A stretch of 64,000 nt of DNA from Candidatus Poribacteria bacterium (GTDB lineage: Bacteria > Poribacteria > WGA-4E > WGA-3G). The DNA is taken from NCBI GenBank assembly GCA_963665235.2, contig CAXXLX010000001.1, positions 608,001 to 672,000 of the forward strand, in the 5' to 3' direction. The notes beneath the pieces were generated by a model. That model saw only the letters and a program-made list of their open reading frames with translations, was not told the DNA's origin and did not search any database. The translations under genes were made by a program, and so were the position numbers. Below are positions 1 through 64,000 of the stretch, piece after piece (within the stretch, counting starts at the first letter, position 1; the number at the start of each line of letters is the position of its first letter).

Positions 1-456
1 GCGGATGCACTCACGCTCCCCGACCATGCCACCGGTGACCTCGTCAGTGGGGAATACTACCAACGTTATCTCCGCGACCTACATATTGAATTCGTGGAAC
101 GGATTCCAATACCGCTTATCTTGCATATCTGCGGACGTACCGTCGATAGGATGGAATATATCGCTCAAACGGGCATGGCCGCCTTCCATTACGACTCCAA
201 AAATGAACCGCAAGAATCCATGGATATCGTTCAGAAACGAATCGCACTGGTTGGCAATATCAATAATCCTGAAACGTTGTTTTCTAAAGACCCGGAGGAT
301 GTTCAGGCGGAAGTGGTGAAAAACCTTGAGGCGGGTGTACCGCTAATCGGGCCGGAGTGTGCTATTCCACTTCAAACGACTATTGAAAACCTCCAAACAA
401 TTCCCAAGGCTGTGCAGGAATGGCATAAAATGAACACGTCTGTTGAAAAATCTTGA
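1..456 (+). CDS. MtaA/CmuA-type methyltransferase, uroporphyrinogen decarboxylase superfamily (5'-truncated by window edge)
   Basis: Frame open from base 1 (ADALTLPDHATGDL...); ILHICG, LVGNINN and GPECAIP motifs typical of the URO-D/MtaA C-terminal half. Confidence 0.8.
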   Translation, partial: ADALTLPDHATGDLVSGEYYQRYLRDLHIEFVERIPIPLILHICGRTVDRMEYIAQTGMAAFHYDSKNEPQESMDIVQKRIALVGNINNPETLFSKDPEDVQAEVVKNLEAGVPLIGPECAIPLQTTIENLQTIPKAVQEWHKMNTSVEKS

Positions 457-470
457 AAGGAGGAATTCCG

Positions 471-3143
471 ATGAAAACGAAAGGACTGTTTTCCCTTGTT
501 TTGACAGGGCTTTTGGTTTGCTCTGTCCTCTTACCGATTGCTTCCGCCCAAGACTACACAACGTTGAATTTACCCGAAGATGCCAAAGCGCGTCTCGGTA
601 AAGGGCACATAAACGATATTGTGTATTCCCGCGATGGTACCCGTTTGGCGGTTGCAGGGAGTATAGGTATTTGGCTCTATGATACGGAAACATATCAAGT
701 GTTATCCCTAATCGGGAACGATGATGTCACGAGTGTAGCGTTCAGTCCGGATGGGCAGACACTCGCAAGTGCAAGTCGGAGCACCCTCTATTTATGGGAT
801 GTGTCAACAGGTGAAAATCAGCACACACTCACAGGGCATACGAATTGGATTAATATCGTAGCGTTCAATCCGGATGGGCAGACACTCGCAAGTAGCGGTT
901 GGGACCGCACCATCCGTTTATGGGATGTGTCAACAGGTGAACACAAGAAAACACTCACGGGGCATAAAAGTGAGATTTGGGGTATAGCGTTCAGTCCGGA
1001 TGGGCAAACACTCGCAAGTAGCAGTGCAGACAAAACAGTCCGTTTATGGGATGCGGAAACTGGCGAACACAAGAAAACACTCAAAGGACATACGCGTTCG
1101 GTTAGAAGTGTAGCGTTCAATCCGGATGGACAAACAATAGCAAGTGGCAGTTATGACAAAACAGTCCGTTTATGGGATACGGAAACTGGCGAACACAAGA
1201 AAATACTCAAAGGACATCTGGGGGGTATCGTTAGTCTATCGTTCAGTCCGGATGGGCAGACACTCGCAAGTGGCGATTTAAGTATCGATTTAGGAGACAC
1301 TATTCGTTTATGGGATACCGCAACAGGTCAACACAAACACACACTCATAGGACATAGGTCTTATATCCATAGCCTATCGTTCAGTCCGGATGGACAGACA
1401 CTCGCAAGTGCAAGTCGGAGCACCCTCTATTTATGGGATGCGGAAACTGGTGAATACAAACACACACTCACGTGGCATACGTCTTATAGCAATAGCGTAG
1501 CGTTCAGTCCGGATGGACAGACACTCGCAAGTGCATATGATGATGGCCCCATCCGTTTATGGGATGCGGAAACTGGCGGACATAAGAAAACACTCACGGG
1601 GCATCGAGATTATGTCCGTAGCGTAGCGTTCAGTCCGGATGGACAGACACTCGCAAGTGCGGGGAGTTATGACAAAACAGTCCGTTTATGGGATGCGGAA
1701 ACTGGTGAACATAAACATACACTCAAAGGGCATACAGGTCCTGTCTATAGCGTAGCGTTCAGTCCAGATGGACAGACACTCGCAAGTGGAAGTGGGCGCT
1801 TTGACGACACCATCCGTTTATGGGATGCGGAAACTGGTGAACACAAACACACACTCAGAAAGCATGCGGGTGAGGTCTGGAGCGTAGCGTTCAGTCCAGA
1901 TGGTTTAACACTCGCAAGTGGAAGTTCAGACAACACCATCCGTTTATGGGATGCAGCAACGGGCGAACACAAACACACACTCAGAGGACATTTGGAGCCT
2001 GTCTGGAGCGTAGCGTTCAGTCCAGATGGTTTGACGCTTGCAAGTGGAAGTTTAGACAATACCATCCGTTTATGGGATGCAGCAACGGGCGAACACAAGA
2101 AAACACTCTGGGGGCATGCGGATAAGGTCTACACCGTAGCGTTCAGTCCGGATGGACAAACAATAGCAAGTGGCGATTTAGACGACACCATCCGTTTATG
2201 GGATGCAGCAACGGGCGAACATAAGCGGACACTCACGGGGCATAAAGATTATATTACTAGCGTAACGTTTAGTCCGGATGGACAGACAGTAGCAAGTGGG
2301 AGTGGGGATAGTACAGTGCTGCTATGGTACACCACACCCCCTGCCACCGAGAATACAACACCTCCTACCACCGAGAATACAACACCTCCTACCACCGAGA
2401 ATGCTATAGTACGCATTTCGGCACCCCCACAGCAATTGACTCATGTTAAAGACCGGCTAACGTTTCCTTTAAAAATCATAGGCGGAGAAAACGTTGCAGG
2501 CTATCAGGCAACTGTGTCGTACGACAGGGATGTGTTCCGCTATGTTGAAAGTGCTAACGGGGATTATTTACCGGACGATGCAATCTTTGCGGAACCAATT
2601 GTTAGCGGGAATAAGGTGCAGCTCTCCGCAACGTCTCCGACAGGTAAAAGTAGTGGCGATGGAACGCTTGCCACACTCACGTTTAAAGTCATCGCTGTCA
2701 AACCCACAACCTTGGAGTTATTTGCGGTTAGTCTAGTTGATTCAGCGGGTGCGCGTTCCTTACCGCAGGTTGAGAATACAGAGATTGTCCTACTCGACCG
2801 GCACACAATTGATACAACAGGGAAACATTTCACAACCTGGGGCAAGCTAAAAACGACGGATGTTTTTCAAAACTATCCGAACCCATCTAATCCGGAGACG
2901 TGGTTTCCGTATTATCTGGCGGCAGCTTCGGATGTGAGGTTGCGTATCTACTCAATAGATGGGGACTTAGTTCGGACGTTAAGGTTAGGAAACCGGGCGG
3001 CAGGTCTGTATGTGGACAAGAGTCGTGCAGCGTATTGGGATGGCAGAAATGAACGGGGTGAACCCGTAGCAAGTGGTCTCTATTTCTATACGTTCAGTGC
3101 CGGAGATTTCACGTCGACACGGCGGATGCTGCTGCGCAAATAG
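471..3143 (+). CDS. Secreted WD40 beta-propeller protein with cohesin-like domain and C-terminal FlgD-Ig/T9SS-A-like domain
   Basis: RBS GGAGG before ATG 471; signal peptide; ~13 repeats of GH..V.SVAFSPDGQTLAS.S.D.TIRLWD; AGYQATVSYD...GDGTLATLTFKV cohesin-like segment; QNYPNP.NPETW...WDGRNERGEPVASGLYFY tail. Confidence 0.9.
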   Translation: MKTKGLFSLVLTGLLVCSVLLPIASAQDYTTLNLPEDAKARLGKGHINDIVYSRDGTRLAVAGSIGIWLYDTETYQVLSLIGNDDVTSVAFSPDGQTLASASRSTLYLWDVSTGENQHTLTGHTNWINIVAFNPDGQTLASSGWDRTIRLWDVSTGEHKKTLTGHKSEIWGIAFSPDGQTLASSSADKTVRLWDAETGEHKKTLKGHTRSVRSVAFNPDGQTIASGSYDKTVRLWDTETGEHKKILKGHLGGIVSLSFSPDGQTLASGDLSIDLGDTIRLWDTATGQHKHTLIGHRSYIHSLSFSPDGQTLASASRSTLYLWDAETGEYKHTLTWHTSYSNSVAFSPDGQTLASAYDDGPIRLWDAETGGHKKTLTGHRDYVRSVAFSPDGQTLASAGSYDKTVRLWDAETGEHKHTLKGHTGPVYSVAFSPDGQTLASGSGRFDDTIRLWDAETGEHKHTLRKHAGEVWSVAFSPDGLTLASGSSDNTIRLWDAATGEHKHTLRGHLEPVWSVAFSPDGLTLASGSLDNTIRLWDAATGEHKKTLWGHADKVYTVAFSPDGQTIASGDLDDTIRLWDAATGEHKRTLTGHKDYITSVTFSPDGQTVASGSGDSTVLLWYTTPPATENTTPPTTENTTPPTTENAIVRISAPPQQLTHVKDRLTFPLKIIGGENVAGYQATVSYDRDVFRYVESANGDYLPDDAIFAEPIVSGNKVQLSATSPTGKSSGDGTLATLTFKVIAVKPTTLELFAVSLVDSAGARSLPQVENTEIVLLDRHTIDTTGKHFTTWGKLKTTDVFQNYPNPSNPETWFPYYLAAASDVRLRIYSIDGDLVRTLRLGNRAAGLYVDKSRAAYWDGRNERGEPVASGLYFYTFSAGDFTSTRRMLLRK
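2331..2402 (+). repeat. 24-bp coding tandem repeat x3 (TTPP[AT]TEN linker)
   Basis: Three near-identical ACAACACCTCCTACCACCGAGAAT units between propeller and cohesin domain. Confidence 0.9.
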
Positions 3144-3210
3144 ATTTGGCGCGGGTTACAGCATCATCGCCATGCCATACGCGTTTGACATGCTTCAAGA
3201 GCCTGCTCTT

Positions 3211-4257
3211 TTACACTGCAAGTTCAGACAGCTTAACAGTCTGTCCGCCTGCTTCAGCGGAACGGTCCGCAGCAAAGACGACGCGGTGCGTTTCAAAAGC
3301 GGTATCAAAATCGGTCAGCGGCATCGGTTCGTTGCGACTGATGCTATCTATGAACGCCTGAAACTGCGGTTCATACGGATGGTCACTGACATCACCGGAG
3401 TCAATCAGCGAGGTTTCAAGGGTGCTCCACCTGCTTTTGTCCATGCCTTTAATTTTCGCAGAATAGATACGATTGTCAAGTAAACTCCCTTCACTTCCGA
3501 CGAGGTGGATGTGGAAGTAGTACGGTTGTAGACAATCGACACAGGAGGTAACCTTACCAATCTTCTGACCGCCTTCAAACTTCAGGAGACTCACGCTTGT
3601 CGTCTTATACTCGTAGGGTTGAAAAGCGTCCCCTGCGGATTGGGTGTGATAACTCGTGACCTCTTCAACGGTGCCATCCATAAAAAAGAGCAACGCGTCA
3701 AGGGCATGACACCCAGCAGTGAGCAGGGTGCTACCGCCAAAATCTTTTTTAATGTTCCACTCGTACTGTCCGTACCAAGGGCCGATGCCGTGGTAATAGT
3801 CAACCTCTGCATAGTGAAGTTCACCGAGCAGGCCATTGTCAATGACAGACCTAATCATCGTGAAATGTGCGCTGTAACGACACTCAAAACAGACGCAGAC
3901 GTTGACTCCTGTTGTTTTCACTGCATCTCGGATAGCGATTGCATCTTCGTAGGTGAGGCAAATCGGTTTTTCGATGATGAGATGTTTCCCAGCCTTTGCG
4001 GCGGCGATAGCTTGTTCCGCGTGAAACGGGTGCGGTGTGCAAATATCTATGATGTGAATATCCGGGTCGGCGAGCATCTTTTCGTAATCGGTATAGGCTT
4101 TGAGGGGTGTTCCGTAAGTGTCCGCTAACACTGCTTCATCGTGTTCGCGGCGTGAGCAGATAGCGGTGACATCCGCCCCTGTAACGGCTTTAAAGGCTTC
4201 AATATGGGCCCCAGCGACCCAACCGAGCCCGACAATTCCAACGTTTCGTTTATCCAT
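3211..4257 (-). CDS. Gfo/Idh/MocA family oxidoreductase
   Basis: GIVGLGWVA Rossmann motif, [17 protein letters not shown]; AAGGAG before ATG 4257. Confidence 0.9.
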
Positions 4258-4408
4258 TTTCAAGCTCCTTTTTCGAACGGTTTTAGATATTTTAGCACAG
4301 ATTCAAATTTTTTGGTAAAAAAGATTTGCTATAATTTTAAATTTTGTGTATAATTTCAACATCGGTCGTTTGGACAATTTTGTTGGTTTTTATCGCCGAC
4401 AACTTTTT

Positions 4409-4437
4409 TTGACAAGGAAAAGAAAACATGCTATAAT
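4409..4437 (+). promoter_or_regulatory. Consensus sigma70 promoter for guaB (extended -10)
   Basis: TTGACA-17 nt-TATAAT, with TG at the extended -10 position. Confidence 0.8.
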
Positions 4438-4438
4438 A

Positions 4439-4590
4439 ACCTAAGTTGCCACATAGTAGCATAATCTTCCAGATTGTGCATATTTGTGTGCAAACTAAAA
4501 GTGGACGCTACAAATATTACCTAATTATCAGCATATTTTCATTAAAGCCGGTGTTTCTAGGTCTAAAAACTTATAAGTAGCAACTTGGGT
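4439..4590. mobile_element. 152-bp MITE family A, copy 1
   Basis: TIR ACCTAAGTTGC/GCAACTTGGGT; 7-bp TSD TATAATA (4432-4438, 4591-4597); near-identical copy at 15941. Confidence 0.9.
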
Positions 4591-4673
4591 TATAATACGT
4601 TAAATTGGTAAGGAACGTTTTTTTTTAAACATTTTCGAGCCTACCTCAATATGCCTTAAAGGAGATGTTTCCG

Positions 4674-6176
4674 ATGGACACCAAAATTTCCGATGCTTTC
4701 CCCCCGAAGTTTGCAAAAGAAGGGTTAACTTTTGACGATGTTTTGCTGATTCCAGCAGAATCCAATGTGCTACCGGATGAAGTAGATACAGGTACGCAAT
4801 TGACGCGTAACCTACGGCTCAATATACCTATCTGTAGCGCGCCAATGGATACCGTCACTGAGGCGACCCTGGCGATAGCAATTGCACGTGAGGGGGGTAT
4901 CGGAATAATCCATTATAACTGTACGATTGCCGAACAGGTGTCTGAAGTTGACCGCGTCAAACGTTCAGAAAGCGGTATGATTACTGCACCGATTACGCTA
5001 ACTGAAGATAAGACAATTCGCGACGCACTGGAGATAACGGAGCGTTACCATATCGGCGGGGTGCCTATCGTGACACCGGATGGATTGCTGGTCGGCTTGA
5101 TTACAAATCGTGACCTCAAATATGAGGAAAACCTGAATCTGCCTGTAACGGCTCGGATGACCCCGAAGGAGCAGCTAATTACCGCGTCGCCGGGGGTTAC
5201 GCTTGATAAAGCGAAGCAGGTGCTGCACCAATCTCGGAAAGAAAAGCTGCCGATTGTAGATAGCGATTATCGGCTCTGTGGATTGATTACCATCAAGGAT
5301 ATTGACAAGGTTCAGATGTTCCCGAATGCATGTAAGGATGAGGCGGGTCGGTTGCGTGTAGGTGCAGCGATTGTGCCCTCAACGCCTTTGGAAAACGTTG
5401 CGTCACTCGTCGCGGCGGGTGTAGACGTGCTTGTCTTAGATACGGCCCATGGCCATTCCAAAAATGTGGTTCGGTCAACAGAATATATAAAATCGGAATT
5501 TCCGGACGTTGAGCTCGTCGCGGGAAACGTTGTTACCCCGGAGGGCACTCGGAGTTTAATTGATGCTGGCGCGGATGCGGTAAAAGTAGGTGTGGGCCCC
5601 GGCTCTATTTGTACGACGCGTGTTATTGCAGGCGTGAGCATTCCGCAAATTACCGCAATTTACGATTGCGCACAAGAGGCAGATAAATCGGACGTACCGA
5701 TTATAGCTGATGGTGGTATCCGCTATTCCGGTGATATTGCGAAGGCTATCGGTGCTGGGGCAAGCTCTGTCATGATTGGCAGTCTACTCGCTGGCACTGA
5801 CGAGAGCCCAGGGTCAACAGTTATCTATCAAGGCAGAACTTACAAAATTCACCGGGGCATGGGGTCGCTGAGTGCGATGCGCAAACGGACTGCTGCCCTT
5901 GGTGCACAGTTGAACGAGGCGGAGGTCTCGAAGCTTGTGCCGCGCGGTATTGAAGGCCGCGTCCCGCACAAAGGTAAATTGAGCAATTTTGTTTATCAGT
6001 TAGTGGGCGGTATCCGCTCCGCTATGGGATACTGCGGTACACCGGACATTGAAACATTGCGAAAGAATAGTCAATTCGTCCGAATGTCAAGCAGCGGCTA
6101 CCGAGAAAGTCATCCGCACGATATTGATATTACCGAGGAAGCCCCAAATTATACGGTTGCTAATCTGAACACATAA
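4674..6176 (+). CDS. guaB: IMP dehydrogenase
   Basis: [20 protein letters not shown] pair, catalytic [20 protein letters not shown]. Confidence 0.97.
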
Positions 6177-6220
6177 ACAATTTTGGCAAGAACTATCACT
6201 TTTTAGAAAGGAACACTTTT

Positions 6221-6769
6221 ATGAAAGTTAACGAAGAAATGTCGTTTTGGGATAGGTTGTACCTGCCCGCTTTAATTAAGGGACTGTTTACAACGTTGAG
6301 ACATATCCCGAAGAAGAAGTTAACGTATCAATACCCCGAAGACCCGAGAAGTGTGAATGAACGCAACGAACGGTATCGCGGCATTCATAAACTGACCACA
6401 ACAGAAAAAGATGAAATTAAATGTGTCGCCTGTTTCTTATGCGCAACAGCCTGCCCAGCGGACTGCATCACGATACAGGCAGCACCCGCACCAGAGGGCT
6501 GGACCACCAAAGAGGGATACCAACGTGAGAAGTATCCAGACGTGTTCGAGATTAACATGCTCCGGTGCATCTTTTGCGGATATTGCGTTGAGGCATGCCC
6601 CGAAGATGCTATTCGAATGACCGGGCTGACGTTACCACAATACTTCCGAGAACGCCAAGCAGAAGGTGAAAACCTTGGAAGTACACGCAGCGATTTCATC
6701 TTCACACGCGACATGTTGGTAGCAAATAATGACATCCCACAAGAAGGACTTAGCGTTGAAGCGCAGTAG
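6221..6769 (+). CDS. nuoI: NADH-quinone oxidoreductase subunit I (2x[4Fe-4S])
   Basis: TYQYPE, RYRGIH, CVACFLCATACP and CIFCGYCVEACP, EINMLRC. Confidence 0.9.
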   Translation: MKVNEEMSFWDRLYLPALIKGLFTTLRHIPKKKLTYQYPEDPRSVNERNERYRGIHKLTTTEKDEIKCVACFLCATACPADCITIQAAPAPEGWTTKEGYQREKYPDVFEINMLRCIFCGYCVEACPEDAIRMTGLTLPQYFRERQAEGENLGSTRSDFIFTRDMLVANNDIPQEGLSVEAQ

Positions 6770-6892
6770 GATGCGAACGAAGTAGGTCGTCCTCCAAAGC
6801 GAACGTCTACAGACTGAAGCGCAGGACTATTTAGTTTGCCGAGCTGACGTGTCCCTCGCGTAAGACCCAAAGGCACTGCCGATAAGGGAGCT

Positions 6893-7453
6893 ATGGTATC
6901 ACATCCCCCGTTTCCAAACAAGCAGTATGATATTCTTTACGCCGATCCGCCCTGGGATTACAAGGGGCAGCTCCAGCACACCGGGGCTAGCGGCAAAGAT
7001 AGCGGTGGCGCGATTCGCCATTATCCCACTATCCCCTTGGCAGAGATGATGACCTGGGATATCGCTTCTATTAGCTGTCCAGATTGTCTCCTGTTTATGT
7101 GGAGCTCGTCCCCGCATCTCGATCAGGCTATTGTGCTCGGGAAGGCGTGGGGATTTCAGTGGGCAACGGTTGCGTTTGTGTGGGATAAATGCCGTGTGAA
7201 CCCGGGTTTTTACACACTGAGCCAATGTGAGTTATGCCTCGTTTTCAAACGCGGTAAAATTCCAAAACCGAGAGGCGCACGGAATATCAGGCAATTGGTC
7301 AGGGCAGAACGGACACGCCATTCTGAAAAACCGGAAGAGGTACAACGGCGCATTGAAGCGATGTTTCCGGAGCAGAGCAAATTGGAGCTCTTCGCACGCA
7401 AGGTAGTTCAAGGTTGGGACGCGTGGGGACTTGAAATTCAGAAAGCTGTGTAA
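6893..7453 (+). CDS. MT-A70 family adenine methyltransferase
   Basis: ILYADPPW, LFMW, AWGF, HSEKP, KLELFAR, WDAWG motifs. Confidence 0.9.
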   Translation: MVSHPPFPNKQYDILYADPPWDYKGQLQHTGASGKDSGGAIRHYPTIPLAEMMTWDIASISCPDCLLFMWSSSPHLDQAIVLGKAWGFQWATVAFVWDKCRVNPGFYTLSQCELCLVFKRGKIPKPRGARNIRQLVRAERTRHSEKPEEVQRRIEAMFPEQSKLELFARKVVQGWDAWGLEIQKAV

Positions 7454-7490
7454 TCAACACAGCAGATGTTTTGGAGATGCTTGTCTATTC

Positions 7491-7514
7491 TTAACCCTTA
7501 ACCCTTAACCCTTA
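7491..7514. repeat. Heptamer tandem repeat (TTAACCC)x3
   Basis: ttaacccttaacccttaacccttaa, intergenic. Confidence 0.8.
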
Positions 7515-7532
7515 ATTTTAATTATTGACCCA

Positions 7533-10298
7533 ATGCAAGATATATCACTTAATTTTCACACCGATTCACTTTTCGCGTTAGCAGATAAAATCAAATCTAG
7601 TGTTGAGGGCCGGATAAGCTGGGGAGATACATTTGGCACTGCACTTGATTTGGAGGGTACGAAACACTTGATTGTCTGGACCCCAAAGCAGACTTCCGAG
7701 GGGCAGTTTCTCCCTGGCTTTGACTCGGCGGATGGACAGCTCGCCTTAAAAATGAAACCACGGCCGGGGGCTTGGGTGTCCTGGATTGATGAGGCGAAAG
7801 TTCACGATGAAGCCCTTGACGATTACGACCGCGTTCACAAAAGCGTTCAGGAGCTCGAACGGAACACACGGCAGATTACCGATTTTGCCGATGGCGTACT
7901 GGCAAATATAACGATTCAACACCTCGGAAAATCGCTGACACTCCCGGAATTGGCTGAAGAGGTCTTAACCGTCCGCTTGCGGATTCCGAATAACATGAAA
8001 GCCGGCGGTTACATACTCGCAAAAACAGCGGATAACGCACGTTCCCGAGCGAAAGTCATTATTCCGGAACAGACCCATATTCACCAGGTACGTTTTAACG
8101 AAGATGTCATGCTTGCTGAAATTGAGAAAGCTGAGTACGATACAGTTTTTGTCGTGCTGCGGACACATATTAGAACGTACCCTGACCTCATCGATTTGGG
8201 ATATAGTTTAAAGCTTCGGGACCGGCTATCCGAAAATAAAACCTCGGAAACAGTACCACCTGTGAGGGTGTTAGCCACTACAGCTATTTACAATCCGCTT
8301 GAGCCGAAGACACTCCGACTCGTCCCCATAGAATTTACGGCACCGATGTCGGACATTGAAGCGGCGATTTCTGAAAGCTTAATCAAAATTGAAACCTATA
8401 TGCTTAAAGCCGGGCAGCATGCCCACCGGTTGATAGAGCAATTTCGACTGGGCGTTGAAAGTCGACTGAGAGTGCTTATGCTGAATCGACAGCAACGCGT
8501 TCACAATAAGGTGTGGGATGACCTCGCTCTACGCGAATTGCGCAATACGGTGGATGCGTTTGTAGATTTCTATGTCCAATATCTGAACGAGCATTTTGAC
8601 GCAGAAGCCACACAGACAACTATAGATGCCCTTAAACAGAGCATCGACCCGATTATAGAACTTTGGCAATTACAGCAGAATCAACAGTTCACCCTTAATC
8701 ACGTCATTCAATCCAGTTATACCTTAGCGAATCAGGTATTAGACAAGGCTTCTGCGCTTTTTCATGACCTCGTTTTTGAAACCGATTTCATCGCAACGGG
8801 GCTCGTCAAGAAGGTTGATTTGGAAATCTATGAGAATGATACCGCCTTAGACGCGCTATATCTGCCGGAGTGGACATCCGGTACCGTGCGAGAAAGGATG
8901 GAACGTATCGGGCTACGTTCAACTTTGCATGCGATGCAAATTGAACGGCTGCGTGCTATTTGGCTGGCTTTTCTTGAAATTGCGAACTTTGCCAGTCAGC
9001 ACAATCAGGATTTCGAAAAGGTTATCCAACCGCTCGTCGAGATACTGTTAGCCGTGAAACCGGCAGTTGCATCTTCCCGAAATAGACAGGCGAACCGTCA
9101 AACGCCACCCAAATTCCCCGGCTTTGAGGTCTCGGAAACGGAGTTTGAAGAACTTTTGACGCACGTCGAACAGAATTACGGGACCGTAAAACAGTGGATT
9201 GAACAAGCCTCGCAAGGGGTTGCCGATAAACTCCAGCCGTATTACACAACGTTGTGGACCTTAGTTTTCAATGGCAAATTGCGAGAGAAGCTCCTTGCTA
9301 ACTTTCAACCGACTTGTGACATCAATCTCAGCGTTCCCGAACAGACGAAACGGTTGATAACCCTTACGTTGGAAAGCCAGCTTGTGGTTGAGTGCGAAAA
9401 GGACCGCAAAACTTTGGAACGCAATTTGAACCGCGCCTTACTAGCGAAAACAGGGTATAGCCTCCGCGAAGTCAACACAGCCGAGATGCTTGCTATTCAC
9501 AGCGATGTTACGCTCGCTTTACTTCGTGAGGAATTGTTACGTTACGATGAAATGTTAACCAAACGTGCGAACCGGCTCGCCAATCCGACACGGAAGGGAA
9601 AAAAGCGGAACCGCTCCCAAACAACAGAAAATGAGAGGGTTAACCCGGAATCCATGCAAGCGGCACAGACGAAGGTGAAAGAGATGATTGCATTCCTGGA
9701 ACCTTATGGACAAACGGAGGTGATTACCACACTTGCCAACGCAGGACTCGCTCACCGTGGAACGGAACTTGAGGAAATTCGCAAACAGCAGGTATTGAGC
9801 TTTGATATCAGTGAGCTCCCAGCGATAGGTGAAACGTGGCTCACCGATGTGAAAACGCTAGCTGATTACCCGAATCTCCGCATGTTTCTACTTCAAAATA
9901 GCCTTCCGATATCAACAACCGGGCGCATTTTGATGGAACTGCGCGGTATTTTGTCCGACTCGCTTTTTGACCAGGTCTTAGCTTTAATTCAGGAGGTCCA
10001 AGCACTTCAGGATAGCGATTATAAGGGCGAACCGCTAGCGCAGTTTGTCGCCTATATATCTGAAAAGTTGTGGCGTTGGGAATTAACGCAGATTACCTCT
10101 GAAGAACTGCCGACTATCGTCAAAGAGAAGGTTTTAGCATCCGTAATCTGTTATGAAAAAGAGGTGGAAACCTTGATGGAGTACGTTGAACGTTATGAAG
10201 AACTGCTACAAACCAAACTGGAGGCTGATTCGGAGATGCGCGGACAACGGGAAACGCTTGAGAACCGATTTCAGGAAATCGTTGAAACCCTTTTATAG
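7533..10298 (+). CDS. Large hypothetical protein (921 aa, predicted largely helical/coiled-coil)
   Basis: Long uninterrupted ORF with protein-like composition; no recognised motif. Confidence 0.75.
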   Translation: MQDISLNFHTDSLFALADKIKSSVEGRISWGDTFGTALDLEGTKHLIVWTPKQTSEGQFLPGFDSADGQLALKMKPRPGAWVSWIDEAKVHDEALDDYDRVHKSVQELERNTRQITDFADGVLANITIQHLGKSLTLPELAEEVLTVRLRIPNNMKAGGYILAKTADNARSRAKVIIPEQTHIHQVRFNEDVMLAEIEKAEYDTVFVVLRTHIRTYPDLIDLGYSLKLRDRLSENKTSETVPPVRVLATTAIYNPLEPKTLRLVPIEFTAPMSDIEAAISESLIKIETYMLKAGQHAHRLIEQFRLGVESRLRVLMLNRQQRVHNKVWDDLALRELRNTVDAFVDFYVQYLNEHFDAEATQTTIDALKQSIDPIIELWQLQQNQQFTLNHVIQSSYTLANQVLDKASALFHDLVFETDFIATGLVKKVDLEIYENDTALDALYLPEWTSGTVRERMERIGLRSTLHAMQIERLRAIWLAFLEIANFASQHNQDFEKVIQPLVEILLAVKPAVASSRNRQANRQTPPKFPGFEVSETEFEELLTHVEQNYGTVKQWIEQASQGVADKLQPYYTTLWTLVFNGKLREKLLANFQPTCDINLSVPEQTKRLITLTLESQLVVECEKDRKTLERNLNRALLAKTGYSLREVNTAEMLAIHSDVTLALLREELLRYDEMLTKRANRLANPTRKGKKRNRSQTTENERVNPESMQAAQTKVKEMIAFLEPYGQTEVITTLANAGLAHRGTELEEIRKQQVLSFDISELPAIGETWLTDVKTLADYPNLRMFLLQNSLPISTTGRILMELRGILSDSLFDQVLALIQEVQALQDSDYKGEPLAQFVAYISEKLWRWELTQITSEELPTIVKEKVLASVICYEKEVETLMEYVERYEELLQTKLEADSEMRGQRETLENRFQEIVETLL

Positions 10299-10306
10299 GA
10301 GATAAT

Positions 10307-11197
10307 ATGAAAATAGCATTATTCGGGTCTGGTCAGTTAGCACGGACGGTTGCGTGGAACCTTTGTCATTTAGAGGTGGTCCGGGAGGTTGTCTACTACA
10401 CGGGGACGCAGTCCAACGTAAACTTTGCCAACCGGGTTGAAGATATTACCTTAGCGACAGCCTTAAGCGCGGATGATACTACGGTTTCAGTCACCAACAC
10501 CAGCGAAGGGCTAGCCGATTCGGACGTTGTTGTGCTGCTACCGACCGGCGGTCCCGCTGGTTTCCGTTCAAAACAGGTATTGCAAACAACGACGCTTGCA
10601 AGTGTTCGCCGGGTTGTGCCGAGTCTTCAAGAATATGCGGCTGATGCGAAAATCCTAGTTGCAACACCGCGCGCGAACGCTGTTGCAGCATGGATACATC
10701 AAAACCTTGAGACAGCGAAGGTTATCGGACTTTCAAATAGCGGTGCGACAGCGTATCTGAAATCTGAAATTGCACGGCAGCTCGGACTTTCAGTGAAAGA
10801 TGTCGCCGCGTTGACAATCGGAAATGATGAGGTCATGCATCCGTTACCGCAATATTGTCGGGTTAACGGCATTCCGCTGACGCAACTGATGTCGGAATCT
10901 GACATCCAAAGCCTCTCTGAAGCGGTCGTGGCGCGATGCTCAAATAGGACAGAAATAGGCGAATATACGTTGGCGACTCATATCCACCAAGTTGTATCCG
11001 CAATCGGTTTTGATAAAAAGCGGGTGATGAGCGTAGGGGCACGTGTTTCAACGGATACCGCATCGGTTTTTCTGAACGTCCCATCAAAAATCGGCAGCGA
11101 TGGGGTAGAGAGCATCGTGCCGTTAGAATTGACAGCAGCGCAACGTGAACAGTTTACGCAGCTTGTCGCCCAAAGTGCTGTCGAGCAAACTCTATGA
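10307..11197 (+). CDS. Malate/lactate dehydrogenase-fold protein with degenerate active site
   Basis: MKIALFGSGQL, LADSDVVV, DKKRVM and VP..IG.DGVE.I.PLELT match MDH/LDH; catalytic His/Asp/Arg positions appear substituted. Confidence 0.8.
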   Translation: MKIALFGSGQLARTVAWNLCHLEVVREVVYYTGTQSNVNFANRVEDITLATALSADDTTVSVTNTSEGLADSDVVVLLPTGGPAGFRSKQVLQTTTLASVRRVVPSLQEYAADAKILVATPRANAVAAWIHQNLETAKVIGLSNSGATAYLKSEIARQLGLSVKDVAALTIGNDEVMHPLPQYCRVNGIPLTQLMSESDIQSLSEAVVARCSNRTEIGEYTLATHIHQVVSAIGFDKKRVMSVGARVSTDTASVFLNVPSKIGSDGVESIVPLELTAAQREQFTQLVAQSAVEQTL

Positions 11198-11249
11198 TGA
11201 GCTAAGACATATCTGATAACTGACAGCACAGCGGACCGGACCTACGACT

Positions 11250-12362
11250 ATGAGAGAGATATATAGAAAAATCCCTGAATTGATTGAATCTGCTGAAGTG
11301 GGGGCGTACTGCACCGTTGTAGAAACGAAGGGCTCTACGCCGCAGAAGCCCGGTGCGAAGTTGTTAATCCTGCCGGACTTACGCAATATCGGTACGCTCG
11401 GCGGCGGTTGTGTGGAGGCGGAGGCGCGCAGACAAGCTATCGGACTGATGCAAGGCGGTATGCCGCGCCTGCTTGAGTTCCAATTGGATAGCGATTACGG
11501 CTGGGACGATGGACTTATCTGCGGTGGAAATATGAAAATCTTCATCGATTTGCCGAAAACACCCGGGGAATCGAAGATGTTCACCCGCCTCCAACAACTG
11601 AACGCCGACAAGATACCGCTTATTTGTGCTACAGTTGTCAACAGTGCACAACCCGACGTGGCGGTCGGCATGAAGATGATTTTCGCGACCAATGGAGAAC
11701 GTATCGGGACGTTGGGCAATTCGACGTTGGAAGCGGAGGTGGAAACGCAAGTGCCCGATATTCTCGCGAAAAACCGGGCACACCTATTTCGGAAGAACGA
11801 AATGACCGCTGTTTTTCTGGAACCCCTTCAACCGAGACCGACGCTGCTTATTGCTGGGGCAGGGCACGTCGGACAAGCCCTCTGCCACCTCGGCAACTGG
11901 CTAGATTTTGATATCGCTATCGTCGATGATAGGGTAGACTTTGCCTCAGCCGACCGGTTACCTGAAGCGGACGAAATTATCATCGGAGACATCGCCGAAG
12001 AACTCCGAAAATATCCCATTAACCATCTAACATACGTAGTTATTGTCACGCGGGGGCATCAGCACGATGAATCTGCGCTACATAGCGTCGTTGAATCGGA
12101 CGCACGGTACATCGGACTCATCGGGAGTCGTAGGAAAATAAAACTCATCTTTGACGATTTACTAGAGGTCGGTATCCCATTAGAGAAGCTCAAGCGGGTT
12201 TACGCACCCATCGGTTTAGATATTAATTCCAAAACCGTACCAGAGATAGCGGTCAGCATCGCTTCACAGTTGATTCAGGTACGCAACGGGACGGAAACAG
12301 TGCAATCTGATGAACAGCGTGAAACCCGACACCCCGCACAAATGCCTACTATTAAACTGTAG
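11250..12362 (+). CDS. XdhC/CoxI family molybdenum cofactor chaperone
   Basis: GSTPQKPGA, GTLGGGCVE, GLICGG, GAGHVG, VTRGH, YIGLIGSRRK, APIGLDI. Confidence 0.92.
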   Translation: MREIYRKIPELIESAEVGAYCTVVETKGSTPQKPGAKLLILPDLRNIGTLGGGCVEAEARRQAIGLMQGGMPRLLEFQLDSDYGWDDGLICGGNMKIFIDLPKTPGESKMFTRLQQLNADKIPLICATVVNSAQPDVAVGMKMIFATNGERIGTLGNSTLEAEVETQVPDILAKNRAHLFRKNEMTAVFLEPLQPRPTLLIAGAGHVGQALCHLGNWLDFDIAIVDDRVDFASADRLPEADEIIIGDIAEELRKYPINHLTYVVIVTRGHQHDESALHSVVESDARYIGLIGSRRKIKLIFDDLLEVGIPLEKLKRVYAPIGLDINSKTVPEIAVSIASQLIQVRNGTETVQSDEQRETRHPAQMPTIKL

Positions 12363-12410
12363 GTTGGTTGCCTGCAAGAAAACCCGAAAATACGTTCACG
12401 GAGGATTGAC

Positions 12411-12752
12411 ATGAACCTTATTAGTTTAGAGGAAAACAGGTCTTATACGCTTGCTGAAGTCGTCGCGCTTGTGCAGAAAACACTTGACAGTGTACAGCAA
12501 ACATCTGAGCATTGTCCCCTCCGGTACACACCGACAGATGTCTATTGGTTGTTACATGACATGCTGAGGTATGTGAATCGGAACGTCCCCGGCGAGTTTT
12601 CCCTGCGTCGACTGAAAAGAGGCACCTATCGAGTGGAATACAAGACTGAAAAGACGGGGAGACAGAAAGCGAAGCGGAAACTTAAGGCGGATGTTGAGCG
12701 AACCTCAGCGTATTTACAGGAATTGACAGGACGCAAACCCCCACGGGGCTAA
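12411..12752 (+). CDS. Hypothetical protein
   Basis: GGAGGA RBS; 113 aa ORF co-oriented with neighbours. Confidence 0.6.
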   Translation: MNLISLEENRSYTLAEVVALVQKTLDSVQQTSEHCPLRYTPTDVYWLLHDMLRYVNRNVPGEFSLRRLKRGTYRVEYKTEKTGRQKAKRKLKADVERTSAYLQELTGRKPPRG

Positions 12753-12765
12753 AAGGAGATTTATT

Positions 12766-13662
12766 GTGAGTCAAGAATCACAGATAACAGTTGAAGATAT
12801 TGAGATGTCGGTAGACGCATTAGATGCCGAAAAGGCTGCAAGCATTTTTGAGGAACACGGATGCCTTGTCGTGCGTGGATTGATGAAACCGTATATTGCG
12901 GCACTTCACAAAGATATTGAGGCTGCCGCAGCTGAATCGCTAGCACTGCTTGACGAGGCACAACAGATTGTGGAGGGGTGGCGGACACCAAACGGTACAC
13001 TGTTCCTCCCCGCACCATCGGGTTACGAACGCGATAAGCAGATTATGGTTTTAGCAGTAAACTATCAGACGAGCGCGGCGTTTTTTCAGTCCGCTTTCGA
13101 TGAAAGGACGATTCGCATTGTGGAGGCAATATTGGGACCGAACGTTGAAATCTTCGGAAATGGCCAGTGCCTCTATAAAGAGCCGGTCGGCGGGCATCCG
13201 AAACATCTCCATCAGGATTCAGCATACTTTGAGCATCGATATCAGGGGCCGGTCGGTATCTTGAACTACGTCGTAGATACGGATCTTGTAAACGGCGCGT
13301 TACACGTCGTGCCGGGGTCGCATCGGCTCGGGCAGCTCAAGCATATTGATACGTTTTCGCACCTCGGTTTAGCAGAAGATGAGTGGCCGTGGGAAAGCTC
13401 GCTTCCAGTTATAGGCAAAGCGGGAGATTCTATCTTTTTTAATGTCAAGACAGTTCACGGGTCTAAACAGAATATGTCGGACAAACCGCGGCCTGTTTTC
13501 ATCAATCGGTACCGCCGAACAGATGACTTCGTGATAATTGGTGGCACAACGACAGCCAATCGGGCGGAGGCAGAGAAACGTGCTGCGGCAGCGGAAGAAG
13601 CGAAGAAGGCTAATAGTGACCGGGGGTTGATGGTGCGTGGGTTCCGCCCCTATTCTGCCTAA
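12766..13662 (+). CDS. Phytanoyl-CoA dioxygenase (PhyH) family Fe/2OG dioxygenase
   Basis: HQD, NGALHVVPGSH, GDSIFF..KTVHGS, PR motif; AAGGAG before GTG. Confidence 0.9.
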   Translation: MSQESQITVEDIEMSVDALDAEKAASIFEEHGCLVVRGLMKPYIAALHKDIEAAAAESLALLDEAQQIVEGWRTPNGTLFLPAPSGYERDKQIMVLAVNYQTSAAFFQSAFDERTIRIVEAILGPNVEIFGNGQCLYKEPVGGHPKHLHQDSAYFEHRYQGPVGILNYVVDTDLVNGALHVVPGSHRLGQLKHIDTFSHLGLAEDEWPWESSLPVIGKAGDSIFFNVKTVHGSKQNMSDKPRPVFINRYRRTDDFVIIGGTTTANRAEAEKRAAAAEEAKKANSDRGLMVRGFRPYSA

Positions 13663-14217
13663 TCTTATGTAGGAGCGTGCTGTGCACGCGACCATAAGCA
13701 ATCTTATGTAGGAGGCGTGCTTCGCACGCGACCATAAGCAATCTCTTGTAGGAGCGTGCTTCGCACGCGACCATAAGCAATCTTATGTAGGAGGCGTGCT
13801 GTGCACGCGACCATAAGCAATCTCTTGTAGGAGCGTGCTTCGCACGCGACCATAAGCAATCTCTTGTAGGAGGCGTGCTGTGCACGCGACCATAAGCAAT
13901 CTCTTGTAGGAGCGTGCTTCGCACGCGACCATAAGCAATCTCTTGTAGGAGCGTGCTTCGCACGCGACCATAAGCAATCTTATGTAGGACGCGACCATAA
14001 GCGTGCTGCTTCGCACGCGACCATAAGCAATCTCTTGTAGGAGCGTGCTTCGCACGCGACCATAAGCAATCTCTTGTAGGAGCGTGCTTCGCACGCGACC
14101 ATAAGCAATCTCTTGTAGGAGCGTGCTTCGCACGCGACCATAAGCAATCTCTTGTAGGAGCGTGCTTCGCACGCGACCATAAGCAATCTCTTGTAGGAGC
14201 GTGCTTCGCACGCGACC
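13661..14217. repeat. Tandem array of ~14 GTAG-type REP units (~39 bp)
   Basis: Unit AATCTCTTGTAGGAGCGTGCTTCGCACGCGACCATAAGC with GCGTGC/GCACGC hairpin; no unique spacers; between convergent genes. Confidence 0.92.
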
Positions 14218-14247
14218 CTCTAATTTGCCTTGTTAACACAGTAAGGT

Positions 14248-15300
14248 CTACTTATCACTCTTCAGCACTCCCCACTGCACTTTTTTTTGGTTTCCGTGTG
14301 GTTGGACGGGTAGCACATCATCACTAATCCAATCCAATATTCCATCCTTGCCCGGGTGGTTTGTGAGCCGCGTTCTCACACGTGTCCGAATATGATACTT
14401 ATAGATATTGGCCGGTGGGAACACAAAACCGCGCAAGATCGGTTCGTTCAATGGGATACCGCGATATGCACTGAAAACAACCGATTCACCATCATCCATC
14501 CAGTCAATACTGATCGGGCGCCAGTCTTTCGGTATTTGTAATTGTTTGATGTGCTCGCCGTTGCGATCACAAATCATATACCGATGCGCTTTGTATATCA
14601 GTGCAGTCCCTAGATTCGGTATCCGCTCCCAGGTATACTCATTTTGTGTAAACACAATTTTTTTACCATCCGGAGACCAACGCTGTTTCCATCGGTGAAT
14701 AACCACTGGCCCCCCAACAGGTTCCGGTATGAGTGGACGGGGGTTCTGTCCACCCGAACCCATTATCCAAATCGTATTCCCACCGCCACCTACCTCCACT
14801 GGTTTTGAGAAAATAATATGTTTACCATCCGGAGACCAATCACAGTAGCCTGCGTTAATATTCGCTATTTCTTTCATCTTCCCTGTCTCAATATTCAACA
14901 CGGTGATACCGTATTTCTCCTTGTTGTCTACCCGAACTATCCTATCAAATACGATAGATTTGCCATCCGGGGAAAATGAAACTTTACCGACATAACTATC
15001 ATCGTCTTCTGTGAGTTGCCGGATATTCGTGCCGTCCGCATTCATTAAGAAAACTACCCGTTTCCCGTTTATTCTCACGCGGCTCTTAAACGCAATCTGT
15101 TTACTGTCAGGGGACCAGCAACTGGGATATGGTTGCAAATCTTCGGATTTGGTGAGAAGCGTCTGGTTGCTACCATCATCATCCATTACATAGACCCCTC
15201 TCACACCTTCACGGGTGGAGCCAAAAACAATTTTGGCAGATGCGCTAGTTGATATAAGCAGGAGCAGCACACAAAACAAACAGGCTTTTCGTCCAAACAT
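14248..15300 (-). CDS. Secreted TolB-like (PD40) beta-propeller protein
   Basis: Signal peptide ...ASA-KIVF; repeated WSPDGK.I.F; tail LPVQPHGNQKKVQWGVLK; GAGGAG RBS. Confidence 0.88.
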   Translation of the reverse strand: MFGRKACLFCVLLLLISTSASAKIVFGSTREGVRGVYVMDDDGSNQTLLTKSEDLQPYPSCWSPDSKQIAFKSRVRINGKRVVFLMNADGTNIRQLTEDDDSYVGKVSFSPDGKSIVFDRIVRVDNKEKYGITVLNIETGKMKEIANINAGYCDWSPDGKHIIFSKPVEVGGGGNTIWIMGSGGQNPRPLIPEPVGGPVVIHRWKQRWSPDGKKIVFTQNEYTWERIPNLGTALIYKAHRYMICDRNGEHIKQLQIPKDWRPISIDWMDDGESVVFSAYRGIPLNEPILRGFVFPPANIYKYHIRTRVRTRLTNHPGKDGILDWISDDVLPVQPHGNQKKVQWGVLKSDK

Positions 15301-15321
15301 GGTTATTCTCCTCATGAGAAT

Positions 15322-15344
15322 GGCAGGGGAATATATCCCCTGCC
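15322..15344. terminator. GC-rich hairpin upstream of TolB-like gene
   Basis: GGCAGGGGA-ATATA-TCCCCTGCC; no clear U-tract. Confidence 0.4.
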
Positions 15345-15354
15345 GTTAAACGGG

Positions 15355-15504
15355 TTATGGATTGTCCATTGAAGTAAACGTGTTTGTGCTGTCCACGTGC
15401 CTGTGGTCTAAACCCGTTAAACCCGTTTCCAGGTGGATGTGGGCATTTAACTTATACGAATCCCCACCGTCGATTGGTCCACCGACAGGAAAATTGAGAA
15501 TCAT
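15355..15504 (-). pseudogene. Small ORF or 3' gene remnant (49 aa, MILNFPVGGP...TFTSMDNP)
   Basis: Open frame starting immediately after the DUF420 stop (TAAATG) and ending before the hairpin. Confidence 0.35.
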
Positions 15505-15924
15505 TTAACCTAATTGATACAACATCAGATAGATAAGCACACCTGTTACGGACACATATAACCAAATCGGAAAGGTAATCTTTGCGATACGCCGATGGGC
15601 ATCGAACCGTTCTCGCCAGGCAAGGTAGAGGGTGCGTAATGCAAGCGGCACTATCGCGAACGCCAAAATAATATGCGAAATCAGAATCGTAAAGTAGACA
15701 GGTCGCAGCCAGCCTTGCTGTGTAAACGGTTTCGAGCCTGCATTGGCGTGATAGATAACATAGCAGACGAGGAAAAGCACAGAAACAGCAAATGCGGCTA
15801 GCATGCAGTTTTTATGGGCGGCAATTTTTCGCTGCCGAATTAGCACATATCCGATTGTCAATAGGATACCGCTGATTGTGTTCAGCGTTGCATTGACAGT
15901 CGGCAGGTCTGAAATCTCAAGCAT
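15505..15924 (-). CDS. DUF420 family membrane protein
   Basis: LPTVNATLN, HK.CML.AF, YF.ILISHIILA, HRRIA..TFPIWLYVSVTGV. Confidence 0.92.
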   Translation of the reverse strand: MLEISDLPTVNATLNTISGILLTIGYVLIRQRKIAAHKNCMLAAFAVSVLFLVCYVIYHANAGSKPFTQQGWLRPVYFTILISHIILAFAIVPLALRTLYLAWRERFDAHRRIAKITFPIWLYVSVTGVLIYLMLYQLG

Positions 15925-15940
15925 GTTTTCTCCTAATATA

Positions 15941-16092
15941 ACCTAAGTTGCCACATAGTAGCATAATCTTCCAGATTGTGCATATTTGTGTGCAAACTAA
16001 AAGTGGACGCTACAAATATTACCTAATTATCAGCATATTTTCATTAAAGCCGGTGTTTCTAGGTCTAAAAACTTATAAGCAGCAACTTGGGT
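15941..16092. mobile_element. 152-bp MITE family A, copy 2
   Basis: Same TIRs as 4439-4590; 7-bp TSD TAATATA (15934-15940, 16093-16099). Confidence 0.9.
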
Positions 16093-16138
16093 TAATATAG
16101 CTGCTACCAACGGGCGAGGAAACCTCGCCCCTACAAGC

Positions 16139-17049
16139 CTACCAGGGCCATCGATAGGCTTGCGCGCCTTTAGAATTTTCTAACGCAAATTCCCACCGTT
16201 TACACCATGTTTCATAATCGGTCTGACAGGCTTCTGGCCGCATACGGCTCCGCATCAGGAATGCAGGGTAGTAGGGCCTTCCTGTCGGTTGATAAACGTC
16301 GTGATACCGGAGGTCGAAACTCCATCGGACGGTCTTCGATTCGTTCGGTTTTGCGCTGTGGAGCGTGTAATTGTGGAACAGAATAACCCCACCTGCCTCT
16401 ATTGTGGAACAGAATAACCCCACCTGCCTCGTATCGGCAGTGCTTTCGGTGTGAGGTTCGGGGGTTGATGTTCAGGAGGTACCAGCAATCCTCCCTCCCC
16501 CCAAGCATGTGTGAACAATCCCATCTTATGACTGCCCGGTAGCACTTGTAAACATCCGTTCTCCAACGTTGCGTCCACAATCGGTATCCAGATAGTTAGC
16601 ATGAAATACGGGTCGGTATCGGGCCAGCAGACCCCTGCGTCCTGGTGCCACGGTGTGGGGTCTCGTTGCGATTCCTGTCTTGGCAACACCGCGCGGATAT
16701 GCTGAATCGGGTTGCACACAATCTCGGGCCCGACGAAGGATTCAGCGATGTCGAGGATTTTCGGATTTTTGAGAAAATTAAACGTCGCTTCACCGCGTGC
16801 CCGCATAATATCCAAATCTGCTGTCACCTGTGGGGCTTCAATGGCGAGGTGAAACAATCGCTCCGTGAACGGTTTATCGGCATGGATGTCGGTAACCTTT
16901 CCCTCCTTGTACAACCTTTCAGCACGTTCAGCGATAATTCCGGTGTATTCCTCAATGACGGGCCCCAAGTCATTTTCATTTAATACCTCTTCAAGCAGTA
17001 GAAACCCGTTGTCGTGGAAGCGGGAGACTTCAGATTCAGTTAACCGCAT
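16139..17049 (-). pseudogene. PhyH family dioxygenase, frameshifted by a tandem duplication
   Basis: PWHQD and NGCLQVLPGSH in one frame, GGVILFHNYTLHSA..N...RWSFD in another; 30-bp segment duplicated at 16370-16399/16401-16430. Confidence 0.85.
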
Positions 17050-17065
17050 AATCGTCCTCCTTGCG

Positions 17066-18037
17066 TTATGTGAGCGCGAATAACAGTGCCGCGTTTTCTC
17101 CAAAGATGCGTGTGCGCGCCGTATCCGGAATATCCATCGCCTCGATTAACCCGACAAACCTCGGCATATCGACCCATGGGTGGTCTGTCCCGAAAAGCAG
17201 CCGATGCTCGCCAATGAACTGATACGCGTAGTGCAGTGCTTGTAGGGACGGAGATACGGTGTCCAGATAGATGTGCTGTAGATACGCGCTTGGGGGTTGC
17301 GTAATGTGTTCCCGTGCTCTGCCCAACACCTCGGTTTGATGGTCAATTCTGCCGCTCATGTAGGGCAGAATCCCGCCGACGTGTGGCATTACGATTTGTA
17401 AGTTTGGGTGCCGTTCAAGGATTCCGCTCAAAATCAATCGCAAGAGTGCAAAGCTGCTATCTACCTGTAATCCCATCATACCAATCATCCAGTGGTCTTT
17501 GATTGCTGTCCCCCACGTCGGAACGGTAGGGTGCATGACAATCGGTATCCGCAGTGCTTCGGCATGAGCATAAACAGGCTCAAAGTGCGGAGCGTCGACC
17601 GGTTCACCGCCGATATGTGAATAGAGCATTATCCCACGGAATCCGAGTGTTTTCACGCGATTCATTTCGGGTATCGCCTCATCAGGATTTTGCCACGGTA
17701 GGCATGCCAATCCTGCGAATCGGTGTCGGTGCGCGTCTACCAATTCGGCAATAGCATTGTTAATCGCCTGCGCGCCTTTGAGTCCCAATTCAGGTGTGAG
17801 CATACACGGTGGCGGTATATTCGTGCTGAGCAGTGCCATATCAATTCCTGCTTCGTCCATATCCTTAAGTTTCCGCATTGGGTCGTAGGCTTCGTCCCGG
17901 AGTCGAAATTGTTGGACATCGCCGTAGGTAACAACAGCCTCACCGCCACTGCGGATTACCTGTGGTGGCTGCGGATTTTGAGCGAGGATGTCTATATAGG
18001 CGTTTGGAAATACGTGGCTTTGGCAATCAATTCGCAT
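17066..18037 (-). CDS. Amidohydrolase_2 family protein (ACMSD/decarboxylase-like)
   Basis: IDCQSH, VMHP, PHVGG.LPY, LLFGTDHP, IFGENA. Confidence 0.88.
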   Translation of the reverse strand: MRIDCQSHVFPNAYIDILAQNPQPPQVIRSGGEAVVTYGDVQQFRLRDEAYDPMRKLKDMDEAGIDMALLSTNIPPPCMLTPELGLKGAQAINNAIAELVDAHRHRFAGLACLPWQNPDEAIPEMNRVKTLGFRGIMLYSHIGGEPVDAPHFEPVYAHAEALRIPIVMHPTVPTWGTAIKDHWMIGMMGLQVDSSFALLRLILSGILERHPNLQIVMPHVGGILPYMSGRIDHQTEVLGRAREHITQPPSAYLQHIYLDTVSPSLQALHYAYQFIGEHRLLFGTDHPWVDMPRFVGLIEAMDIPDTARTRIFGENAALLFALT

Positions 18038-18082
18038 TGGACTCTCGACGGCATGCGGCGCGCGCCTACTACCTTTAAAGAC

Positions 18083-18195
18083 CAGGACTTACGCAGCGCG
18101 TTGATAAACCCTAATGATAGTGGGAGCTAGAGCGAGACCTAGCGGGCGGGGAGCCCCCGCCCCTACGAGATTTCTGCTAAATTTGCGTAAGTCCT
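18083..18195. mobile_element. 113-bp MITE family B carrying a REP hairpin
   Basis: TIR AGGACTTACGCA/TGCGTAAGTCCT; flanking direct repeat AAAGAC; internal GGGCGGGGAGCCCCCGCCCCTAC. Confidence 0.8.
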
Positions 18196-18298
18196 AAAGA
18201 CGTTTGATATATCTCTACTATTATGCCATACATTGCGTTTTTCTTCAATGTCTTTTTTTGGAACAAAAACTTTACACACCCTATTCTTAATTTTTTTC

Positions 18299-18327
18299 TT
18301 GAAAAATTTAATAATTTCTTGTATAAT
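18299..18327 (+). promoter_or_regulatory. Putative sigma70 promoter for LamG gene
   Basis: TTGAAA-17 nt-TATAAT. Confidence 0.6.
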
Positions 18328-18433
18328 AAATTTATAATCCTATGAAAAATGGATTTGATACTTGTATGCGGGATTGGAAAAACGGACCCGCATCTAATAT
18401 CAAGTCAACTGTATACCTAAGGAGGTATTTACG

Positions 18434-19219
18434 ATGAAATCTGTGATGTATCTGTTCATGGTGCTTCTCCTTTTAGGGGGTGTTCTATCGACCCAAGCAG
18501 ACGTTAAAGACGACGGTTTAATTCTCTACTTTAGTTTCGATAATGAGAATGGCGGAAAGATTAAGGACGAAACCGGCGGCGGAAATGACGCTGAAATTAT
18601 TGCCAGGGCGGCAATAACAACCGACGAAAAAAAGTACGGCAGAGCCGCGTTGGAAATCAGAGACCAGAACGCTGATGTCCAAGTCCAATCTTTCAAAGAA
18701 TTGGAAACTTATCAGGATAATAGTTACCTCTTCTGGCTCTACTTCATTGAGGGTCATAACGGTTCCTGGAGCCAAATCATCGCGAAGAAAGCCCCTAATT
18801 CCGACCGCTCCCCCGGTATCTGGACATGCACGGGTTCCTTGAACATTCACTGGCGGTTCGAGCCCGGAAACCAGGGTACAGGCTGCGCCGGGCCGGGTGG
18901 AGAAGGCACCCAGTTTGAGCTAAAGAGATGGTATCACGTCGCCGGGATAAAACAGGGCGGAACACTAACATTTTATGTTGATGGCGAAGAAATTCAAACT
19001 AACCCTGTGCCAGCAGATCACCGGCAAGGCGGCGGGGTGCTGTATATCGGTAAAACAAACTACAGAGCCGCGACTTTTTATCTCGATGAACTTTACGTTT
19101 ACAACAGAGCACTAAAGGAGAATGAGGTTGCAACCGTGATGAAAGGCGATCTGCTTCCCGTCGAACCGAAGGATAAGCTTGCCATTAAGTGGGGACAATT
19201 GAAAACACGTCGACACTAA
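18434..19219 (+). CDS. Secreted LamG/concanavalin-like domain protein
   Basis: Signal peptide; LILYFSFD, WYHVAG, FYVDG, LDELYVYNRAL; tail LPVEPKDKLAIKWGQLK. Confidence 0.9.
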   Translation: MKSVMYLFMVLLLLGGVLSTQADVKDDGLILYFSFDNENGGKIKDETGGGNDAEIIARAAITTDEKKYGRAALEIRDQNADVQVQSFKELETYQDNSYLFWLYFIEGHNGSWSQIIAKKAPNSDRSPGIWTCTGSLNIHWRFEPGNQGTGCAGPGGEGTQFELKRWYHVAGIKQGGTLTFYVDGEEIQTNPVPADHRQGGGVLYIGKTNYRAATFYLDELYVYNRALKENEVATVMKGDLLPVEPKDKLAIKWGQLKTRRH

Positions 19220-19294
19220 TTTCACAACAGAAATGTAGGGACAGCTTCTAGACTGTCCCTCTTTTCATTTTTATCAAAACGTAGGTTGAAAAAT

Positions 19295-20083
19295 ATGAAG
19301 AAAGGAATATGTATCGGGTCATTGCCCGGGGAATCAACCGCGGCAAGGTTTAAATTGGCAAAAGCAGCCGGATTCGATGGCGTGGAAATCGGAACATTAA
19401 GAAGCGACACGGAACGCACCGACATAAAGCAGATAGCAACCGATAACGGCATTGAGCTCTGTAGTGTGATGAACGGAAAACATTGGTCACACCCGCTTTC
19501 AGATTCCGACCCTTCCGTTCGGGAAGTTTCGCGTAACGCCATGCTCGATTCTTTGGCGACCGCTGAAGTTATAGGCGCAGATACAGTGCTGCTTGTCGCA
19601 GCTGTTGTCAATCCCAAGACCACTTATGAAGAGGCGTACCAACGTTCCCAAGAAGAAATTCGTAAACTGATTCCAACTGCGAAAGAAAAAGGACTGACGA
19701 TTGCGATAGAGAACGTCTGGAATAAATTCCTGCTGAGCCCAATGGAATTTTCGCGGTACCTAGACGAATTTGAGAGCGATGCAGTCGGTGCCTATTTTGA
19801 TGTCGGCAACATCGTGGCGTACGGTTTTCCACAGCACTGGATTCGTTCGCTCGGCTCGCGAATTTCTAAGGTGCATGTCAAAGGCTTCAACGCAGGCGAA
19901 CACCGCTGGACCTATTTGATTGAGGACTGCACAATCGATTGGAATGCTGTTATGACAGCCCTTGTGGATGTCGGATATGACGACTACATGACAGCAGAGC
20001 TGCCAGTCGGTCAGGATGACCCGGAAGGTACAGTGCATCAGATTAGCGAGGATATGAGCAAAATTATCGCTGGCGAAGTTTAA
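19295..20083 (+). CDS. Sugar phosphate isomerase/epimerase (xylose isomerase-like TIM barrel)
   Basis: GFDGVE, IAIENVWNKFLLSP, YFDVGN, VHVK, TAE. Confidence 0.9.
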   Translation: MKKGICIGSLPGESTAARFKLAKAAGFDGVEIGTLRSDTERTDIKQIATDNGIELCSVMNGKHWSHPLSDSDPSVREVSRNAMLDSLATAEVIGADTVLLVAAVVNPKTTYEEAYQRSQEEIRKLIPTAKEKGLTIAIENVWNKFLLSPMEFSRYLDEFESDAVGAYFDVGNIVAYGFPQHWIRSLGSRISKVHVKGFNAGEHRWTYLIEDCTIDWNAVMTALVDVGYDDYMTAELPVGQDDPEGTVHQISEDMSKIIAGEV

Positions 20084-20098
20084 GTAAACCTGAACGCA

Positions 20099-20890
20099 AT
20101 GGAAATTATCATTCAACCCACTTATCAGCAGCTTGCAGCTATTGCAGCAGAAATCGTTAGGGACGCGCTTATCAGAAAGCCGGACCTCGTCTTAGGGCTT
20201 GCCACCGGGAGTACACCGATAGGACTTTACAACACACTCGTCCGTATGCACAAGGAGGAGGGGCTCGATTTTTCAGAGGTCATTACCTTTAACCTAGACG
20301 AGTATGTCGGCATTCCGCATGACCATCCGCAAAGTTATCACACCTTCATGGCGAAACATTTTTTCGACCATGTCAACATTCCCGTAGCGAATCAGTATAT
20401 CCCGCAGAATACGGTGGCGAACCATGAGGCGTTCTGTCAAGCGTATGAAGACGCAATTGTTTCCGCCGGGGGGATTGATATCCAGGTGCTAGGGCTTGGG
20501 CTGGATGGACATATCGGTTTTAACGAGCCGAGTTCGTCCTTAACCTCCCGGACGCGCGTTAAAACCTTGACGCAAAGTACGCTTGTAGCGAATTCGGTGC
20601 ATTTTGGTGGAGACATCGCCGCGGTACCGAAGATGGCAATTACGATAGGAATCGGCACGATTATGGAGGCACGGCAGTGTCTGCTCCTGGCTTATGGTGA
20701 TTCCAAAGCAGGACCAATTGCACAAGCTGTGGAGGGGCCGATAACAGCATCGGTGCCAGCGTCAATTTTGCAGATGCACCCGCAGACAGTTGTTTTAATT
20801 GACGAAGCAGCAGCTTCACAATTGAAACGTGTGGATTACTACAAACAAGCTTACGCGAATAAACTGAAGTTGTTGTCTACGTCTACATAG
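20099..20890 (+). CDS. nagB: Glucosamine-6-phosphate deaminase
   Basis: LGLATGSTP, TFNLDEYVG, GHIGFNEP, PASILQMH. Confidence 0.95.
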   Translation: MEIIIQPTYQQLAAIAAEIVRDALIRKPDLVLGLATGSTPIGLYNTLVRMHKEEGLDFSEVITFNLDEYVGIPHDHPQSYHTFMAKHFFDHVNIPVANQYIPQNTVANHEAFCQAYEDAIVSAGGIDIQVLGLGLDGHIGFNEPSSSLTSRTRVKTLTQSTLVANSVHFGGDIAAVPKMAITIGIGTIMEARQCLLLAYGDSKAGPIAQAVEGPITASVPASILQMHPQTVVLIDEAAASQLKRVDYYKQAYANKLKLLSTST

Positions 20891-20910
20891 AGCCAGCCGC
20901 GTATTAGCAC

Positions 20911-22359
20911 TTAAGTGACCCCACCGTTATCCTCATCGTCACACAGACCGTATTCTTTGACTTTACGTTGGATTGTTCTCCGGCTGATTTCAAGGATTTT
21001 GGCTGCTTTTGCTTTGTTATTATCCACATATTCCAACGTAGCGCGGAGAACTTCCCGGTTAACCTCATCAAGCGACATGCCGATTGCAATGTTGAGCTGC
21101 GGTTCGCCCGGGGCCATGGAGTCAAGTGTCCGAAGGGTTGGAACTGAAGATATATTAGTATTCACTGCATCCGTTGTTTTAAGGATGCGCTCGGGAAGAG
21201 CAGCTAATTCTAAGCTAGGTTGCGTTGACATAACGACGAGCCCCTCAATGCAGTTTTTCAGTTCACGCACATTTCCGGGCCAATCGTATTTCATTAAGGC
21301 CCGTATCGCTTCAGGCGGAAGCGTTCTCAAGGATTTTCCATTCTCCTTACAAAATTCTTCAAGAAAATCTTTGACCAGCAGCGGGATGTCCTCAATACGC
21401 TCCTGAAGTGTCGGGAGGTTAATAGAAACAACGTTCAGCCGGTCGTAAAGGTCCGGTAGGAATGCCCCGTTGCTGCAGGCGGCTTCCAGGTCATGATTGG
21501 TTGCACAGACGATGCGTACGTCGACCTGAATCGTCTTATCTCCGCCGACGCGCTCAAATTCGCGTTCCTCAAGGACGCGCAGGAGCCGGGCTTGATTGGC
21601 GAGGCTGAGCTGCGAGACTTCATCCAGGAAGAGCGTCCCGCCGTGAGCAAGTTCAAATCTCCCTTTGCGTTGATAATAGGCACCACTGAATGCACCACGC
21701 TCATGCCCGAAGAGTTCCGATTCAGCGAGGTTTTCATTGAGTGTGGCACAATTAAACGCAATTAGACTCCCCTGCCGGAGACTCCGATGGTGAATAGCAC
21801 GGGCAACTAACTCTTTGCCGGTCCCCCGGGCACCGTAAATCATAACTGTTGCCTTCGTCGGTGCAATCTGGGTAATCATCTCCCGTATATGCATGAGTTG
21901 CGGCGATTTACCGGTTAGGCGACAGAGCCCCTCATTTGCATCAATTTGGGATTGGAGTTGACGATTCTCAAGCGTCAACCGTTGGCTCTGAAGCGTTTTC
22001 TGTAGAAGTGCTTTCAGGTGAACAGGATTCAGCGGTTTCGGAAGAAAATAGGTGCCTTCATGGGCGAACATCGCCTTGATACCGATATCCGTTTCCAAAA
22101 CGTTCAGCTCCGTAATGAAAATAATCCCAGCATCCGGATGGTGTCGGGTAGCAACTTCTAATAGGGCTAACCCATCAATCCGGTCGGCTTTCAGCGGTGC
22201 AATCAGGATGTCCATCTTCAGATGCTCAATCTGATGGAACGCTTGATACATGTTGCGTATGGCAATCAGATTATGTCCCTCCGCGCTAAGGGCGTGGCAG
22301 ATAATTTCGCATTGCCGCGGGTCAGAATGTACAATCATCACGTTTTTCTGCATATCCAT
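20911..22359 (-). CDS. Sigma54-dependent transcriptional regulator (NtrC-like, degenerate receiver domain)
   Basis: GARGTGKE, ESELFGHERGAFSGA, LFLDEV, WPGNVREL, C-terminal Fis-type HTH. Confidence 0.9.
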   Translation of the reverse strand: MDMQKNVMIVHSDPRQCEIICHALSAEGHNLIAIRNMYQAFHQIEHLKMDILIAPLKADRIDGLALLEVATRHHPDAGIIFITELNVLETDIGIKAMFAHEGTYFLPKPLNPVHLKALLQKTLQSQRLTLENRQLQSQIDANEGLCRLTGKSPQLMHIREMITQIAPTKATVMIYGARGTGKELVARAIHHRSLRQGSLIAFNCATLNENLAESELFGHERGAFSGAYYQRKGRFELAHGGTLFLDEVSQLSLANQARLLRVLEEREFERVGGDKTIQVDVRIVCATNHDLEAACSNGAFLPDLYDRLNVVSINLPTLQERIEDIPLLVKDFLEEFCKENGKSLRTLPPEAIRALMKYDWPGNVRELKNCIEGLVVMSTQPSLELAALPERILKTTDAVNTNISSVPTLRTLDSMAPGEPQLNIAIGMSLDEVNREVLRATLEYVDNNKAKAAKILEISRRTIQRKVKEYGLCDDEDNGGVT

Positions 22360-22367
22360 GTATATCC

Positions 22368-22829
22368 TTAAGAAATAAATTCTAACTGCTTCCGAACAAT
22401 CTGACTAACTAAACCGTTATCCGCCTTGCCACGCACCTGCGGAATCAGTTTACCCATCACCTTTCCCATATCCCGTATTGAGGTGGCACCTAACTCGTTA
22501 ATGACGTTGGTCGCCAGTTCTGTGATTTCTGGCTCGGAGAGTTGCGGTGGGAGAAACTGTGCCAACACCTCAATTTGCTGAGATTCCATCTCAATGAGTT
22601 CCGTGCGGTCGCTGTCTTTTAATTGGGCGATAACCTCTCTCCGCTTTTTTATCTGGTTCGCGATGATTTCTAGCACACCCGCATCATCTAACGGTTTCCG
22701 TAGCTCAATTTCTTTATCCCGAATTGCACTGCGGACCATCCGAATTGCTGCCAATCGGGATTTGTCTCGCGCCTTCATTGCCTGTTTCATTGCGTTTGTT
22801 AATTGCTCTTGAAGTGTTGCTATTGCCAT
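22368..22829 (-). CDS. GatB/YqeY domain protein
   Basis: MKQAMKARDK.RL..IR, FLP.QLSE, DMGKVMG, GKAD. Confidence 0.92.
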   Translation of the reverse strand: MAIATLQEQLTNAMKQAMKARDKSRLAAIRMVRSAIRDKEIELRKPLDDAGVLEIIANQIKKRREVIAQLKDSDRTELIEMESQQIEVLAQFLPPQLSEPEITELATNVINELGATSIRDMGKVMGKLIPQVRGKADNGLVSQIVRKQLEFIS

Positions 22830-22856
22830 AAGATTTTCCTTTTTTTCTCTAGATTT

Positions 22857-23324
22857 ACCTAAGTTGCCACATAGTAGCATAATCTTCCAGATTGTGCATA
22901 TTTGTGTGCGAATTGGAAGGGAACGGGACAAATATTACCTAATTATCAGCATATTTTCAGTAAAGACGGTGTTTCCAAGTCTAAAAACTTATAAGTAGCA
23001 ACTTGGGTAGATTTACCTAAGTTGCCACATAGTAGCATAATCTTCCAGATTGTGCATATTTGTGTGCGAATTGGAAGGGAACGGGACAAATATTACCTAA
23101 TTATCAGCATATTTTCAGTAAAGACGGTGTTTCCAAGTCTAAAAACTTATAAGTAGCAACTTGGGTAGATTTACCTAAGTTGCCACATAGTAGCATAATC
23201 TTCCAGATTGTGCATATTTGTGTGCGAATTGGAAGGGAACGGGACAAATATTACCTAATTATCAGCATATTTTCAGTAAAGACGGTGTTTCCAAGTCTAA
23301 AAACTTATAAGTAGCAACTTGGGT
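22857..23324. mobile_element. Tandem trimer of 152-bp MITE family A (period 158 bp)
   Basis: Copies start at 22857, 23015 and 23173, joined by AGATTT; outer TSD TAGATTT (22850-22856, 23325-23331). Confidence 0.9.
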
Positions 23325-23500
23325 TAGATTTGCTCAATGTTCCTTCCAATAGATTATAACCTATACGATTGTAATTTGTCAATCGGAATTAATTCTGGAA
23401 ATAAATGTGGATTAAAATAGTGAACGGTGGTATAATACTATACATGTAAAATTGTCTGGTCAAAATTATTCAACTGTTTTTGGGAGAGATTTTTATCAAA

Positions 23501-24094
23501 ATGGACGATAACAATTTAAAAAAACTATATATAGCTGGCGGCATAACCGGAATTATAAGTGGTGTCCTTATGGCATTCACAAGTTATTGGTTTGCTTTCC
23601 AGGAGGGGCACTATGGCATTGTACACGGTATCGGGGTGCCGATGCTTATCTTACTTGTCCCGACGCTCCTCGCTTTGTCCAAATTACTCATCGGAGAAGC
23701 GAGAACGAGAACGCTCTTAGGCGCAACGTTTGCAGCACTCTGGATTGTGTTGGAACTGATAGCGCGCTGCGCTCAGACAGCCCCAATGGCGACGTTCTAT
23801 AATCTTGCAGATGAAATAGGGGCGATTGAGCAGGTATGGAAGGAATGGATAGAGGCACTGATGTACCTTAGCGCGTTCCTCTTTGCCGTTATGGCGTTCT
23901 GTTACGGGCTTGCTCTCCGTTCCTGGGGAAATGCCATTTCTGGCTACCTGTTCCTATTTGCTGCTATCGTTTTTCCAGTTACATTTTATCATAGCGCCCT
24001 GCATCTTGCGATTCGGAGCCTTGCATTCCTATTTCTCGGCGGGGTACTGATACAGCGGGCTAGTACAACAGAGGAGGATGAGTGGCCAACCTGA
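23501..24094 (+). CDS. Hypothetical integral membrane protein
   Basis: About six hydrophobic segments. Confidence 0.7.
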   Translation: MDDNNLKKLYIAGGITGIISGVLMAFTSYWFAFQEGHYGIVHGIGVPMLILLVPTLLALSKLLIGEARTRTLLGATFAALWIVLELIARCAQTAPMATFYNLADEIGAIEQVWKEWIEALMYLSAFLFAVMAFCYGLALRSWGNAISGYLFLFAAIVFPVTFYHSALHLAIRSLAFLFLGGVLIQRASTTEEDEWPT

Positions 24095-24162
24095 CATCAG
24101 GAAACCCTATTGCAGTAAAACCCCCAGTGTGATTGCTATGACCTCCGCCATTAATGGATGCG

Positions 24163-24990
24163 CTACGGCATGTTTATCTCGTCAGAGGGTTCTGTCCGCT
24201 CTTCCGACATGTCGTCATCATTTAGCAACCGCTCCAACTCTGCTAATAGGTCTGTGTCCTCCTCTTCATCCGCCTCTTCATCGATGTGTGCGTCGGGTTC
24301 GGTGCCGAGTGAAGCCAAATCGGCGCGGAATTCTATGAGGTTGCTGAGATAACGTTCCCGGGTGATATTTTCCGCTTCCTCCTGTTCCTCGCGTAAACAT
24401 TCGCCACAGAACGCGCCAATCTGCTGTATGCCCGCGTCAATTTGTTGTAAGGCTGCGGCTGTGTCATTCTCTTCTAAACGCAACTTCGCTTTGGCAATGC
24501 TGTTCATCATAAGCATATAACCTTTATATTGATAGCTCTGCCAAGCGATTTCTGCGGGCGCGCATTCGTACGCAAAATCGGTTACAGCAAGATTCATGTC
24601 CGTATCCCGGGCGACATCTGCCCACCTTTTAATCCCCGCGAACAGAAGATACCGGGTATATCGATGGAAAGATTCGTCAAACATGAGCTCCCATTCGTCA
24701 ACACTCAATTCAAACCCTTCGCGGGTACCATGCTGCTCCTGATATGTTTCCAGCTTTCCGAAAAAATAATCGAAATAGGAATCCATACCGTGCGGACGCG
24801 CCCCATCGGGCCGGCCCGTGGCATAAATACGTGAGACAGTAAAAACATTCGGTTGCAAGATAATTACTTCCCTGCCATCCTCAATTTCTAAAACCCGAAC
24901 GGGATGCTCCATGTCAATATTTAGAACCTGAAAGATTCTATCGAGGGCTTGCACCCAGCGGGTATTTCTTTCAATAGACTGATGTGCCAT
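24163..24990 (-). CDS. Conserved hypothetical protein (GRPDG-x-RPHG family, resembles planctomycete UvrB/C-motif-associated proteins)
   Basis: GRPDGARPHG..SYFDY and ES..RY.RY...RDT..NL motifs; acidic tail. Confidence 0.6.
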   Translation of the reverse strand: MAHQSIERNTRWVQALDRIFQVLNIDMEHPVRVLEIEDGREVIILQPNVFTVSRIYATGRPDGARPHGMDSYFDYFFGKLETYQEQHGTREGFELSVDEWELMFDESFHRYTRYLLFAGIKRWADVARDTDMNLAVTDFAYECAPAEIAWQSYQYKGYMLMMNSIAKAKLRLEENDTAAALQQIDAGIQQIGAFCGECLREEQEEAENITRERYLSNLIEFRADLASLGTEPDAHIDEEADEEEDTDLLAELERLLNDDDMSEERTEPSDEINMP

Positions 24991-25078
24991 TTTTTATCCT
25001 TTTCTATGGTATATTTACCACATTATACCAAAGGTGTCTTCTTTCTACAATACTTTTGTTTATAGTAAAGCTTTGGTA

Positions 25079-28000
25079 TTAATTGTAGTAATCTTGAAGC
25101 GGTTTGACAGAAATCTCTCCGCTCTGTAACGCGTCAATAGCACTAACCGCTGCCGCAGCACCGGGAATAGTTGAGAAGATGGGAATATCATGCTCTATTG
25201 CCATTTGACGGATGAGCAGCTCGTTGGGCCGGTGCAAATCCCCTGTTGGTGTATTGATAATAAGGTCGACAGCGTGATTTTTGATATAGTCATGAATCGT
25301 CGGTCTCCCTTTTCCGATGCTATAGACAAGTTCAACATCCATGCCGTTACGGAGCAGGACTTTCGCAGTACCGTGGGTAGCGATAAGCTTGAACCCCATG
25401 TCGATGAGTTTTTTGGCAATGAAAATCACCGCACGCTTATCTTTGTTGCGTACACTGATAAAGGCGTTGCCGGTGAGCGGTAACGTATAACCGCACGCTT
25501 TTTGCGCCTTGGCAAACGCCCGCGAGACATCATCATCTATTCCCATAACTTCGCCTGTGGATTTCATTTCAGGCCCGAGCCGGGAGTTCGCCCCAGGAAA
25601 TCGATTGAATGGGAAGACAGGTGCTTTGACGTTGAAATAGGCGGGTATAATTTCGTCAGTAAACCCAAGTTCCGGAAGCGTTTTACCTGCCATCACGCGA
25701 GCCGCCAATTTTGCCAGAGGCACACCGATAGCCTTGCTCACAAATGGAATCGTCCGAGATGCACGCGGATTCACCTCTAAGACGTAAATGTCATCGTTCT
25801 TAATTGCGTATTGCACGTTCATCAACCCCCGAACCCGCAGAGCATTCGCAAGGGAGTAGGTATATTCCTTAAGACGTTCAATCTGCTCATCTACCAATGT
25901 ATAGGGCGGAAGCACACAGTCGCTGTCCCCAGAGTGCACACCTGCTTCCTCAATGTGTTCCATGATACCGCCGATGACAGTAAGCGTTCCATCGGAGATG
26001 GCATCAACATCGACCTCAATTGCCTCCTCAAGGTATTTGTCAATAAGCACTGGGTGTTCAGGTGATGCTTGGACAGCGGAGTGCATATATTCTTGGAGAC
26101 GTTCCCGGTCGTAAACGATTTGCATGGCGCGTCCGCCTAGAACGTAGGAGGGACGGACAATCACGGGGTAGCCGAGTGCCTCAGCAATAGGTGCCGCTTC
26201 ATCAGTAGAGGTTGCAGTACCGTTTGGCGGTTGCATCAGTCCGATATCATCCAGCACCTCTTTGAAAAGTCGCCGGTCTTCGGAGCGGGCGATATCTTCA
26301 GGACTTGTGCCAATAATCGGTACACCCGCCGCTTTTAGCGGTAGCGCAAGGTTTAGCGGAGTCTGCCCACCGAACTGAACGATAACCCCAGAGGGCCGCT
26401 CCTTGTCGAAGATATTCAGAACATCTTCACACGTCAACGGTTCAAAATAGAGCCTATCAGATGTGTCGTAATCGGTGCTCACCGTTTCAGGGTTGCTATT
26501 TACCATGATGGTTTCATAACCATCTGCCTTGAGTGCCATGGCGGCGTGTACGCAACAGTAATCAAATTCTATGCCTTGCCCGATTCGGTTGGGCCCGCCG
26601 CCCAATATCATGATTTTCTCTCTATCTGTTTGGCGGACTTCATCCTCGGTGGAACAGGTTGAATAGTAGTAAGGGGTCTCCGCTTCAAATTCCGCTGCAC
26701 AGGTATCGACAGTTTTGAAGGTTGCCTCAATACCGAGGGTTTTGCGTGTGGCTCGTATGACATCTTCTGGCATGTCATAAATTTCAGCGAGCTGCCGGTC
26801 TGAAAATCCCAGCTGTTTTGCCTGCCGAAGGAGTGGCGAAATAGTAGGCGGAAAGACAGACGGTTCAGCCTGTTTTTCCTCTGCCCCCCCTTTATCCTCG
26901 CGCAGGCGGGGGGGACAGGCTTTGACAGTTTCTGCTATTAATTGCTTTGTGTCCGGTGTGGACAATACCTTTTCAAAATTAACAATCTCTTGGAGATTGT
27001 ACAGAAAAAACGGGTCGATTTGTGTATAGCCGTAAATCTCCTCAATGCTCATCCCACGTTTGAGCGCGGATTTGATGTAAAAGAGACGTTCAACGTTCGG
27101 TATTCTTAATTTACTTGGAAGCTCGGAGCGCGGCAAATCTTGGAGCGGGTGGTTATCGAAACCGAACCAGCCGGTTTCTAAGGAACGCAAACCTTTCTGA
27201 AGTGCCTCCTTAAATGTTCTGCCGATAGACATCGCCTCCCCTACCGATTTCATCTGTGTTGTCAGTGTTTCATCGGTGCCCTGAAACTTTTCAAACGCCC
27301 ACCTCGGTATTTTGACGACAACGTAATCTATAGTCGGTTCGAAGCAGGCAGGGGTTTCCGCGGTAATATCGTTCGGAATTTCGTCCAAGTTATAACCGAC
27401 CGCTAACTTCGCTGCAATTTTCGCGATTGGAAACCCTGTCGCTTTTGAGGCGAGCGCGGAGCTGCGGGAGACACGCGGGTTCATCTCTATCACAACCTGC
27501 TCACCTGTCTGCGGATGCACAGCAAACTGGATATTGGAACCACCTGTATCTACACCGATTTCACGAATAATTTTTATGGCGGAATCGCGCATCAACTGAT
27601 ATTCTTTGTCTGTTAATGTTTGGATAGGCGCAACGGTAATACTGTCCCCAGTGTGAACGCCCATCGGGTCTACGTTTTCAATGGAGCAGATAATCACGAC
27701 GTTGTCTGCCCCGTCACGCATCACCTCTAACTCAAATTCTTTCCAACCGATGACAGATTCTTCGATAAGCAATTCGCTGATTGGGCTTAAGGCGAGGCCA
27801 GCCGTGACCATCCTCCGGTATTCCTCAATATTGTAGGCAATGCCGCCGCCTGTCCCACCCAGTGTGAACGCAGGACGGATGATTGCGGGAAAACCGATTT
27901 CATCAACAAGGGCAACCGCCTCCTCTACCGAATGTGCAATGCCACTCTTGGGCACCGCCAAACCGATTTTCTGCATCGCCTGTTTGAAGAGCGCGCGGTC

Positions 28001-28390
28001 CTCCGCCTTCTGAATAGCGGGCAGTTTGGCACCAATCAGTTCAACCCCGTATCTATCCAGGACACCGGACTCCGCCAATTCAACCGAAACGTTTAGAGCG
28101 GTTTGACCGCCTAATGTAGGTAATAACGCTTGGGGTCGCTCTTTTTCTATAACCAACGTAACGGTATCCGCTGTAATCGGTTCTATGTATGTCCGGTCGG
28201 CGAAATCGGGGTCGGTCATAATTGTCGCAGGGTTGCTGTTGACAAGTACAATCTGATACCCCTCCTCTTTGAGGGCTTTGCATGCTTGTGTTCCGGAGTA
28301 ATCAAACTCGCATGCCTGCCCGATGATAATCGCACCGGAACCGATAATTAAGATTTTTTGTATATCTGTTCGTTTTGGCAATTGAATCAC
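25079..28390 (-). CDS. carB: Carbamoyl-phosphate synthase large subunit
   Basis: [44 protein letters not shown] domain. Confidence 0.98.
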
Positions 28391-28456
28391 TAGCCTCCGC
28401 TCGCCTACTGCCCATTGTTACAGGCGGGTTTGTGTCTAATTTGATAGATTACGCTT

Positions 28457-29605
28457 CTACTTAAGTGCCTCATAATCGTCCATCAGCTGCGTGAATTGTG
28501 AAAACAGATAGCTCGCATCGTGCGGGCCGGGCGATGCCTCCGGGTGATACTGTACAGAAAAAATGGGATACTCCCGATGTTGTATCCCTTCAAGTGTGTC
28601 GTCATTCAAGTTGATATGCGTAACGTCTACGGTGTTTGGAAGTGCGTCGATATCGACGCAGAACCCATGGTTTTGAGAGGTAATCTCAACTTTGTCGTTT
28701 TGTAAGTGTTTTACAGGTTGATTCGCGCCCCGATGCCCAAACTTGAGTTTATAGGTTTTCCCGCCGAGTGCAAGTCCTAAGAGTTGGTGTCCCAAACAGA
28801 TACCAAAAAGCGGTTTTTTACCCATCAGTTCTTGGATTGTCCGAATCGCATAGTGTAGCGGCATTGGGTCTCCCGGGCCGTTTGAGAGGAACACCCCATC
28901 CGGTGCTGCGGCAAGGATTTCCTCAGCGGTTGTCGTAGCAGGGACAACCTGTACTTCGCACCCGTGTGCTGTTAATTGACGTAAGATATTATATTTGATG
29001 CCGAAATCCATCGCCACCACGCGGTACTTTCCAGCTTCGGTAGGAGCAAGCTCCCGATTGTGACCCTCTATCCACTCGACATCTCGCTCGCGCCATGCAT
29101 AAGGATTCGGACAGGTAACCCGTTTCACAAGGTCCCTGCCGACTAACCCGTGCCATGCTTGTGCCTTAGCAACGAGGCTCGCTGCGTCAAGGTTTCCCCC
29201 CGCATCTGCTGTGGCAAGACAACCGTTCATCACACCGTGTACGCGAAGGCGACGCGTTAGTGCCCGGGTATCAATCTGCTGAATACCGATAATCCCATGG
29301 TCGGCGAGATAGGTGTCTAAACTCCATTTTGAACGGTAGTTGCTATAATACGCGCTATATTCCCGCACAACAAAACCTTCTACTTGCGGCCCAATGGATT
29401 CAACATCCAATTCGTTACAACCGTAGTTGCCAATTAACGGATACGTCATTGTGACGATTTGCGCTTTATAAGATGGGTCCGTTAAAACCTCCTGGTAGCC
29501 TGTCATACTTGTGTTGAAGACCACCTCACCGACAGTTTCGCCTGTTGCACCGAACTGTTCTCCCTCAAAAACTGTACCATCCGCTAACGCGAGCATTGCT
29601 TTCAT
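28457..29605 (-). CDS. carA: Carbamoyl-phosphate synthase small subunit
   Basis: GEVVFNTSMTGYQE, LSNGPGDP, GICLGHQ, QYHPEASPGPHD; the ORF-track extension to 29797 is repeat-derived. Confidence 0.97.
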   Translation of the reverse strand: MKAMLALADGTVFEGEQFGATGETVGEVVFNTSMTGYQEVLTDPSYKAQIVTMTYPLIGNYGCNELDVESIGPQVEGFVVREYSAYYSNYRSKWSLDTYLADHGIIGIQQIDTRALTRRLRVHGVMNGCLATADAGGNLDAASLVAKAQAWHGLVGRDLVKRVTCPNPYAWRERDVEWIEGHNRELAPTEAGKYRVVAMDFGIKYNILRQLTAHGCEVQVVPATTTAEEILAAAPDGVFLSNGPGDPMPLHYAIRTIQELMGKKPLFGICLGHQLLGLALGGKTYKLKFGHRGANQPVKHLQNDKVEITSQNHGFCVDIDALPNTVDVTHINLNDDTLEGIQHREYPIFSVQYHPEASPGPHDASYLFSQFTQLMDDYEALK

Positions 29606-29612
29606 CTTTGAT

Positions 29613-30363
29613 ATTTCCTTGCGGTTTGATATTTTTAAGATTTCCTTGCGGTTTGATAAGGCAGGTCTCATAAACCACCCGCCTCGCCATATATCCAGCC
29701 CTTCACGTTGTTCGGGCTTACCCAAACGCTTAACTTCACGCCTTCCCCCCGCTCGCGGGGGATAAAGGGGGGTAAAACACCGAAAAAAATCATGCACACC
29801 TAATGAACTTTGACGTTCAAGTTAGGTATTCGTAGGGCCGGGGTCTCCACGCCCGAGCTACAGAAACTCACAAACCAAGCGGGTTGGGGAGCCCAACCCC
29901 TACGTATTCAACTACCGATTTTGATTGTCAAATTTGATTAGATAAACCGCTCGTAGTAGGGAAACCATTCATTGCCCATCGATTGCACGGACATTTATTA
30001 TCAAGCTCCCGTTATGTTACCAATTTGCCTCTGTCCTATTCGGTATTAGCCCCATCGGGGCGATATGTTTATAGAATGTTGGCTTATGGCGATTGGCTTA
30101 TGGAAACCAATGGCAAGAGGTTGTAATTCTAATCAACGCTTTGACGCGCGTCAGAGGGTTCGGAATACTCTCTTGCTAATTGCTAATTGCTAATTGCTAA
30201 TTGCCAAATCCGTGTAATCCGCGATTCTGACAAAAAGAACGACATCCTAACCTCTAATCACAAAACGTGGAGTGTTACGCACCTTAAAATCCGCGCAATC
30301 CGAGATTCAGAGAACACCCGCGAAATCCACGCTTCCACCCTTCCACCCTTCCATCCTTCCATC
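29613..30363. repeat. Intergenic patchwork of REP-like palindromes and short tandem repeats between pyrC and carA
   Basis: ATTTCCTTGCGGTTTGATA x2, CCCCCCGCTCGCGGGGGATAAAGGGGGG, GTAGGGCCGGGG.., GTAGTAGGGAAACC.., TAGCCCCATCGGGGCG..TTTATAGAA, (TTGCTAA)n, (CCTTCCA[CT])n. Confidence 0.75.
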
Positions 30364-30408
30364 TATCCCTTTGACAAAACTTTGTGCCCCCCTAAAATTG
30401 TCCAAAGT

Positions 30409-32427
<2,019 letters not shown>

Positions 32428-32574
32428 ATGGATTAAAAGCAAAACCGATGGTGCAAAATTGATGGGAATTTTATGCTGGACTCCCGATGTTTCTATCGAG
32501 AAGCATGCGGGCCGAGTGTCCGTTCGCTGTGAGAAATTATAGGCAATGTCAAGCCTCAAAGTGTCGTGTAACAT

Positions 32575-32609
32575 CCTTTTTCCACCTCTCCGGATGGGAT
32601 TAAAAAGGG
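32575..32609 (-). promoter_or_regulatory. PyrR-binding RNA loop (pyr attenuator)
   Basis: Minus strand CCCTTTTTAATCCCATCCGGAGAGGTGGAAAAAGG resembles the CUUUAA...UCCnGnGAGG...AAGG PyrR site consensus. Confidence 0.85.
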
Positions 32610-32641
32610 TTTCTGAACATCAAAGTTAATCATTCACACAT

Positions 32642-32670
32642 ATTATAACATATTTACCACAAAATTGCAA
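32642..32670 (-). promoter_or_regulatory. Putative sigma70 promoter of pyr operon
   Basis: TTGCAA-17 nt-TATAAT with TG extension. Confidence 0.65.
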
Positions 32671-32684
32671 ATTTTAAATACGAC

Positions 32685-33291
32685 TTACGCGGTTTGGTTG
32701 ACCATGCTACAGAGGATGCCGAGGATTTTGTCACATCGCGTAATCTGATAAACCGCTATATCGATGTGGAGTTTTTGCTCCTCCAATTTGAGAAATCGCC
32801 ACTCTGTGCCTGTCGTGGCAGCTCCATAGATGATGGGAATATCATTCCCTTTTTCCGCATTGAAACGTTGCGCTGCAAGCATCTCTGCGACACATTGCCC
32901 AAGCCCGGGTGCCGGGTCCTTCTTTCTTTGCCTCAACAAGAACGATGACCGGTGCCTCCAGAAAAGATTGTATCGGTGAGAGGCTCACTAAAAAATCACA
33001 CGTGCCGGTTAACCCCCTTTCTGCGTCTACGTTGAAGTCAATCCCTGAAAACAAACTGATTCGGTAATCAAATTGCTCAAGAAGTTCAAATACAACATTC
33101 GCGACAATTAGTTCTGAGCGGGCTTTTTCCGTATTTATAGCGGCGGCTATCGGTACCTTTTTCGCCAACACTGTTGTGAGGAGTTCACTCGGCTCCACCG
33201 GTTCTATTTCGGCAAAGATGTCTGTGCGTTCAACAAGTTCCAATTGAAATTCTTGTCGCACTGTCTCCAGTGTCCAATTGCTATACGCCAT
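32685..33291 (-). pseudogene. PD-(D/E)xK-like hypothetical protein (cyanobacterial MAYS..TL family), single frameshift
   Basis: NTEKARSELI, LTGTCDF and VEAKKE in one frame, GLGQCVAEMLAAQRFN, YGAATTG.EWRFLKL in the next; shift near 32920. Confidence 0.75.
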
Positions 33292-33315
33292 GTCGTTGGC
33301 CCTTCCGCTACAAGC

Positions 33316-33586
33316 TTATTTTGTAAAATTCCTTTCAACAGCCATTTTACCTTCAATCTGCTCAAGTACCCACTCCCGAATTAGATTCGGGTGAGAGCCC
33401 GCGCGACTGCGCGAGTCCTTCAATAATCTCAAATTCTTCAGGTTCCAATCTTAGGGGAACTAAGGTTTCAAAAACAGGTTCACCTACTTCCTCAAGCTCG
33501 TCTTCAAAATCGGTTAAGTCGTGTGTATCCCAGAAATCAGCGAGCTCCTGAATTGAATCGGTCTGTGGAATATTTGTACGATTCAT
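33316..33586 (-). pseudogene. CopG/BrnA-like type II antitoxin, frameshifted
   Basis: IPQTDSIQELADFWDTHDLTDF; expected LIREWVLE.. end continues in another frame after ~33385. Confidence 0.7.
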
Positions 33587-33597
33587 TGTTTCCTCCA

Positions 33598-34383
33598 TTA
33601 TTCCCCCTGCACAGCACTAATCTCATCTTCAGAAATCTTATGGACACTCTTTGGATTGAACGTCTGTGTCGTGTCTACACGCAGCGCCACCTCAATCCTG
33701 CCGCCTGTTAGCACAAAGAACTGAATCAGGAAACCCCCACCCTGCATCGCTTCGACCTGATATTCCGCTGTGTCAAGCCCGCCAATCCATTTTGGTAAAG
33801 CAGTTTCAAAGTTTGGGTGTGTGATAACGTTTTCGGGCAATGCAATGATGAGCGTCCCAGGCATATCCCCAATTGCATCCCCGATAACCTGGCGTTTCTC
33901 TACCATAAACGGCACAACCTGCTCAGCATAGCCAAAATTGTCATCGGCGACAATTCGTTCTGGCGGGACAAGTCCCCACGTCAAGTGATGGATAAACGGA
34001 TTGCCATACCCCTGTCCAAGCATGTGTTCCAAAGCCGCCTTGTCCACAGGATGAACAACCGCGACATAGTCAAACCACCCCTCCTGTCGTGCTGGACTAT
34101 CGGCGGGCAGGCGAGCAGAGACGTTTATATAATCACACCCATCCACAGGCGATGGATAACACCGCGCATCCCAACCGTTGACATAACCGAGCTGTTTCAA
34201 ACCGTCAGCGACGAGATGAGGCGGGTCACAGAAAATCGCAGCGTGGTCCATGTTCGGATAGATTTCTATACCTGCACCGAGGATATGTTTGGCAACACCG
34301 AGTGCCTCATCAAAACGTAAATCAGCGTTCTCAATTTTTAAGTAATCCGCGAAATTTGTAGGCAATGCAATTGTGTCTTCCAT
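33598..34383 (-). CDS. Hypothetical protein, possible VOC/HPPD-like metalloenzyme
   Basis: DHAAI, PFIHHLTW and LIQFF...IEVALR spacing recalls His/His/Glu VOC metal ligands. Confidence 0.55.
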   Translation of the reverse strand: MEDTIALPTNFADYLKIENADLRFDEALGVAKHILGAGIEIYPNMDHAAIFCDPPHLVADGLKQLGYVNGWDARCYPSPVDGCDYINVSARLPADSPARQEGWFDYVAVVHPVDKAALEHMLGQGYGNPFIHHLTWGLVPPERIVADDNFGYAEQVVPFMVEKRQVIGDAIGDMPGTLIIALPENVITHPNFETALPKWIGGLDTAEYQVEAMQGGGFLIQFFVLTGGRIEVALRVDTTQTFNPKSVHKISEDEISAVQGE

Positions 34384-34424
34384 GAGAGTCCTCCATTCCT
34401 GCTCCTATTAGCACTATCCTACCA

Positions 34425-34772
34425 TCAGTTTAACAAAAAAATCGCTTTCGGAAGCGGCGGAAGCTGGAAACAATAAAACTTGGAATTATACAAGCTATCC
34501 TTCCCTTTTGATAAGTCTCGCACAAACAGGATCTGTTTACCATCCGGAAACCAGCGCGGATCGCTATCAAAAAATTCCGAATGCGTGAGGCGGTGAACGT
34601 TTCGACCGTTATCGTCCATCACGTAAAGCTGGCGGGTCCTCCCATCACTACGCCTACTGTTAAAAACAATCTTGGCGTGAGGGGTTTGTTGTAACAACAG
34701 CAAAAGAAAAACAACGACTAGGATGGCACCGCGCCGAAACCTACAGGACCCGATAGGAAGTTTATGTTTCAT
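34425..34772 (-). pseudogene. Truncated TolB-like secreted protein
   Basis: Signal peptide, HA-KIVFNS, QLYVMDDNG, PRWFPDGKQI, then an abrupt end; paralogue of 14248-15300. Confidence 0.75.
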
Positions 34773-34997
34773 GAGAAAACTCCTTTTGAGGAATGCGGCT
34801 GCTCTGATGAGAGACAGCGCCGTATCTTTCAACTACAACAACATAGTAACATATATGGAAAAAATCGTCAAGAAAAAAGGGGGGTTGACGTTATTTTGGC
34901 ATTGCAAAAATAACCGAATCTTGCTAATATAGACGCATGTAGATGCTGAAACGTCACACAATTCAAAACGTTCCTATAACACAAAAGAGGAAAATTC

Positions 34998-35786
34998 ATG
35001 AGAAAAAATACCTTTCGAGAATTGCTCAACGCTGACAAACCCACCGTCGGCACACATATCCATACCACCTGGCCCTCCATCGTTGAGGCGATTGGACACA
35101 CCGGAATGTATGACTATGTCGAATTTGTGGGAGAATATGGCCCATTTGATCTGCACGATTTGGATAATTTATGCAGGGCAGCAGAACTTCATAACATCTC
35201 CACGATGATTAAGGTAGACCAGGAGCCGCGCGGTTTCATCGCACAACGTGCAATCGGTTCAGGTTTTCAGAGTGTGCTTTACGCCGATTGCCAAAACGTT
35301 GAAGATGTGAAGGAGTGTGTCCGGACTACACGGGCGGATACGCCAGAGGATGGCGGCAGTTACGGCGTGGCTACTCGCAGATTCGCCTATATGGGATACG
35401 GCGGCGGCCCACAATACGTACAAGCTTTACGAGATGTGGTCGTTGTTATTATGATTGAGAAACAGGGGACCGTCGAAAACCTCGAAGAGGTGTTATCTGT
35501 TGAAGGGGTTGATATGATTCAGTGGGGCGGCTCCGATTATTCCATGAGTATTGGCAAAGTCGGGCAGCGCGGCTCCCCAGAAATCCAAGAGACAGAGCGG
35601 CGCGTCTTTGAAACCGCCATCAAAATGGGGGTACCGCCTCGTGCAGAAATCGGGAGCGCGGATGGCGCGAAACGTTTTCTCGATATGGGCGTACGGCATT
35701 TCTGCATCGGCACCGATATTTCCATCCTCTACGGATGGTGGCGCGAACATGGCGATGGACTTCGGAAAGCTCTCGAAGGACATTAG
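34998..35786 (+). CDS. HpcH/HpaI aldolase family protein
   Basis: EFVGEYGP, IMIEK, NLEEVLSVEGVD, DYSMSIG, IGTD. Confidence 0.88.
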   Translation: MRKNTFRELLNADKPTVGTHIHTTWPSIVEAIGHTGMYDYVEFVGEYGPFDLHDLDNLCRAAELHNISTMIKVDQEPRGFIAQRAIGSGFQSVLYADCQNVEDVKECVRTTRADTPEDGGSYGVATRRFAYMGYGGGPQYVQALRDVVVVIMIEKQGTVENLEEVLSVEGVDMIQWGGSDYSMSIGKVGQRGSPEIQETERRVFETAIKMGVPPRAEIGSADGAKRFLDMGVRHFCIGTDISILYGWWREHGDGLRKALEGH

Positions 35787-35796
35787 CGTAATTGTC

Positions 35797-36046
35797 GTAG
35801 GGGCGGGGTCACCCCGCCCGCATAACGAAAGCACAATCGCAGGGGCGGGGTCACCCCGCCCGCATAACGAAAGCACAATCGTAGGGGCGGGGTCACCCCG
35901 CCCGCATAACGAAAGCACAATCGTAGGGGCGGGGTCACCCCGCCCGCATAACGAAAGCACAATCGTAGGGGCGGGGGGTCACCCCGGGGTCACCCCGCCC
36001 GCATAACGAAAGCACAATCGTAGGGGCGGGGTCACCCCGCCCTTAC
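35797..36046. repeat. Tandem array of 6 GTAG-type REPs (42-bp unit)
   Basis: GTAGGGGCGGGGTCACCCCGCCC-GCATAACGAAAGCACAATC; constant linker; between convergent genes. Confidence 0.92.
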
Positions 36047-36065
36047 AGGAATGAGACACGCTCTC

Positions 36066-36794
36066 CTAAAGCATCGCCTGCATCTTTTCAGCGACCCAGT
36101 CCACAGCGACATCAATCATGACCTGCCCCTTCTCTGCTGTTGCAAGTTTGGCTTGGTGATGATATTTTCTGTCCGCCGTCGCCTGTCCCTCGTTAGAAAT
36201 TGTGAGTTTCGCGCTGTCGTAATCTACGCCGTGCCAATCCACGTTTTCGGCAAAAGCAGCAAGCGCGAACGCCGTTTCAAACTCCGCAGCGTGCCCCGGG
36301 CACTCCTTGGACTCCATCTGCTCCTCAACCAACTCGCGGGTATACGCCTCCCAATAGGAGTGAAACGCGATGTTGATACCTAATTTTTCACGGAAACCGT
36401 CCAAACGCTGATGCACCGGACCCGCATTGCCCGCATGCCCGTTGACAATCAGGATATTGTCAATACCGTGGCGACGCATGCTATCCGCCACATCGTACAG
36501 GACTTCACCGAAGACCTCCGCGCGAAGCGTAAGCGTGCCTTTGTGGTCCATCCAGTGCTCCGATACGCCAATTGCTAACGGCGTTGTGACAATCACCTGC
36601 GGAAACAACTTTTCAGCAGCCAATTTAGAGACATACACCGCACTTTGTGTGTCGTGATACATCGCCAAGTGCTCATTATGTTGCTCAGTACTGCCGGTCG
36701 GAATAATCGCGCCTTTGAGTGTGCCAGCATCAATCGCCTCACGGACATATCGCCGCTGGTTCTCCCAAAGTAGCACGGATTTGATTTGAGACAT
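36066..36794 (-). CDS. Creatininase/creatinine amidohydrolase family protein
   Basis: PTGSTEQH..HL...D, GVSEHW, NGHAGN, GHAAEFET. Confidence 0.9.
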   Translation of the reverse strand: MSQIKSVLLWENQRRYVREAIDAGTLKGAIIPTGSTEQHNEHLAMYHDTQSAVYVSKLAAEKLFPQVIVTTPLAIGVSEHWMDHKGTLTLRAEVFGEVLYDVADSMRRHGIDNILIVNGHAGNAGPVHQRLDGFREKLGINIAFHSYWEAYTRELVEEQMESKECPGHAAEFETAFALAAFAENVDWHGVDYDSAKLTISNEGQATADRKYHHQAKLATAEKGQVMIDVAVDWVAEKMQAML

Positions 36795-36884
36795 TGTGTA
36801 ACCTCCAATTTTGATTTAGGGGCGGCTGCATCTGTCGGATTTTCTGTGTTCAACCCTACAGTGAAACCGCTCCGAAATATACTA

Positions 36885-37122
36885 ATACCATTTTTATTAA
36901 TTATCCTATCATTACCGGTCGTTAGAAATGAAACGGAGAACGGAAGACACAAACTGGAAGTTTATGCTACAAGAAAGCACAAACTGGAAGTTTATGCTAC
37001 AAGAAAGCACAAACTGGAAGTTTATGCTACAATAAAGCACAAACTGGAAGTTTATGCTACAAGACCGCACAAACTGGAAGTTTATGCTACAATAAAGAGA
37101 CATTTCCAATTAGAAATGGTAT
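36885..37122. mobile_element. Possible MITE family C enclosing five 30-bp REP units
   Basis: Ends ATACCATTTTTATT / AATTAGAAATGGTAT are imperfect inverted repeats; CACAAACTGGAAGTTTATGCTACAA x5 at 36948-37092; no clear TSD. Confidence 0.6.
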
Positions 37123-37128
37123 AACCTT

Positions 37129-37660
37129 TCAAGCTCTTTTCTCTTTCAAGCGAAATATTGTTTCAGGATATGCTGTTTCTCGATTCTTTTCAGTCCGATT
37201 CAGGACAGGCCGCTTGTGTTGATTGACGATGTGCATACCTGCCATATCAGCAATAGTCGGATACATATCAAACTTATCGTTTGCAACAACGAAAACATCG
37301 TTGGCTCATGTAAAGGATGAGTGCTAAAAAAAGTTTAATCCCTGTGACCATTGACTTTATCACAAGCAATCGCACATACTTTTTACATGAGCGGACATGT
37401 TTTGTCGTCTCCGCCTCTTTAATCTTTTCGAAGGACAGTGTCCAATTCAGGTCATCGCCAAGTTCATCTTTCCACTGCTTCTCTCGGCGGCTTTGTCCAT
37501 AATAATCTTCTAAGCTCTGTAGCGGAATCAGTGTTGTCCCCTTCTCAGGACTCGTTTCGAGGTGTCCGTACTGAATTAAGTAGGAGATATTCGCAGTGGT
37601 AACGTTTTTATTGAGATGTTTCGAAGCCCATTGGCTTGCCTGTTTGAGTGTCAGAAGCAT
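37129..37660 (-). pseudogene. Site-specific DNA methyltransferase remnant, core deleted
   Basis: N-terminus MLLTLKQASQWAS..NISYLIQYG..LNWTLSF..ETTKHV and C-terminus FVVANDK..YP.IA..AGM.IVNQ.KRPVLNRTEK..ETIF separated only by a 91-bp MITE. Confidence 0.75.
37303..37393. mobile_element. 91-bp MITE with IS1595-like ends
   Basis: GGCTCATGTAAA...TTTACATGAGCG; left end matches the IS at 45752. Confidence 0.8.
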
Positions 37661-37769
37661 TTCAGGTCCCTGTGTTATGAAGACAATAGAATTCTCGTTG
37701 CAGATGCACATGTTCACTAAAATCAGTATACCAAATATACACCTAATTGTCAAGGATGGTGGAAAAGGG

Positions 37770-38012
37770 GGGTGTGTAAAGTTTCTGTACAAGTTAATCT
37801 ATTGATGCTTAGTATTTGGGAAACCAACGGTTCCCCACTCCTACAGCAAAACGCATCGCCCATCACAACCGTGCTCGTAGTAGGGAAACCATTTATTGCC
37901 CATCGCAGCCCTGATTCTAGGAGCAAAACCCATCGCCCATCACAACCCTATACGACACGACGGGCGATGAATCGCCCTACTACAAACGGGTGTACGAAAA
38001 CTTTACACACCC
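37770..38012. mobile_element. 243-bp MITE family D carrying a REP doublet
   Basis: TIR GGGTGTGTAAAGTTT/AAACTTTACACACCC; TSD AAAAGGG; internal GTAGTAGGGAAACC..GGGCGATGAATCGCCCTACTAC. Confidence 0.85.
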
Positions 38013-38148
38013 AAAAGGGGCAGGGCGTAAAGTTTCTGGCATAGAGGCACAAACTTTTGTTCTCTTTAGTCCCGTAGGGACGATATATTTATAGAAGCAC
38101 ACAACACACCCCAAAAATAGCCCCAGCGGGGCGGTATGTTTATAGAAT

Positions 38149-38579
38149 GTGATAGACCCCCAGCTAAAGCATGGGGGCTTCCGCAAAGTTATGCGAAAGC
38201 GTTCGTGCGATTAACGACCTTGTTTAGAAAACCTATAGCGGTTCTCCAGGGACAGAAGCCTACTGCAACAGACACTACCCTGACTGCGACACCGAAGTGT
38301 CCTTGTGAAATTTGTTTTGAGTCGTATTGTTCAAACGGGTTTCAGCATTACCTGTCTTTCCCTACTAACGACTGTCGTGCTACACTTTCTGACTAAGACA
38401 TTAGAGCTTTACACTATAGGAAGTCTAATCAGGAGGCGCGTAACTGCCCTCTATAGCAACCGTACACTCTAAATTTATTAGACGCTATTTTCACTAAAAG
38501 GTTTGGTGTGCAATCAAAGTTTTTAGCGGTGTCTACATCCCCCAGCTAAAGCTTGGGGGTTTTGACACCGAAGACAAAG
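38149..38579 (-). mobile_element. Non-autonomous IS200/IS605-type element with structured non-coding interior
   Basis: Two subterminal hairpins CCCCCA-GCTAAAGC-[AT]TGGGGG, similar to the left-end hairpin of the TnpB element; minus-strand end ...TCTATCAC; no credible gene inside. Confidence 0.75.
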
Positions 38580-38602
38580 ATAATCGCTTGCACAGCACGC
38601 TC

Positions 38603-38689
38603 CTACATAAGAGGGGAAGGTAGGCCCTTAACGATTTCCACCGTCTTGAGGCTCACGGTGATGACGCGGGCGATTAAGTCTACGATATT
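38603..38689 (-). pseudogene. C-terminal remnant of a Type ISP restriction-modification enzyme
   Basis: Translates IVDLIARVITVSLKTVEIVKGLP, matching the characteristic Type ISP C-terminal helix. Confidence 0.6.
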
Positions 38690-38764
38690 GAGAGTATAAT
38701 AACAGCTGTGATAGGACAAATCAAGGATTTTTTTAATTGTCATGCTAAAAGAAACATAATCAGC

Positions 38765-38880
38765 TCGTAGTAGGGCGATTCATCGCCCGTTGGTGATAGA
38801 AAAGGTTAGCGACGGGCAATAAATGGTTCCCCTACTACAATCCGCGCAATCCGCGCAATCCGCGACAATCCGCGATTCAG
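38765..38880. repeat. REP doublet plus AATCCGCG short repeats
   Basis: GTAGTAGGGCGATTCATCGCCC ... GGGCAATAAATGGTTCCCCTACTAC, then AATCCGCG x4. Confidence 0.75.
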
Positions 38881-38965
38881 ACGATATTAAAATCCGAAAA
38901 ATGTCGAAATATGGTAATATATGATAGCGTCCATTGTTTAACTTTTAGAGGCCGGAGGCATTAAA

Positions 38966-40501
38966 ATGACATTTTTCTCCCACGCTTTCACAAAATCATC
39001 CGTTTTGATAGGTGTGCTTATCGTTGCATATCTGCTGCCGATATGGTTGTTTCCCTATTTTCCAACACAGGATGGCGTGAGTCACGTCTATAACTCACAA
39101 ATTCTAACGGAGTACGGCAACCCGACCTATCAATTTCGCGACTATTACGATATTAATTGGTTTCCATTTCCGAATTGGCTATCGCATGCTTCGCTGGCAC
39201 TGCTGCTGTTCATCTTTCCGCCGTTAATCGCCGAGAAGGTTTTTCTGAGTCTATACGTTATCCTATTTCCGTTTGCCATCCGTTATTTCTTAAATGCTGT
39301 TCAGTCTGGCAGGGATGCACTGGTAATCCTAAGCTTCACGTTTATCTACAATTACCTGCTATTGATGGGTTTCTACAACTTTGCCGTGAGTGTCCCGCTG
39401 TTTTTCTTAGCACTGGGATACTGGTGGAGACATAGAGAGACGTTGACTACAACGCGTATTGTCCTGCTGAACCTGCTTATCATCGTCATCTATTTTGCGC
39501 ATCTCATCTCCTACGCGTTTGTTCTATTCTCTATTGCCCTGCTCACCGTGATTCATTTCAGACGCAACCTGAAGCGAATTCTTATCACCGGGTGTGCTGT
39601 TTTACCTGCTGCGTTATTGCTCATAGTTTACCTACCAACGTCTGACCTGCTAGCAGGCGGTCCACCTAAATTTGAGTTGGGACGTGTAGGTGAACTGTTA
39701 GAGAACGCCGTCGGCATGTATGTGTTAGTTGCCTATAACGAGAATCAGGTGTGGATTTCCTATGCGGTCTTTGCATGCCTGCTTTTCCTCAGCATCTGGA
39801 CATTTTGGCAGAACAGAAAACCATCAACAGAGTCGGTAGCAGGACAGGGGGCGTTTTTAATCCTGTTTGGCGTGCTTTTCCTACTCTATTTAATCCTGCC
39901 AGGCTCCATAGGTCCGGGCGGTTGGGTGAACGATAGGTTATTGATTTTGGCGGCCCTTTTAATATTCGCCTGTTTCCGGTTAAGCGAGCACATTAGGTGG
40001 CAGCAGGTGTTCACAGGATTGGTGACGCTGCTTGCCATTGTGAATGTCCTCTATATCGGCATTCTCTGCAAAACGCTGAACGCAGAATTACGTCAGTTTA
40101 ATGCCTTTGTAGACAGGGTTGAGAAGAACACCGTTATCTTACCGCTCCAATTTGAGGCGACTGGCGAATCGCTCAGAATAGGCATCTTTGTCAACGCGGC
40201 GAACTACTACTGTCTCGATAACGGGTGTATTAATCTCGGCAACTACGAGGTGCAGTTCGACTATTTTCCGATTCGCTTCAAAACGGATTTTGAGACACCG
40301 ATAGCTGAAAAGGAGTGGGTGCAAATTGTCCACTGGACACCGGAAGCAATTGACCTATGCAATTACGCGGACAACGTTGATTATTTGCTGCTTTGGGGGG
40401 TTCCGGAAGAAGAGAAGGTCGCTGCCGAAATTGCTGCGTGTTATACATTAATTGCTACGGAGGGACGACTAAAACTCTATGAGGGCAAGCGGGGATTGTA
40501 G
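38966..40501 (+). CDS. Polytopic membrane protein, probable GT-C fold glycosyltransferase
   Basis: YFPTQDG.SH, LLMGFYNF, YFAH, DRLL; ~12 TM segments and a periplasmic C-terminus. Confidence 0.7.
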   Translation: MTFFSHAFTKSSVLIGVLIVAYLLPIWLFPYFPTQDGVSHVYNSQILTEYGNPTYQFRDYYDINWFPFPNWLSHASLALLLFIFPPLIAEKVFLSLYVILFPFAIRYFLNAVQSGRDALVILSFTFIYNYLLLMGFYNFAVSVPLFFLALGYWWRHRETLTTTRIVLLNLLIIVIYFAHLISYAFVLFSIALLTVIHFRRNLKRILITGCAVLPAALLLIVYLPTSDLLAGGPPKFELGRVGELLENAVGMYVLVAYNENQVWISYAVFACLLFLSIWTFWQNRKPSTESVAGQGAFLILFGVLFLLYLILPGSIGPGGWVNDRLLILAALLIFACFRLSEHIRWQQVFTGLVTLLAIVNVLYIGILCKTLNAELRQFNAFVDRVEKNTVILPLQFEATGESLRIGIFVNAANYYCLDNGCINLGNYEVQFDYFPIRFKTDFETPIAEKEWVQIVHWTPEAIDLCNYADNVDYLLLWGVPEEEKVAAEIAACYTLIATEGRLKLYEGKRGL

Positions 40502-40519
40502 GTATATAACCGCTCTTCA

Positions 40520-41734
40520 TTAATAATTGCCGCGCAGCGTTAAACTGACGATACTGTGGTTATAGTTAAGAAAATCGAGGAGCACATCTTTTTCGTTGGT
40601 GCGGTTTTGCGTGAATTGATAATCGGCATTCAGGGTTAGATGCGGTGTGAATCTGTAGTTTACCTGTGCATTAAATCCCAGTTGTGTGTCGCTGCGGTTT
40701 TCAGCCCCCTCCAGAATATTTCCGCTCTCGTCCCGAGTTTGTCTGCCTTCAAACTGCACCCAGACGCGGAACAATTTGAGTCGGAACCAACGTTCCGTAT
40801 CAAACCGGTAAAATTTACTCAGTGCAGTTTCCACACTTATGAAGTTAAAGAAATCAGCGTTGGAACGGTTTAAAAAGAGACTTGCCTCCTCCTGAAAAAC
40901 GAAACGTTTCGCTGTTGTCTGTAGCAGTTTTGCTGCGGCGAAATGTCGCCAATCGGTTCGGGGTTTGTCATCCCCAAGTCCTGTAACCCCGAGGATGAGA
41001 TTGTTTAAATTGGTTTGGTAGCGTCCGTGTTCAATTGCGTATTCTACCTTTCCGAGCACGTGCTTGTGCAATCCGAATTGAAGGCGTGTAGTGGCTTTAT
41101 GCGTCGTGGACCCGATGAGTAGAAAATCCTCTCTCCGCTGAAATTCGTCATCAAATCTGTGGAGCCGCAGGTTGTATTCTAACACCCGTCCGAAGCGGAG
41201 CCCGAGCTGCCGTTCCGTGTTGTTATAGACATTCAACTTTCGGACGAAACGTTGAAACTGATGGGAGACAACGAACGGGGGTAAATCTGAAAACGGCTGA
41301 TATCGCAGCTCGGTTAAGGTAACATCGGTGAACGCATCAAATTCGTTGAGTTTACCATCTTCCCCTATGTAGTTTTCGGACTGTGGAGCGTATTGCAGGT
41401 TGAGTCGGAGTTTATTGCCAATCGGTAGGGCACCGAGTAGGTTTAACCCGAAACGGTTGATTGTCCCTGAAAGTTGCGGATTTTCCTGTCCTGCAAGGCT
41501 GCTGGTATAAGGGTCGACACTTAAACCGAGTTCGATGTGATTGTTATAAGTGTTAGAGAGATAGGCATCAATTGTCAGTTTCGCAGGGTCGAGGTCAGCG
41601 GCTTCAGGTTCGTCGATGAGTAGACTTTTCCCGAAATCAGTATCAAGTTGTGCAAAAGCGGGGTGCAATTGTACCGCTACGAATAGGGCAAAAATGAGTA
41701 AGTAGATTGAAACAGAGCACGTTATTTTTTTCAT
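40520..41734 (-). CDS. Putative outer-membrane beta-barrel protein
   Basis: Signal peptide (..PAFA-Q); amphipathic beta-strand pattern; ends SLTLRGNY. Confidence 0.65.
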   Translation of the reverse strand: MKKITCSVSIYLLIFALFVAVQLHPAFAQLDTDFGKSLLIDEPEAADLDPAKLTIDAYLSNTYNNHIELGLSVDPYTSSLAGQENPQLSGTINRFGLNLLGALPIGNKLRLNLQYAPQSENYIGEDGKLNEFDAFTDVTLTELRYQPFSDLPPFVVSHQFQRFVRKLNVYNNTERQLGLRFGRVLEYNLRLHRFDDEFQRREDFLLIGSTTHKATTRLQFGLHKHVLGKVEYAIEHGRYQTNLNNLILGVTGLGDDKPRTDWRHFAAAKLLQTTAKRFVFQEEASLFLNRSNADFFNFISVETALSKFYRFDTERWFRLKLFRVWVQFEGRQTRDESGNILEGAENRSDTQLGFNAQVNYRFTPHLTLNADYQFTQNRTNEKDVLLDFLNYNHSIVSLTLRGNY

Positions 41735-41943
41735 AGGTATCCAAATGCATGAAAGCATACAAGTTAGGCGTAGCGACAGAGGTATGTTGATAGCTATTGG
41801 CCGTTGGCTGTTGGCAAGAGTAAGAGGGCTCTGAAGCGCGTCAGAAACCTGCTTAGAATCACAACATCTTGCTAATTGCCATTTGCTAATTGCCATTTGC
41901 TAATTATTATATGCTATTCTAAGCAAAAAGTCAAATTTTTCTA

Positions 41944-41973
41944 TTGACATCGGTTGCAATTTAAAGGTATAAT
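41944..41973 (+). promoter_or_regulatory. Putative sigma70 promoter upstream of the DUF1080 pair
   Basis: TTGACA-18 nt-TATAAT. Confidence 0.55.
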
Positions 41974-42409
41974 CTTTGCAAGCGATTTAGATGGACATTT
42001 TGTGGATGTGTGGTATCAAAAAAAACGAAAACCGCGCCACCGCCATAAAAAGAACACTCTCATATTTGATTTACAGGAATTACGGGATGAAGCATCGACG
42101 GACGAACACCACAATTCAGAGAGCAATCTTGTCAGGTCCGGTTCACCTGAGCAAAGCTATATTAAGAGGTGTCCGCCGGCGCAACCGTTTACTCTGTACC
42201 CCCCCCGACTACTTCACATTTATTAAGTATTTTACTATACAGGAGCGTGTCAGAGGTTTTAACGTCTGCACCGCCTTCGTGCCCGCCTGCGCCATGTTTT
42301 TCATGTGTGCATGTCGCGGGCTATCTTTGTTGTTGCATTGGGGTTTTCCCCGATGCTTATTTTATCCGTTTAACCCGCACGCACGCTGCGTGCAGCAAAG
42401 GAGATTCCT

Positions 42410-43093
42410 ATGCTAAAAAGTTATAAGGTTTTACCGAGCTTAGCTATTTTGAGTATTCTCCTGCTTTGGAGTCTGCTCCTCTCTTTACCTGCATCCGCGG
42501 GTACTCAACTCTGGGATTTTGAGAGAAATAACAATGACTGGAAAGTCGCCAACGGAAATTGGCAAATCGTAGATGGTGTTTACAAGTTGACTAAAGGTGG
42601 TGCAGCAGAGCATTCCCTCGTTGGGGAAGACAATTGGGATGACTACACAATTGAGGCGAAGGTCAGACTTGATGAGGGGAGCTGGGCAGGCCTTGTATTC
42701 CGTGCGAAAAGTGAGATGGAATACTATGTCTACTATCTCAACGTCCCGAATAACAAAAGCGAGCTCTGGCGACACAAAGCTGGTGCCTGGGATGCACGTG
42801 ACAACCTTGCACAAATCCCCGCTGCCGGTGGTGTTAAGATTGCGAACGGTGAATGGTATGATATGAAGATCATTGTTTCAGGTGACACCTTTAAGTTGTA
42901 CATTAATGATGAGTTTCAGAAAGAAGACAAGGACGCTGCTTATAAAAGCGGCAAAGTCGGCGTATGGGCATGGCAAACTGGCGCCAGCTTCGACGATTTT
43001 ATGGTCACCGGTGATAACATCAAGGATACGCTACCGGTCGAGCCGACCCGAAAACTGACGACAACCTGGGGTATCCTCAAACAGGGGTATTGA
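42410..43093 (+). CDS. Secreted DUF1080/3-keto-disaccharide hydrolase-like (ConA fold) protein
   Basis: Signal peptide; W.DYT.EAKV, AG.VFR, WY.MKI.V.G, SGKVG, FDDF; tail LPVEPTRKLTTTWGILK. Confidence 0.85.
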   Translation: MLKSYKVLPSLAILSILLLWSLLLSLPASAGTQLWDFERNNNDWKVANGNWQIVDGVYKLTKGGAAEHSLVGEDNWDDYTIEAKVRLDEGSWAGLVFRAKSEMEYYVYYLNVPNNKSELWRHKAGAWDARDNLAQIPAAGGVKIANGEWYDMKIIVSGDTFKLYINDEFQKEDKDAAYKSGKVGVWAWQTGASFDDFMVTGDNIKDTLPVEPTRKLTTTWGILKQGY

Positions 43094-43131
43094 GAAATAC
43101 CTCGCTTACTTGAAAATAGAAAGGAGAATTT

Positions 43132-43803
43132 ATGAAACGTTTATTCACGACTCTAATCGGATTTTGTTTTCTAGCAATCATAGCGACTACCGGTTTCGCG
43201 GGTGAGCAGCAATGGACCTTTGATTCCAATGCGGAGGGATGGACCGCGGCTAACGGCACGTGGAGCGTCGCAGACGGTGCTTATAAGCTTGCAGTCGGGG
43301 GCGCAGCGGAACATTCCCTCGTCGGCGATGTCGCCTGGGACGATTACACGGTTGAAGCGAAGGTCAGGCTTGATGAGGGCAGCTGGGCAGGTATTGCATT
43401 TCGTGCCAAAAGCGAAAGAGAATATTATGTCTTCTATCTCAACGTGCCCAATAACAAAACCGAGCTCTGGCGACACAAAACCCCTAACTGGGATTCCCGT
43501 GACAATCTCGCGCAACTGCCCGCAAAGAACGTCACAATCGCAAATGGCGAATGGTTCAACATGAAAATCGACGTTGCTGGCGATACCATGGCACTCTCAA
43601 TTAACGGTGAAATGCAAGGAGAATTTACAGATGACTCCGGGGGCAAATATAGTGCCGGACAAGCAGGCCTCTGGGGGTGGCAAACTGGAGCCAGCTTTGA
43701 TGACTTCAAAGTCTCAGGAGATGCTATCGTCGGGAGCGTTACCCCGGTTGAACCGCTAGACAAGCTAACAACGACGTGGGGACGCATCAAAGACGTTCGC
43801 TAG
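43132..43803 (+). CDS. Tandem paralogue DUF1080-like secreted protein
   Basis: Near-identical core to 42410-43093; tail TPVEPLDKLTTTWGRIK. Confidence 0.85.
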   Translation: MKRLFTTLIGFCFLAIIATTGFAGEQQWTFDSNAEGWTAANGTWSVADGAYKLAVGGAAEHSLVGDVAWDDYTVEAKVRLDEGSWAGIAFRAKSEREYYVFYLNVPNNKTELWRHKTPNWDSRDNLAQLPAKNVTIANGEWFNMKIDVAGDTMALSINGEMQGEFTDDSGGKYSAGQAGLWGWQTGASFDDFKVSGDAIVGSVTPVEPLDKLTTTWGRIKDVR

Positions 43804-43965
43804 TCTGCCATCTATCTTAACATTGGTATTTGTCGGTCCGGTCGCTCGAAGATCGACAAACGTTTTCCACTTAATTTGGGCTGTGTGCCTTGCTGCATGC
43901 TGCCCTCTGTTTCAGGAGGTGCTCAGTCTATCTGTGCACCTCCGCTTTCAAATTGGCGAGAACCG

Positions 43966-45723
43966 ATGGAACGATGGCGTGGATTGCAAAAACGTATATC
44001 GCTTATCGTCATAGTGTGCCTTACGGTGTCCATTTGGCATATATCTGTTGCTTGGTGTCAAAGCGGCAACGAGAGTCGCCTCAAGGAGCAAATTGAGGCT
44101 TATCGGGCACAACTCGCTGCGGACGCGACACGTGTTGATATTCGGTGCCAATTGGCAAAGGTCTATCTAAAAATTGAGGACTACGCACAAGCGGTTGCCG
44201 AGTATCAGCAGGTGATAACCACCATAGACAACTCCACAGAACACACCCTCACCCTAACAGAGGCCTCCTACGGATTAGGCTTGGCTTATGCTGCGCTTGA
44301 GCAGTTCGAGGCGGCGATTGAAGCTTATCAACGCGCGATTCAGTTGACACCGGCGTGGGCACATATCCACGCTGCGTTGGGGGCAGCCTATTCAGACTTG
44401 CACCGCTACGCTGAAGCACTCACAGCTTACAAGGTCGCGCGTGACCTCCAGCCCGACGATGCCATGATTCATCACCAGTTGGGCAACATCTATAGCAAAC
44501 GTGGAAAGCGCGCCGCGGCAATAGCACATCAGCAGCGGGCAATAGCGATTGCCCCGACTTTAGCTGCCGCGCATTATCAGCTCGGTTTGCTTTACTCCCA
44601 AGAGAATCGGTTACCTGAGGCTATTTCGGCATATCAAACCGCATACACAGCAGATTCGGAGCTTATCGAAGCTCTTTACAACCTTGCACAGGCGCACCTT
44701 CGGCATGGCGATAAACAGGCTGCGCGTGAACAGATGCAGCTGTTTGAAAAACGGAAGGCTGTCGTTGAACCTGTCCGGGACTTACGCGGTGCATTGCAGC
44801 GGACCCGTGAACCGATAAAACGTGCACGCATCCTTGCGAACATCGGCAGACTTTACCTTAAAAGCGGGGCATACCAGAAGGCGGTTTGGGAATATGAAAA
44901 GGCACTCGCGCTGAATCCAGAAGTTATTGAGGCGTATAACGGTATCGGAATTGCCTGGACAATGCTTAAGAGGTATAAAGAAGCCGTTGCCGCACAACAA
45001 CGGGCTTTGAAACTTCAACCGGATTTTGCGGAGGCACATGCAGCGTTAGGCTTAACCTACCTTGTGCAGGAAAAAACTGCCCTTGCACTTAAGCATTACC
45101 AACAAGCGGTTACCCTGAATCCCAAACTTTTAGAGGCGCGCCTAAAAATAGGGTTAATTTTACTGAATCAGAAACGTTATGTTGAGGCAGCGTCAGCCTA
45201 TCAAGCAGCACTCAGGCTAAATCCGGACGATGCGGAACCGTATCACAACCTAGGGATATGCTATCTAAATCAAGGGAAACCGGCGGAGGCTTTGTCGGCA
45301 CTAAAAAAGGCAGTTGAGATAGACCGTAAGGGTAGTTCACGCGCACCGTTTCTCGCGGAAACACACTATCTGATAGGCGAACTTCAAGTACAGCGAAAAA
45401 ATTTTGCAGCAGCGGAATCCGCATATCTTACCTCCGGCTTACCGAAAGCGTATCACTCGCTTGCCCAGCTCAGTGCAACGTTGGCAAGCACTTACGAAAA
45501 CCCCGCCAAGCGCAACGTGAAACTCAAGGCCGCTGCGGATTACGCGCAAACCGCCATCAGATTAAATCCGAACGTTGCAAGTTATCACAATACACTCGCC
45601 CTGATTTCCTACCGAAAAGGGGAGTATCGCATAGCGGAGGCCGCTATCCGTAAAGCCATTGAACTTGACCCCAAGAATCCTAACTATAAAGAAGGCCTAA
45701 AACAGATAACGAATAGCCATTAG
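43966..45723 (+). CDS. Tetratricopeptide repeat protein (exported)
   Basis: N-terminal hydrophobic segment; many A...LG..Y...A...Y..A..L.P TPR units. Confidence 0.9.
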   Translation: MERWRGLQKRISLIVIVCLTVSIWHISVAWCQSGNESRLKEQIEAYRAQLAADATRVDIRCQLAKVYLKIEDYAQAVAEYQQVITTIDNSTEHTLTLTEASYGLGLAYAALEQFEAAIEAYQRAIQLTPAWAHIHAALGAAYSDLHRYAEALTAYKVARDLQPDDAMIHHQLGNIYSKRGKRAAAIAHQQRAIAIAPTLAAAHYQLGLLYSQENRLPEAISAYQTAYTADSELIEALYNLAQAHLRHGDKQAAREQMQLFEKRKAVVEPVRDLRGALQRTREPIKRARILANIGRLYLKSGAYQKAVWEYEKALALNPEVIEAYNGIGIAWTMLKRYKEAVAAQQRALKLQPDFAEAHAALGLTYLVQEKTALALKHYQQAVTLNPKLLEARLKIGLILLNQKRYVEAASAYQAALRLNPDDAEPYHNLGICYLNQGKPAEALSALKKAVEIDRKGSSRAPFLAETHYLIGELQVQRKNFAAAESAYLTSGLPKAYHSLAQLSATLASTYENPAKRNVKLKAAADYAQTAIRLNPNVASYHNTLALISYRKGEYRIAEAAIRKAIELDPKNPNYKEGLKQITNSH

Positions 45724-45751
45724 TCCGCTCTTCCATCCTTCTAACTATTTT

Positions 45752-46741
45752 GGCTCATGTAAAAATTAAGTGCCATTTTATTTTGGTTGTGCTATACTAT
45801 ATTTATGGATTTTCCAATAAACTCTCTATTTGATGAAGAAGAATCAGAGGTCTGGTTGCTAAATCATTTTCATCCTGAAGGTCTATGCTGTCCACATTGC
45901 GATGCGAGCGTGTCGGAGGCACGCAATTTCCGTAAGACCCAAGCGAGTGGTCTACAAGTCTATCGCTGCAAACACTGCCAAGGTGTCTACAATGTGTATA
46001 GTGGGACAGTCTTTGCGGGCAGTCGGTTTAGACCGTCGCAGGTGATTCTGCTTTTACGGGGTGTGTGTCAAGGTGTGTCAAGTGCCCAACTGGGTCGTGA
46101 ACTGGGTATAAGTCGTCAAACGATTCTGTGTATGCGGCGTAAACTTCAGTATTCTGCTGAACAGCTACAGCCTGCGGAGGCTGTGCCGGATGCGGTAGTT
46201 GAAACCGAACAGATGAGATGTTTCAAAACGAGGGTGAAAAAGGGACATTGCATTCGGATGCCTCAGATCCGCCGCGGCGTCGTGGGAATAAGCGTCGGGG
46301 CCACGGGACTTATGCCAATGATAGACCGCCTATTGTAGGAACGGTAGGGCGTGAAAGCGGTCAGCTGCGTTTACGCGTAGTGCACCACACCGATAGTGCG
46401 ACCCTTTCAGTCCACGTGCATAGATTCACTTGTCCGACTGCGAGCGTGTATACGGATGGGTGGCGTGGGTATAACCAGATTGAACGGGTGCGTGAGATTG
46501 TTGTTCATAAAGATGGGCAATGGGCGCGAGACGCAGATGGTGATGGTATTCGCGAGATACATACCAATACGATTGAAGGGGTGTGGACGACTGTGCGCAA
46601 CTTCCTGCGTCCGTTTCGGGGTGTTCATAAAAAGTTTCTTTCGGGTTACATTGCTATTTGTGAGTTCGCTATGAACCTAAAATCTGTTTCTGCTGATTTT
46701 ATATCAAAACTCGTCAAAAGCACTTAAGCTTGACATGAGCC
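45752..46741 (+). mobile_element. IS1595 family insertion sequence (990 bp)
   Basis: 22-bp imperfect IR GGCTCATGTAAAAATTAAGTGC/GCACTTAAGCTTGACATGAGCC; 8-bp TSD ACTATTTT. Confidence 0.92.
45805..46727 (+). pseudogene. IS1595 transposase (Zn ribbon, HTH, DDE), frameshifted
   Basis: CPHC..C..C, VETDE motif broken by extra GAACA near 46207, YTDGW.GY, HTNTIEG.W, FRGV.K. Confidence 0.88.
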
Positions 46742-46910
46742 ACTATTTTTTTAGGGACTCCAAAAATTTTTCACACACCCCTGATTGGGTGTACTGCCAT
46801 CGAAAATTCGGGCCACCCTTAAAGCCTATTGCAACTATGGTATTGAAGATGCCCTACGGGATGTAGGGATTACTTTCAAACCACTTCGGAAGAAAGATCG
46901 ATAGTGTCAG

Positions 46911-46993
46911 TTAATTGAGGGGTGTGCATAAATTAAATCGTGATTGACTTTAGTAAGGAGTCTTAACCTTATTTATGCACACCCCTCAATTAA
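46911..46993. repeat. 83-bp element with perfect 23-bp inverted repeats (related to MITE family D ends)
   Basis: TTAATTGAGGGGTGTGCATAAAT ... ATTTATGCACACCCCTCAATTAA. Confidence 0.8.
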
Positions 46994-46997
46994 ATTT

Positions 46998-47648
46998 TCA
47001 CTTTAGCTTGTGGCTACCACTTCCGATTGTCGACCAGTCTCGATCCACCGTCCAACTTCCACCTGCCGAATCAGTTGCCGTCCTGTGAAAATCCTTGGAC
47101 GCTTCTTCCCATGAACCGCCCGGTATAATTCCAGTCAAACGCCATTTCCAGTACACGGGGACTAATTTGATAGAACCACTGGCATCCCATGGATATTCCT
47201 TTGGCATTCTTTTAAAAGGCCCCGTAAATGATAACTGAATCTTGTGATCTATATCTAGGGCCAGGGCCACGGGTAGAAAACCGACCCACTTCCCGAGTTT
47301 CTGTGACGTTGTATTATTAGGATCGCCATAAGATTTTCCATCAATATTGCCATAGAAAAGGATATGTGCCCAACCGAAACCATGTGCTTTGGCTGTTATT
47401 GAAACTTTAGGGGAACGTGGTTCCTCATACCAAAAATCATACATGACTTTACCATCTGCTTTAGTTCTGCGATAATGGATAAAGAACTTACCATCTATAT
47501 TACACGAAATCTCGATCTCGGGCTCGCTTGTAAAATTTAAGTCTGGTGTTTCCACACGATGGAGATTGTGGGCTTTTACCCCCATCCCGATTGCAATTAT
47601 AAAACTAAAAATGAGGATGAAAAGTGAAATTCGCTTTTTAGATAACAT
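46998..47648 (-). CDS. Secreted hypothetical protein
   Basis: Signal peptide (..VKA-H); beta-rich, Trp-rich; GAGG RBS. Confidence 0.65.
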   Translation of the reverse strand: MLSKKRISLFILIFSFIIAIGMGVKAHNLHRVETPDLNFTSEPEIEISCNIDGKFFIHYRRTKADGKVMYDFWYEEPRSPKVSITAKAHGFGWAHILFYGNIDGKSYGDPNNTTSQKLGKWVGFLPVALALDIDHKIQLSFTGPFKRMPKEYPWDASGSIKLVPVYWKWRLTGIIPGGSWEEASKDFHRTATDSAGGSWTVDRDWSTIGSGSHKLK

Positions 47649-47658
47649 TGAAAACCTC

Positions 47659-48438
47659 CTATTCCCAGGGGGAAATTAAGTGTTCTAATCCATGTTCTCG
47701 GAGCGCGGCATTGAGTTTCTCTCGCGTAACACGGTCCGATTTTGCTATGGCTTCATCACCCACCGCACTGGTCATCACATGAACAGGACGAACCCTTTGC
47801 ACCGCTGCTTCAAGTGCCTCAATTTCCGCAGAAAGCCGCTCGACTTCATCAAAATCGCCGCGTGCTTCCGCCCATCCCTGATCTTCCAGCAGTTGATTAT
47901 ACCTTTCGAACTCCTCGCGGGTCGGTGCAAAATCGACTCTCATCTGTATATCCACAATTGGCTCGCCTATTTTATGTAAAACGGGGTTGCCGTTTTCATC
48001 CAAAAGCGGCACGTTTATATCCTTCCAGCGATATTGATATCCACGAGGCGGCGGTTTCAACCCATGTTGAATATAAAATTGGTCAAGGATTTGCTGCTGT
48101 ACTTCCCGCGAAAGCGACCAGAAATCGGGAGTGTTGTCGGTTTCCTGCCCATCAGATGTCTCATCAGACATGCCAACGTCAACCTGTTTGCTATCATCAG
48201 ACATTGGAACATTGTTTGAAGCAGGGTCAGATCGACGCTGTCTGTTCTGTTCCGACACAGTTACCAGGTCCGCAGTTCCCGGTTCGGTTTTCTTTCGAAT
48301 GTTATCTAACACTTCCTTTGCGGGAGGTTTATAGATAACTTCGGGTTCGGTATCTACATTGTGATTCAGTAGGAAGATGGCACTTCCGATAACTACTATC
48401 ATCAGGATACCAATTCCTACATAAACTTTTTGGGTCAT
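47659..48438 (-). CDS. Membrane-anchored hypothetical protein
   Basis: N-terminal TM followed by EPEVIYK and a low-complexity linker; GGAGG RBS. Confidence 0.7.
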   Translation of the reverse strand: MTQKVYVGIGILMIVVIGSAIFLLNHNVDTEPEVIYKPPAKEVLDNIRKKTEPGTADLVTVSEQNRQRRSDPASNNVPMSDDSKQVDVGMSDETSDGQETDNTPDFWSLSREVQQQILDQFYIQHGLKPPPRGYQYRWKDINVPLLDENGNPVLHKIGEPIVDIQMRVDFAPTREEFERYNQLLEDQGWAEARGDFDEVERLSAEIEALEAAVQRVRPVHVMTSAVGDEAIAKSDRVTREKLNAALREHGLEHLISPWE

Positions 48439-48940
48439 AAATCTATCCTCCTATAGACAGGATTCGTTATGATTCGATTCTGCTACACCTATAAAGCAAC
48501 TTTACTGTGATAACTAGCAACTTAGGTTAACTAAAGTTTGGACAATTTGTCTGCGTTTGCTGAGAGGGCCGGAGATGTATTCATCTATTTATTACCGCGT
48601 CCGGGCGGCACATAGGACCTCTCCCGATTTATAACAGATAGGGCCCGTGTTTGAAAGCATAGCATCAGACCGAAGTAAGCACAGTTTGCTACCCCTGATG
48701 CGACCGGGTGCCAGAAAACGAGCAGAATCTACCAGACATTTTCCAAACTTTCACTTTATCACTTTAATTATACACACAATTGCATTTTTTGTAATTTTTT
48801 GAAAAAATGACAAATATGTCCGTAAACATCTTTTTTGCAATGCGTTCAGCAAAAATCGTTGATTTTTCCGTTCACATATTTCAGTATAAGCTATTTCACG
48901 AAAAAAGTCAATTAATTTCGGAAAGATTTCGAAGCAAATT

Positions 48941-48977
48941 GTTTCCATTCCCTTCAAACCGGAAAACACTGGGGCAC
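48941..48977 (-). CRISPR. Solitary CRISPR-like repeat (37 bp) with adjacent leader-like region; no array or cas genes in window
   Basis: Minus strand GTGCCCCAGTGTTTTCCGGTTTGAAGGGAATGGAAAC has the GT start and ATGGAAAC 3' handle of type I/III repeats; non-coding flank 48978-49200. Confidence 0.6.
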
Positions 48978-49339
48978 TTACCCCTATTTTCGACCCACGC
49001 CACGCTTGACTCCGGAACCCCTAATCCAAACACGAACTGCACGGGGCTTTTTTTACCCCAAAAATTGGAGCGAAAATCGCATAAACCCTTACCAACACTG
49101 ACTCAAACTCGATTTTTACCAAAAAACACACCAGAATCAAGGCAACATACAGGTTTATAGACTATTTCATCCTCCCTATTTCCTTACCTATACCATACCA
49201 CTTTCTAAGAAATTAAATCAAGGAAAAATCAGTTTTTCGCTTCGCCCTTGCACTACATTCAGGATTTGTGATAAAATAAACAGTGGAGATATTTTTCATG
49301 CAATCATAAAACAGAACCAACATATTGAAGAGGTGAACG

Positions 49340-50785
49340 ATGGCGTATCCAAGTCTGAGGGATTTTGTAAAGGCATTGGAACGGGCAGGCGAACTCAAAC
49401 GTATCAAAACACAGGTCTCACCGGACCTTGAAATCAGCGAGATAACCGACCGCATCAGCAAAGCGGGCGGGCCCGCGTTGCTGTTTGAAAATGTGGAGGG
49501 CAGCGATATCCCCCTGCTTATCAATACGTACGGCTCTTACACGCGGATGGCGATGGCACTCGGCGTGGATGACCTTACGCGGATAGCCTACGAAATTGAG
49601 GGCATGATTAAAATCGGACCGCCGGAGTCGCTGCTGGATAAGGTCAAAATCCTCAGAATTTTGTCGCAGTTGACGAACTTCCCGCCAAAAAATGTCAAGC
49701 GTGGCGCATCTCAAGAGGTTGTCCTCACAGGAGAAGACGCTTCGTTAGACCGCTTACCCCTAATTAAGTGTTGGCCGATGGACGCTGATAGATATATCAC
49801 GTTGCCGCAAGTGTTTACACACAGCTTGAACACCGGCCAGCGAAACGTTGGCACCTATCGGTTGCAGAAACTAAATCCGCACGCCTTAGCTATGCATTGG
49901 CAGATTCACCACGACGGGGCTGCGCATCATCGGGAATATAAACAAGCAGGTGAACAGATGCCTGTCGCTGTCGCAATCGGCGGTGACCCTATTATGTCTT
50001 ACATCGGTACGGCACCACTTCCATCGGGTATTGATGAGCTGCTGTTCGCAGGATTCCTCCGAAAATCCAACGTTGAAATGGTGCCAGCAAAAACAATTGA
50101 TATGATGGTACCCGCCGAAGCGGACATCGTTATAGAAGGCTATATTGAGCCGGATGAGACGTGCATCGAGGGACCGTTCGGAGACCATACCGGATTTTAC
50201 TCTTTGCCCGATGAATACCCTGTTTTTCGCATCACTGCAATTACACATCGCAAAAATCCCATCTATCAGACCATCATTGTTGGCAAACCCCCGATGGAGG
50301 ATTGCTATATGGGGAAGGCAACCGAACGTATCTTTATGCCATTGATTAAAACGCAGCTGCCCGAACTGGTCGATATGAACTTGCCGTTATTTGGCGTATT
50401 TCACAACTTCGCCCTCATCTCAATTGATAAACGTTACCCCTTTCACGCAAAAAAAATTATGCACAGCTTTTGGGGGCTCGGGCAACTGATGTTCAGCAAA
50501 ATTATTATTGTCGTCGACAAAGACGTAGATGTGCAAAACGTTGAGGAGGTGCTTTTTTATGTGGGCAGCAACGTTGACCCGAAGCGAGATGTCACAATCG
50601 TCGAAGGCCCGGTGGATGTGCTTGACCATGCCGCACCCCTTATCGGGGCAGGCTCAAAGATGGGAATTGACGCTACAACGAAGTGGCCGGAGGAGGGTTA
50701 TCAGCGCGAATGGCCCCCAGAAATTCAGATGTCTGATGAAATTGTCGAGCTGGTCAACGAGCGGTGGAAGAAATACGGATTGTAA
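49340..50785 (+). CDS. UbiD family decarboxylase (menaquinone biosynthesis type)
   Basis: GPALLFEN, RNVGTYR, EGPFGDHTGFY, GKPPMED, GP.DVLDHA, GSKMGIDAT. Confidence 0.92.
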   Translation: MAYPSLRDFVKALERAGELKRIKTQVSPDLEISEITDRISKAGGPALLFENVEGSDIPLLINTYGSYTRMAMALGVDDLTRIAYEIEGMIKIGPPESLLDKVKILRILSQLTNFPPKNVKRGASQEVVLTGEDASLDRLPLIKCWPMDADRYITLPQVFTHSLNTGQRNVGTYRLQKLNPHALAMHWQIHHDGAAHHREYKQAGEQMPVAVAIGGDPIMSYIGTAPLPSGIDELLFAGFLRKSNVEMVPAKTIDMMVPAEADIVIEGYIEPDETCIEGPFGDHTGFYSLPDEYPVFRITAITHRKNPIYQTIIVGKPPMEDCYMGKATERIFMPLIKTQLPELVDMNLPLFGVFHNFALISIDKRYPFHAKKIMHSFWGLGQLMFSKIIIVVDKDVDVQNVEEVLFYVGSNVDPKRDVTIVEGPVDVLDHAAPLIGAGSKMGIDATTKWPEEGYQREWPPEIQMSDEIVELVNERWKKYGL

Positions 50786-50793
50786 GAAATATG

Positions 50794-50954
50794 TTTATAG
50801 AAAAAGACGTTCACGTCCCAATTCTTAGTCCCAGTATTCGGGCAAGCAGCCCGCTCCTCAAGGACGATATCTTTATAGAAGCCGTTTCCGCCCCAACTCT
50901 TAGTCCCAGTATTCGGGCAAGCAGCCCGCTCCTCAAGGACGATATCTTTATAGA
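50794..50954. repeat. Direct repeat (period 75 bp) of a TTTATAGA-ended palindromic element
   Basis: TCTTAGTCCCAGTATTCGGGCAAGCAGCCCGCTCCTCAAGGACGATATCTTTATAGA x2; related short forms near 30047, 38068 and 38118. Confidence 0.85.
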
Positions 50955-51010
50955 GGTTAGTGAAAACAGATATTTATTATCAAGCTCACGTAATAATTAG
51001 GAAAAAAACG

Positions 51011-52093
51011 ATGGCAGAAACAATTTACGATGTTGCAGTAATCGGTGCCGGCCCGGCAGGGACGCAAGCAGCGGTCTCCGCAAGTCATCAGATGCGGCAC
51101 GTGTTGGTACTACACTCAGGAAAGGTGAGTTTCAGCCGAGGTAGAGCGTACTGGTCAAAGTCGGTAGAAATTGAGGATGCCCCGGTTTTCCCCGGCATTA
51201 TCGGCCCCAAGTTTGCAAAGGAGCTCATGAGCTGGATGGAGAGCCGCCCTGTGGAAGAATTCAGGCTCGGTGACACGCCTCGTAAAACAGGTATTGAGGT
51301 GAGAGACGGTCTTGTTACCCGCCTGACACGAAATAACGGTATTTTTGAGTTAGAAGCCTCAACAGCCACCCTCAAGAAAAATACGCCTTTGCAGCTTGAA
51401 AGCTTCAAATCTCACACCGTCGTCGTTGCTACGGGGTTTGATGACAAGTGGCCCGATATTGAGTTTGTAGCAGATGCGGACCGGTTGTATAAACAGTACG
51501 CCACCGTTTTTCGCTATGCTGGCAATCGCAAGGGGTGGCATGTTTGCATCCGTTGCGATGGACATCTGCACGTAAATGAACATCTCGCTATCCTCGGCGT
51601 AGGCGATTATATCTATGAGGCGGCATTCGGTGCACAAGATTTCACCGATAAAATCACAATCCTAACGAACGGCCGCCCGCACGGTATGTCTCCGCCCATC
51701 CTAGAACAGGTTGCAGCCCGTAAAATTGATATCGTTGAGACGAAGATTAAACGACACATCGGTGAGAAAACCGACCTGTTAGGATTTGAAATGGCGGATG
51801 GCACCGAGCTGTTTTTCCACGGTTTTCTTGTTGACGAAGGCTTAATTCCGAATACGAAATTTTTGGAAGGGTGGGACTATCAAACGGACGAAGAGGGCTT
51901 AATTGTGGCAAATGAAGATATGCAGATGTTAGATAATAGTGGCAACCCAATTCCCGGTCTCTTTGCTGCGGGGGACATCATATCGGGAGAACGAAACTTA
52001 ATTGCCACCGCCTTTGCCCTCGGTCAAGAAGCCGGTTTATCTGCATCCGATTCGCTGCGAAAGTGGCAGTATCCGGGAGCAGATGGCGAATAG
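51011..52093 (+). CDS. Thioredoxin reductase-like FAD-dependent oxidoreductase
   Basis: IGAGPAG, VATG, CIRCDG redox motif, PGLFAAGD. Confidence 0.85.
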   Translation: MAETIYDVAVIGAGPAGTQAAVSASHQMRHVLVLHSGKVSFSRGRAYWSKSVEIEDAPVFPGIIGPKFAKELMSWMESRPVEEFRLGDTPRKTGIEVRDGLVTRLTRNNGIFELEASTATLKKNTPLQLESFKSHTVVVATGFDDKWPDIEFVADADRLYKQYATVFRYAGNRKGWHVCIRCDGHLHVNEHLAILGVGDYIYEAAFGAQDFTDKITILTNGRPHGMSPPILEQVAARKIDIVETKIKRHIGEKTDLLGFEMADGTELFFHGFLVDEGLIPNTKFLEGWDYQTDEEGLIVANEDMQMLDNSGNPIPGLFAAGDIISGERNLIATAFALGQEAGLSASDSLRKWQYPGADGE

Positions 52094-52115
52094 CCAACAG
52101 CCAAAGGACCAAGTT

Positions 52116-54941
52116 ATGTCAAGCGAAAATTCAAGAACCCTCTATATTATTGACACGCTCGCCGAAATCTTTCGTTCATTCTATGCAATTCAGACCCGTT
52201 TGACTAGCTCTGTCACAGGGGAGCCCACGAACGCTATCTTCGGTTTTACCAGCATGCTCATGAAGCTCTTCACCGACATCAAAGCGGAGCATATTGTCGC
52301 CGCAATTGATATGCCCGGGGACACTTTCCGGAACACGCTTTATCCTGAATACAAAGAGAATCGCAGGACACCCCCAGATGACCTCGTTAAACAGATTCCC
52401 CGTATCCAAGAACTGCTTGAAGCCTTCCAAATTCCTGTCCTCGGGCAACCCGCGTTGGAAGCAGACGACATCATTGCCTCCGTAACGCAATCGGTATTGG
52501 ATACCCCTGAAACGCAAGATGTGGATGTCTGTATCATCTCTAAAGATAAAGACCTTGAGCAGCTGCTCTGTGACAGGGTTACAATGTTTGACATTCGTAA
52601 CGACAAAACGCTTGATGTCGCAGCACTTTTGGAAAATAAAGGGATTACACCGGACCAAGTCGTTGATGTCCTAACCTTGATGGGGGACACGGCCGATAAT
52701 GTGCCGGGGGTTGAAGGCATCGGTTTGAAAACAGCGACGAAGTTGATTCAGGAGTTCGGTTCAGTTGACAACATCTTCGCGAATATTGATCAGATTAAGG
52801 GCAAACGCCGTGAGAATTTAGAGAAGGCGCGTGACCATCTCCCACTTTCCCAACAGCTTGTGACGTTGAAACGGGATGCTGTCCTCGATTTTTCGATGGA
52901 ACAGGCGCGTGTTAAACCGTTTGACCTCCAGGAAATCAACCGGTTGTTTGAAGAGTTGGAGCTCAAGCGGTTTCAGCGAGTCGTTGTTGAACTTGCTTCC
53001 GGCAGTGTTATCTCTGCCGATGCCAAACCCCCGGAGAGAACGACCCGCCAAGAACGGTTGACAGCGATGGCAGAGAAAAAGAGTGCCATTTTGGAAAGCG
53101 GTGATTATGCTACCGCCGATTCCTGCAACTATACAGCTATCACGACAGCAGCACAATTAACAGCACTCGTTGAGACGCTTTCAACCCAACGGCTTATCAG
53201 CGTGGATACGGAAACCGATGGGTTGCATCGCGATGCGGCCCTCTGTGGACTCAGCTTTTCTTGGCAACCCGCAAGAGGCGTTTATATACCGATTCGGTCG
53301 CCTGCACCTGAAACGCATTTGGACGAGAAAACAGTGCTTGCACAACTCAAACCGCTCTTAGAAAATCCCGATTTGCCGAAATGTGGACATAACCTGAAGT
53401 TTGATGCTGGTATTCTGATACGGCACGGTATTAAACTGAGGGGGGTCGTTTTCGATACAATGTTGGCAAGTCAACTCGTTGACGCACGGCACCCCTCACA
53501 TAATTTAGATACACTTTCACTGCTCTATTTAAACCACAAAATGATTCCGCTCACCGGGTTGATAGGGGAGGGCACAGCACATGACGCAATTGATAAAATT
53601 CCTTTGGATGTAGTGACAGAATATGCCGCGGAAGATGCCGACATTACGTTGCGCCTCTATCACTTCCTCACCCCGAAACTTACCGAGATGGGAATAGTGG
53701 AGTTGGTACGCGATATAGAATCCCCCCTTGCCCCAGTACTTGCAGAGATGGAGTTTAACGGCATTATCTGCAACACGGATGCGTTGAAAGCACAAAATCG
53801 GGTGATTCAAAAGCTTGTGGCGGAACGTCAAAAACAGATACATGACATAGTCGGGTTCGCGTTTAATATAGACTCGCCACGTCAACTATCGGTCGTCCTA
53901 TTCGAGCAGATTGGTTATAAACCTGTGAGGCGTACCAAAGGTGGTAACCTGTCAACAGATGTGACAGTATTGGAAACGCTCTCCCTACAAGAGGATGTGA
54001 ACGACCCGAAAACGAGCGTGCCGCGTTTAATTATTGAGTATCGGCAATTCCGTAAACTACAAAGCACGTATCTGACACAGCTCCAGAACGCGGTTGTGCC
54101 GGAGACGCGTCGCATTCACACACACCTATATCAATTGACGACAGCAACCGGCCGTTTGAAATCTGACCGCCCGAATCTTCAGAATATTCCAGTGCGAACC
54201 GACATCGGCCGGCAGCTACGTAGTGCGTTTGAGGCACCGGCGGGGTATAAGTTAATCTGTGCCGATTATTCACAGATTGAACTCCGTATTCTCGCCCATT
54301 TCAGTCAAGATACAAAATTGATTGAGGCATTCACACAAGATTTGGATATCCATACATCGGTTGCTGCGGAGGTCTTTGGGGTACCAGCGGCAGAGGTCAC
54401 GCGTGAGCTCCGCGATAAAGCGAAAAGCGTCAACTTCGGCATCATCTACGGTGTCTCTCCTTCAGGGCTTGCACGCCGTATTAAGGGGATGACTGTGAGC
54501 GAAGCGAGGGATTTGATTTCGGATTATAAACGTCGTTTTCCGGGTATCACCCATTTTCTGCATCAATGCATCCAACAGGCGTTGGACCATGGATATGTTT
54601 CCACTTTAACTGGCCGTCGGCGGGCAATCCCTGAAATCTATGAATCTTCACAGAGTCGGCGAAGTTTAGGGGAAAGGTTAGCCATCAATACGGTTGTGCA
54701 AGGCACGGCTGCTGACCTGATGAAGGCTGCTATGGTCAAAGTTCAGCACAGGATTGACCGTGACCGCTTGCCGATGAAAATGTTATTGCAAATTCACGAT
54801 GAATTAGTTCTTGAAACCCCGGCGGAATTTGTTGAATCACACGCGGCAATTGTCTGCGAAGAGATGGAGAGCATTATGCCCCTGCGGGTCCCGCTTCGGA
54901 CCGAGGCTGGGATTGGAGAAAACTGGTTGGATGCAAAGTAA
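52116..54941 (+). CDS. polA: DNA polymerase I
   Basis: 5'-3' exonuclease (EADD, GDTADNVPGV), 3'-5' exonuclease (DTET, HNLKFD, YAAEDAD), polymerase motifs DYSQIELR, AK.VNFGIIYG, QIHDEL. Confidence 0.97.
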   Translation: MSSENSRTLYIIDTLAEIFRSFYAIQTRLTSSVTGEPTNAIFGFTSMLMKLFTDIKAEHIVAAIDMPGDTFRNTLYPEYKENRRTPPDDLVKQIPRIQELLEAFQIPVLGQPALEADDIIASVTQSVLDTPETQDVDVCIISKDKDLEQLLCDRVTMFDIRNDKTLDVAALLENKGITPDQVVDVLTLMGDTADNVPGVEGIGLKTATKLIQEFGSVDNIFANIDQIKGKRRENLEKARDHLPLSQQLVTLKRDAVLDFSMEQARVKPFDLQEINRLFEELELKRFQRVVVELASGSVISADAKPPERTTRQERLTAMAEKKSAILESGDYATADSCNYTAITTAAQLTALVETLSTQRLISVDTETDGLHRDAALCGLSFSWQPARGVYIPIRSPAPETHLDEKTVLAQLKPLLENPDLPKCGHNLKFDAGILIRHGIKLRGVVFDTMLASQLVDARHPSHNLDTLSLLYLNHKMIPLTGLIGEGTAHDAIDKIPLDVVTEYAAEDADITLRLYHFLTPKLTEMGIVELVRDIESPLAPVLAEMEFNGIICNTDALKAQNRVIQKLVAERQKQIHDIVGFAFNIDSPRQLSVVLFEQIGYKPVRRTKGGNLSTDVTVLETLSLQEDVNDPKTSVPRLIIEYRQFRKLQSTYLTQLQNAVVPETRRIHTHLYQLTTATGRLKSDRPNLQNIPVRTDIGRQLRSAFEAPAGYKLICADYSQIELRILAHFSQDTKLIEAFTQDLDIHTSVAAEVFGVPAAEVTRELRDKAKSVNFGIIYGVSPSGLARRIKGMTVSEARDLISDYKRRFPGITHFLHQCIQQALDHGYVSTLTGRRRAIPEIYESSQSRRSLGERLAINTVVQGTAADLMKAAMVKVQHRIDRDRLPMKMLLQIHDELVLETPAEFVESHAAIVCEEMESIMPLRVPLRTEAGIGENWLDAK

Positions 54942-54964
54942 AATAGAAAAATTGTGAATTAAAC

Positions 54965-54993
54965 TTGACAAATCCCAAAAATTGTGGTATCAT
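54965..54993 (+). promoter_or_regulatory. Putative sigma70 promoter for RRM gene (implies ~270-nt 5' UTR)
   Basis: TTGACA-17 nt-TATCAT. Confidence 0.65.
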
Positions 54994-55272
54994 ATTAACG
55001 TTTGGGAAATGTGATGGTGTCTGCAAACCATAATATTTGTAGGAGTGCTCTGACGAGCGCGACCTCCTAGCGTAGTATTTTGACAGTTTTACGGTTTGGA
55101 ACCAGGTACATTCTTGTAGATTGTGACGCGGCTTCCGAAAAAGATTGATAAGAATCCCGAGTTCATTTTTGCCAATCTTCGCTTTACTGCCAAATGTCTG
55201 CCTATAGAACATGCTGACAGTACTCAGTTTTCTCACATTCCCGTTTATTTCAATTTCAAAAGGAGAAACGAG

Positions 55273-55551
55273 ATGAACATCTACGTTGGCAATGTGCCTT
55301 ATGCAGCCACAGAGACTGACCTGGAAGAACTCTTTGAACCGCACGGTCCGCTTACCACAGTGACGATTATTCGTGACCGGTATGATGGCCGTTCCAAAGG
55401 GTACGGGTTCGTTGAGATGGAAAACCAAGAAGATGGCGAACGCGCGATTGAAGCCTTAGATGGCCAAGAGTTAATGGGACGTCCGTTGAAAGTCAACCCC
55501 GCCCGTCCGCGCGAACGACGTGCTGAACGCCGCTACGAAGAAGACGAGTAA
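55273..55551 (+). CDS. RNA-binding protein (RRM/RNP-1)
   Basis: MNIYVGN (RNP2), RSKGYGFVEM (RNP1), GRPLKVN.AR. Confidence 0.95.
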   Translation: MNIYVGNVPYAATETDLEELFEPHGPLTTVTIIRDRYDGRSKGYGFVEMENQEDGERAIEALDGQELMGRPLKVNPARPRERRAERRYEEDE

Positions 55552-55614
55552 CCACGTCCCCAGCAGCCACGTTCAGAAAAATAGAAAACGGCTGCAAAAG
55601 TATGCGGAATACTT

Positions 55615-55654
55615 AATGCTCCAGTTGTTTACAACCGGGGCATTTTTGTTTTTT
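55615..55654 (+). terminator. Rho-independent terminator after RRM gene
   Basis: AATGCTCCAGTTG-TTTA-CAACCGGGGCATT followed by a T-rich tract. Confidence 0.7.
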
Positions 55655-55660
55655 AATGCA

Positions 55661-56156
55661 ACTCTTCTATAGGAGCGTGCTGTGCACGCGATATTACGAC
55701 CCCATATTTTCAAGATATTACGCGCTCCTCTGTAGGAGCGTGCTGTGCACGCGATATTACGACCCCATATTTTCAAGCGCGCTCCTCTGTAGGAGCGTGC
55801 TGTGCACGCGATATTACGACCCCATATTTTCAAGAGCACTCCTCTGTAGGAGCGTGCTGTGCACGCGATATTACGACCCCATATTTTCAAGAGCACTCCT
55901 CTGTAGGAGCGTGCTGTGCACGCGATATTACGACCCCATATTTTCGCACTCCTCTGTAGGAGCGTGCTGTGCACGCGATATTACGACCCCATATTTTCAA
56001 GAGCACTCCTCTGTAGGAGCGTGCTGTGCACGCGATATTACGACCCCATATTTTCAAGAGCACTCCTCTGTAGGAGCGTGCTGTGCACGCGATATTACGA
56101 CCCCATATTTTCAAGAGCACTCCTCTGTAGGAGCGTGCTGTGCACGCGATATTACG
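55661..56156. repeat. Tandem array of 9 GTAG-type REP units (~57 bp)
   Basis: GTAGGAGCGTGCTGTGCACGCGATATTACGACCCCATATTTTCAAGAGCACTCCTCT; same REP core as the 13661 array. Confidence 0.92.
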
Positions 56157-56210
56157 CGCATTAGGTATTAACCTCTTACGCGCTCAAGCCGAGCTCACGA
56201 CTGAGAACCA

Positions 56211-58031
56211 TCACCCCAACCGTTCTTTAACCTTTGTTTTATCAATTTGTGCCTCGGCGACAAATTCCTGATATTGCGGGGGCAGGACTTCTGGCAGCAT
56301 TGCGCGAGAATTGGCTTCGTGCAATGCAAGTAACCCCATGAAGAGTTGCATCTCCGGTGAATAGTCGGGCATAAAATCTTCCACTACTTCGAGCAGGTCA
56401 GCTTGGGTCATAGCATTCCGATTGTTCCGTTTTGCAATGTTATGACCGCGTTGTGCAATTTGTGCAATGTCACTGACGCTCAGCCCCTCCATTTTCGGGT
56501 TTCGGGCAATTTCTTGGAAATTAATTTGCTCGCGCGTGTGCATTCGGCAAAAGAACTGCAAAATGCCTGCTCGGCTCTCCTGCATTGGGGCGAGAAAAAC
56601 CAATTTGTGTGAAAAAATCTCCGGCTTGCGAAAAATTGGCGGCATTAAGTCCGGGCGACTTGATGTACCGACCCATATCACTTTGCCATGCAAGGAGGCA
56701 TCACTGATAGCATTGGTCAGGCTCACTGGAAACGAGCGTTCCCAACTTTCCGCTTGGATACTTGTATGTGGAGAGGCCTGCTCAATCTCTTCCATAAATA
56801 CAACGACCGGCGCAATCCCCTTAATAAAGTTAATCGCAGCGATGAGGTTACGTTCATAACTGTTGCTGTTCTCATTAATATTAATCGTTACCTCGCTGAC
56901 CTGATTGGCGTAGCGGAGCCGTACTAGTGCCATGTTTGTTTGGCCTGCAAGCAAGCTCGCTGCATACACGTTCCCATTTCCAGTGGGGCCAAGGAAAAGT
57001 ATTCCCCGGGGTATCCGCCGTCTGTCTTCCTGTTCCATTCCCTCAGCAATATCTTGAATGACTCGTGTTACGTGGGCGGACCAGTGCTGTTGCCGGGTGG
57101 CAATAGGTTCGTTAATTTCAATAATTCCGTGGCTGAAGGTTTTGACACTTTCGCGTCGGTAGGTACGGAGTATGTCGCCGCCCACTTTCTGACCGTTAGA
57201 GGCTGCGTGCCGTGCCATATCGTGAATACCGAAAAGATTTAAGCCAGCTGTATTGTGTGCTAAAGCCTGCTTCTCTTGCGTATTGCCGAAATTTAAATTG
57301 ACCTGTGTAACCCGCCCCGGCGAGTCCGCCATAGAAATCTCCTGCGGAATAGCACCGAGATGTTCAATAAACTTCAGACGTTCGTCATAATCCGGAAACG
57401 GAATTTCGACGAGAGGCATCTCCTGATTGACCAGCAAATTCGGGTGAATATCGTACGTGTTTTGCGTAATAAGCAGAACGATATGCTTTCGTCGCCGTAT
57501 CTCCAAATCGGCAGCCCAATTTTGGAGTTGGTGGAAAAACAGTTTGAGCTCATCTTTTGCTGGCAGGTTTATCGATGGGTCGTTGGGGGCAATCTGTTCA
57601 AGATAATTGATGACCAATCCGATTCGGACCCTGTTTACTTTTAGCAGGTCGTGCATCTTCTGTATCAATTCCTTTGTAGGGACCGGATCGCTTTTATAGA
57701 AACCATCTTCATGAATCTTGTTGACTGCAAGTTGTGAATTAATCCTTCTCCGCTCGGGCGTTTCATCCGGGGCATCCTGGTTTTTCGGAATAAGTCCCAG
57801 AATTTTCTGCGTTTCCAACCACTTTCCCACATGGGGCCATGCGAACCCTTGCGTGCTGTTGTAACCGAGAACCAACTGGCATCCGAGTCTATTGAGTTGT
57901 TCCATCAGATAATCCAAGGTAGGTAAGTAGCCGTAAACTTCATCGTGCAGCAGGTCTTGCACATTAAAGTGCAGTAAAAATTGATGTGCAGCAGCGACTT
58001 TGTATTGTGTTTCAATCTGTTCCCAAAACAT
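56211..58031 (-). CDS. AAA+ ATPase-like protein with degenerate Walker A
   Basis: PRGILFLGPTGNGNV, VVVFMEEIE, WVGTSSRPDL; N-terminal FLLHFNVQD. Confidence 0.8.
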   Translation of the reverse strand: MFWEQIETQYKVAAAHQFLLHFNVQDLLHDEVYGYLPTLDYLMEQLNRLGCQLVLGYNSTQGFAWPHVGKWLETQKILGLIPKNQDAPDETPERRRINSQLAVNKIHEDGFYKSDPVPTKELIQKMHDLLKVNRVRIGLVINYLEQIAPNDPSINLPAKDELKLFFHQLQNWAADLEIRRRKHIVLLITQNTYDIHPNLLVNQEMPLVEIPFPDYDERLKFIEHLGAIPQEISMADSPGRVTQVNLNFGNTQEKQALAHNTAGLNLFGIHDMARHAASNGQKVGGDILRTYRRESVKTFSHGIIEINEPIATRQQHWSAHVTRVIQDIAEGMEQEDRRRIPRGILFLGPTGNGNVYAASLLAGQTNMALVRLRYANQVSEVTININENSNSYERNLIAAINFIKGIAPVVVFMEEIEQASPHTSIQAESWERSFPVSLTNAISDASLHGKVIWVGTSSRPDLMPPIFRKPEIFSHKLVFLAPMQESRAGILQFFCRMHTREQINFQEIARNPKMEGLSVSDIAQIAQRGHNIAKRNNRNAMTQADLLEVVEDFMPDYSPEMQLFMGLLALHEANSRAMLPEVLPPQYQEFVAEAQIDKTKVKERLG

Positions 58032-58062
58032 GATGTTTCTCCGGGCTAATGTCTTGTGTTAG

Positions 58063-59331
58063 TCAACTACCCAAGCCTAAAGACTTGTGCCTATTAAGAG
58101 CATCGAACAGCGTTAACTGTACCGCGTCTATTAAACCTTTGTCTCGTGCTTCGTTCTTGTTTCTCGCTTCATAGAGGGTGGTAACCCACCGCTCTCCACG
58201 AAAGGCAGCAGCTGCCTTAAAAAGAATGTTTAATGCAGCGTTGTGGTCTCGGTCTAAAGACGTGCCACAGAAACTGCAATTAAAGGTCCGTATCGCCAGA
58301 GAGAGTTTCTTTGGCGATTTCTGACCGCAACTTGAGCAGATTTGCGAAGTGTTTTTGGGCTCCACTTGGTGGAAATGGAAACCGTCTCTTTCGGAAACCA
58401 TGTTTCCGCACCACTCAAAGAAGGTTGCCCAAGACGCATCGCTAATACTCTTGCTGAGGTGTTTGTTCTTGACCATGTTAGAAACGCTTAAGTCCTCTGC
58501 CACTAATACACTGTTTTTCTTGTGGTGGTAGAGTTTGTAGATGAGTTGGTTTCCAATAAAGTCTTTGCGTCTGTTCGCGGTTCGCTCGTGGTGTAATGAT
58601 AGTTTGTGTTGTTGTTTCTTTGAACGGTTGCTACCTTTTTTCTTTCGAGAAAGATCTTTGGAATGTTTTTGGGTTAAACCTTCTGCTTGACGATACCAGC
58701 GTGGGTTGTTCTCTTTTTCGCCTCCGGATGTTGTCAGATAATGCATCGTTCCCATATCAACAGCTATAGCAGTTGTTGGGTCAACCTTCGGTGTGTCCGT
58801 GAGTTCACAGGTAATATGAGCATACCAGCCACTTGCTTTTTTAACGAGCGTAACGCCTTTGGGAGCCCCTTGAAGCGGGCGGTGCATATAGATTTTGACT
58901 TCGCCAAGTTTGGGGACTTTCAAACGGTCGTGTTTCCAGGCTGTTTCGCGTATCGGATGCTCGCGAATACCTTTGGACTTGCGGAGTTTCCACGACATAG
59001 ACTTTATGCTTTTTCTGTGTCTTGGATACCCTTTTTTCGCAGTGCCTTCTTCGCAGCGTCTATAGAAACCGGCGAAGGCTTTATCGTTACGTTCCAAAGC
59101 ACAGACTTGCATATCTTGTGGGACTTCGCGAAAGTCATCGTATTTTTTACGCGCAACCGTCAACTTCCGTTGTTGGTCGTAGCAAGAAACTTTTTCGCGT
59201 GCCGTTTCCCAAGCGACCTTGCGATCATGGCGAGCAGAGTTCTGAAGTTCACACAAATGGGCAAGCCAGTCTAATAATGTTGTTTCCTGTGTTTTCGTAG
59301 GATACACAGGGTATCTGAAAGTTAGTTTCAT
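58063..59331 (-). CDS. tnpB: RNA-guided endonuclease TnpB
   Basis: HTH (FRYPVYPTK.Q), RuvC-I AVDMG, RuvC-II AEDL, Zn finger CSSC..CSFC, RuvC-III DRDHNAALNI. Confidence 0.93.
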   Translation of the reverse strand: MKLTFRYPVYPTKTQETTLLDWLAHLCELQNSARHDRKVAWETAREKVSCYDQQRKLTVARKKYDDFREVPQDMQVCALERNDKAFAGFYRRCEEGTAKKGYPRHRKSIKSMSWKLRKSKGIREHPIRETAWKHDRLKVPKLGEVKIYMHRPLQGAPKGVTLVKKASGWYAHITCELTDTPKVDPTTAIAVDMGTMHYLTTSGGEKENNPRWYRQAEGLTQKHSKDLSRKKKGSNRSKKQQHKLSLHHERTANRRKDFIGNQLIYKLYHHKKNSVLVAEDLSVSNMVKNKHLSKSISDASWATFFEWCGNMVSERDGFHFHQVEPKNTSQICSSCGQKSPKKLSLAIRTFNCSFCGTSLDRDHNAALNILFKAAAAFRGERWVTTLYEARNKNEARDKGLIDAVQLTLFDALNRHKSLGLGS

Positions 59332-59424
59332 GGTTTTCTTTGCCTTCGTTTATCCCCTTCTTAGTGGGAAGCGGACACATTACCAAGCGGTAACGCTAAG
59401 AATGTCCGCCAACTTGATACTCTA

Positions 59425-59453
59425 ATTATACCATGTTTTATGGTCAATGTCAA
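59425..59453 (-). promoter_or_regulatory. Consensus sigma70 promoter driving tnpB
   Basis: TTGACA-17 nt-TATAAT on the minus strand inside the element. Confidence 0.8.
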
Positions 59454-59639
59454 GTTAAAAACGATGTACCAACGGGGTTAGCGGGCTTTCCTCCCAAAGC
59501 TAAAGCATTGGGAAACCTCTCGCCCGAATGCCCGTGATTTTTTTACAATTGCATTGTGTTTGCGAATTTCTTGTTTAAATAGAATACCATAAAATCGCGT
59601 CGAAATCAACGTTTTTTTCCATCGCAATCCAAAATAAAT

Positions 59640-59668
59640 TTGATAAACATAGCAAAATATGGTATAAT
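59640..59668 (+). promoter_or_regulatory. Putative sigma70 promoter for the amidohydrolase pair
   Basis: TTGATA-17 nt-TATAAT. Confidence 0.65.
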
Positions 59669-59699
59669 TTCACATACCTAAAAGGAGGGGGAAAAGACA

Positions 59700-60785
59700 A
59701 TGGAAACTGAAAATCTCACATCCGGAATCTTTCCGGCGGGTGTGTCTGTCATAGACTGTGACCTGCATAACCCGTTACCATCAGTCCGCATGCTTTATCC
59801 CTATCTCCCAGACTATTGGTCCGACTACTGTGAAGAATCGGGTTTTCCGGGACCGGATGCTAACGATTATCCAGAAGGGGTGCCGATTTCAACGCGTCCA
59901 GAATTTTCGTCTGCTGAAGCGGTGGATGCCGCCTCGGATTTGGCACACCTTCGGGAGGACGCGCTTGCCCCTTGGAACAGCGAATACGGCATACTTACCT
60001 GTGGGTATCGGGTGCAAAGCGTCCATAACGAAGATTTAGCGGCAGCCCTTGCTTCCGCAGTTAATGAGTGGCAGATTGAACATTGGTTTGACCCGGAACC
60101 ACGCTTACGGGGGTCGTTAATTGTGCCCAGCCAAAATCCTGAACTCGCTGCGAGAGAAATAGAACGTATAGGGGCACATCCGGGGTTTGTCCAGGTAATG
60201 CTGCCCGCCCGTTCACAGGCACCTTACGGAAATCGACGTTATCATCCGATTTACGCTGCAGCGGTGCGGCACAAGCTGGTAGTCGGTATCCACTACGGGG
60301 GAGCCCCGGGGCTGCCTCCGACATCTGTGGGCTGGCCCTCAACCTACTTAGAGGAATACGTTGGTATGTCGCAAGTGTTTCAGGCACAAGTGCTCAGTCT
60401 TGTAGCGGAGGGGGTTTTCGACCAGTTTCCTGACCTACGCGTTGCGCTCATAGAGAGCGGTGTGACATGGATGCCCTCTCTGATGTGGCGGTTTGATAAG
60501 GAGTGGCGCGGCTTACGCGGGTTAACACCGTGGGTTAAACAACCCCCCTCAGCATATATCCGACAACATATACGGATGACGTTGCAACCGATTGACGCAC
60601 CCCCAACTGCCGAAGAACTGCTTCAAATTGTGGGACAACTTGATTCCGAAGACCTGCTTATGTTTTCAACCGATTATCCGCATTGGCACTTTGATTCCCC
60701 TGAAGAGGCTTTTCCAGTAAACCTCCCACAGGGGGTGGCACGCAAGATTTTATCCGAAAATGCCAGAGCCTTTTACCAATTTTGA
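59700..60785 (+). CDS. Amidohydrolase_2 family protein
   Basis: IDCDLH, GIHYGG, IESG..W, LMFSTDYPHW. Confidence 0.9.
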   Translation: METENLTSGIFPAGVSVIDCDLHNPLPSVRMLYPYLPDYWSDYCEESGFPGPDANDYPEGVPISTRPEFSSAEAVDAASDLAHLREDALAPWNSEYGILTCGYRVQSVHNEDLAAALASAVNEWQIEHWFDPEPRLRGSLIVPSQNPELAAREIERIGAHPGFVQVMLPARSQAPYGNRRYHPIYAAAVRHKLVVGIHYGGAPGLPPTSVGWPSTYLEEYVGMSQVFQAQVLSLVAEGVFDQFPDLRVALIESGVTWMPSLMWRFDKEWRGLRGLTPWVKQPPSAYIRQHIRMTLQPIDAPPTAEELLQIVGQLDSEDLLMFSTDYPHWHFDSPEEAFPVNLPQGVARKILSENARAFYQF

Positions 60786-60808
60786 GTGTGAAGGCAGAGG
60801 GATTATAT

Positions 60809-61891
60809 ATGGAAATAGAAAAAAAAGAGACCAAACGGCAGCGGTTGCCAATTATCGACTGTGATATACATAACACACTTGCTTCAGAGACAGTGTTATA
60901 TCCCTATTTCTCCGAGCGTTGGCGTAAACATCATGGTATGGTGGGCACTCCCGAACGTATCGGTTCGTATATTCCACGCGCCTATTTGCACGCCGCACGT
61001 CAGGATGCCTGGACACCCTCCGGACAACGCCCAGGGTCCGACCTGGACTTTCTACGGAAGCAGCTGCTGGATGCATACAACATTGAATACGGTATTTTGA
61101 ACTGCTTGACCCCCGTTTGTGAGATGCCGAATCTTGAATATGCGGCAGCCTGGGCCCGGGCTGTGAACGACTGGCAAATCGCTGAATGGCTTGAACCGGA
61201 ACCGAGACTCCGTGCTTCACTCATCGTCGTATCCGATGACACAGAATTCGCAATTCAAGAAATCGCTCGACTCGCGAACCATCCGGGGTTCGTGCAGGTC
61301 CTAGTGCTTGCTCGGACATTGGAACCCCTCGGACGCCGCAGGTATTGGAAGCTATACGAGACACTCGTGGAATACGACCTTCCGCTCGCGATTCACTTCA
61401 CCGGAGTCGGCGCAGGCCCCATTACTGCTGTTGGCCGACCGTCACACTATATAGAGGACCACGCAGGAATGACGCAGGCATTTCAGACACAGGTGACCAG
61501 CCTCGTCTGCGAAGGTGTTCTCGAACGTTTTCCAGCACTTAAGGTGGTTTTAATTGAGGGGGGTTTCGCTTGGATACCCCCGCTGATGTGGCGACTCGAC
61601 CGAGCATGGAAAAAACTCCGGGCTGAAGTACCAACCCTGAAAAGATTGCCCTCTGATTACATCCGGTCGAATTTCTACATTACAACGCAACCGATTGAAG
61701 AACCGCCGAAAGAGGAATACTTTCACCAGCTGCTCGCGCAACTAGACCTGAATGATAGGTTGATGTTCGCAACCGATTATCCGCATTGGGATTTTGATTC
61801 TCCTGAGCATGCACTCCCGAAAAGTCTTGAGCCGGAGCTCAAGCGGAAAATCATGGCAGACAATGCACGCACCCTGTACCAATTTAATTAA
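60809..61891 (+). CDS. Amidohydrolase_2 family protein (paralogue/partner)
   Basis: IDCDIH, AIHF.G, IEGGFAW, LMFATDYPHWDFD. Confidence 0.9.
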   Translation: MEIEKKETKRQRLPIIDCDIHNTLASETVLYPYFSERWRKHHGMVGTPERIGSYIPRAYLHAARQDAWTPSGQRPGSDLDFLRKQLLDAYNIEYGILNCLTPVCEMPNLEYAAAWARAVNDWQIAEWLEPEPRLRASLIVVSDDTEFAIQEIARLANHPGFVQVLVLARTLEPLGRRRYWKLYETLVEYDLPLAIHFTGVGAGPITAVGRPSHYIEDHAGMTQAFQTQVTSLVCEGVLERFPALKVVLIEGGFAWIPPLMWRLDRAWKKLRAEVPTLKRLPSDYIRSNFYITTQPIEEPPKEEYFHQLLAQLDLNDRLMFATDYPHWDFDSPEHALPKSLEPELKRKIMADNARTLYQFN

Positions 61892-61937
61892 TAATCATCA
61901 AAGGTTTCTTACGTATTTACAAAAGGAGAAGAAAAAG

Positions 61938-62429
61938 ATGTCCGAAACGAAAAATACAAAGGAATTAACGCCTTGCTACTTCAACCCGGTGAAGGTGAAA
62001 TTAGAATATATGGACGAATGCCTTGAGCAATTGCGTAATGGGCTCCCGCCGAACAAGGAGGCTTACATAAACGCTGAACGTCTAACACACTCCTTTATCA
62101 CAAGCTGTGTTCTGATGATTGTGCAACGGTGCGTAGATATCAATAATACCATCATAGAATTTACCGGGGGAACCCCGCCTCTCCTAAAACATCAAGGGTT
62201 TTACTTCATGCAAGAGAGGGGCGTAATTGATACGGAAACGCTCAATTTTTTTGAGCATGCCGTCGCCTGTTACCAGAAAATCGCTAACCCTTATGAAATA
62301 TTTCCAGCGGACGAGCTTTACGAAATAGCGGTACTTTTGCTGAAACACGGTGAAGCCTATACGCGCCAGATTCAGGTTTTTTTTCAAAACAGCGAGCTAG
62401 TGCTAAGCCCCGAAGACACCTTGAATTAA
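61938..62429 (+). CDS. HepT/DUF86-like (HEPN) protein with degenerate RNase motif
   Basis: KLEYM..L..L, IVQRCVDIN..I, F..M...GVID; CYQKIANPY at the position of the usual GFRN..VH.Y. Confidence 0.6.
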   Translation: MSETKNTKELTPCYFNPVKVKLEYMDECLEQLRNGLPPNKEAYINAERLTHSFITSCVLMIVQRCVDINNTIIEFTGGTPPLLKHQGFYFMQERGVIDTETLNFFEHAVACYQKIANPYEIFPADELYEIAVLLLKHGEAYTRQIQVFFQNSELVLSPEDTLN

Positions 62430-62584
62430 GCAGGAGGGAGGTTTCTAGCAGATTATAGGGGTGTAAGAATCAGCTTCTTGTGATAGGTGTTTAAAGTTTT
62501 TGTCAAACGGAACTGTGATAAGTATCCGGAGGAGGCTTCTAGATTCGCTCTTTGAATTTTTTCGATTTACACTCACATAAGTCG

Positions 62585-63682
62585 TTAGATACTATACGAA
62601 AGGCCATCCGTATTAGATTCCGCATGTGCTTTAAGGGTTCGCCTATCGATACCTAAGGAGGCCGCGGCCTTAGCTAATGTTGGATGTTTCGCCATGCGTG
62701 CTTGCACCACTTGACGTTGAACGTCGCGTAAGCTCATATTTTCCGCGCAGAATATCTCCGTTTCAAGTGAGCGCGGGAGACTTTTTAAGCATGTGCGTAT
62801 GATTCCATACTGAGTCTCTGCCGGAAGTGCTTTCAATTGCGAAATCAACTCCACAACAGATATTGAATGTGAAGGTGTCTGCTTTCTCAAAGGCTGCTGC
62901 GAATTGTGTTCAACTGAAAAGTTATGTGGAAAATCCGCAAGTTCAAGTGTATCAGCGGTTGTATGTGCAATAGCCACTCGAATCGTGTTTCGCAGCTGGC
63001 GGATGTTGCCTGGCCACCTTGCCTGTTCAAGACGCGCGAGTGCTTCAGGCGTAAACCCCTTAATAGTTTTGCGTCGTCCAACGTTATGTTCGGCGATAAA
63101 AAGGTTCACCAAAGGCGCGATATCTTCCGTTCGCTCCCGAAGTGGTGGAATCTTGAGCACCACACCGCTGAGGCGGTAGTAGAGATCCACTCTAAATTTC
63201 TGTTCCGCGATTGCTGTATCAACGTCTATGTTTGTCGCTGCGATAATTTGAACATCGGATGTCAAGACCTGATTGCCACCGAGGCGCGTGAATTTATTTG
63301 TGTCCAAGAAGCGGAGAAACATCTTCTGGGCATCGAGGGACATTTCTGTAATTTCATCTAAAAAGAGGGTGCTCCGATTTGCCTCCTCAAATGTCCCACG
63401 CCGCTGTTGGTCCGCACCGGTAAAAGCCCCCTTTTCATGACCAAACAGCTCACTTTGCAAGAGCTCAGCGGAGAATCTACCACAATTGATGGCTACAAGT
63501 GGTTTGTCTCGTCTTAAACTATTGGCGTGAATATATTCCACAATACCTTCTTTACCAACACCGGTCTCGCCGATAATGAAGAACGGCATCTCAATATTTG
63601 ACGCGTGCACTTGTTGAACCTCGTCATAAATTGCCTGCATTGGTGCTGATGGTAATTCGATAAATGTTGGTGGTTTTTTCAT
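62585..63682 (-). CDS. Sigma54-interacting transcriptional activator without sensory domain
   Basis: GETGVGKE, SELFGHEKGAFTGA, LFLDEI, WPGNIRQL, HTH AAASLGIDRRTL. Confidence 0.9.
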   Translation of the reverse strand: MKKPPTFIELPSAPMQAIYDEVQQVHASNIEMPFFIIGETGVGKEGIVEYIHANSLRRDKPLVAINCGRFSAELLQSELFGHEKGAFTGADQQRRGTFEEANRSTLFLDEITEMSLDAQKMFLRFLDTNKFTRLGGNQVLTSDVQIIAATNIDVDTAIAEQKFRVDLYYRLSGVVLKIPPLRERTEDIAPLVNLFIAEHNVGRRKTIKGFTPEALARLEQARWPGNIRQLRNTIRVAIAHTTADTLELADFPHNFSVEHNSQQPLRKQTPSHSISVVELISQLKALPAETQYGIIRTCLKSLPRSLETEIFCAENMSLRDVQRQVVQARMAKHPTLAKAAASLGIDRRTLKAHAESNTDGLSYSI

Positions 63683-63784
63683 AACAACCTCCTTTTTTGC
63701 AAAAAATGATACCAAAATCCATTTTTTGAGTCAAGAAAAATTTTAATGTCCACAACCCCTGTCACCTCCAAAATTATCCCATAA

Positions 63785-63836
63785 GGCAATTTCTGCTGCG
63801 GATAACGACAATTTCTGCCGCCGATAGCGACAATTT
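63785..63836. promoter_or_regulatory. 22-bp phased direct repeats, candidate activator-binding sites
   Basis: CAATTTCTGC[TC]GC[GC]GATA[AG]CGA x2 plus a partial third copy. Confidence 0.45.
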
Positions 63837-64000
63837 GTGTATACCGTGTATTGCAAACAGATGTCGTGTCTTCAGCACATCGAGTTTTTTGAAATAAATT
63901 TATGTTTTAGGCATCCTATGGTTAACCGCTTTGTAGACGTGCGTTTTGGAGGTATACCCGTGAGAAAAATCGTTATGGCATCAGCGGTTTTGATACGGAC

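What the first reader, a model, noticed from the sequence alone, without database searches (positions are those of the whole stretch)
38149..38579. IS200/IS605-ended element that carries a structured non-coding RNA instead of a gene
Seen: two nearly identical subterminal hairpins (CCCCCA-GCTAAAGC-[A/T]TGGGGG), similar to the left-end hairpin of the TnpB element at ~59.5 kb, a minus-strand right end finishing in TCAC, and TTAT before the left end. The ~330-nt interior has no credible gene but is rich in minus-strand helices: CTATAG...CTATAG, GACAC-TTCG-GTGTC (a C-UUCG-G tetraloop), GAGAACC..GGTTTTC and CTTTCGCA..TGCGGAAG. Known: IS200/IS605 elements carry omegaRNAs and HEARO-type RNAs, and their PATE derivatives are usually just the two ends. 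Inference: this may be a mobile ncRNA cassette, such as a trans-acting guide scaffold for a TnpB/IscB-like nuclease or a new large ncRNA class.
Basis: partly seen in the sequence, partly recalled or inferred. Interest (0 to 1): 0.8.

Follow-up and report, generated by a model that had tools for sequence, protein, structure and literature searches.

The report
Gene-less mini-transposon carrying a guide RNA
This 431-base stretch is a protein-less miniature IS200/IS605 transposon of a sponge-symbiont (Poribacteria) genome that carries a folded RNA gene, most likely a guide RNA borrowed by a TnpB nuclease encoded elsewhere, a known kind of element that here has an extra, unexplained folded front half.

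Summary
Window 38149-38579 (top strand = minus strand) is a 431-bp IS200/IS605-type mini-element. It runs TTAT | left-end hairpin, promoter region, ~324-nt structured RNA, right-end hairpin, TCAC |. The genome holds 6 copies. Three 1.8-kb tnpA-tnpB elements there share its two ~60-nt ends.

No ORF is conserved, and nothing matches TnpA or TnpB protein. Both halves of the RNA covary strongly (about 95% of cells paired; 126 and 77 compensatory cells; 0 of 500 shuffles as high).

A covariance model of the 3' half hits 26 sites in the genome. All are full length, and their printed right-end tails are one of two types (..TCTATCAC or ..GAGTATGTC). Thirteen lie at the 3' end of tnpB genes, where guide (omega) RNAs are encoded.

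The 5' half (~160 nt, probable pseudoknot) occurs only in gene-less elements. It is in 58 of 112 genomes of one poribacterial family and in 0 of 51 from other families.

Best reading: a stand-alone, mobilised TnpB omegaRNA used in trans. This kind is already published (Altae-Tran 2021/2023; Meers 2023). The conserved 5' domain is the new part. One of its hairpins recurs inside tnpB itself.

Transcription is not shown, and the window genome's own copies have a poor promoter.

The parts
38580..38583 (-). TTAT target site next to the left end. It is not part of the element. It is the expected TAM of the cognate TnpB.
   Evidence: TTAT precedes the left end in 4 of 5 own copies and 16 of 17 copies with relatives. 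The tnpA-tnpB elements with the same ends also follow TTAT. The TAM role is inferred from published IS200/IS605 biology (PMC10055086, passages).
38527..38570 (-). Left-end subterminal hairpin: CGGTGTC-AAAA-CCCCC..GGGGG-ATGTA-GACACCG, with the inner hairpin at 38539-38559.
   Evidence: Compensatory changes occur in the other copies: CCCAAT..TTTGGG, and outer stem CCGCGAC/GTCGCGG. About 54-60 nt are shared with the 1.8-kb tnpA-tnpB elements.
38473..38526 (-). Promoter region between the left end and the RNA. In this copy there is only a weak -10-like TCTAAT (38477-38482).
   Evidence: 35 of 48 family members have at least 10 of 12 matches to TTGACA-N16-18-TATAAT at this fixed place. The 4 own-genome copies scored reach only 8 of 12, no better than shuffles. 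The tool scan finds no promoter here.
38314..38472 (-). 5' domain of the RNA (~160 nt). It has helix P1 (38451-38457 with 38413-38419), a probable pseudoknot, P3, and the P4-P5 hairpin GGGAAAGACAGGUAAUGCUGAAACCC.
   Evidence: Model R2 matches here at E 4e-26. Covariation: 14 of 19 pairs compensated, 95.8% of cells paired against 27-47% when slid, 77 compensatory cells against 20 in shuffles. Pseudoknot pairing is seen with different sequences in most of the 25 members.
38149..38311 (-). 3' domain of the RNA, the omegaRNA-like scaffold. It comprises S1 (38288-38301), S2 with the GGGUAG loop (38268-38287), the long-range S3 plus variable hairpin (38206-38267), S4 (38177-38200), the right-end hairpin (38157-38177) and the terminal TCTATCAC (38149-38156).
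   Evidence: Model R1 matches here at E 1.3e-30. Covariation: 19 of 29 pairs compensated, 95.5% paired, 126 compensatory cells against 38.9 in shuffles. R1 also matches 13 tnpB 3' ends at full length.
38133..38148 (-). Predicted guide portion: the 16 nt of flank after the right end, ATTCTATAAACATACC. It would be transcribed by read-through.
   Evidence: Inferred from the position rule of TnpB omegaRNAs, scaffold ending at the right end and guide taken from the flank (PMC10055086, PMC10691335; passages). The flank differs in every copy. 58 other 12-nt seed matches exist in the genome and none follows TTAT.

Best explanation
Window 38149-38579 (minus strand) is a non-autonomous, protein-less IS200/IS605 mini-element (PATE type). 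Its cargo is a stand-alone guide-RNA (omegaRNA) gene of the TnpB type.

Shown:
- It has the ends, TTAT target and TCAC terminus of the resident tnpA-tnpB elements.
- It is multi-copy and has no conserved ORF.
- It encodes a ~324-nt RNA whose helices covary.
- The 3' half of that RNA (~160 nt, ending exactly at the right end) matches the region at the 3' end of tnpB genes.

Inferred:
- The Y1 transposase TnpA of the full-length elements moves it in trans as single-stranded DNA.
- The RNA is transcribed from the promoter behind the left end, through the right end and into the flank. Each copy therefore carries a different 3' guide.
- TnpB made by the full-length elements binds the scaffold. It cuts the TTAT-flanked empty site left after excision, so that recombination restores the element. 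The mini-element would thus parasitise both TnpA and TnpB.

The ~160-nt 5' domain is an addition found only in gene-less elements and its role is unknown. My guess is that it helps stabilise, fold or load the RNA. Its P4-P5 hairpin resembles a hairpin inside the tnpB coding region.
For: Copies and ends:
- The genome has 5 near-identical copies and a 6th divergent one, all at unrelated sites.
- The ends are shared with three 1.8-kb elements encoding a Y1 transposase (PF01797, E 2e-34) and a 403-aa TnpB (PF07282, PF01385).

No coding capacity:
- tblastn with TnpA and TnpB against 30 family members finds nothing below E = 1.
- No ORF is conserved in place or length.

Structure:
- 28 of 39, 19 of 29 and 14 of 19 predicted pairs carry compensatory changes.
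- Controls are clean, with 0 of 500 shuffles reaching the observed covariation in either half.
- G-U pairs are fixed in 26-27 of 27 sequences at two positions. The fold is therefore specific to the top strand.

omegaRNA link:
- Model R1 was built only from gene-less elements. It gives 26 full-length hits in the genome. Their printed right-end tails are of two types, ..TCTATCAC or ..GAGTATGTC.
- 13 of the 26 overlap the 3' end of a 332-432-aa tnpB-type ORF.
- The profile search extends past the shared ~60-nt end into S2.
- With S4 and the right end removed, 9 of 13 tnpB 3' regions still give a collinear hit at the same place. 3 of these 13 score above the best of 520 shuffles.

Promoter and partner:
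- 35 of 48 elements have at least 10 of 12 matches to the sigma-70 consensus at one fixed position.
- 57 of 58 genomes with the 5' domain also hold a close TnpB relative at E <= 1e-60.

Precedent:
- Stand-alone mobilised omegaRNAs have been reported to work in trans, and PATEs 'often encode' omegaRNAs (PMC10691335, PMC10055086; passages read).
Against: - No transcript is shown. The only RNA-library data are assembled contigs of relatives' copies, without strand or ends, and they may be DNA.
- The window genome's own copies have a poor promoter: 8 of 12, with C at position 2 of the -10 box, no better than shuffles. They may be weakly expressed or decaying.
- Similarity to tnpB 3' ends is strong only over the last ~60 nt (S4 plus the right-end hairpin), which TnpA also needs at the DNA level. 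The S1-S3 profile alone finds no tnpB end genome-wide at E <= 1. S1 is missing from the tnpB versions.
- The omegaRNA of these particular TnpBs has never been mapped.
- The 5' half of the RNA has no counterpart in tnpB-encoded RNAs, so a guide role does not explain it.
- One genome (G015) has the RNA but no TnpB at the threshold used.
Confidence: 0.7

Rival explanations
1. The RNA is functional but is not a guide. On this view the ~60-nt right-end module is kept only because TnpA needs it for transposition. The rest, above all the 5' domain, would do something else: for example a decoy or regulator that titrates TnpB or TnpA, an RNA acting on tnpB mRNA through the shared hairpin, or an outward-reading transcript that affects neighbouring genes.
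For: - The 5' domain is as strongly constrained as the 3' domain and is absent from tnpB-encoded RNAs.
- Similarity to tnpB 3' ends beyond S4 and the right end is weak.
- The same 5' domain is combined with three different right-end types, as if it were the selected cargo.
- Its P4-P5 hairpin matches a hairpin inside tnpB, with 17 of 18 core bases identical.
Against: - S2 and S3 lie 90-165 nt from the end, beyond any usual TnpA substrate. They covary and are collinear with the tnpB 3' regions.
- The RNA always ends at the right end, with no terminator before it.
- Stand-alone omegaRNAs are reported to work in trans (PMC10691335, passage).
Confidence: 0.17
2. The element is an inert deletion remnant of a tnpA-tnpB element with no RNA function. 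Its conservation would reflect only recent copying.
For: - The 5 own-genome copies are 97-100% identical in the interior.
- Their promoter is degenerate.
- Core deletions that turn IS605 elements into PATEs are documented (PMC3119063, passages).
Against: - The family spans three genera, with 70-88% identity.
- There are many compensatory double changes in at least 10 helices.
- A consensus promoter is kept at a fixed place in 35 of 48 members.
- There is no trace of tnpB or tnpA coding sequence.
Confidence: 0.05
3. It is a mini-IStron or other self-processing ribozyme, with the 5' pseudoknotted domain as a catalytic core that splices or cleaves the element out of host transcripts.
For: - IStron-derived PATEs without ORFs exist (bioRxiv 10.1101/2023.11.20.567912, figure-legend passage).
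- The 5' domain has a probable pseudoknot.
Against: - No Rfam family matches: group I introns, known small ribozymes, HEARO and the IS605-orfB motifs give nothing at gathering score on the window, or at E <= 10 on 37700-39000.
- The element has its own promoter in most members, which an intron does not need.
Confidence: 0.03

Closest known systems
Stand-alone (effector-less) mobilised omegaRNAs of OMEGA systems (Altae-Tran et al. 2021, as summarised in PMC10691335; passage read)
   Same: The RNA scaffold lies within transposon ends, with no nuclease or transposase gene. It sits in the same genome as effector-bearing copies, and the guide is taken from the flank. A trans use by a compatible effector has been reported.
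   Different: This RNA is about twice the length of its omegaRNA-like part. It carries a conserved, covarying ~160-nt 5' domain that the tnpB-encoded versions lack. The host is a poribacterium. Activity was not tested.
PATE-like minimal IS200/IS605 elements of Geobacillus stearothermophilus that 'often encode omegaRNAs' (Meers et al. 2023 preprint, PMC10055086; passages read)
   Same: These elements are protein-less and share left and right ends with TnpA- and TnpB-bearing elements of the same genome. They are proposed to depend on TnpA and TnpB in trans.
   Different: Those are described as minimal elements. I could not see their supplementary figures, so I cannot say whether any has an extra 5' domain or its own promoter.
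Haloarchaeal PATEs and the PATE-derived ncRNA VNG_R0052 (PMC3119063; PMC4615843; passages read)
   Same: They are IS605-derived and gene-less, with near-terminal palindromes. At least one is transcribed. The RE-like loop motif explains the weak HgcC hit on the left-end hairpin here.
   Different: Many of those are fused ends of 52-100 bp. This one carries a 324-nt structured RNA.
tnpB-encoded omegaRNA of the resident IS200/IS605 elements (types ending ..GGTCTATCAC and ..GAGTATGTC)
   Same: S2 with the GGGUAG/GGGCAU loop, the outer S3 pairs, S4, the right-end hairpin and the terminus are shared.
   Different: In the gene the scaffold overlaps the last ~100 codons, with the stop codon 15-44 nt before the end. 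It lacks S1 and the whole 5' domain.

Membership tests
Non-autonomous IS200/IS605 element (PATE) | Subterminal imperfect palindromes at both ends and no terminal inverted repeats | tested here: met
   Hairpins lie at 38157-38177 and 38539-38559. Both arms covary between copies.
Non-autonomous IS200/IS605 element (PATE) | Insertion 3' of a fixed tetranucleotide, without target duplication | tested here: met
   TTAT precedes the left end in 16 of 17 copies. The flanks after TCAC are unrelated and do not repeat TTAT.
Non-autonomous IS200/IS605 element (PATE) | Ends shared with an element that encodes a Y1 (HUH) transposase in the same genome | tested here: met
   Three 1.8-kb elements have the same ~60-nt ends. 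They encode a Y1_Tnp protein (E 2e-34) and a TnpB.
Non-autonomous IS200/IS605 element (PATE) | No protein-coding gene | tested here: met
Non-autonomous IS200/IS605 element (PATE) | Demonstrated mobility (an empty site in a relative, or excision) | not tested
   There is only indirect evidence: 6 copies at unrelated sites.
TnpB omegaRNA (stand-alone form) | Scaffold ends at the transposon right end, so that the flank supplies the guide | tested here: met
   All 26 R1 hits span the full model, which runs to the last base of the element. Their printed right-end tails are ..TCTATCAC or ..GAGTATGTC.
TnpB omegaRNA (stand-alone form) | Homology to the 3' end (omegaRNA region) of a tnpB gene | tested here: met
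   R1 hits 13 tnpB 3' ends (E 2e-9 to 5e-4 genome-wide). The match is strong over S4 and the right end. Over S2-S3 it is weak but collinear.
TnpB omegaRNA (stand-alone form) | Conserved RNA secondary structure | tested here: met
   19 of 29 pairs compensated, with 0 of 500 shuffles as high.
TnpB omegaRNA (stand-alone form) | Transcribed towards and through the right end | tested here: inconclusive
   A consensus promoter is present in 35 of 48 members but not in the window genome's copies. RNA-library contigs give no strand or ends.
TnpB omegaRNA (stand-alone form) | Binds TnpB and directs TAM-dependent DNA cleavage | not testable with these tools
   This needs RIP-seq and interference assays.
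   There are 0 matches at gathering score on the whole window. At E <= 10 on 37700-39000 there are only chance-level hits (HgcC, Acido-Lenti-1, ZFAT-AS1_3, RsmY).

The most novel reading that the evidence does not exclude
The conserved ~160-nt 5' domain could be a new functional RNA module grafted onto a TnpB guide scaffold. It includes a hairpin that is also embedded, with synonymous-site covariation, in the middle of tnpB, just upstream of the RuvC-I motif. On this reading the hairpin is a TnpB-recognised or tnpB-mRNA-interacting signal. The mini-element would then be a 'hyperparasitic' guide RNA that loads or competes for TnpB better than the nuclease's own transcript, or that regulates tnpB. 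It would also mean that tnpB mRNAs carry a functional mid-gene RNA element that has not been described.
Probability: 0.25. Interest if true: 0.7.

Novelty: new variant of a known kind. Interest (0 to 1): 0.45.

Why it matters
Stand-alone omegaRNAs are known, but their biological role is called unknown in the literature I read (PMC10691335). This family gives a large natural data set for that question: more than 200 copies in 58 genomes, three right-end types, and a strong promoter in most members. It therefore offers a well-defined test case for how a guide RNA survives and works without its nuclease gene.

The added 5' domain, and its hairpin shared with the tnpB coding region, point to a possible extra layer in TnpB-RNA biology, such as loading, stability or competition with the cis-encoded guide. 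That layer is directly testable. If the 5' domain turns out to be only a stabilising leader, the finding is an ordinary, well-documented example of a known kind in a little-studied phylum.

Tried and rejected
- **Rfam:** nothing at gathering score on the window. Only chance-level hits in E-value mode.
- **tRNA/tmRNA scan:** none.
- **blastn of the element against phage and plasmid collections:** no match.
- **Decayed coding sequence:** tblastn with TnpA and TnpB found nothing below E = 1. A pairwise nucleotide alignment of the interior to the tnpB 3' region scored no better than shuffles, 37 against 35.8 +/- 7.
- **RNA evidence:** the run search gave only small-share RNA runs. Laying 4 of them (85% likeness) placed contigs of relatives' copies on parts of the element. 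For example, a 385-nt contig of X4 covers 38282-38574 with 24 differences, and X1 and X3 contigs cover about 38376-38574. These are assembled contigs from RNA libraries of 2 studies, without strand, ends or proof of transcription, so I draw no conclusion from them or from the uncovered parts.
- **5' domain in tnpB loci:** with filters off there was no full-length hit better than E 2.7 in the four tnpB loci. A profile search of 22 tnpB genes found only the 18-nt hairpin, at scores not above shuffles.
- **My first guess of a cyanobacterial host was wrong.** All 53 pattern matches in the species-genome collection are Candidatus Poribacteria MAGs.
- **Earlier notes of this scan:** by place and by sequence, nothing for this genome.
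- **Not attempted:** an empty-site comparison, which I judged unlikely to work across genera, and a complex prediction, because the tool takes proteins only.

Full report
**1. The observation**

- The hairpin CCCCCAGCTAAAGC[A/T]TGGGGG occurs twice in the 64-kb window, at 38157-38177 and 38539-38559. Shuffles give 0.01 matches.
- A search of the window's own genome (5.31 Mb, 4 contigs) found four more full copies at 88-95% identity. A profile search found a sixth, divergent copy.
- Aligning the copies with their flanks fixes the ends to the base. On the minus strand the element begins right after TTAT (38580-38583) and ends in TCTATCAC at 38149.
- All 5 aligned copies end in TCAC and then diverge. 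4 of 5 follow TTAT and one follows TTTT.
- With relatives included, 16 of 17 copies follow TTAT.

**2. The kind of element**

Only the two ends, about 60 nt each, recur elsewhere in the genome.
- Three such pairs of ends bound 1.8-kb elements. These carry a 134-137-aa Y1 transposase (PF01797, E 2e-34 for the one copy scanned) and a 403-432-aa TnpB ORF. The 403-aa one carries PF07282 and PF01385. All follow TTAT and end in TCTATCAC.
- The element is therefore a non-autonomous relative of a canonical IS200/IS605 insertion sequence.
- It has no ORF of 30 aa or more on the top strand.
- Its two bottom-strand ORFs have no Pfam match.
- No ORF is conserved in place or length over 30 family members.
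- tblastn with the resident TnpA and TnpB finds nothing below E = 1. The interior is thus not recognisable decayed coding sequence.
Its ORF is a 422-aa TnpB at 58063-59331, minus strand.

**3. Relatives and host**

BLAST-level searches found the interior in related genomes.
- A pattern from the RNA core matched 53 stretches in a collection of one genome per species. All are labelled Candidatus Poribacteria, the sponge symbionts. My first guess of a cyanobacterium was wrong.
- A covariance model of the 5' half (R2) matches 58 of 112 genomes of the host's family. By genus: g3 19 of 40, g6 38 of 65, the window's own genus 1 of 1, and three other genera 0 of 6. There are up to 14 copies per genome.
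- R2 matches 0 of 51 genomes from eight other families of the phylum.
- Nothing was found in the phage or plasmid collections.

**4. The RNA**

From the promoter region to the right end the family shares a ~310-350-nt unit.

| Alignment | Sequences | Predicted pairs with a compensatory double change |
|---|---|---|
| Whole RNA | 29 | 28 of 39 |
| 3' half | 27 | 19 of 29 |
| 5' half | 25 | 14 of 19 |

Explicit counts with controls:

| Measure | 3' half | 5' half |
|---|---|---|
| Cells forming a standard pair | 95.5% | 95.8% |
| Same, with partners slid 1-3 columns | 32-54% | 27-47% |
| Compensatory cells, observed | 126 | 77 |
| Compensatory cells, shuffled mean | 38.9 | 20.0 |
| Shuffles reaching the observed value | 0 of 500 | 0 of 500 |

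- Two G-U pairs are fixed in 26-27 of 27 sequences. On the other strand these would be C-A, so the fold belongs to the top strand.
- The loop of helix P1 also pairs with a segment downstream of P1, using different sequences in different subfamilies. Examples are UGAUUAGAC/GUCUUAGUCA, ACAAGUGAGA/CUCUAUACUUGU and GCAGU/ACUGC. This points to a pseudoknot. Support is moderate, because the single-sequence z-scores are weak and the alignment there is poor.

**5. Link to TnpB guide RNAs**

Model R1 covers the 3' half: 153 positions and 29 pairs, built only from gene-less elements.
- It gives 26 hits in the window's genome. Each spans the whole model. Their printed right-end tails are of two types..TCTATCAC or ..GAGTATGTC.
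- Six hits are the copies of this element.
- Seven are other gene-less short elements.
- Thirteen overlap the 3' end of a tnpB-type ORF:
  - four of the type ending ..GGTCTATCAC (403-432 aa, stop codon 40-44 nt before the end);
  - eight of a second type ending ..GAGTATGTC (400 aa, stop 15 nt before the end);
  - one with a shortened ORF.
- The 3' end of tnpB is where TnpB omegaRNAs are encoded in the systems studied so far (PMC10055086 and PMC10691335, passages read).

How far the match reaches matters.
- The last ~60 nt (S4 plus the right-end hairpin) are 85-95% identical. TnpA also needs them at the DNA level, so they prove little.
- The profile alignment runs on into S2 (GGGUAG-loop hairpin) and the motif UUG..UAGG..GUAAGAC.
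- With S4 and the right end cut off, the S1-S3 profile finds no tnpB end genome-wide at E <= 1.
- In a targeted test on the 198 nt upstream of S4 in 13 tnpB ends, 9 of 13 give a hit at the same model and target positions. Scores are 2.0-8.2 bits. In 520 shuffled sequences the 95th percentile is 0 and the maximum 4.2, and 3 of the 13 exceed that maximum.
- S1 is absent from the tnpB versions.

I read this as real but weak homology of S2-S3 and clear homology of S4 and the right end.

**6. Promoter and expression**

- In 35 of 48 family members a match of at least 10 of 12 to TTGACA-N16-18-TATAAT sits at one fixed place. Its -10 box ends about 4 nt before the first conserved RNA base.
- The four own-genome copies scored reach only 8 of 12, no better than shuffles. 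Their -10 box reads TCTAAT.
- The family as a whole therefore looks like a promoter-driven RNA gene, but the window's own copies may be poorly expressed.
- Public RNA data did not settle this. Only assembled contigs of relatives' copies lay on the element.

**7. The 5' domain**

- R2 hits only the six copies in the own genome at E <= 1.
- With filters off on four tnpB loci, no full-length hit is better than E 2.7.
- In 20 divergent hits fetched from other genomes, R1 abuts R2 in 16. One locus is cut by a contig end. Three carry a third, more divergent 3' domain and right end (..GGGTACTATGAC) with the same S1/S2 layout.
- The 5' domain is thus always the front half of one RNA. It is combined with three right-end types and is not seen with a tnpB gene in what I examined.

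One piece of the 5' domain does have a counterpart in tnpB.
- The P4-P5 hairpin here is GGG-AAAGAC-AGG-UAAUG-CUG-AAA-CCC.
- All four type-I tnpB genes hold CCC-AAGAC-AGG-UAAAG-CUG-AA-GGG about 706-710 nt before the right end. This stretch codes PKTGKAEG, just upstream of the RuvC-I motif GFD[MF]G. 17 of 18 core bases are identical, and the closing stem has its strands swapped.
- The second tnpB type has its own version at the same place. The second family of short elements matches that version, again with swapped closing strands.
- In 23 tnpB genes (21 distinct rows), the third bases of the Thr and Ala codons always pair: AU 9, GU 5, UG 5, CG 1, GC 1.
- This is one covarying pair only. Profile searches do not score the 18-nt match above shuffles. 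I therefore report it as a lead, not a result.

**8. Mechanism**

Shown: the anatomy, copy number, shared ends, covarying fold, match to tnpB 3' ends, and the promoter in most members.

Inferred from published IS200/IS605 and TnpB biology:
- TnpA of the full elements moves the mini-element in trans.
- The RNA reads through the right end, so each copy has its own guide. In the window copy this is ATTCTATAAACATACC, at 38133-38148.
- TnpB from the full elements uses the RNA to cut the TTAT-flanked empty site after excision.

The guide of the window copy lies in a dispersed repeat. It has 58 other 12-nt seed matches in the genome, and none follows TTAT. A TAM-dependent nuclease would therefore not attack the genome.

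57 of 58 genomes with the RNA also hold a close TnpB relative, against 41 of 54 genomes without it. The genomes are related to one another, so this is not a statistical test.

**9. What is known**

- Stand-alone, mobilised omegaRNAs lacking effector and transposase, reported to work in trans, are stated in PMC10691335 (passage read; it cites Altae-Tran 2021, which I did not see).
- Meers et al. write that PATEs 'often encode' omegaRNAs that TnpB must act on in trans (PMC10055086, passages read).
- PATEs were defined in Haloquadratum (PMC3119063, passages). A PATE-derived RNA is expressed in Halobacterium (PMC4615843, passages).
- A full-text search for Poribacteria together with TnpB found no paper.
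- I found no description of a stand-alone omegaRNA with a conserved extra 5' domain in the passages read.

**10. Verdict**

It is a new variant of a known kind. The element type and its likely use are already published. The conserved 5' domain, the tnpB-internal hairpin link and the poribacterial setting are new as far as I could see. Interest is moderate.

Noticed in passing
L009:2177-2220 (minus), L007:2175-2218 (minus), L010:842-885, L014:846-889: A small hairpin lies inside the tnpB coding region, just upstream of the RuvC-I motif (it codes PKTGKAEG). Its core shares 17 of 18 bases with the P4-P5 hairpin of the mini-element's 5' domain. In 21 distinct tnpB genes the two synonymous third bases always pair, with 5 pair types. 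The second tnpB type has its own version at the same place.
   Followed up: partly
G000:C1:1772415-1772888 and 8 more sites: There is a second family of ~475-bp gene-less elements with the other right-end type (..GAGTATGTC). They have an R1-type 3' domain and a related hairpin, GGUAUCC-AAAAGACGGGUCAUGCUGCAU-UGGAUACC. There are 9 copies in the genome.
   Followed up: partly
L008:1492-2119 (G000:C1:469802-470419, minus): A 618-bp gene-less element has the same left and right ends and a TTGAC..TATTAT-type promoter but a different interior. R1 matches its 3' part at 51 bits.
   Followed up: partly
window 38040-38148: The element sits next to copies of a ~50-bp repeat with short GC hairpins (GTCCCGTAGGGAC, GCCCCAGCGGGGC). 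Most of the 94 own-genome matches are to this repeat. Some form tandem arrays with periods of ~50 or ~101 bp, for example G000:C1:957841-958376.
   Followed up: no
window 58040-59560 (minus): This is a tnpB-only IS200/IS605 element. It has a left-end hairpin CCCAATGCTTTAGCTTTGGG (59493-59512), a TTGACA-17-TATAAT promoter and a 422-aa TnpB (58063-59331). Its right end is of yet another type (..GGGTAGTTGAC). The left-end hairpin is identical to that of mini-element copy G000:C1:3756618-3757079.
   Followed up: partly
L050:1509-1856: One own-genome copy (G000:C1:3756623-3757078) carries a 25-nt insertion forming a GGGGTGAAACCCC hairpin inside the 5' domain, at the pseudoknot region. R2 still matches at E 1e-20.
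   Followed up: no
window 38838-38875 and 37955-37975 / 38770-38795: There are short tandem heptamers (AATCCGCGC-type) and copies of a GGGCGATGAATCGCCC palindrome around the element.
   Followed up: no
L131:1150-1800, L132:1150-1820, L139:1150-1800 (minus): A third right-end type (..GGGTACTATGAC) is joined to the same 5' domain and promoter. The RNA cargo is therefore combined with at least three kinds of transposon ends.
   Followed up: partly

Follow-up and report, generated by a model that had tools for sequence, protein, structure and literature searches.

This locus raises the question of whether a single CRISPR repeat with a leader-like flank is the gene of a new guide-like RNA or the remnant of an array. 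The window is the whole stretch of DNA that was analysed (64 kb, C1:608001-672000) and belongs to the genome of a sponge symbiont (Poribacteria), which has 5.3 Mb in 4 contigs. The repeat is 37 nt long and occupies 48941-48977 on the minus strand, exactly as an earlier note on this DNA had written it; it was identified from pattern matches and homology to arrays of the same genome. With up to 3 mismatches allowed, it occurs once in the window, and none of 100 dinucleotide-preserving shuffles contains a match. Its 17-nt 3' part, searched with the same tolerance, has one further match in the window, an unrelated 3-mismatch site at 58366; two matches of this part occur in 2/100 shuffles. Since the other 17-nt match is unrelated, a second repeat is absent after 48941-48977, and both searches agree with the earlier note on this point. 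The unit has one repeat only and so is not an array of at least two repeats with a spacer between them.

The window has no cas genes in its 64 kb as far as Cas1, Cas2, Cas6 and RAMP are concerned, the four families that were searched genome-wide (0 matches within C1:608001-672000), and the earlier note holds to that extent. The neighbours are UbiD (49340), an oxidoreductase, DNA polymerase I, a TPR protein and a split IS1595-type transposase. The setting is one of chromosomal housekeeping genes and not a phage. Two overlapping ORFs share the transposase (45787-46727) between them, with the zinc-ribbon part in one and the DDE part in the other.

The repeat has relatives elsewhere in the genome. 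In a whole-genome search, its second near-copy is found at C1:459735 with 3 mismatches. This is the terminal repeat of a mini-array at C1:459 kb, 197 kb from the window, which has 4 repeats and 3 unique spacers; the two repeats are identical at 34/37 positions. The window repeat also shares 31/37 positions with the repeat of a large array on another contig (C2:254181-257493; 45 repeats of 37 nt and 44 spacers of 34-43 nt). The high-coordinate side of this array is adjoined by a cas operon in which every gene is on the minus strand. The operon encodes Cas1, a group-II-intron-like reverse transcriptase (RT), a SWIM protein, Cas6 (region C2:263635-263997), Csx19, RAMPs of the Csx7 and Csx10 types, a Cas10-like protein and an 805-aa RRM-RAMP protein, and Cas2 is at C2:263311. 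These genes make the C2 locus a type III-D-like system whose adaptation module includes an RT. The group-II-intron-like RT is separate from Cas1. The 805-aa type III RAMP protein (TIGR03986 family; L003 14683-17100, C2, minus strand) has an N-terminal RRM RNA-binding domain. The genome holds two further repeat families with cas genes of their own, and the repeat of one of them is 30 nt long.

In both the C2 array and the mini-array, the divergent, degenerate terminal repeat is at the low-coordinate end. The position of the cas operon and these terminal repeats indicate minus-strand reading of the arrays from a leader at their high-coordinate end. Several spacers resemble, in plus-strand reading, sense mRNA with a ribosome-binding site and a start codon. 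Spacers of such sense orientation are needed by a type III system that targets transcripts. Many of the C2 spacers read as purine-rich sense mRNA on the plus strand, and spacers 10 and 11 of C2:254181-257493 are neighbours that share about 25 nt of one protospacer. Both features would be in keeping with an RT-containing adaptation module that takes up spacers from abundant transcripts.

The high-coordinate flank of the window repeat contains the repeat-proximal 193 nt of a leader (48978-49171, minus strand). Aligned in the RNA sense, this segment is 87.6% identical to the C1:459 kb leader and 86.6% identical to the C2 leader; between the mini-array and C2 leaders the identity is 93.8%. A blastn comparison of the intergenic region with the genome matches window 48938-49171 to C2:257454-257686, which is the end of the large array. 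Taken together, repeat and leader are homologous over 231 contiguous nt to bona fide arrays that adjoin cas genes. The leader-like flank and the strand proposed in the earlier note are thereby borne out, with the cas operon position and the terminal degenerate repeats supporting the same strand. The genome search finds the flank homologous to array leaders, and arrays with a similar repeat are present in the genome and in its relatives, so neither of the two findings that the earlier note named as grounds for refutation holds. The non-coding character given to the flank also stands: 48978-49339 is intergenic and is crossed only by ORFs 48807-49160 (plus strand) and 49213-49524 (minus strand), neither of which has a Pfam family. 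A 1-nt indel between paralogous copies lies in this part of the flank.

The homology of the window leader ends at 49171, while the other two leaders run on for about 60 nt. The C2 leader has a promoter (TTGACA-17-TATACT with an upstream TG) that matches the consensus at 11/12 positions. A consensus scan of the minus strand of 48978-49450 gives no promoter-like site that reaches the threshold; such a scan, which consists of consensus matching only, is not proof of silence, and read-through from elsewhere may occur. The best site found by eye upstream of the window unit is weak (8/12, about 49219-49190, minus strand). By alignment to the two array leaders, the flank is a genuine CRISPR leader that appears to have been truncated before its promoter. 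Inspection of the module boundaries at 48530 and 49171 by eye revealed no cryptic element end and no target-site duplication.

The window leader has 19 lineage-specific changes, compared with 5 in the C1:459 kb leader and 7 in the C2 leader (binomial p = 0.007 for 19 vs 5). These private changes fit relaxed constraint if the window and mini-array units are sisters. The leaders alone group C1:459 with C2, and the excess in the window leader may instead reflect the greater age of a paralogue and not faster decay.

At C1:460224-460560 (L002 1990-2330), the end of a small element abuts the -10 box of the mini-array leader promoter and replaces its -35 region, and tandem hairpin motifs are found beyond this end. 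Degenerate repeat copies about 165-250 bp apart lie inside duplicated blocks at C1:1565300-1565900 and C2:253700-254200; the first of these regions is preceded by a duplicated copy of the leader promoter region.

The window repeat itself differs from its inferred ancestral form by a C-to-G change in the stem, which results in a G/G mismatch and leaves 4 clean pairs. The predicted hairpin has a minimum free energy of -6.1 kcal/mol (z +0.43), compared with -8.1 kcal/mol for the internal repeats of the mini-array and -8.3 kcal/mol for the C2 repeat. Judged by these folds, the window repeat is slightly damaged and its predicted hairpin is weakened. The 3' half of the repeat and the predicted crRNA 5' tag are intact save one base. 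This tag, assigned by repeat homology to the last 8 nt of the repeat (48948-48941, minus strand), is 1 base off the C2 tag and identical to the tag of the spacer-bearing mini-array.

The sequence that follows the repeat, where the earlier note placed a guide, begins with a 22-nt trailer (48919-48940, minus strand), which was recognised by its identity to the C1:459 kb locus and is common to the mini-array. The 41 nt at 48900-48940 are 100% identical to C1:459694-459734, which adjoins the terminal repeat of the mini-array. The first 19 nt of 48900-48940 are part of an A+T-rich extension of a multi-copy element, here called X, and recur in the copies of this extension at C1:887 kb and C2:328 kb. 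From 22 nt past the repeat onward, the sequence is this element. A target search of the whole genome with 48900-48940 (blastn-short) gives, beyond the paralogue and the copies of the extension, only chance-level matches of 13-16 nt. There is no match in the C2 cas locus (C2:257-277 kb) and none near any cas locus. The target search that the earlier note had in view therefore leads back to the unit's own paralogue.

Element X is MITE-like and lies at 48530-48800 on the minus strand; alignment of its copies and pairing of its ends show that it is bounded by inverted repeats at about 48531-48755. It is about 225 bp long, and its terminal words pair with each other as inverted repeats. The genome has 9 full-length and 2 internally deleted copies, and in 11/11 of them X is upstream of a co-directional ORF. 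The window copy points toward ORF 47659-48438. Ahead of X on the minus strand is an outward promoter-like cassette; most copies have TTGACA-17-TATAAT, but the -35 of the window copy (48795-48767, minus strand; consensus scan) is damaged. Part of this cassette resembles the promoter region of the C2 CRISPR leader (matches to query positions 3-97). The A+T-rich extension, recognised by comparison of X copies and designated X-long, occupies 48801-48918 on the minus strand in the window and is present in 4 copies (window, C1:459 kb, C1:887 kb and C2:328 kb). Each of these has a second promoter-like site, which in the window is TTGACT-17-TATACT at 48911-48883 (minus strand, consensus scan).

The terminal word of X occurs about 150 times in the genome, as the ends of several small elements or MITEs. 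X has no transposase assigned to it, and no target-site duplication is visible by eye among the aligned copies. X shares its terminal inverted repeats with other elements of a putative ISKra4-type family in this genome; the likeness to ISKra4-type non-autonomous elements is drawn from ends and position and not from a transposase. In the part of the source considered here, insertion sequences of the ISKra4 group (p-MULT 4) are described as inserting 13-17 bp from sigma-A promoters (PMC3942029). X resembles the gene-less derivatives described in that part in having inverted repeats on a common end word and a position upstream of a co-directional gene; unlike what is described there, it has a conserved promoter-like cassette outside one inverted repeat (PMC3942029).

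Two other roles for X were considered. A riboswitch-like leader was rejected, as the downstream genes are unrelated: among 10 downstream ORFs scanned, 3 match a family above the cut-off, each a different one, and the other 7 match none. The idea of a tracrRNA or guide scaffold was dropped once the inverted-repeat ends and the genome-wide end word had been seen. Compensatory changes are present at 2 of 65 predicted pairs. An Rfam search of 47500-50500 with E up to 1 returns a chance snoRNA-like match alone and no described RNA family for either the unit or X. One exact contig from an RNA run spans X and the downstream ORF, which hints that the two may be co-transcribed.

Two X copies contain inserts of 36-37 bp (C1:459415-459451, L002 1181-1217, and C2:328057-328093). 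The two inserts differ from each other and are unique in the genome, and on either side of each is a direct duplicate, 30-31 bp long, of one and the same stretch of X. These lengths would suit a spacer together with a duplicated segment the size of a repeat, and one CRISPR family of the genome has a 30-nt repeat. The 7-nt end that both inserts share and the short hairpin in each of them are unusual for spacers. Contigs of two public runs also contain the first insert.

Comparison of the window with the mini-array locus reveals a step in divergence. X-long and trailer have 12 differences in 415 columns (2.9%), and none from 48891 to 48959. The leader-side half of the repeat has 3 differences in 18 columns, and the leader has 26 in 194 columns (13.4%). 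The divergence of X-long plus trailer vs leader is significantly different (Fisher p = 2e-6). The step falls in the middle of the repeat and looks like a recombination joint. A step at this position is most simply explained if the two loci recombined, or underwent gene conversion, and crossed over within a repeat. Such a crossover is a classical route of spacer loss from arrays, and here precisely one repeat, a chimera, would remain.

The leader and repeat family is present in 18/24 genomes of the same family and in 0/16 genomes from three other families. Nine further leader loci in three relatives have 10, 0 (a truncated repeat, by eye), 7, 1, 4, 9, 1, 18 and 11 repeats; 2 are therefore single-repeat loci and 1 has a truncated repeat. 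The relative G016 alone has five leader loci with 10, 7, 4, 9 and 1 repeats and a sixth with a truncated repeat only. In G022, a leader with an intact promoter is followed by one perfect repeat, so single-repeat units can look fully functional. The exact 22-nt core of the repeat is found at 69 loci among the genomes of 185,579 species, and 68 of these are titled Poribacteria. At 16/69 loci the exact match is single: 8 have degenerate neighbours within 400 nt, 2 are at contig ends, and 6 are solitary inside contigs. A partial repeat follows at 2 of these 6 solitary loci. The sequences downstream of the solitary units are unrelated to one another and to that of the window. On these comparisons, single-repeat units are a recurrent end state of this array family, apparently without a conserved guide.

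Most likely, the window unit is a remnant in decay rather than a new regulatory RNA. The preferred reading, at a probability of roughly 75%, is that it is an orphan, decaying satellite of the type III-D-like CRISPR system on C2. The remnant would consist of 193 nt of repeat-proximal leader and one repeat, joined through the 22-nt trailer to X-long, and the same arrangement of leader, repeat, trailer and X-long is found at the 4-repeat mini-array. The single-repeat state may have arisen by recombination or gene conversion with this sister locus, with a crossover in the repeat removing any spacers, and a separate break may have cut off the leader promoter. The collapse is inferred and not observed, as no strain with spacers at the window locus was found. 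A collapsed array was one of the options listed in the earlier note, and it is the option that fares best here.

In its present form, the window unit is probably transcribed little or not at all on its own account, and probably has no guide function. If it is covered by read-through transcripts, Cas6 might cut the weakened hairpin and release a tagged RNA carrying the trailer sequence, which has no target in the genome. The last repeat of any array gives rise to a tagged RNA of this sort. Some activity may remain, since most of the leader and its junction with the repeat can still be recognised. With this junction preserved, the unit might conceivably take up spacers in trans.

As a remnant the window unit matters little, but it is a clear example of a type III satellite array shrinking to a single repeat, and the divergence step places the recombination joint inside that repeat. 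Recurrent single-repeat units without a conserved guide, in one repeat family restricted to Poribacteria, speak against reading such units as regulators by default. The part of a published survey that deals with type III mini-arrays regards them as probably degraded, non-functional repeats (bioRxiv 10.1101/2023.03.03.530964). The recurrent guide-less units in Poribacteria agree with that conclusion. Like the type III remnants described there, the window unit is away from the main array, is partly degraded and has no detectable target or positional conservation. Unlike them, as far as that account goes, it keeps 193 nt of leader, is joined to a MITE-like element and has its cas operon on another contig. 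The survey, in the part consulted, covers units in and near cas loci, and units as distant as this one are outside its scope (bioRxiv 10.1101/2023.03.03.530964). Its Francisella case, a type V-A leader with a divergent repeat, is likewise a solitary unit that is read as the remnant of an array (bioRxiv 10.1101/2023.03.03.530964). In Francisella, by the account in that part, the whole cas locus is missing, whereas the window unit has a cas locus in trans and a sister mini-array with the same flanks.

The alternative that survives best, although it is improbable, is that the unit is an empty but working satellite array, which is served in trans by the C2 Cas1-Cas2 (and RT) and Cas6 and either awaits spacers or has just lost them. 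In other systems, a leader and one repeat suffice for spacer uptake. The leader-repeat junction of the window unit is conserved, and its sister unit at C1:459 kb has 3 unique spacers, so satellites of this kind do acquire spacers. The relatives carry many satellite arrays with this leader, as in G016, and G022 provides a single perfect repeat with a promoter. However, the window copy is without the promoter part of the leader, what is left of this leader shows 19 private changes, and the stem of the repeat contains a mismatch. Among the contigs of four public runs (one of them RNA), none bridges the unique flanks of the locus with spacers, although contigs cannot show the absence of such a variant. 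The repeat-spacer joints in these contigs include the first spacer of the mini-array and one spacer that is absent from the genome. Exact-pattern scans of metagenome contigs for the trailer-repeat junction and for the outer leader boundary gave no match.

No contig of the RNA run covers 48792-48955, and as these are contigs and not raw reads, neither expression nor silence follows. Those that overlap the leader have a likeness of at least 88%, with 6-8 differences per 65-76 nt. They probably come from paralogues and settle nothing on expression.

A broader and somewhat speculative view is that the intergenic region records arrays that were dispersed, reset and born around X-long. The window unit would then be an empty acquisition site, served in trans, that moves together with the promoter-carrying MITE X-long and is reset when satellites recombine repeat to repeat. 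The two X inserts would be natural off-target spacer integrations, each seeding an array within a MITE. This view is doubtful as a whole. The locus would gain importance if spacers can still be added to the unit in trans, or if the inserts in MITE X turn out to be off-target spacer integrations, since natural births of arrays are, to our knowledge, rarely caught.

It is very unlikely that the unit makes a regulatory or decoy RNA, which would be either a CreA/crlRNA-like RNA with the trailer as guide or a Racr-like mimic of the repeat that would sequester Cas6 or the effector. In principle, a type III complex can be loaded, after 3' trimming, with just one repeat, its 8-nt tag and the sequence downstream, and the 3' half and tag of the window repeat are intact save one base. 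Against this, the consensus scan finds no promoter of its own, and the partial targets in the genome are chance-level matches of 13-16 nt, none in the C2 cas locus. The unit is neither in or beside a cas locus nor on a phage, and the sequence downstream is not conserved among the solitary units of relatives. In 40 relatives searched, X with the trailer was not found except for one 35-nt match. The part of the published survey on type III mini-arrays likewise gives no targets or conservation for them (bioRxiv 10.1101/2023.03.03.530964). The crRNA-like RNA guided by the adjacent sequence that the earlier note proposed is thus not supported, with the promoter missing, the hairpin weakened and no target but the paralogue. 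Its suggestion of a CreA/CreR-like or Racr-like RNA also finds little footing in a chromosomal housekeeping context and with unrelated downstream sequences at the solitary units of relatives.

The comparison with characterised RNAs of these two kinds points the same way. In the portion of the survey concerned, CreA/CreTA and crRNA-like type I mini-arrays have, as the window unit does, a degenerate repeat next to sequence that is not a spacer (bioRxiv 10.1101/2023.03.03.530964). They are described there as having two repeat-like sequences, being inside cas loci and carrying spacers partly complementary to a cas or toxin promoter (bioRxiv 10.1101/2023.03.03.530964). The window unit differs from this description in all three features, as it has one repeat, is outside a cas locus and has no such promoter complementarity. 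Racrs, in the section of the source consulted, are encoded by viruses and other mobile elements and are expressed (PMC10651486). The window unit resembles them as a solitary repeat unit that mimics an array repeat. Unlike the Racrs of that account (PMC10651486), it is chromosomal, between ubiD/polA-type genes and an ORF of unknown function, and has no promoter but a real leader.

The remaining idea, a chance or MITE-derived look-alike unrelated to CRISPR, is refuted. It would be favoured by the repeated mobile-element sequence with which the region is packed, but the absence of any match in 100 shuffles and the 231 nt of homology to arrays beside cas genes are contrary to it.

The genome also has an orphan unit of the same repeat family at C1:3063470-3063820 (minus strand). 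Its one repeat, which has diverged in the middle, lies about 200 nt downstream of a near-consensus promoter and is followed by a 40-nt spacer of unique sequence and by half a repeat. Similar mini-arrays, in which a promoter directly abuts the repeat, are found in other Poribacteria (L111, L091). This orphan unit and the L111 and L091 mini-arrays are closer in appearance to dedicated single-guide RNA genes than is the window unit.
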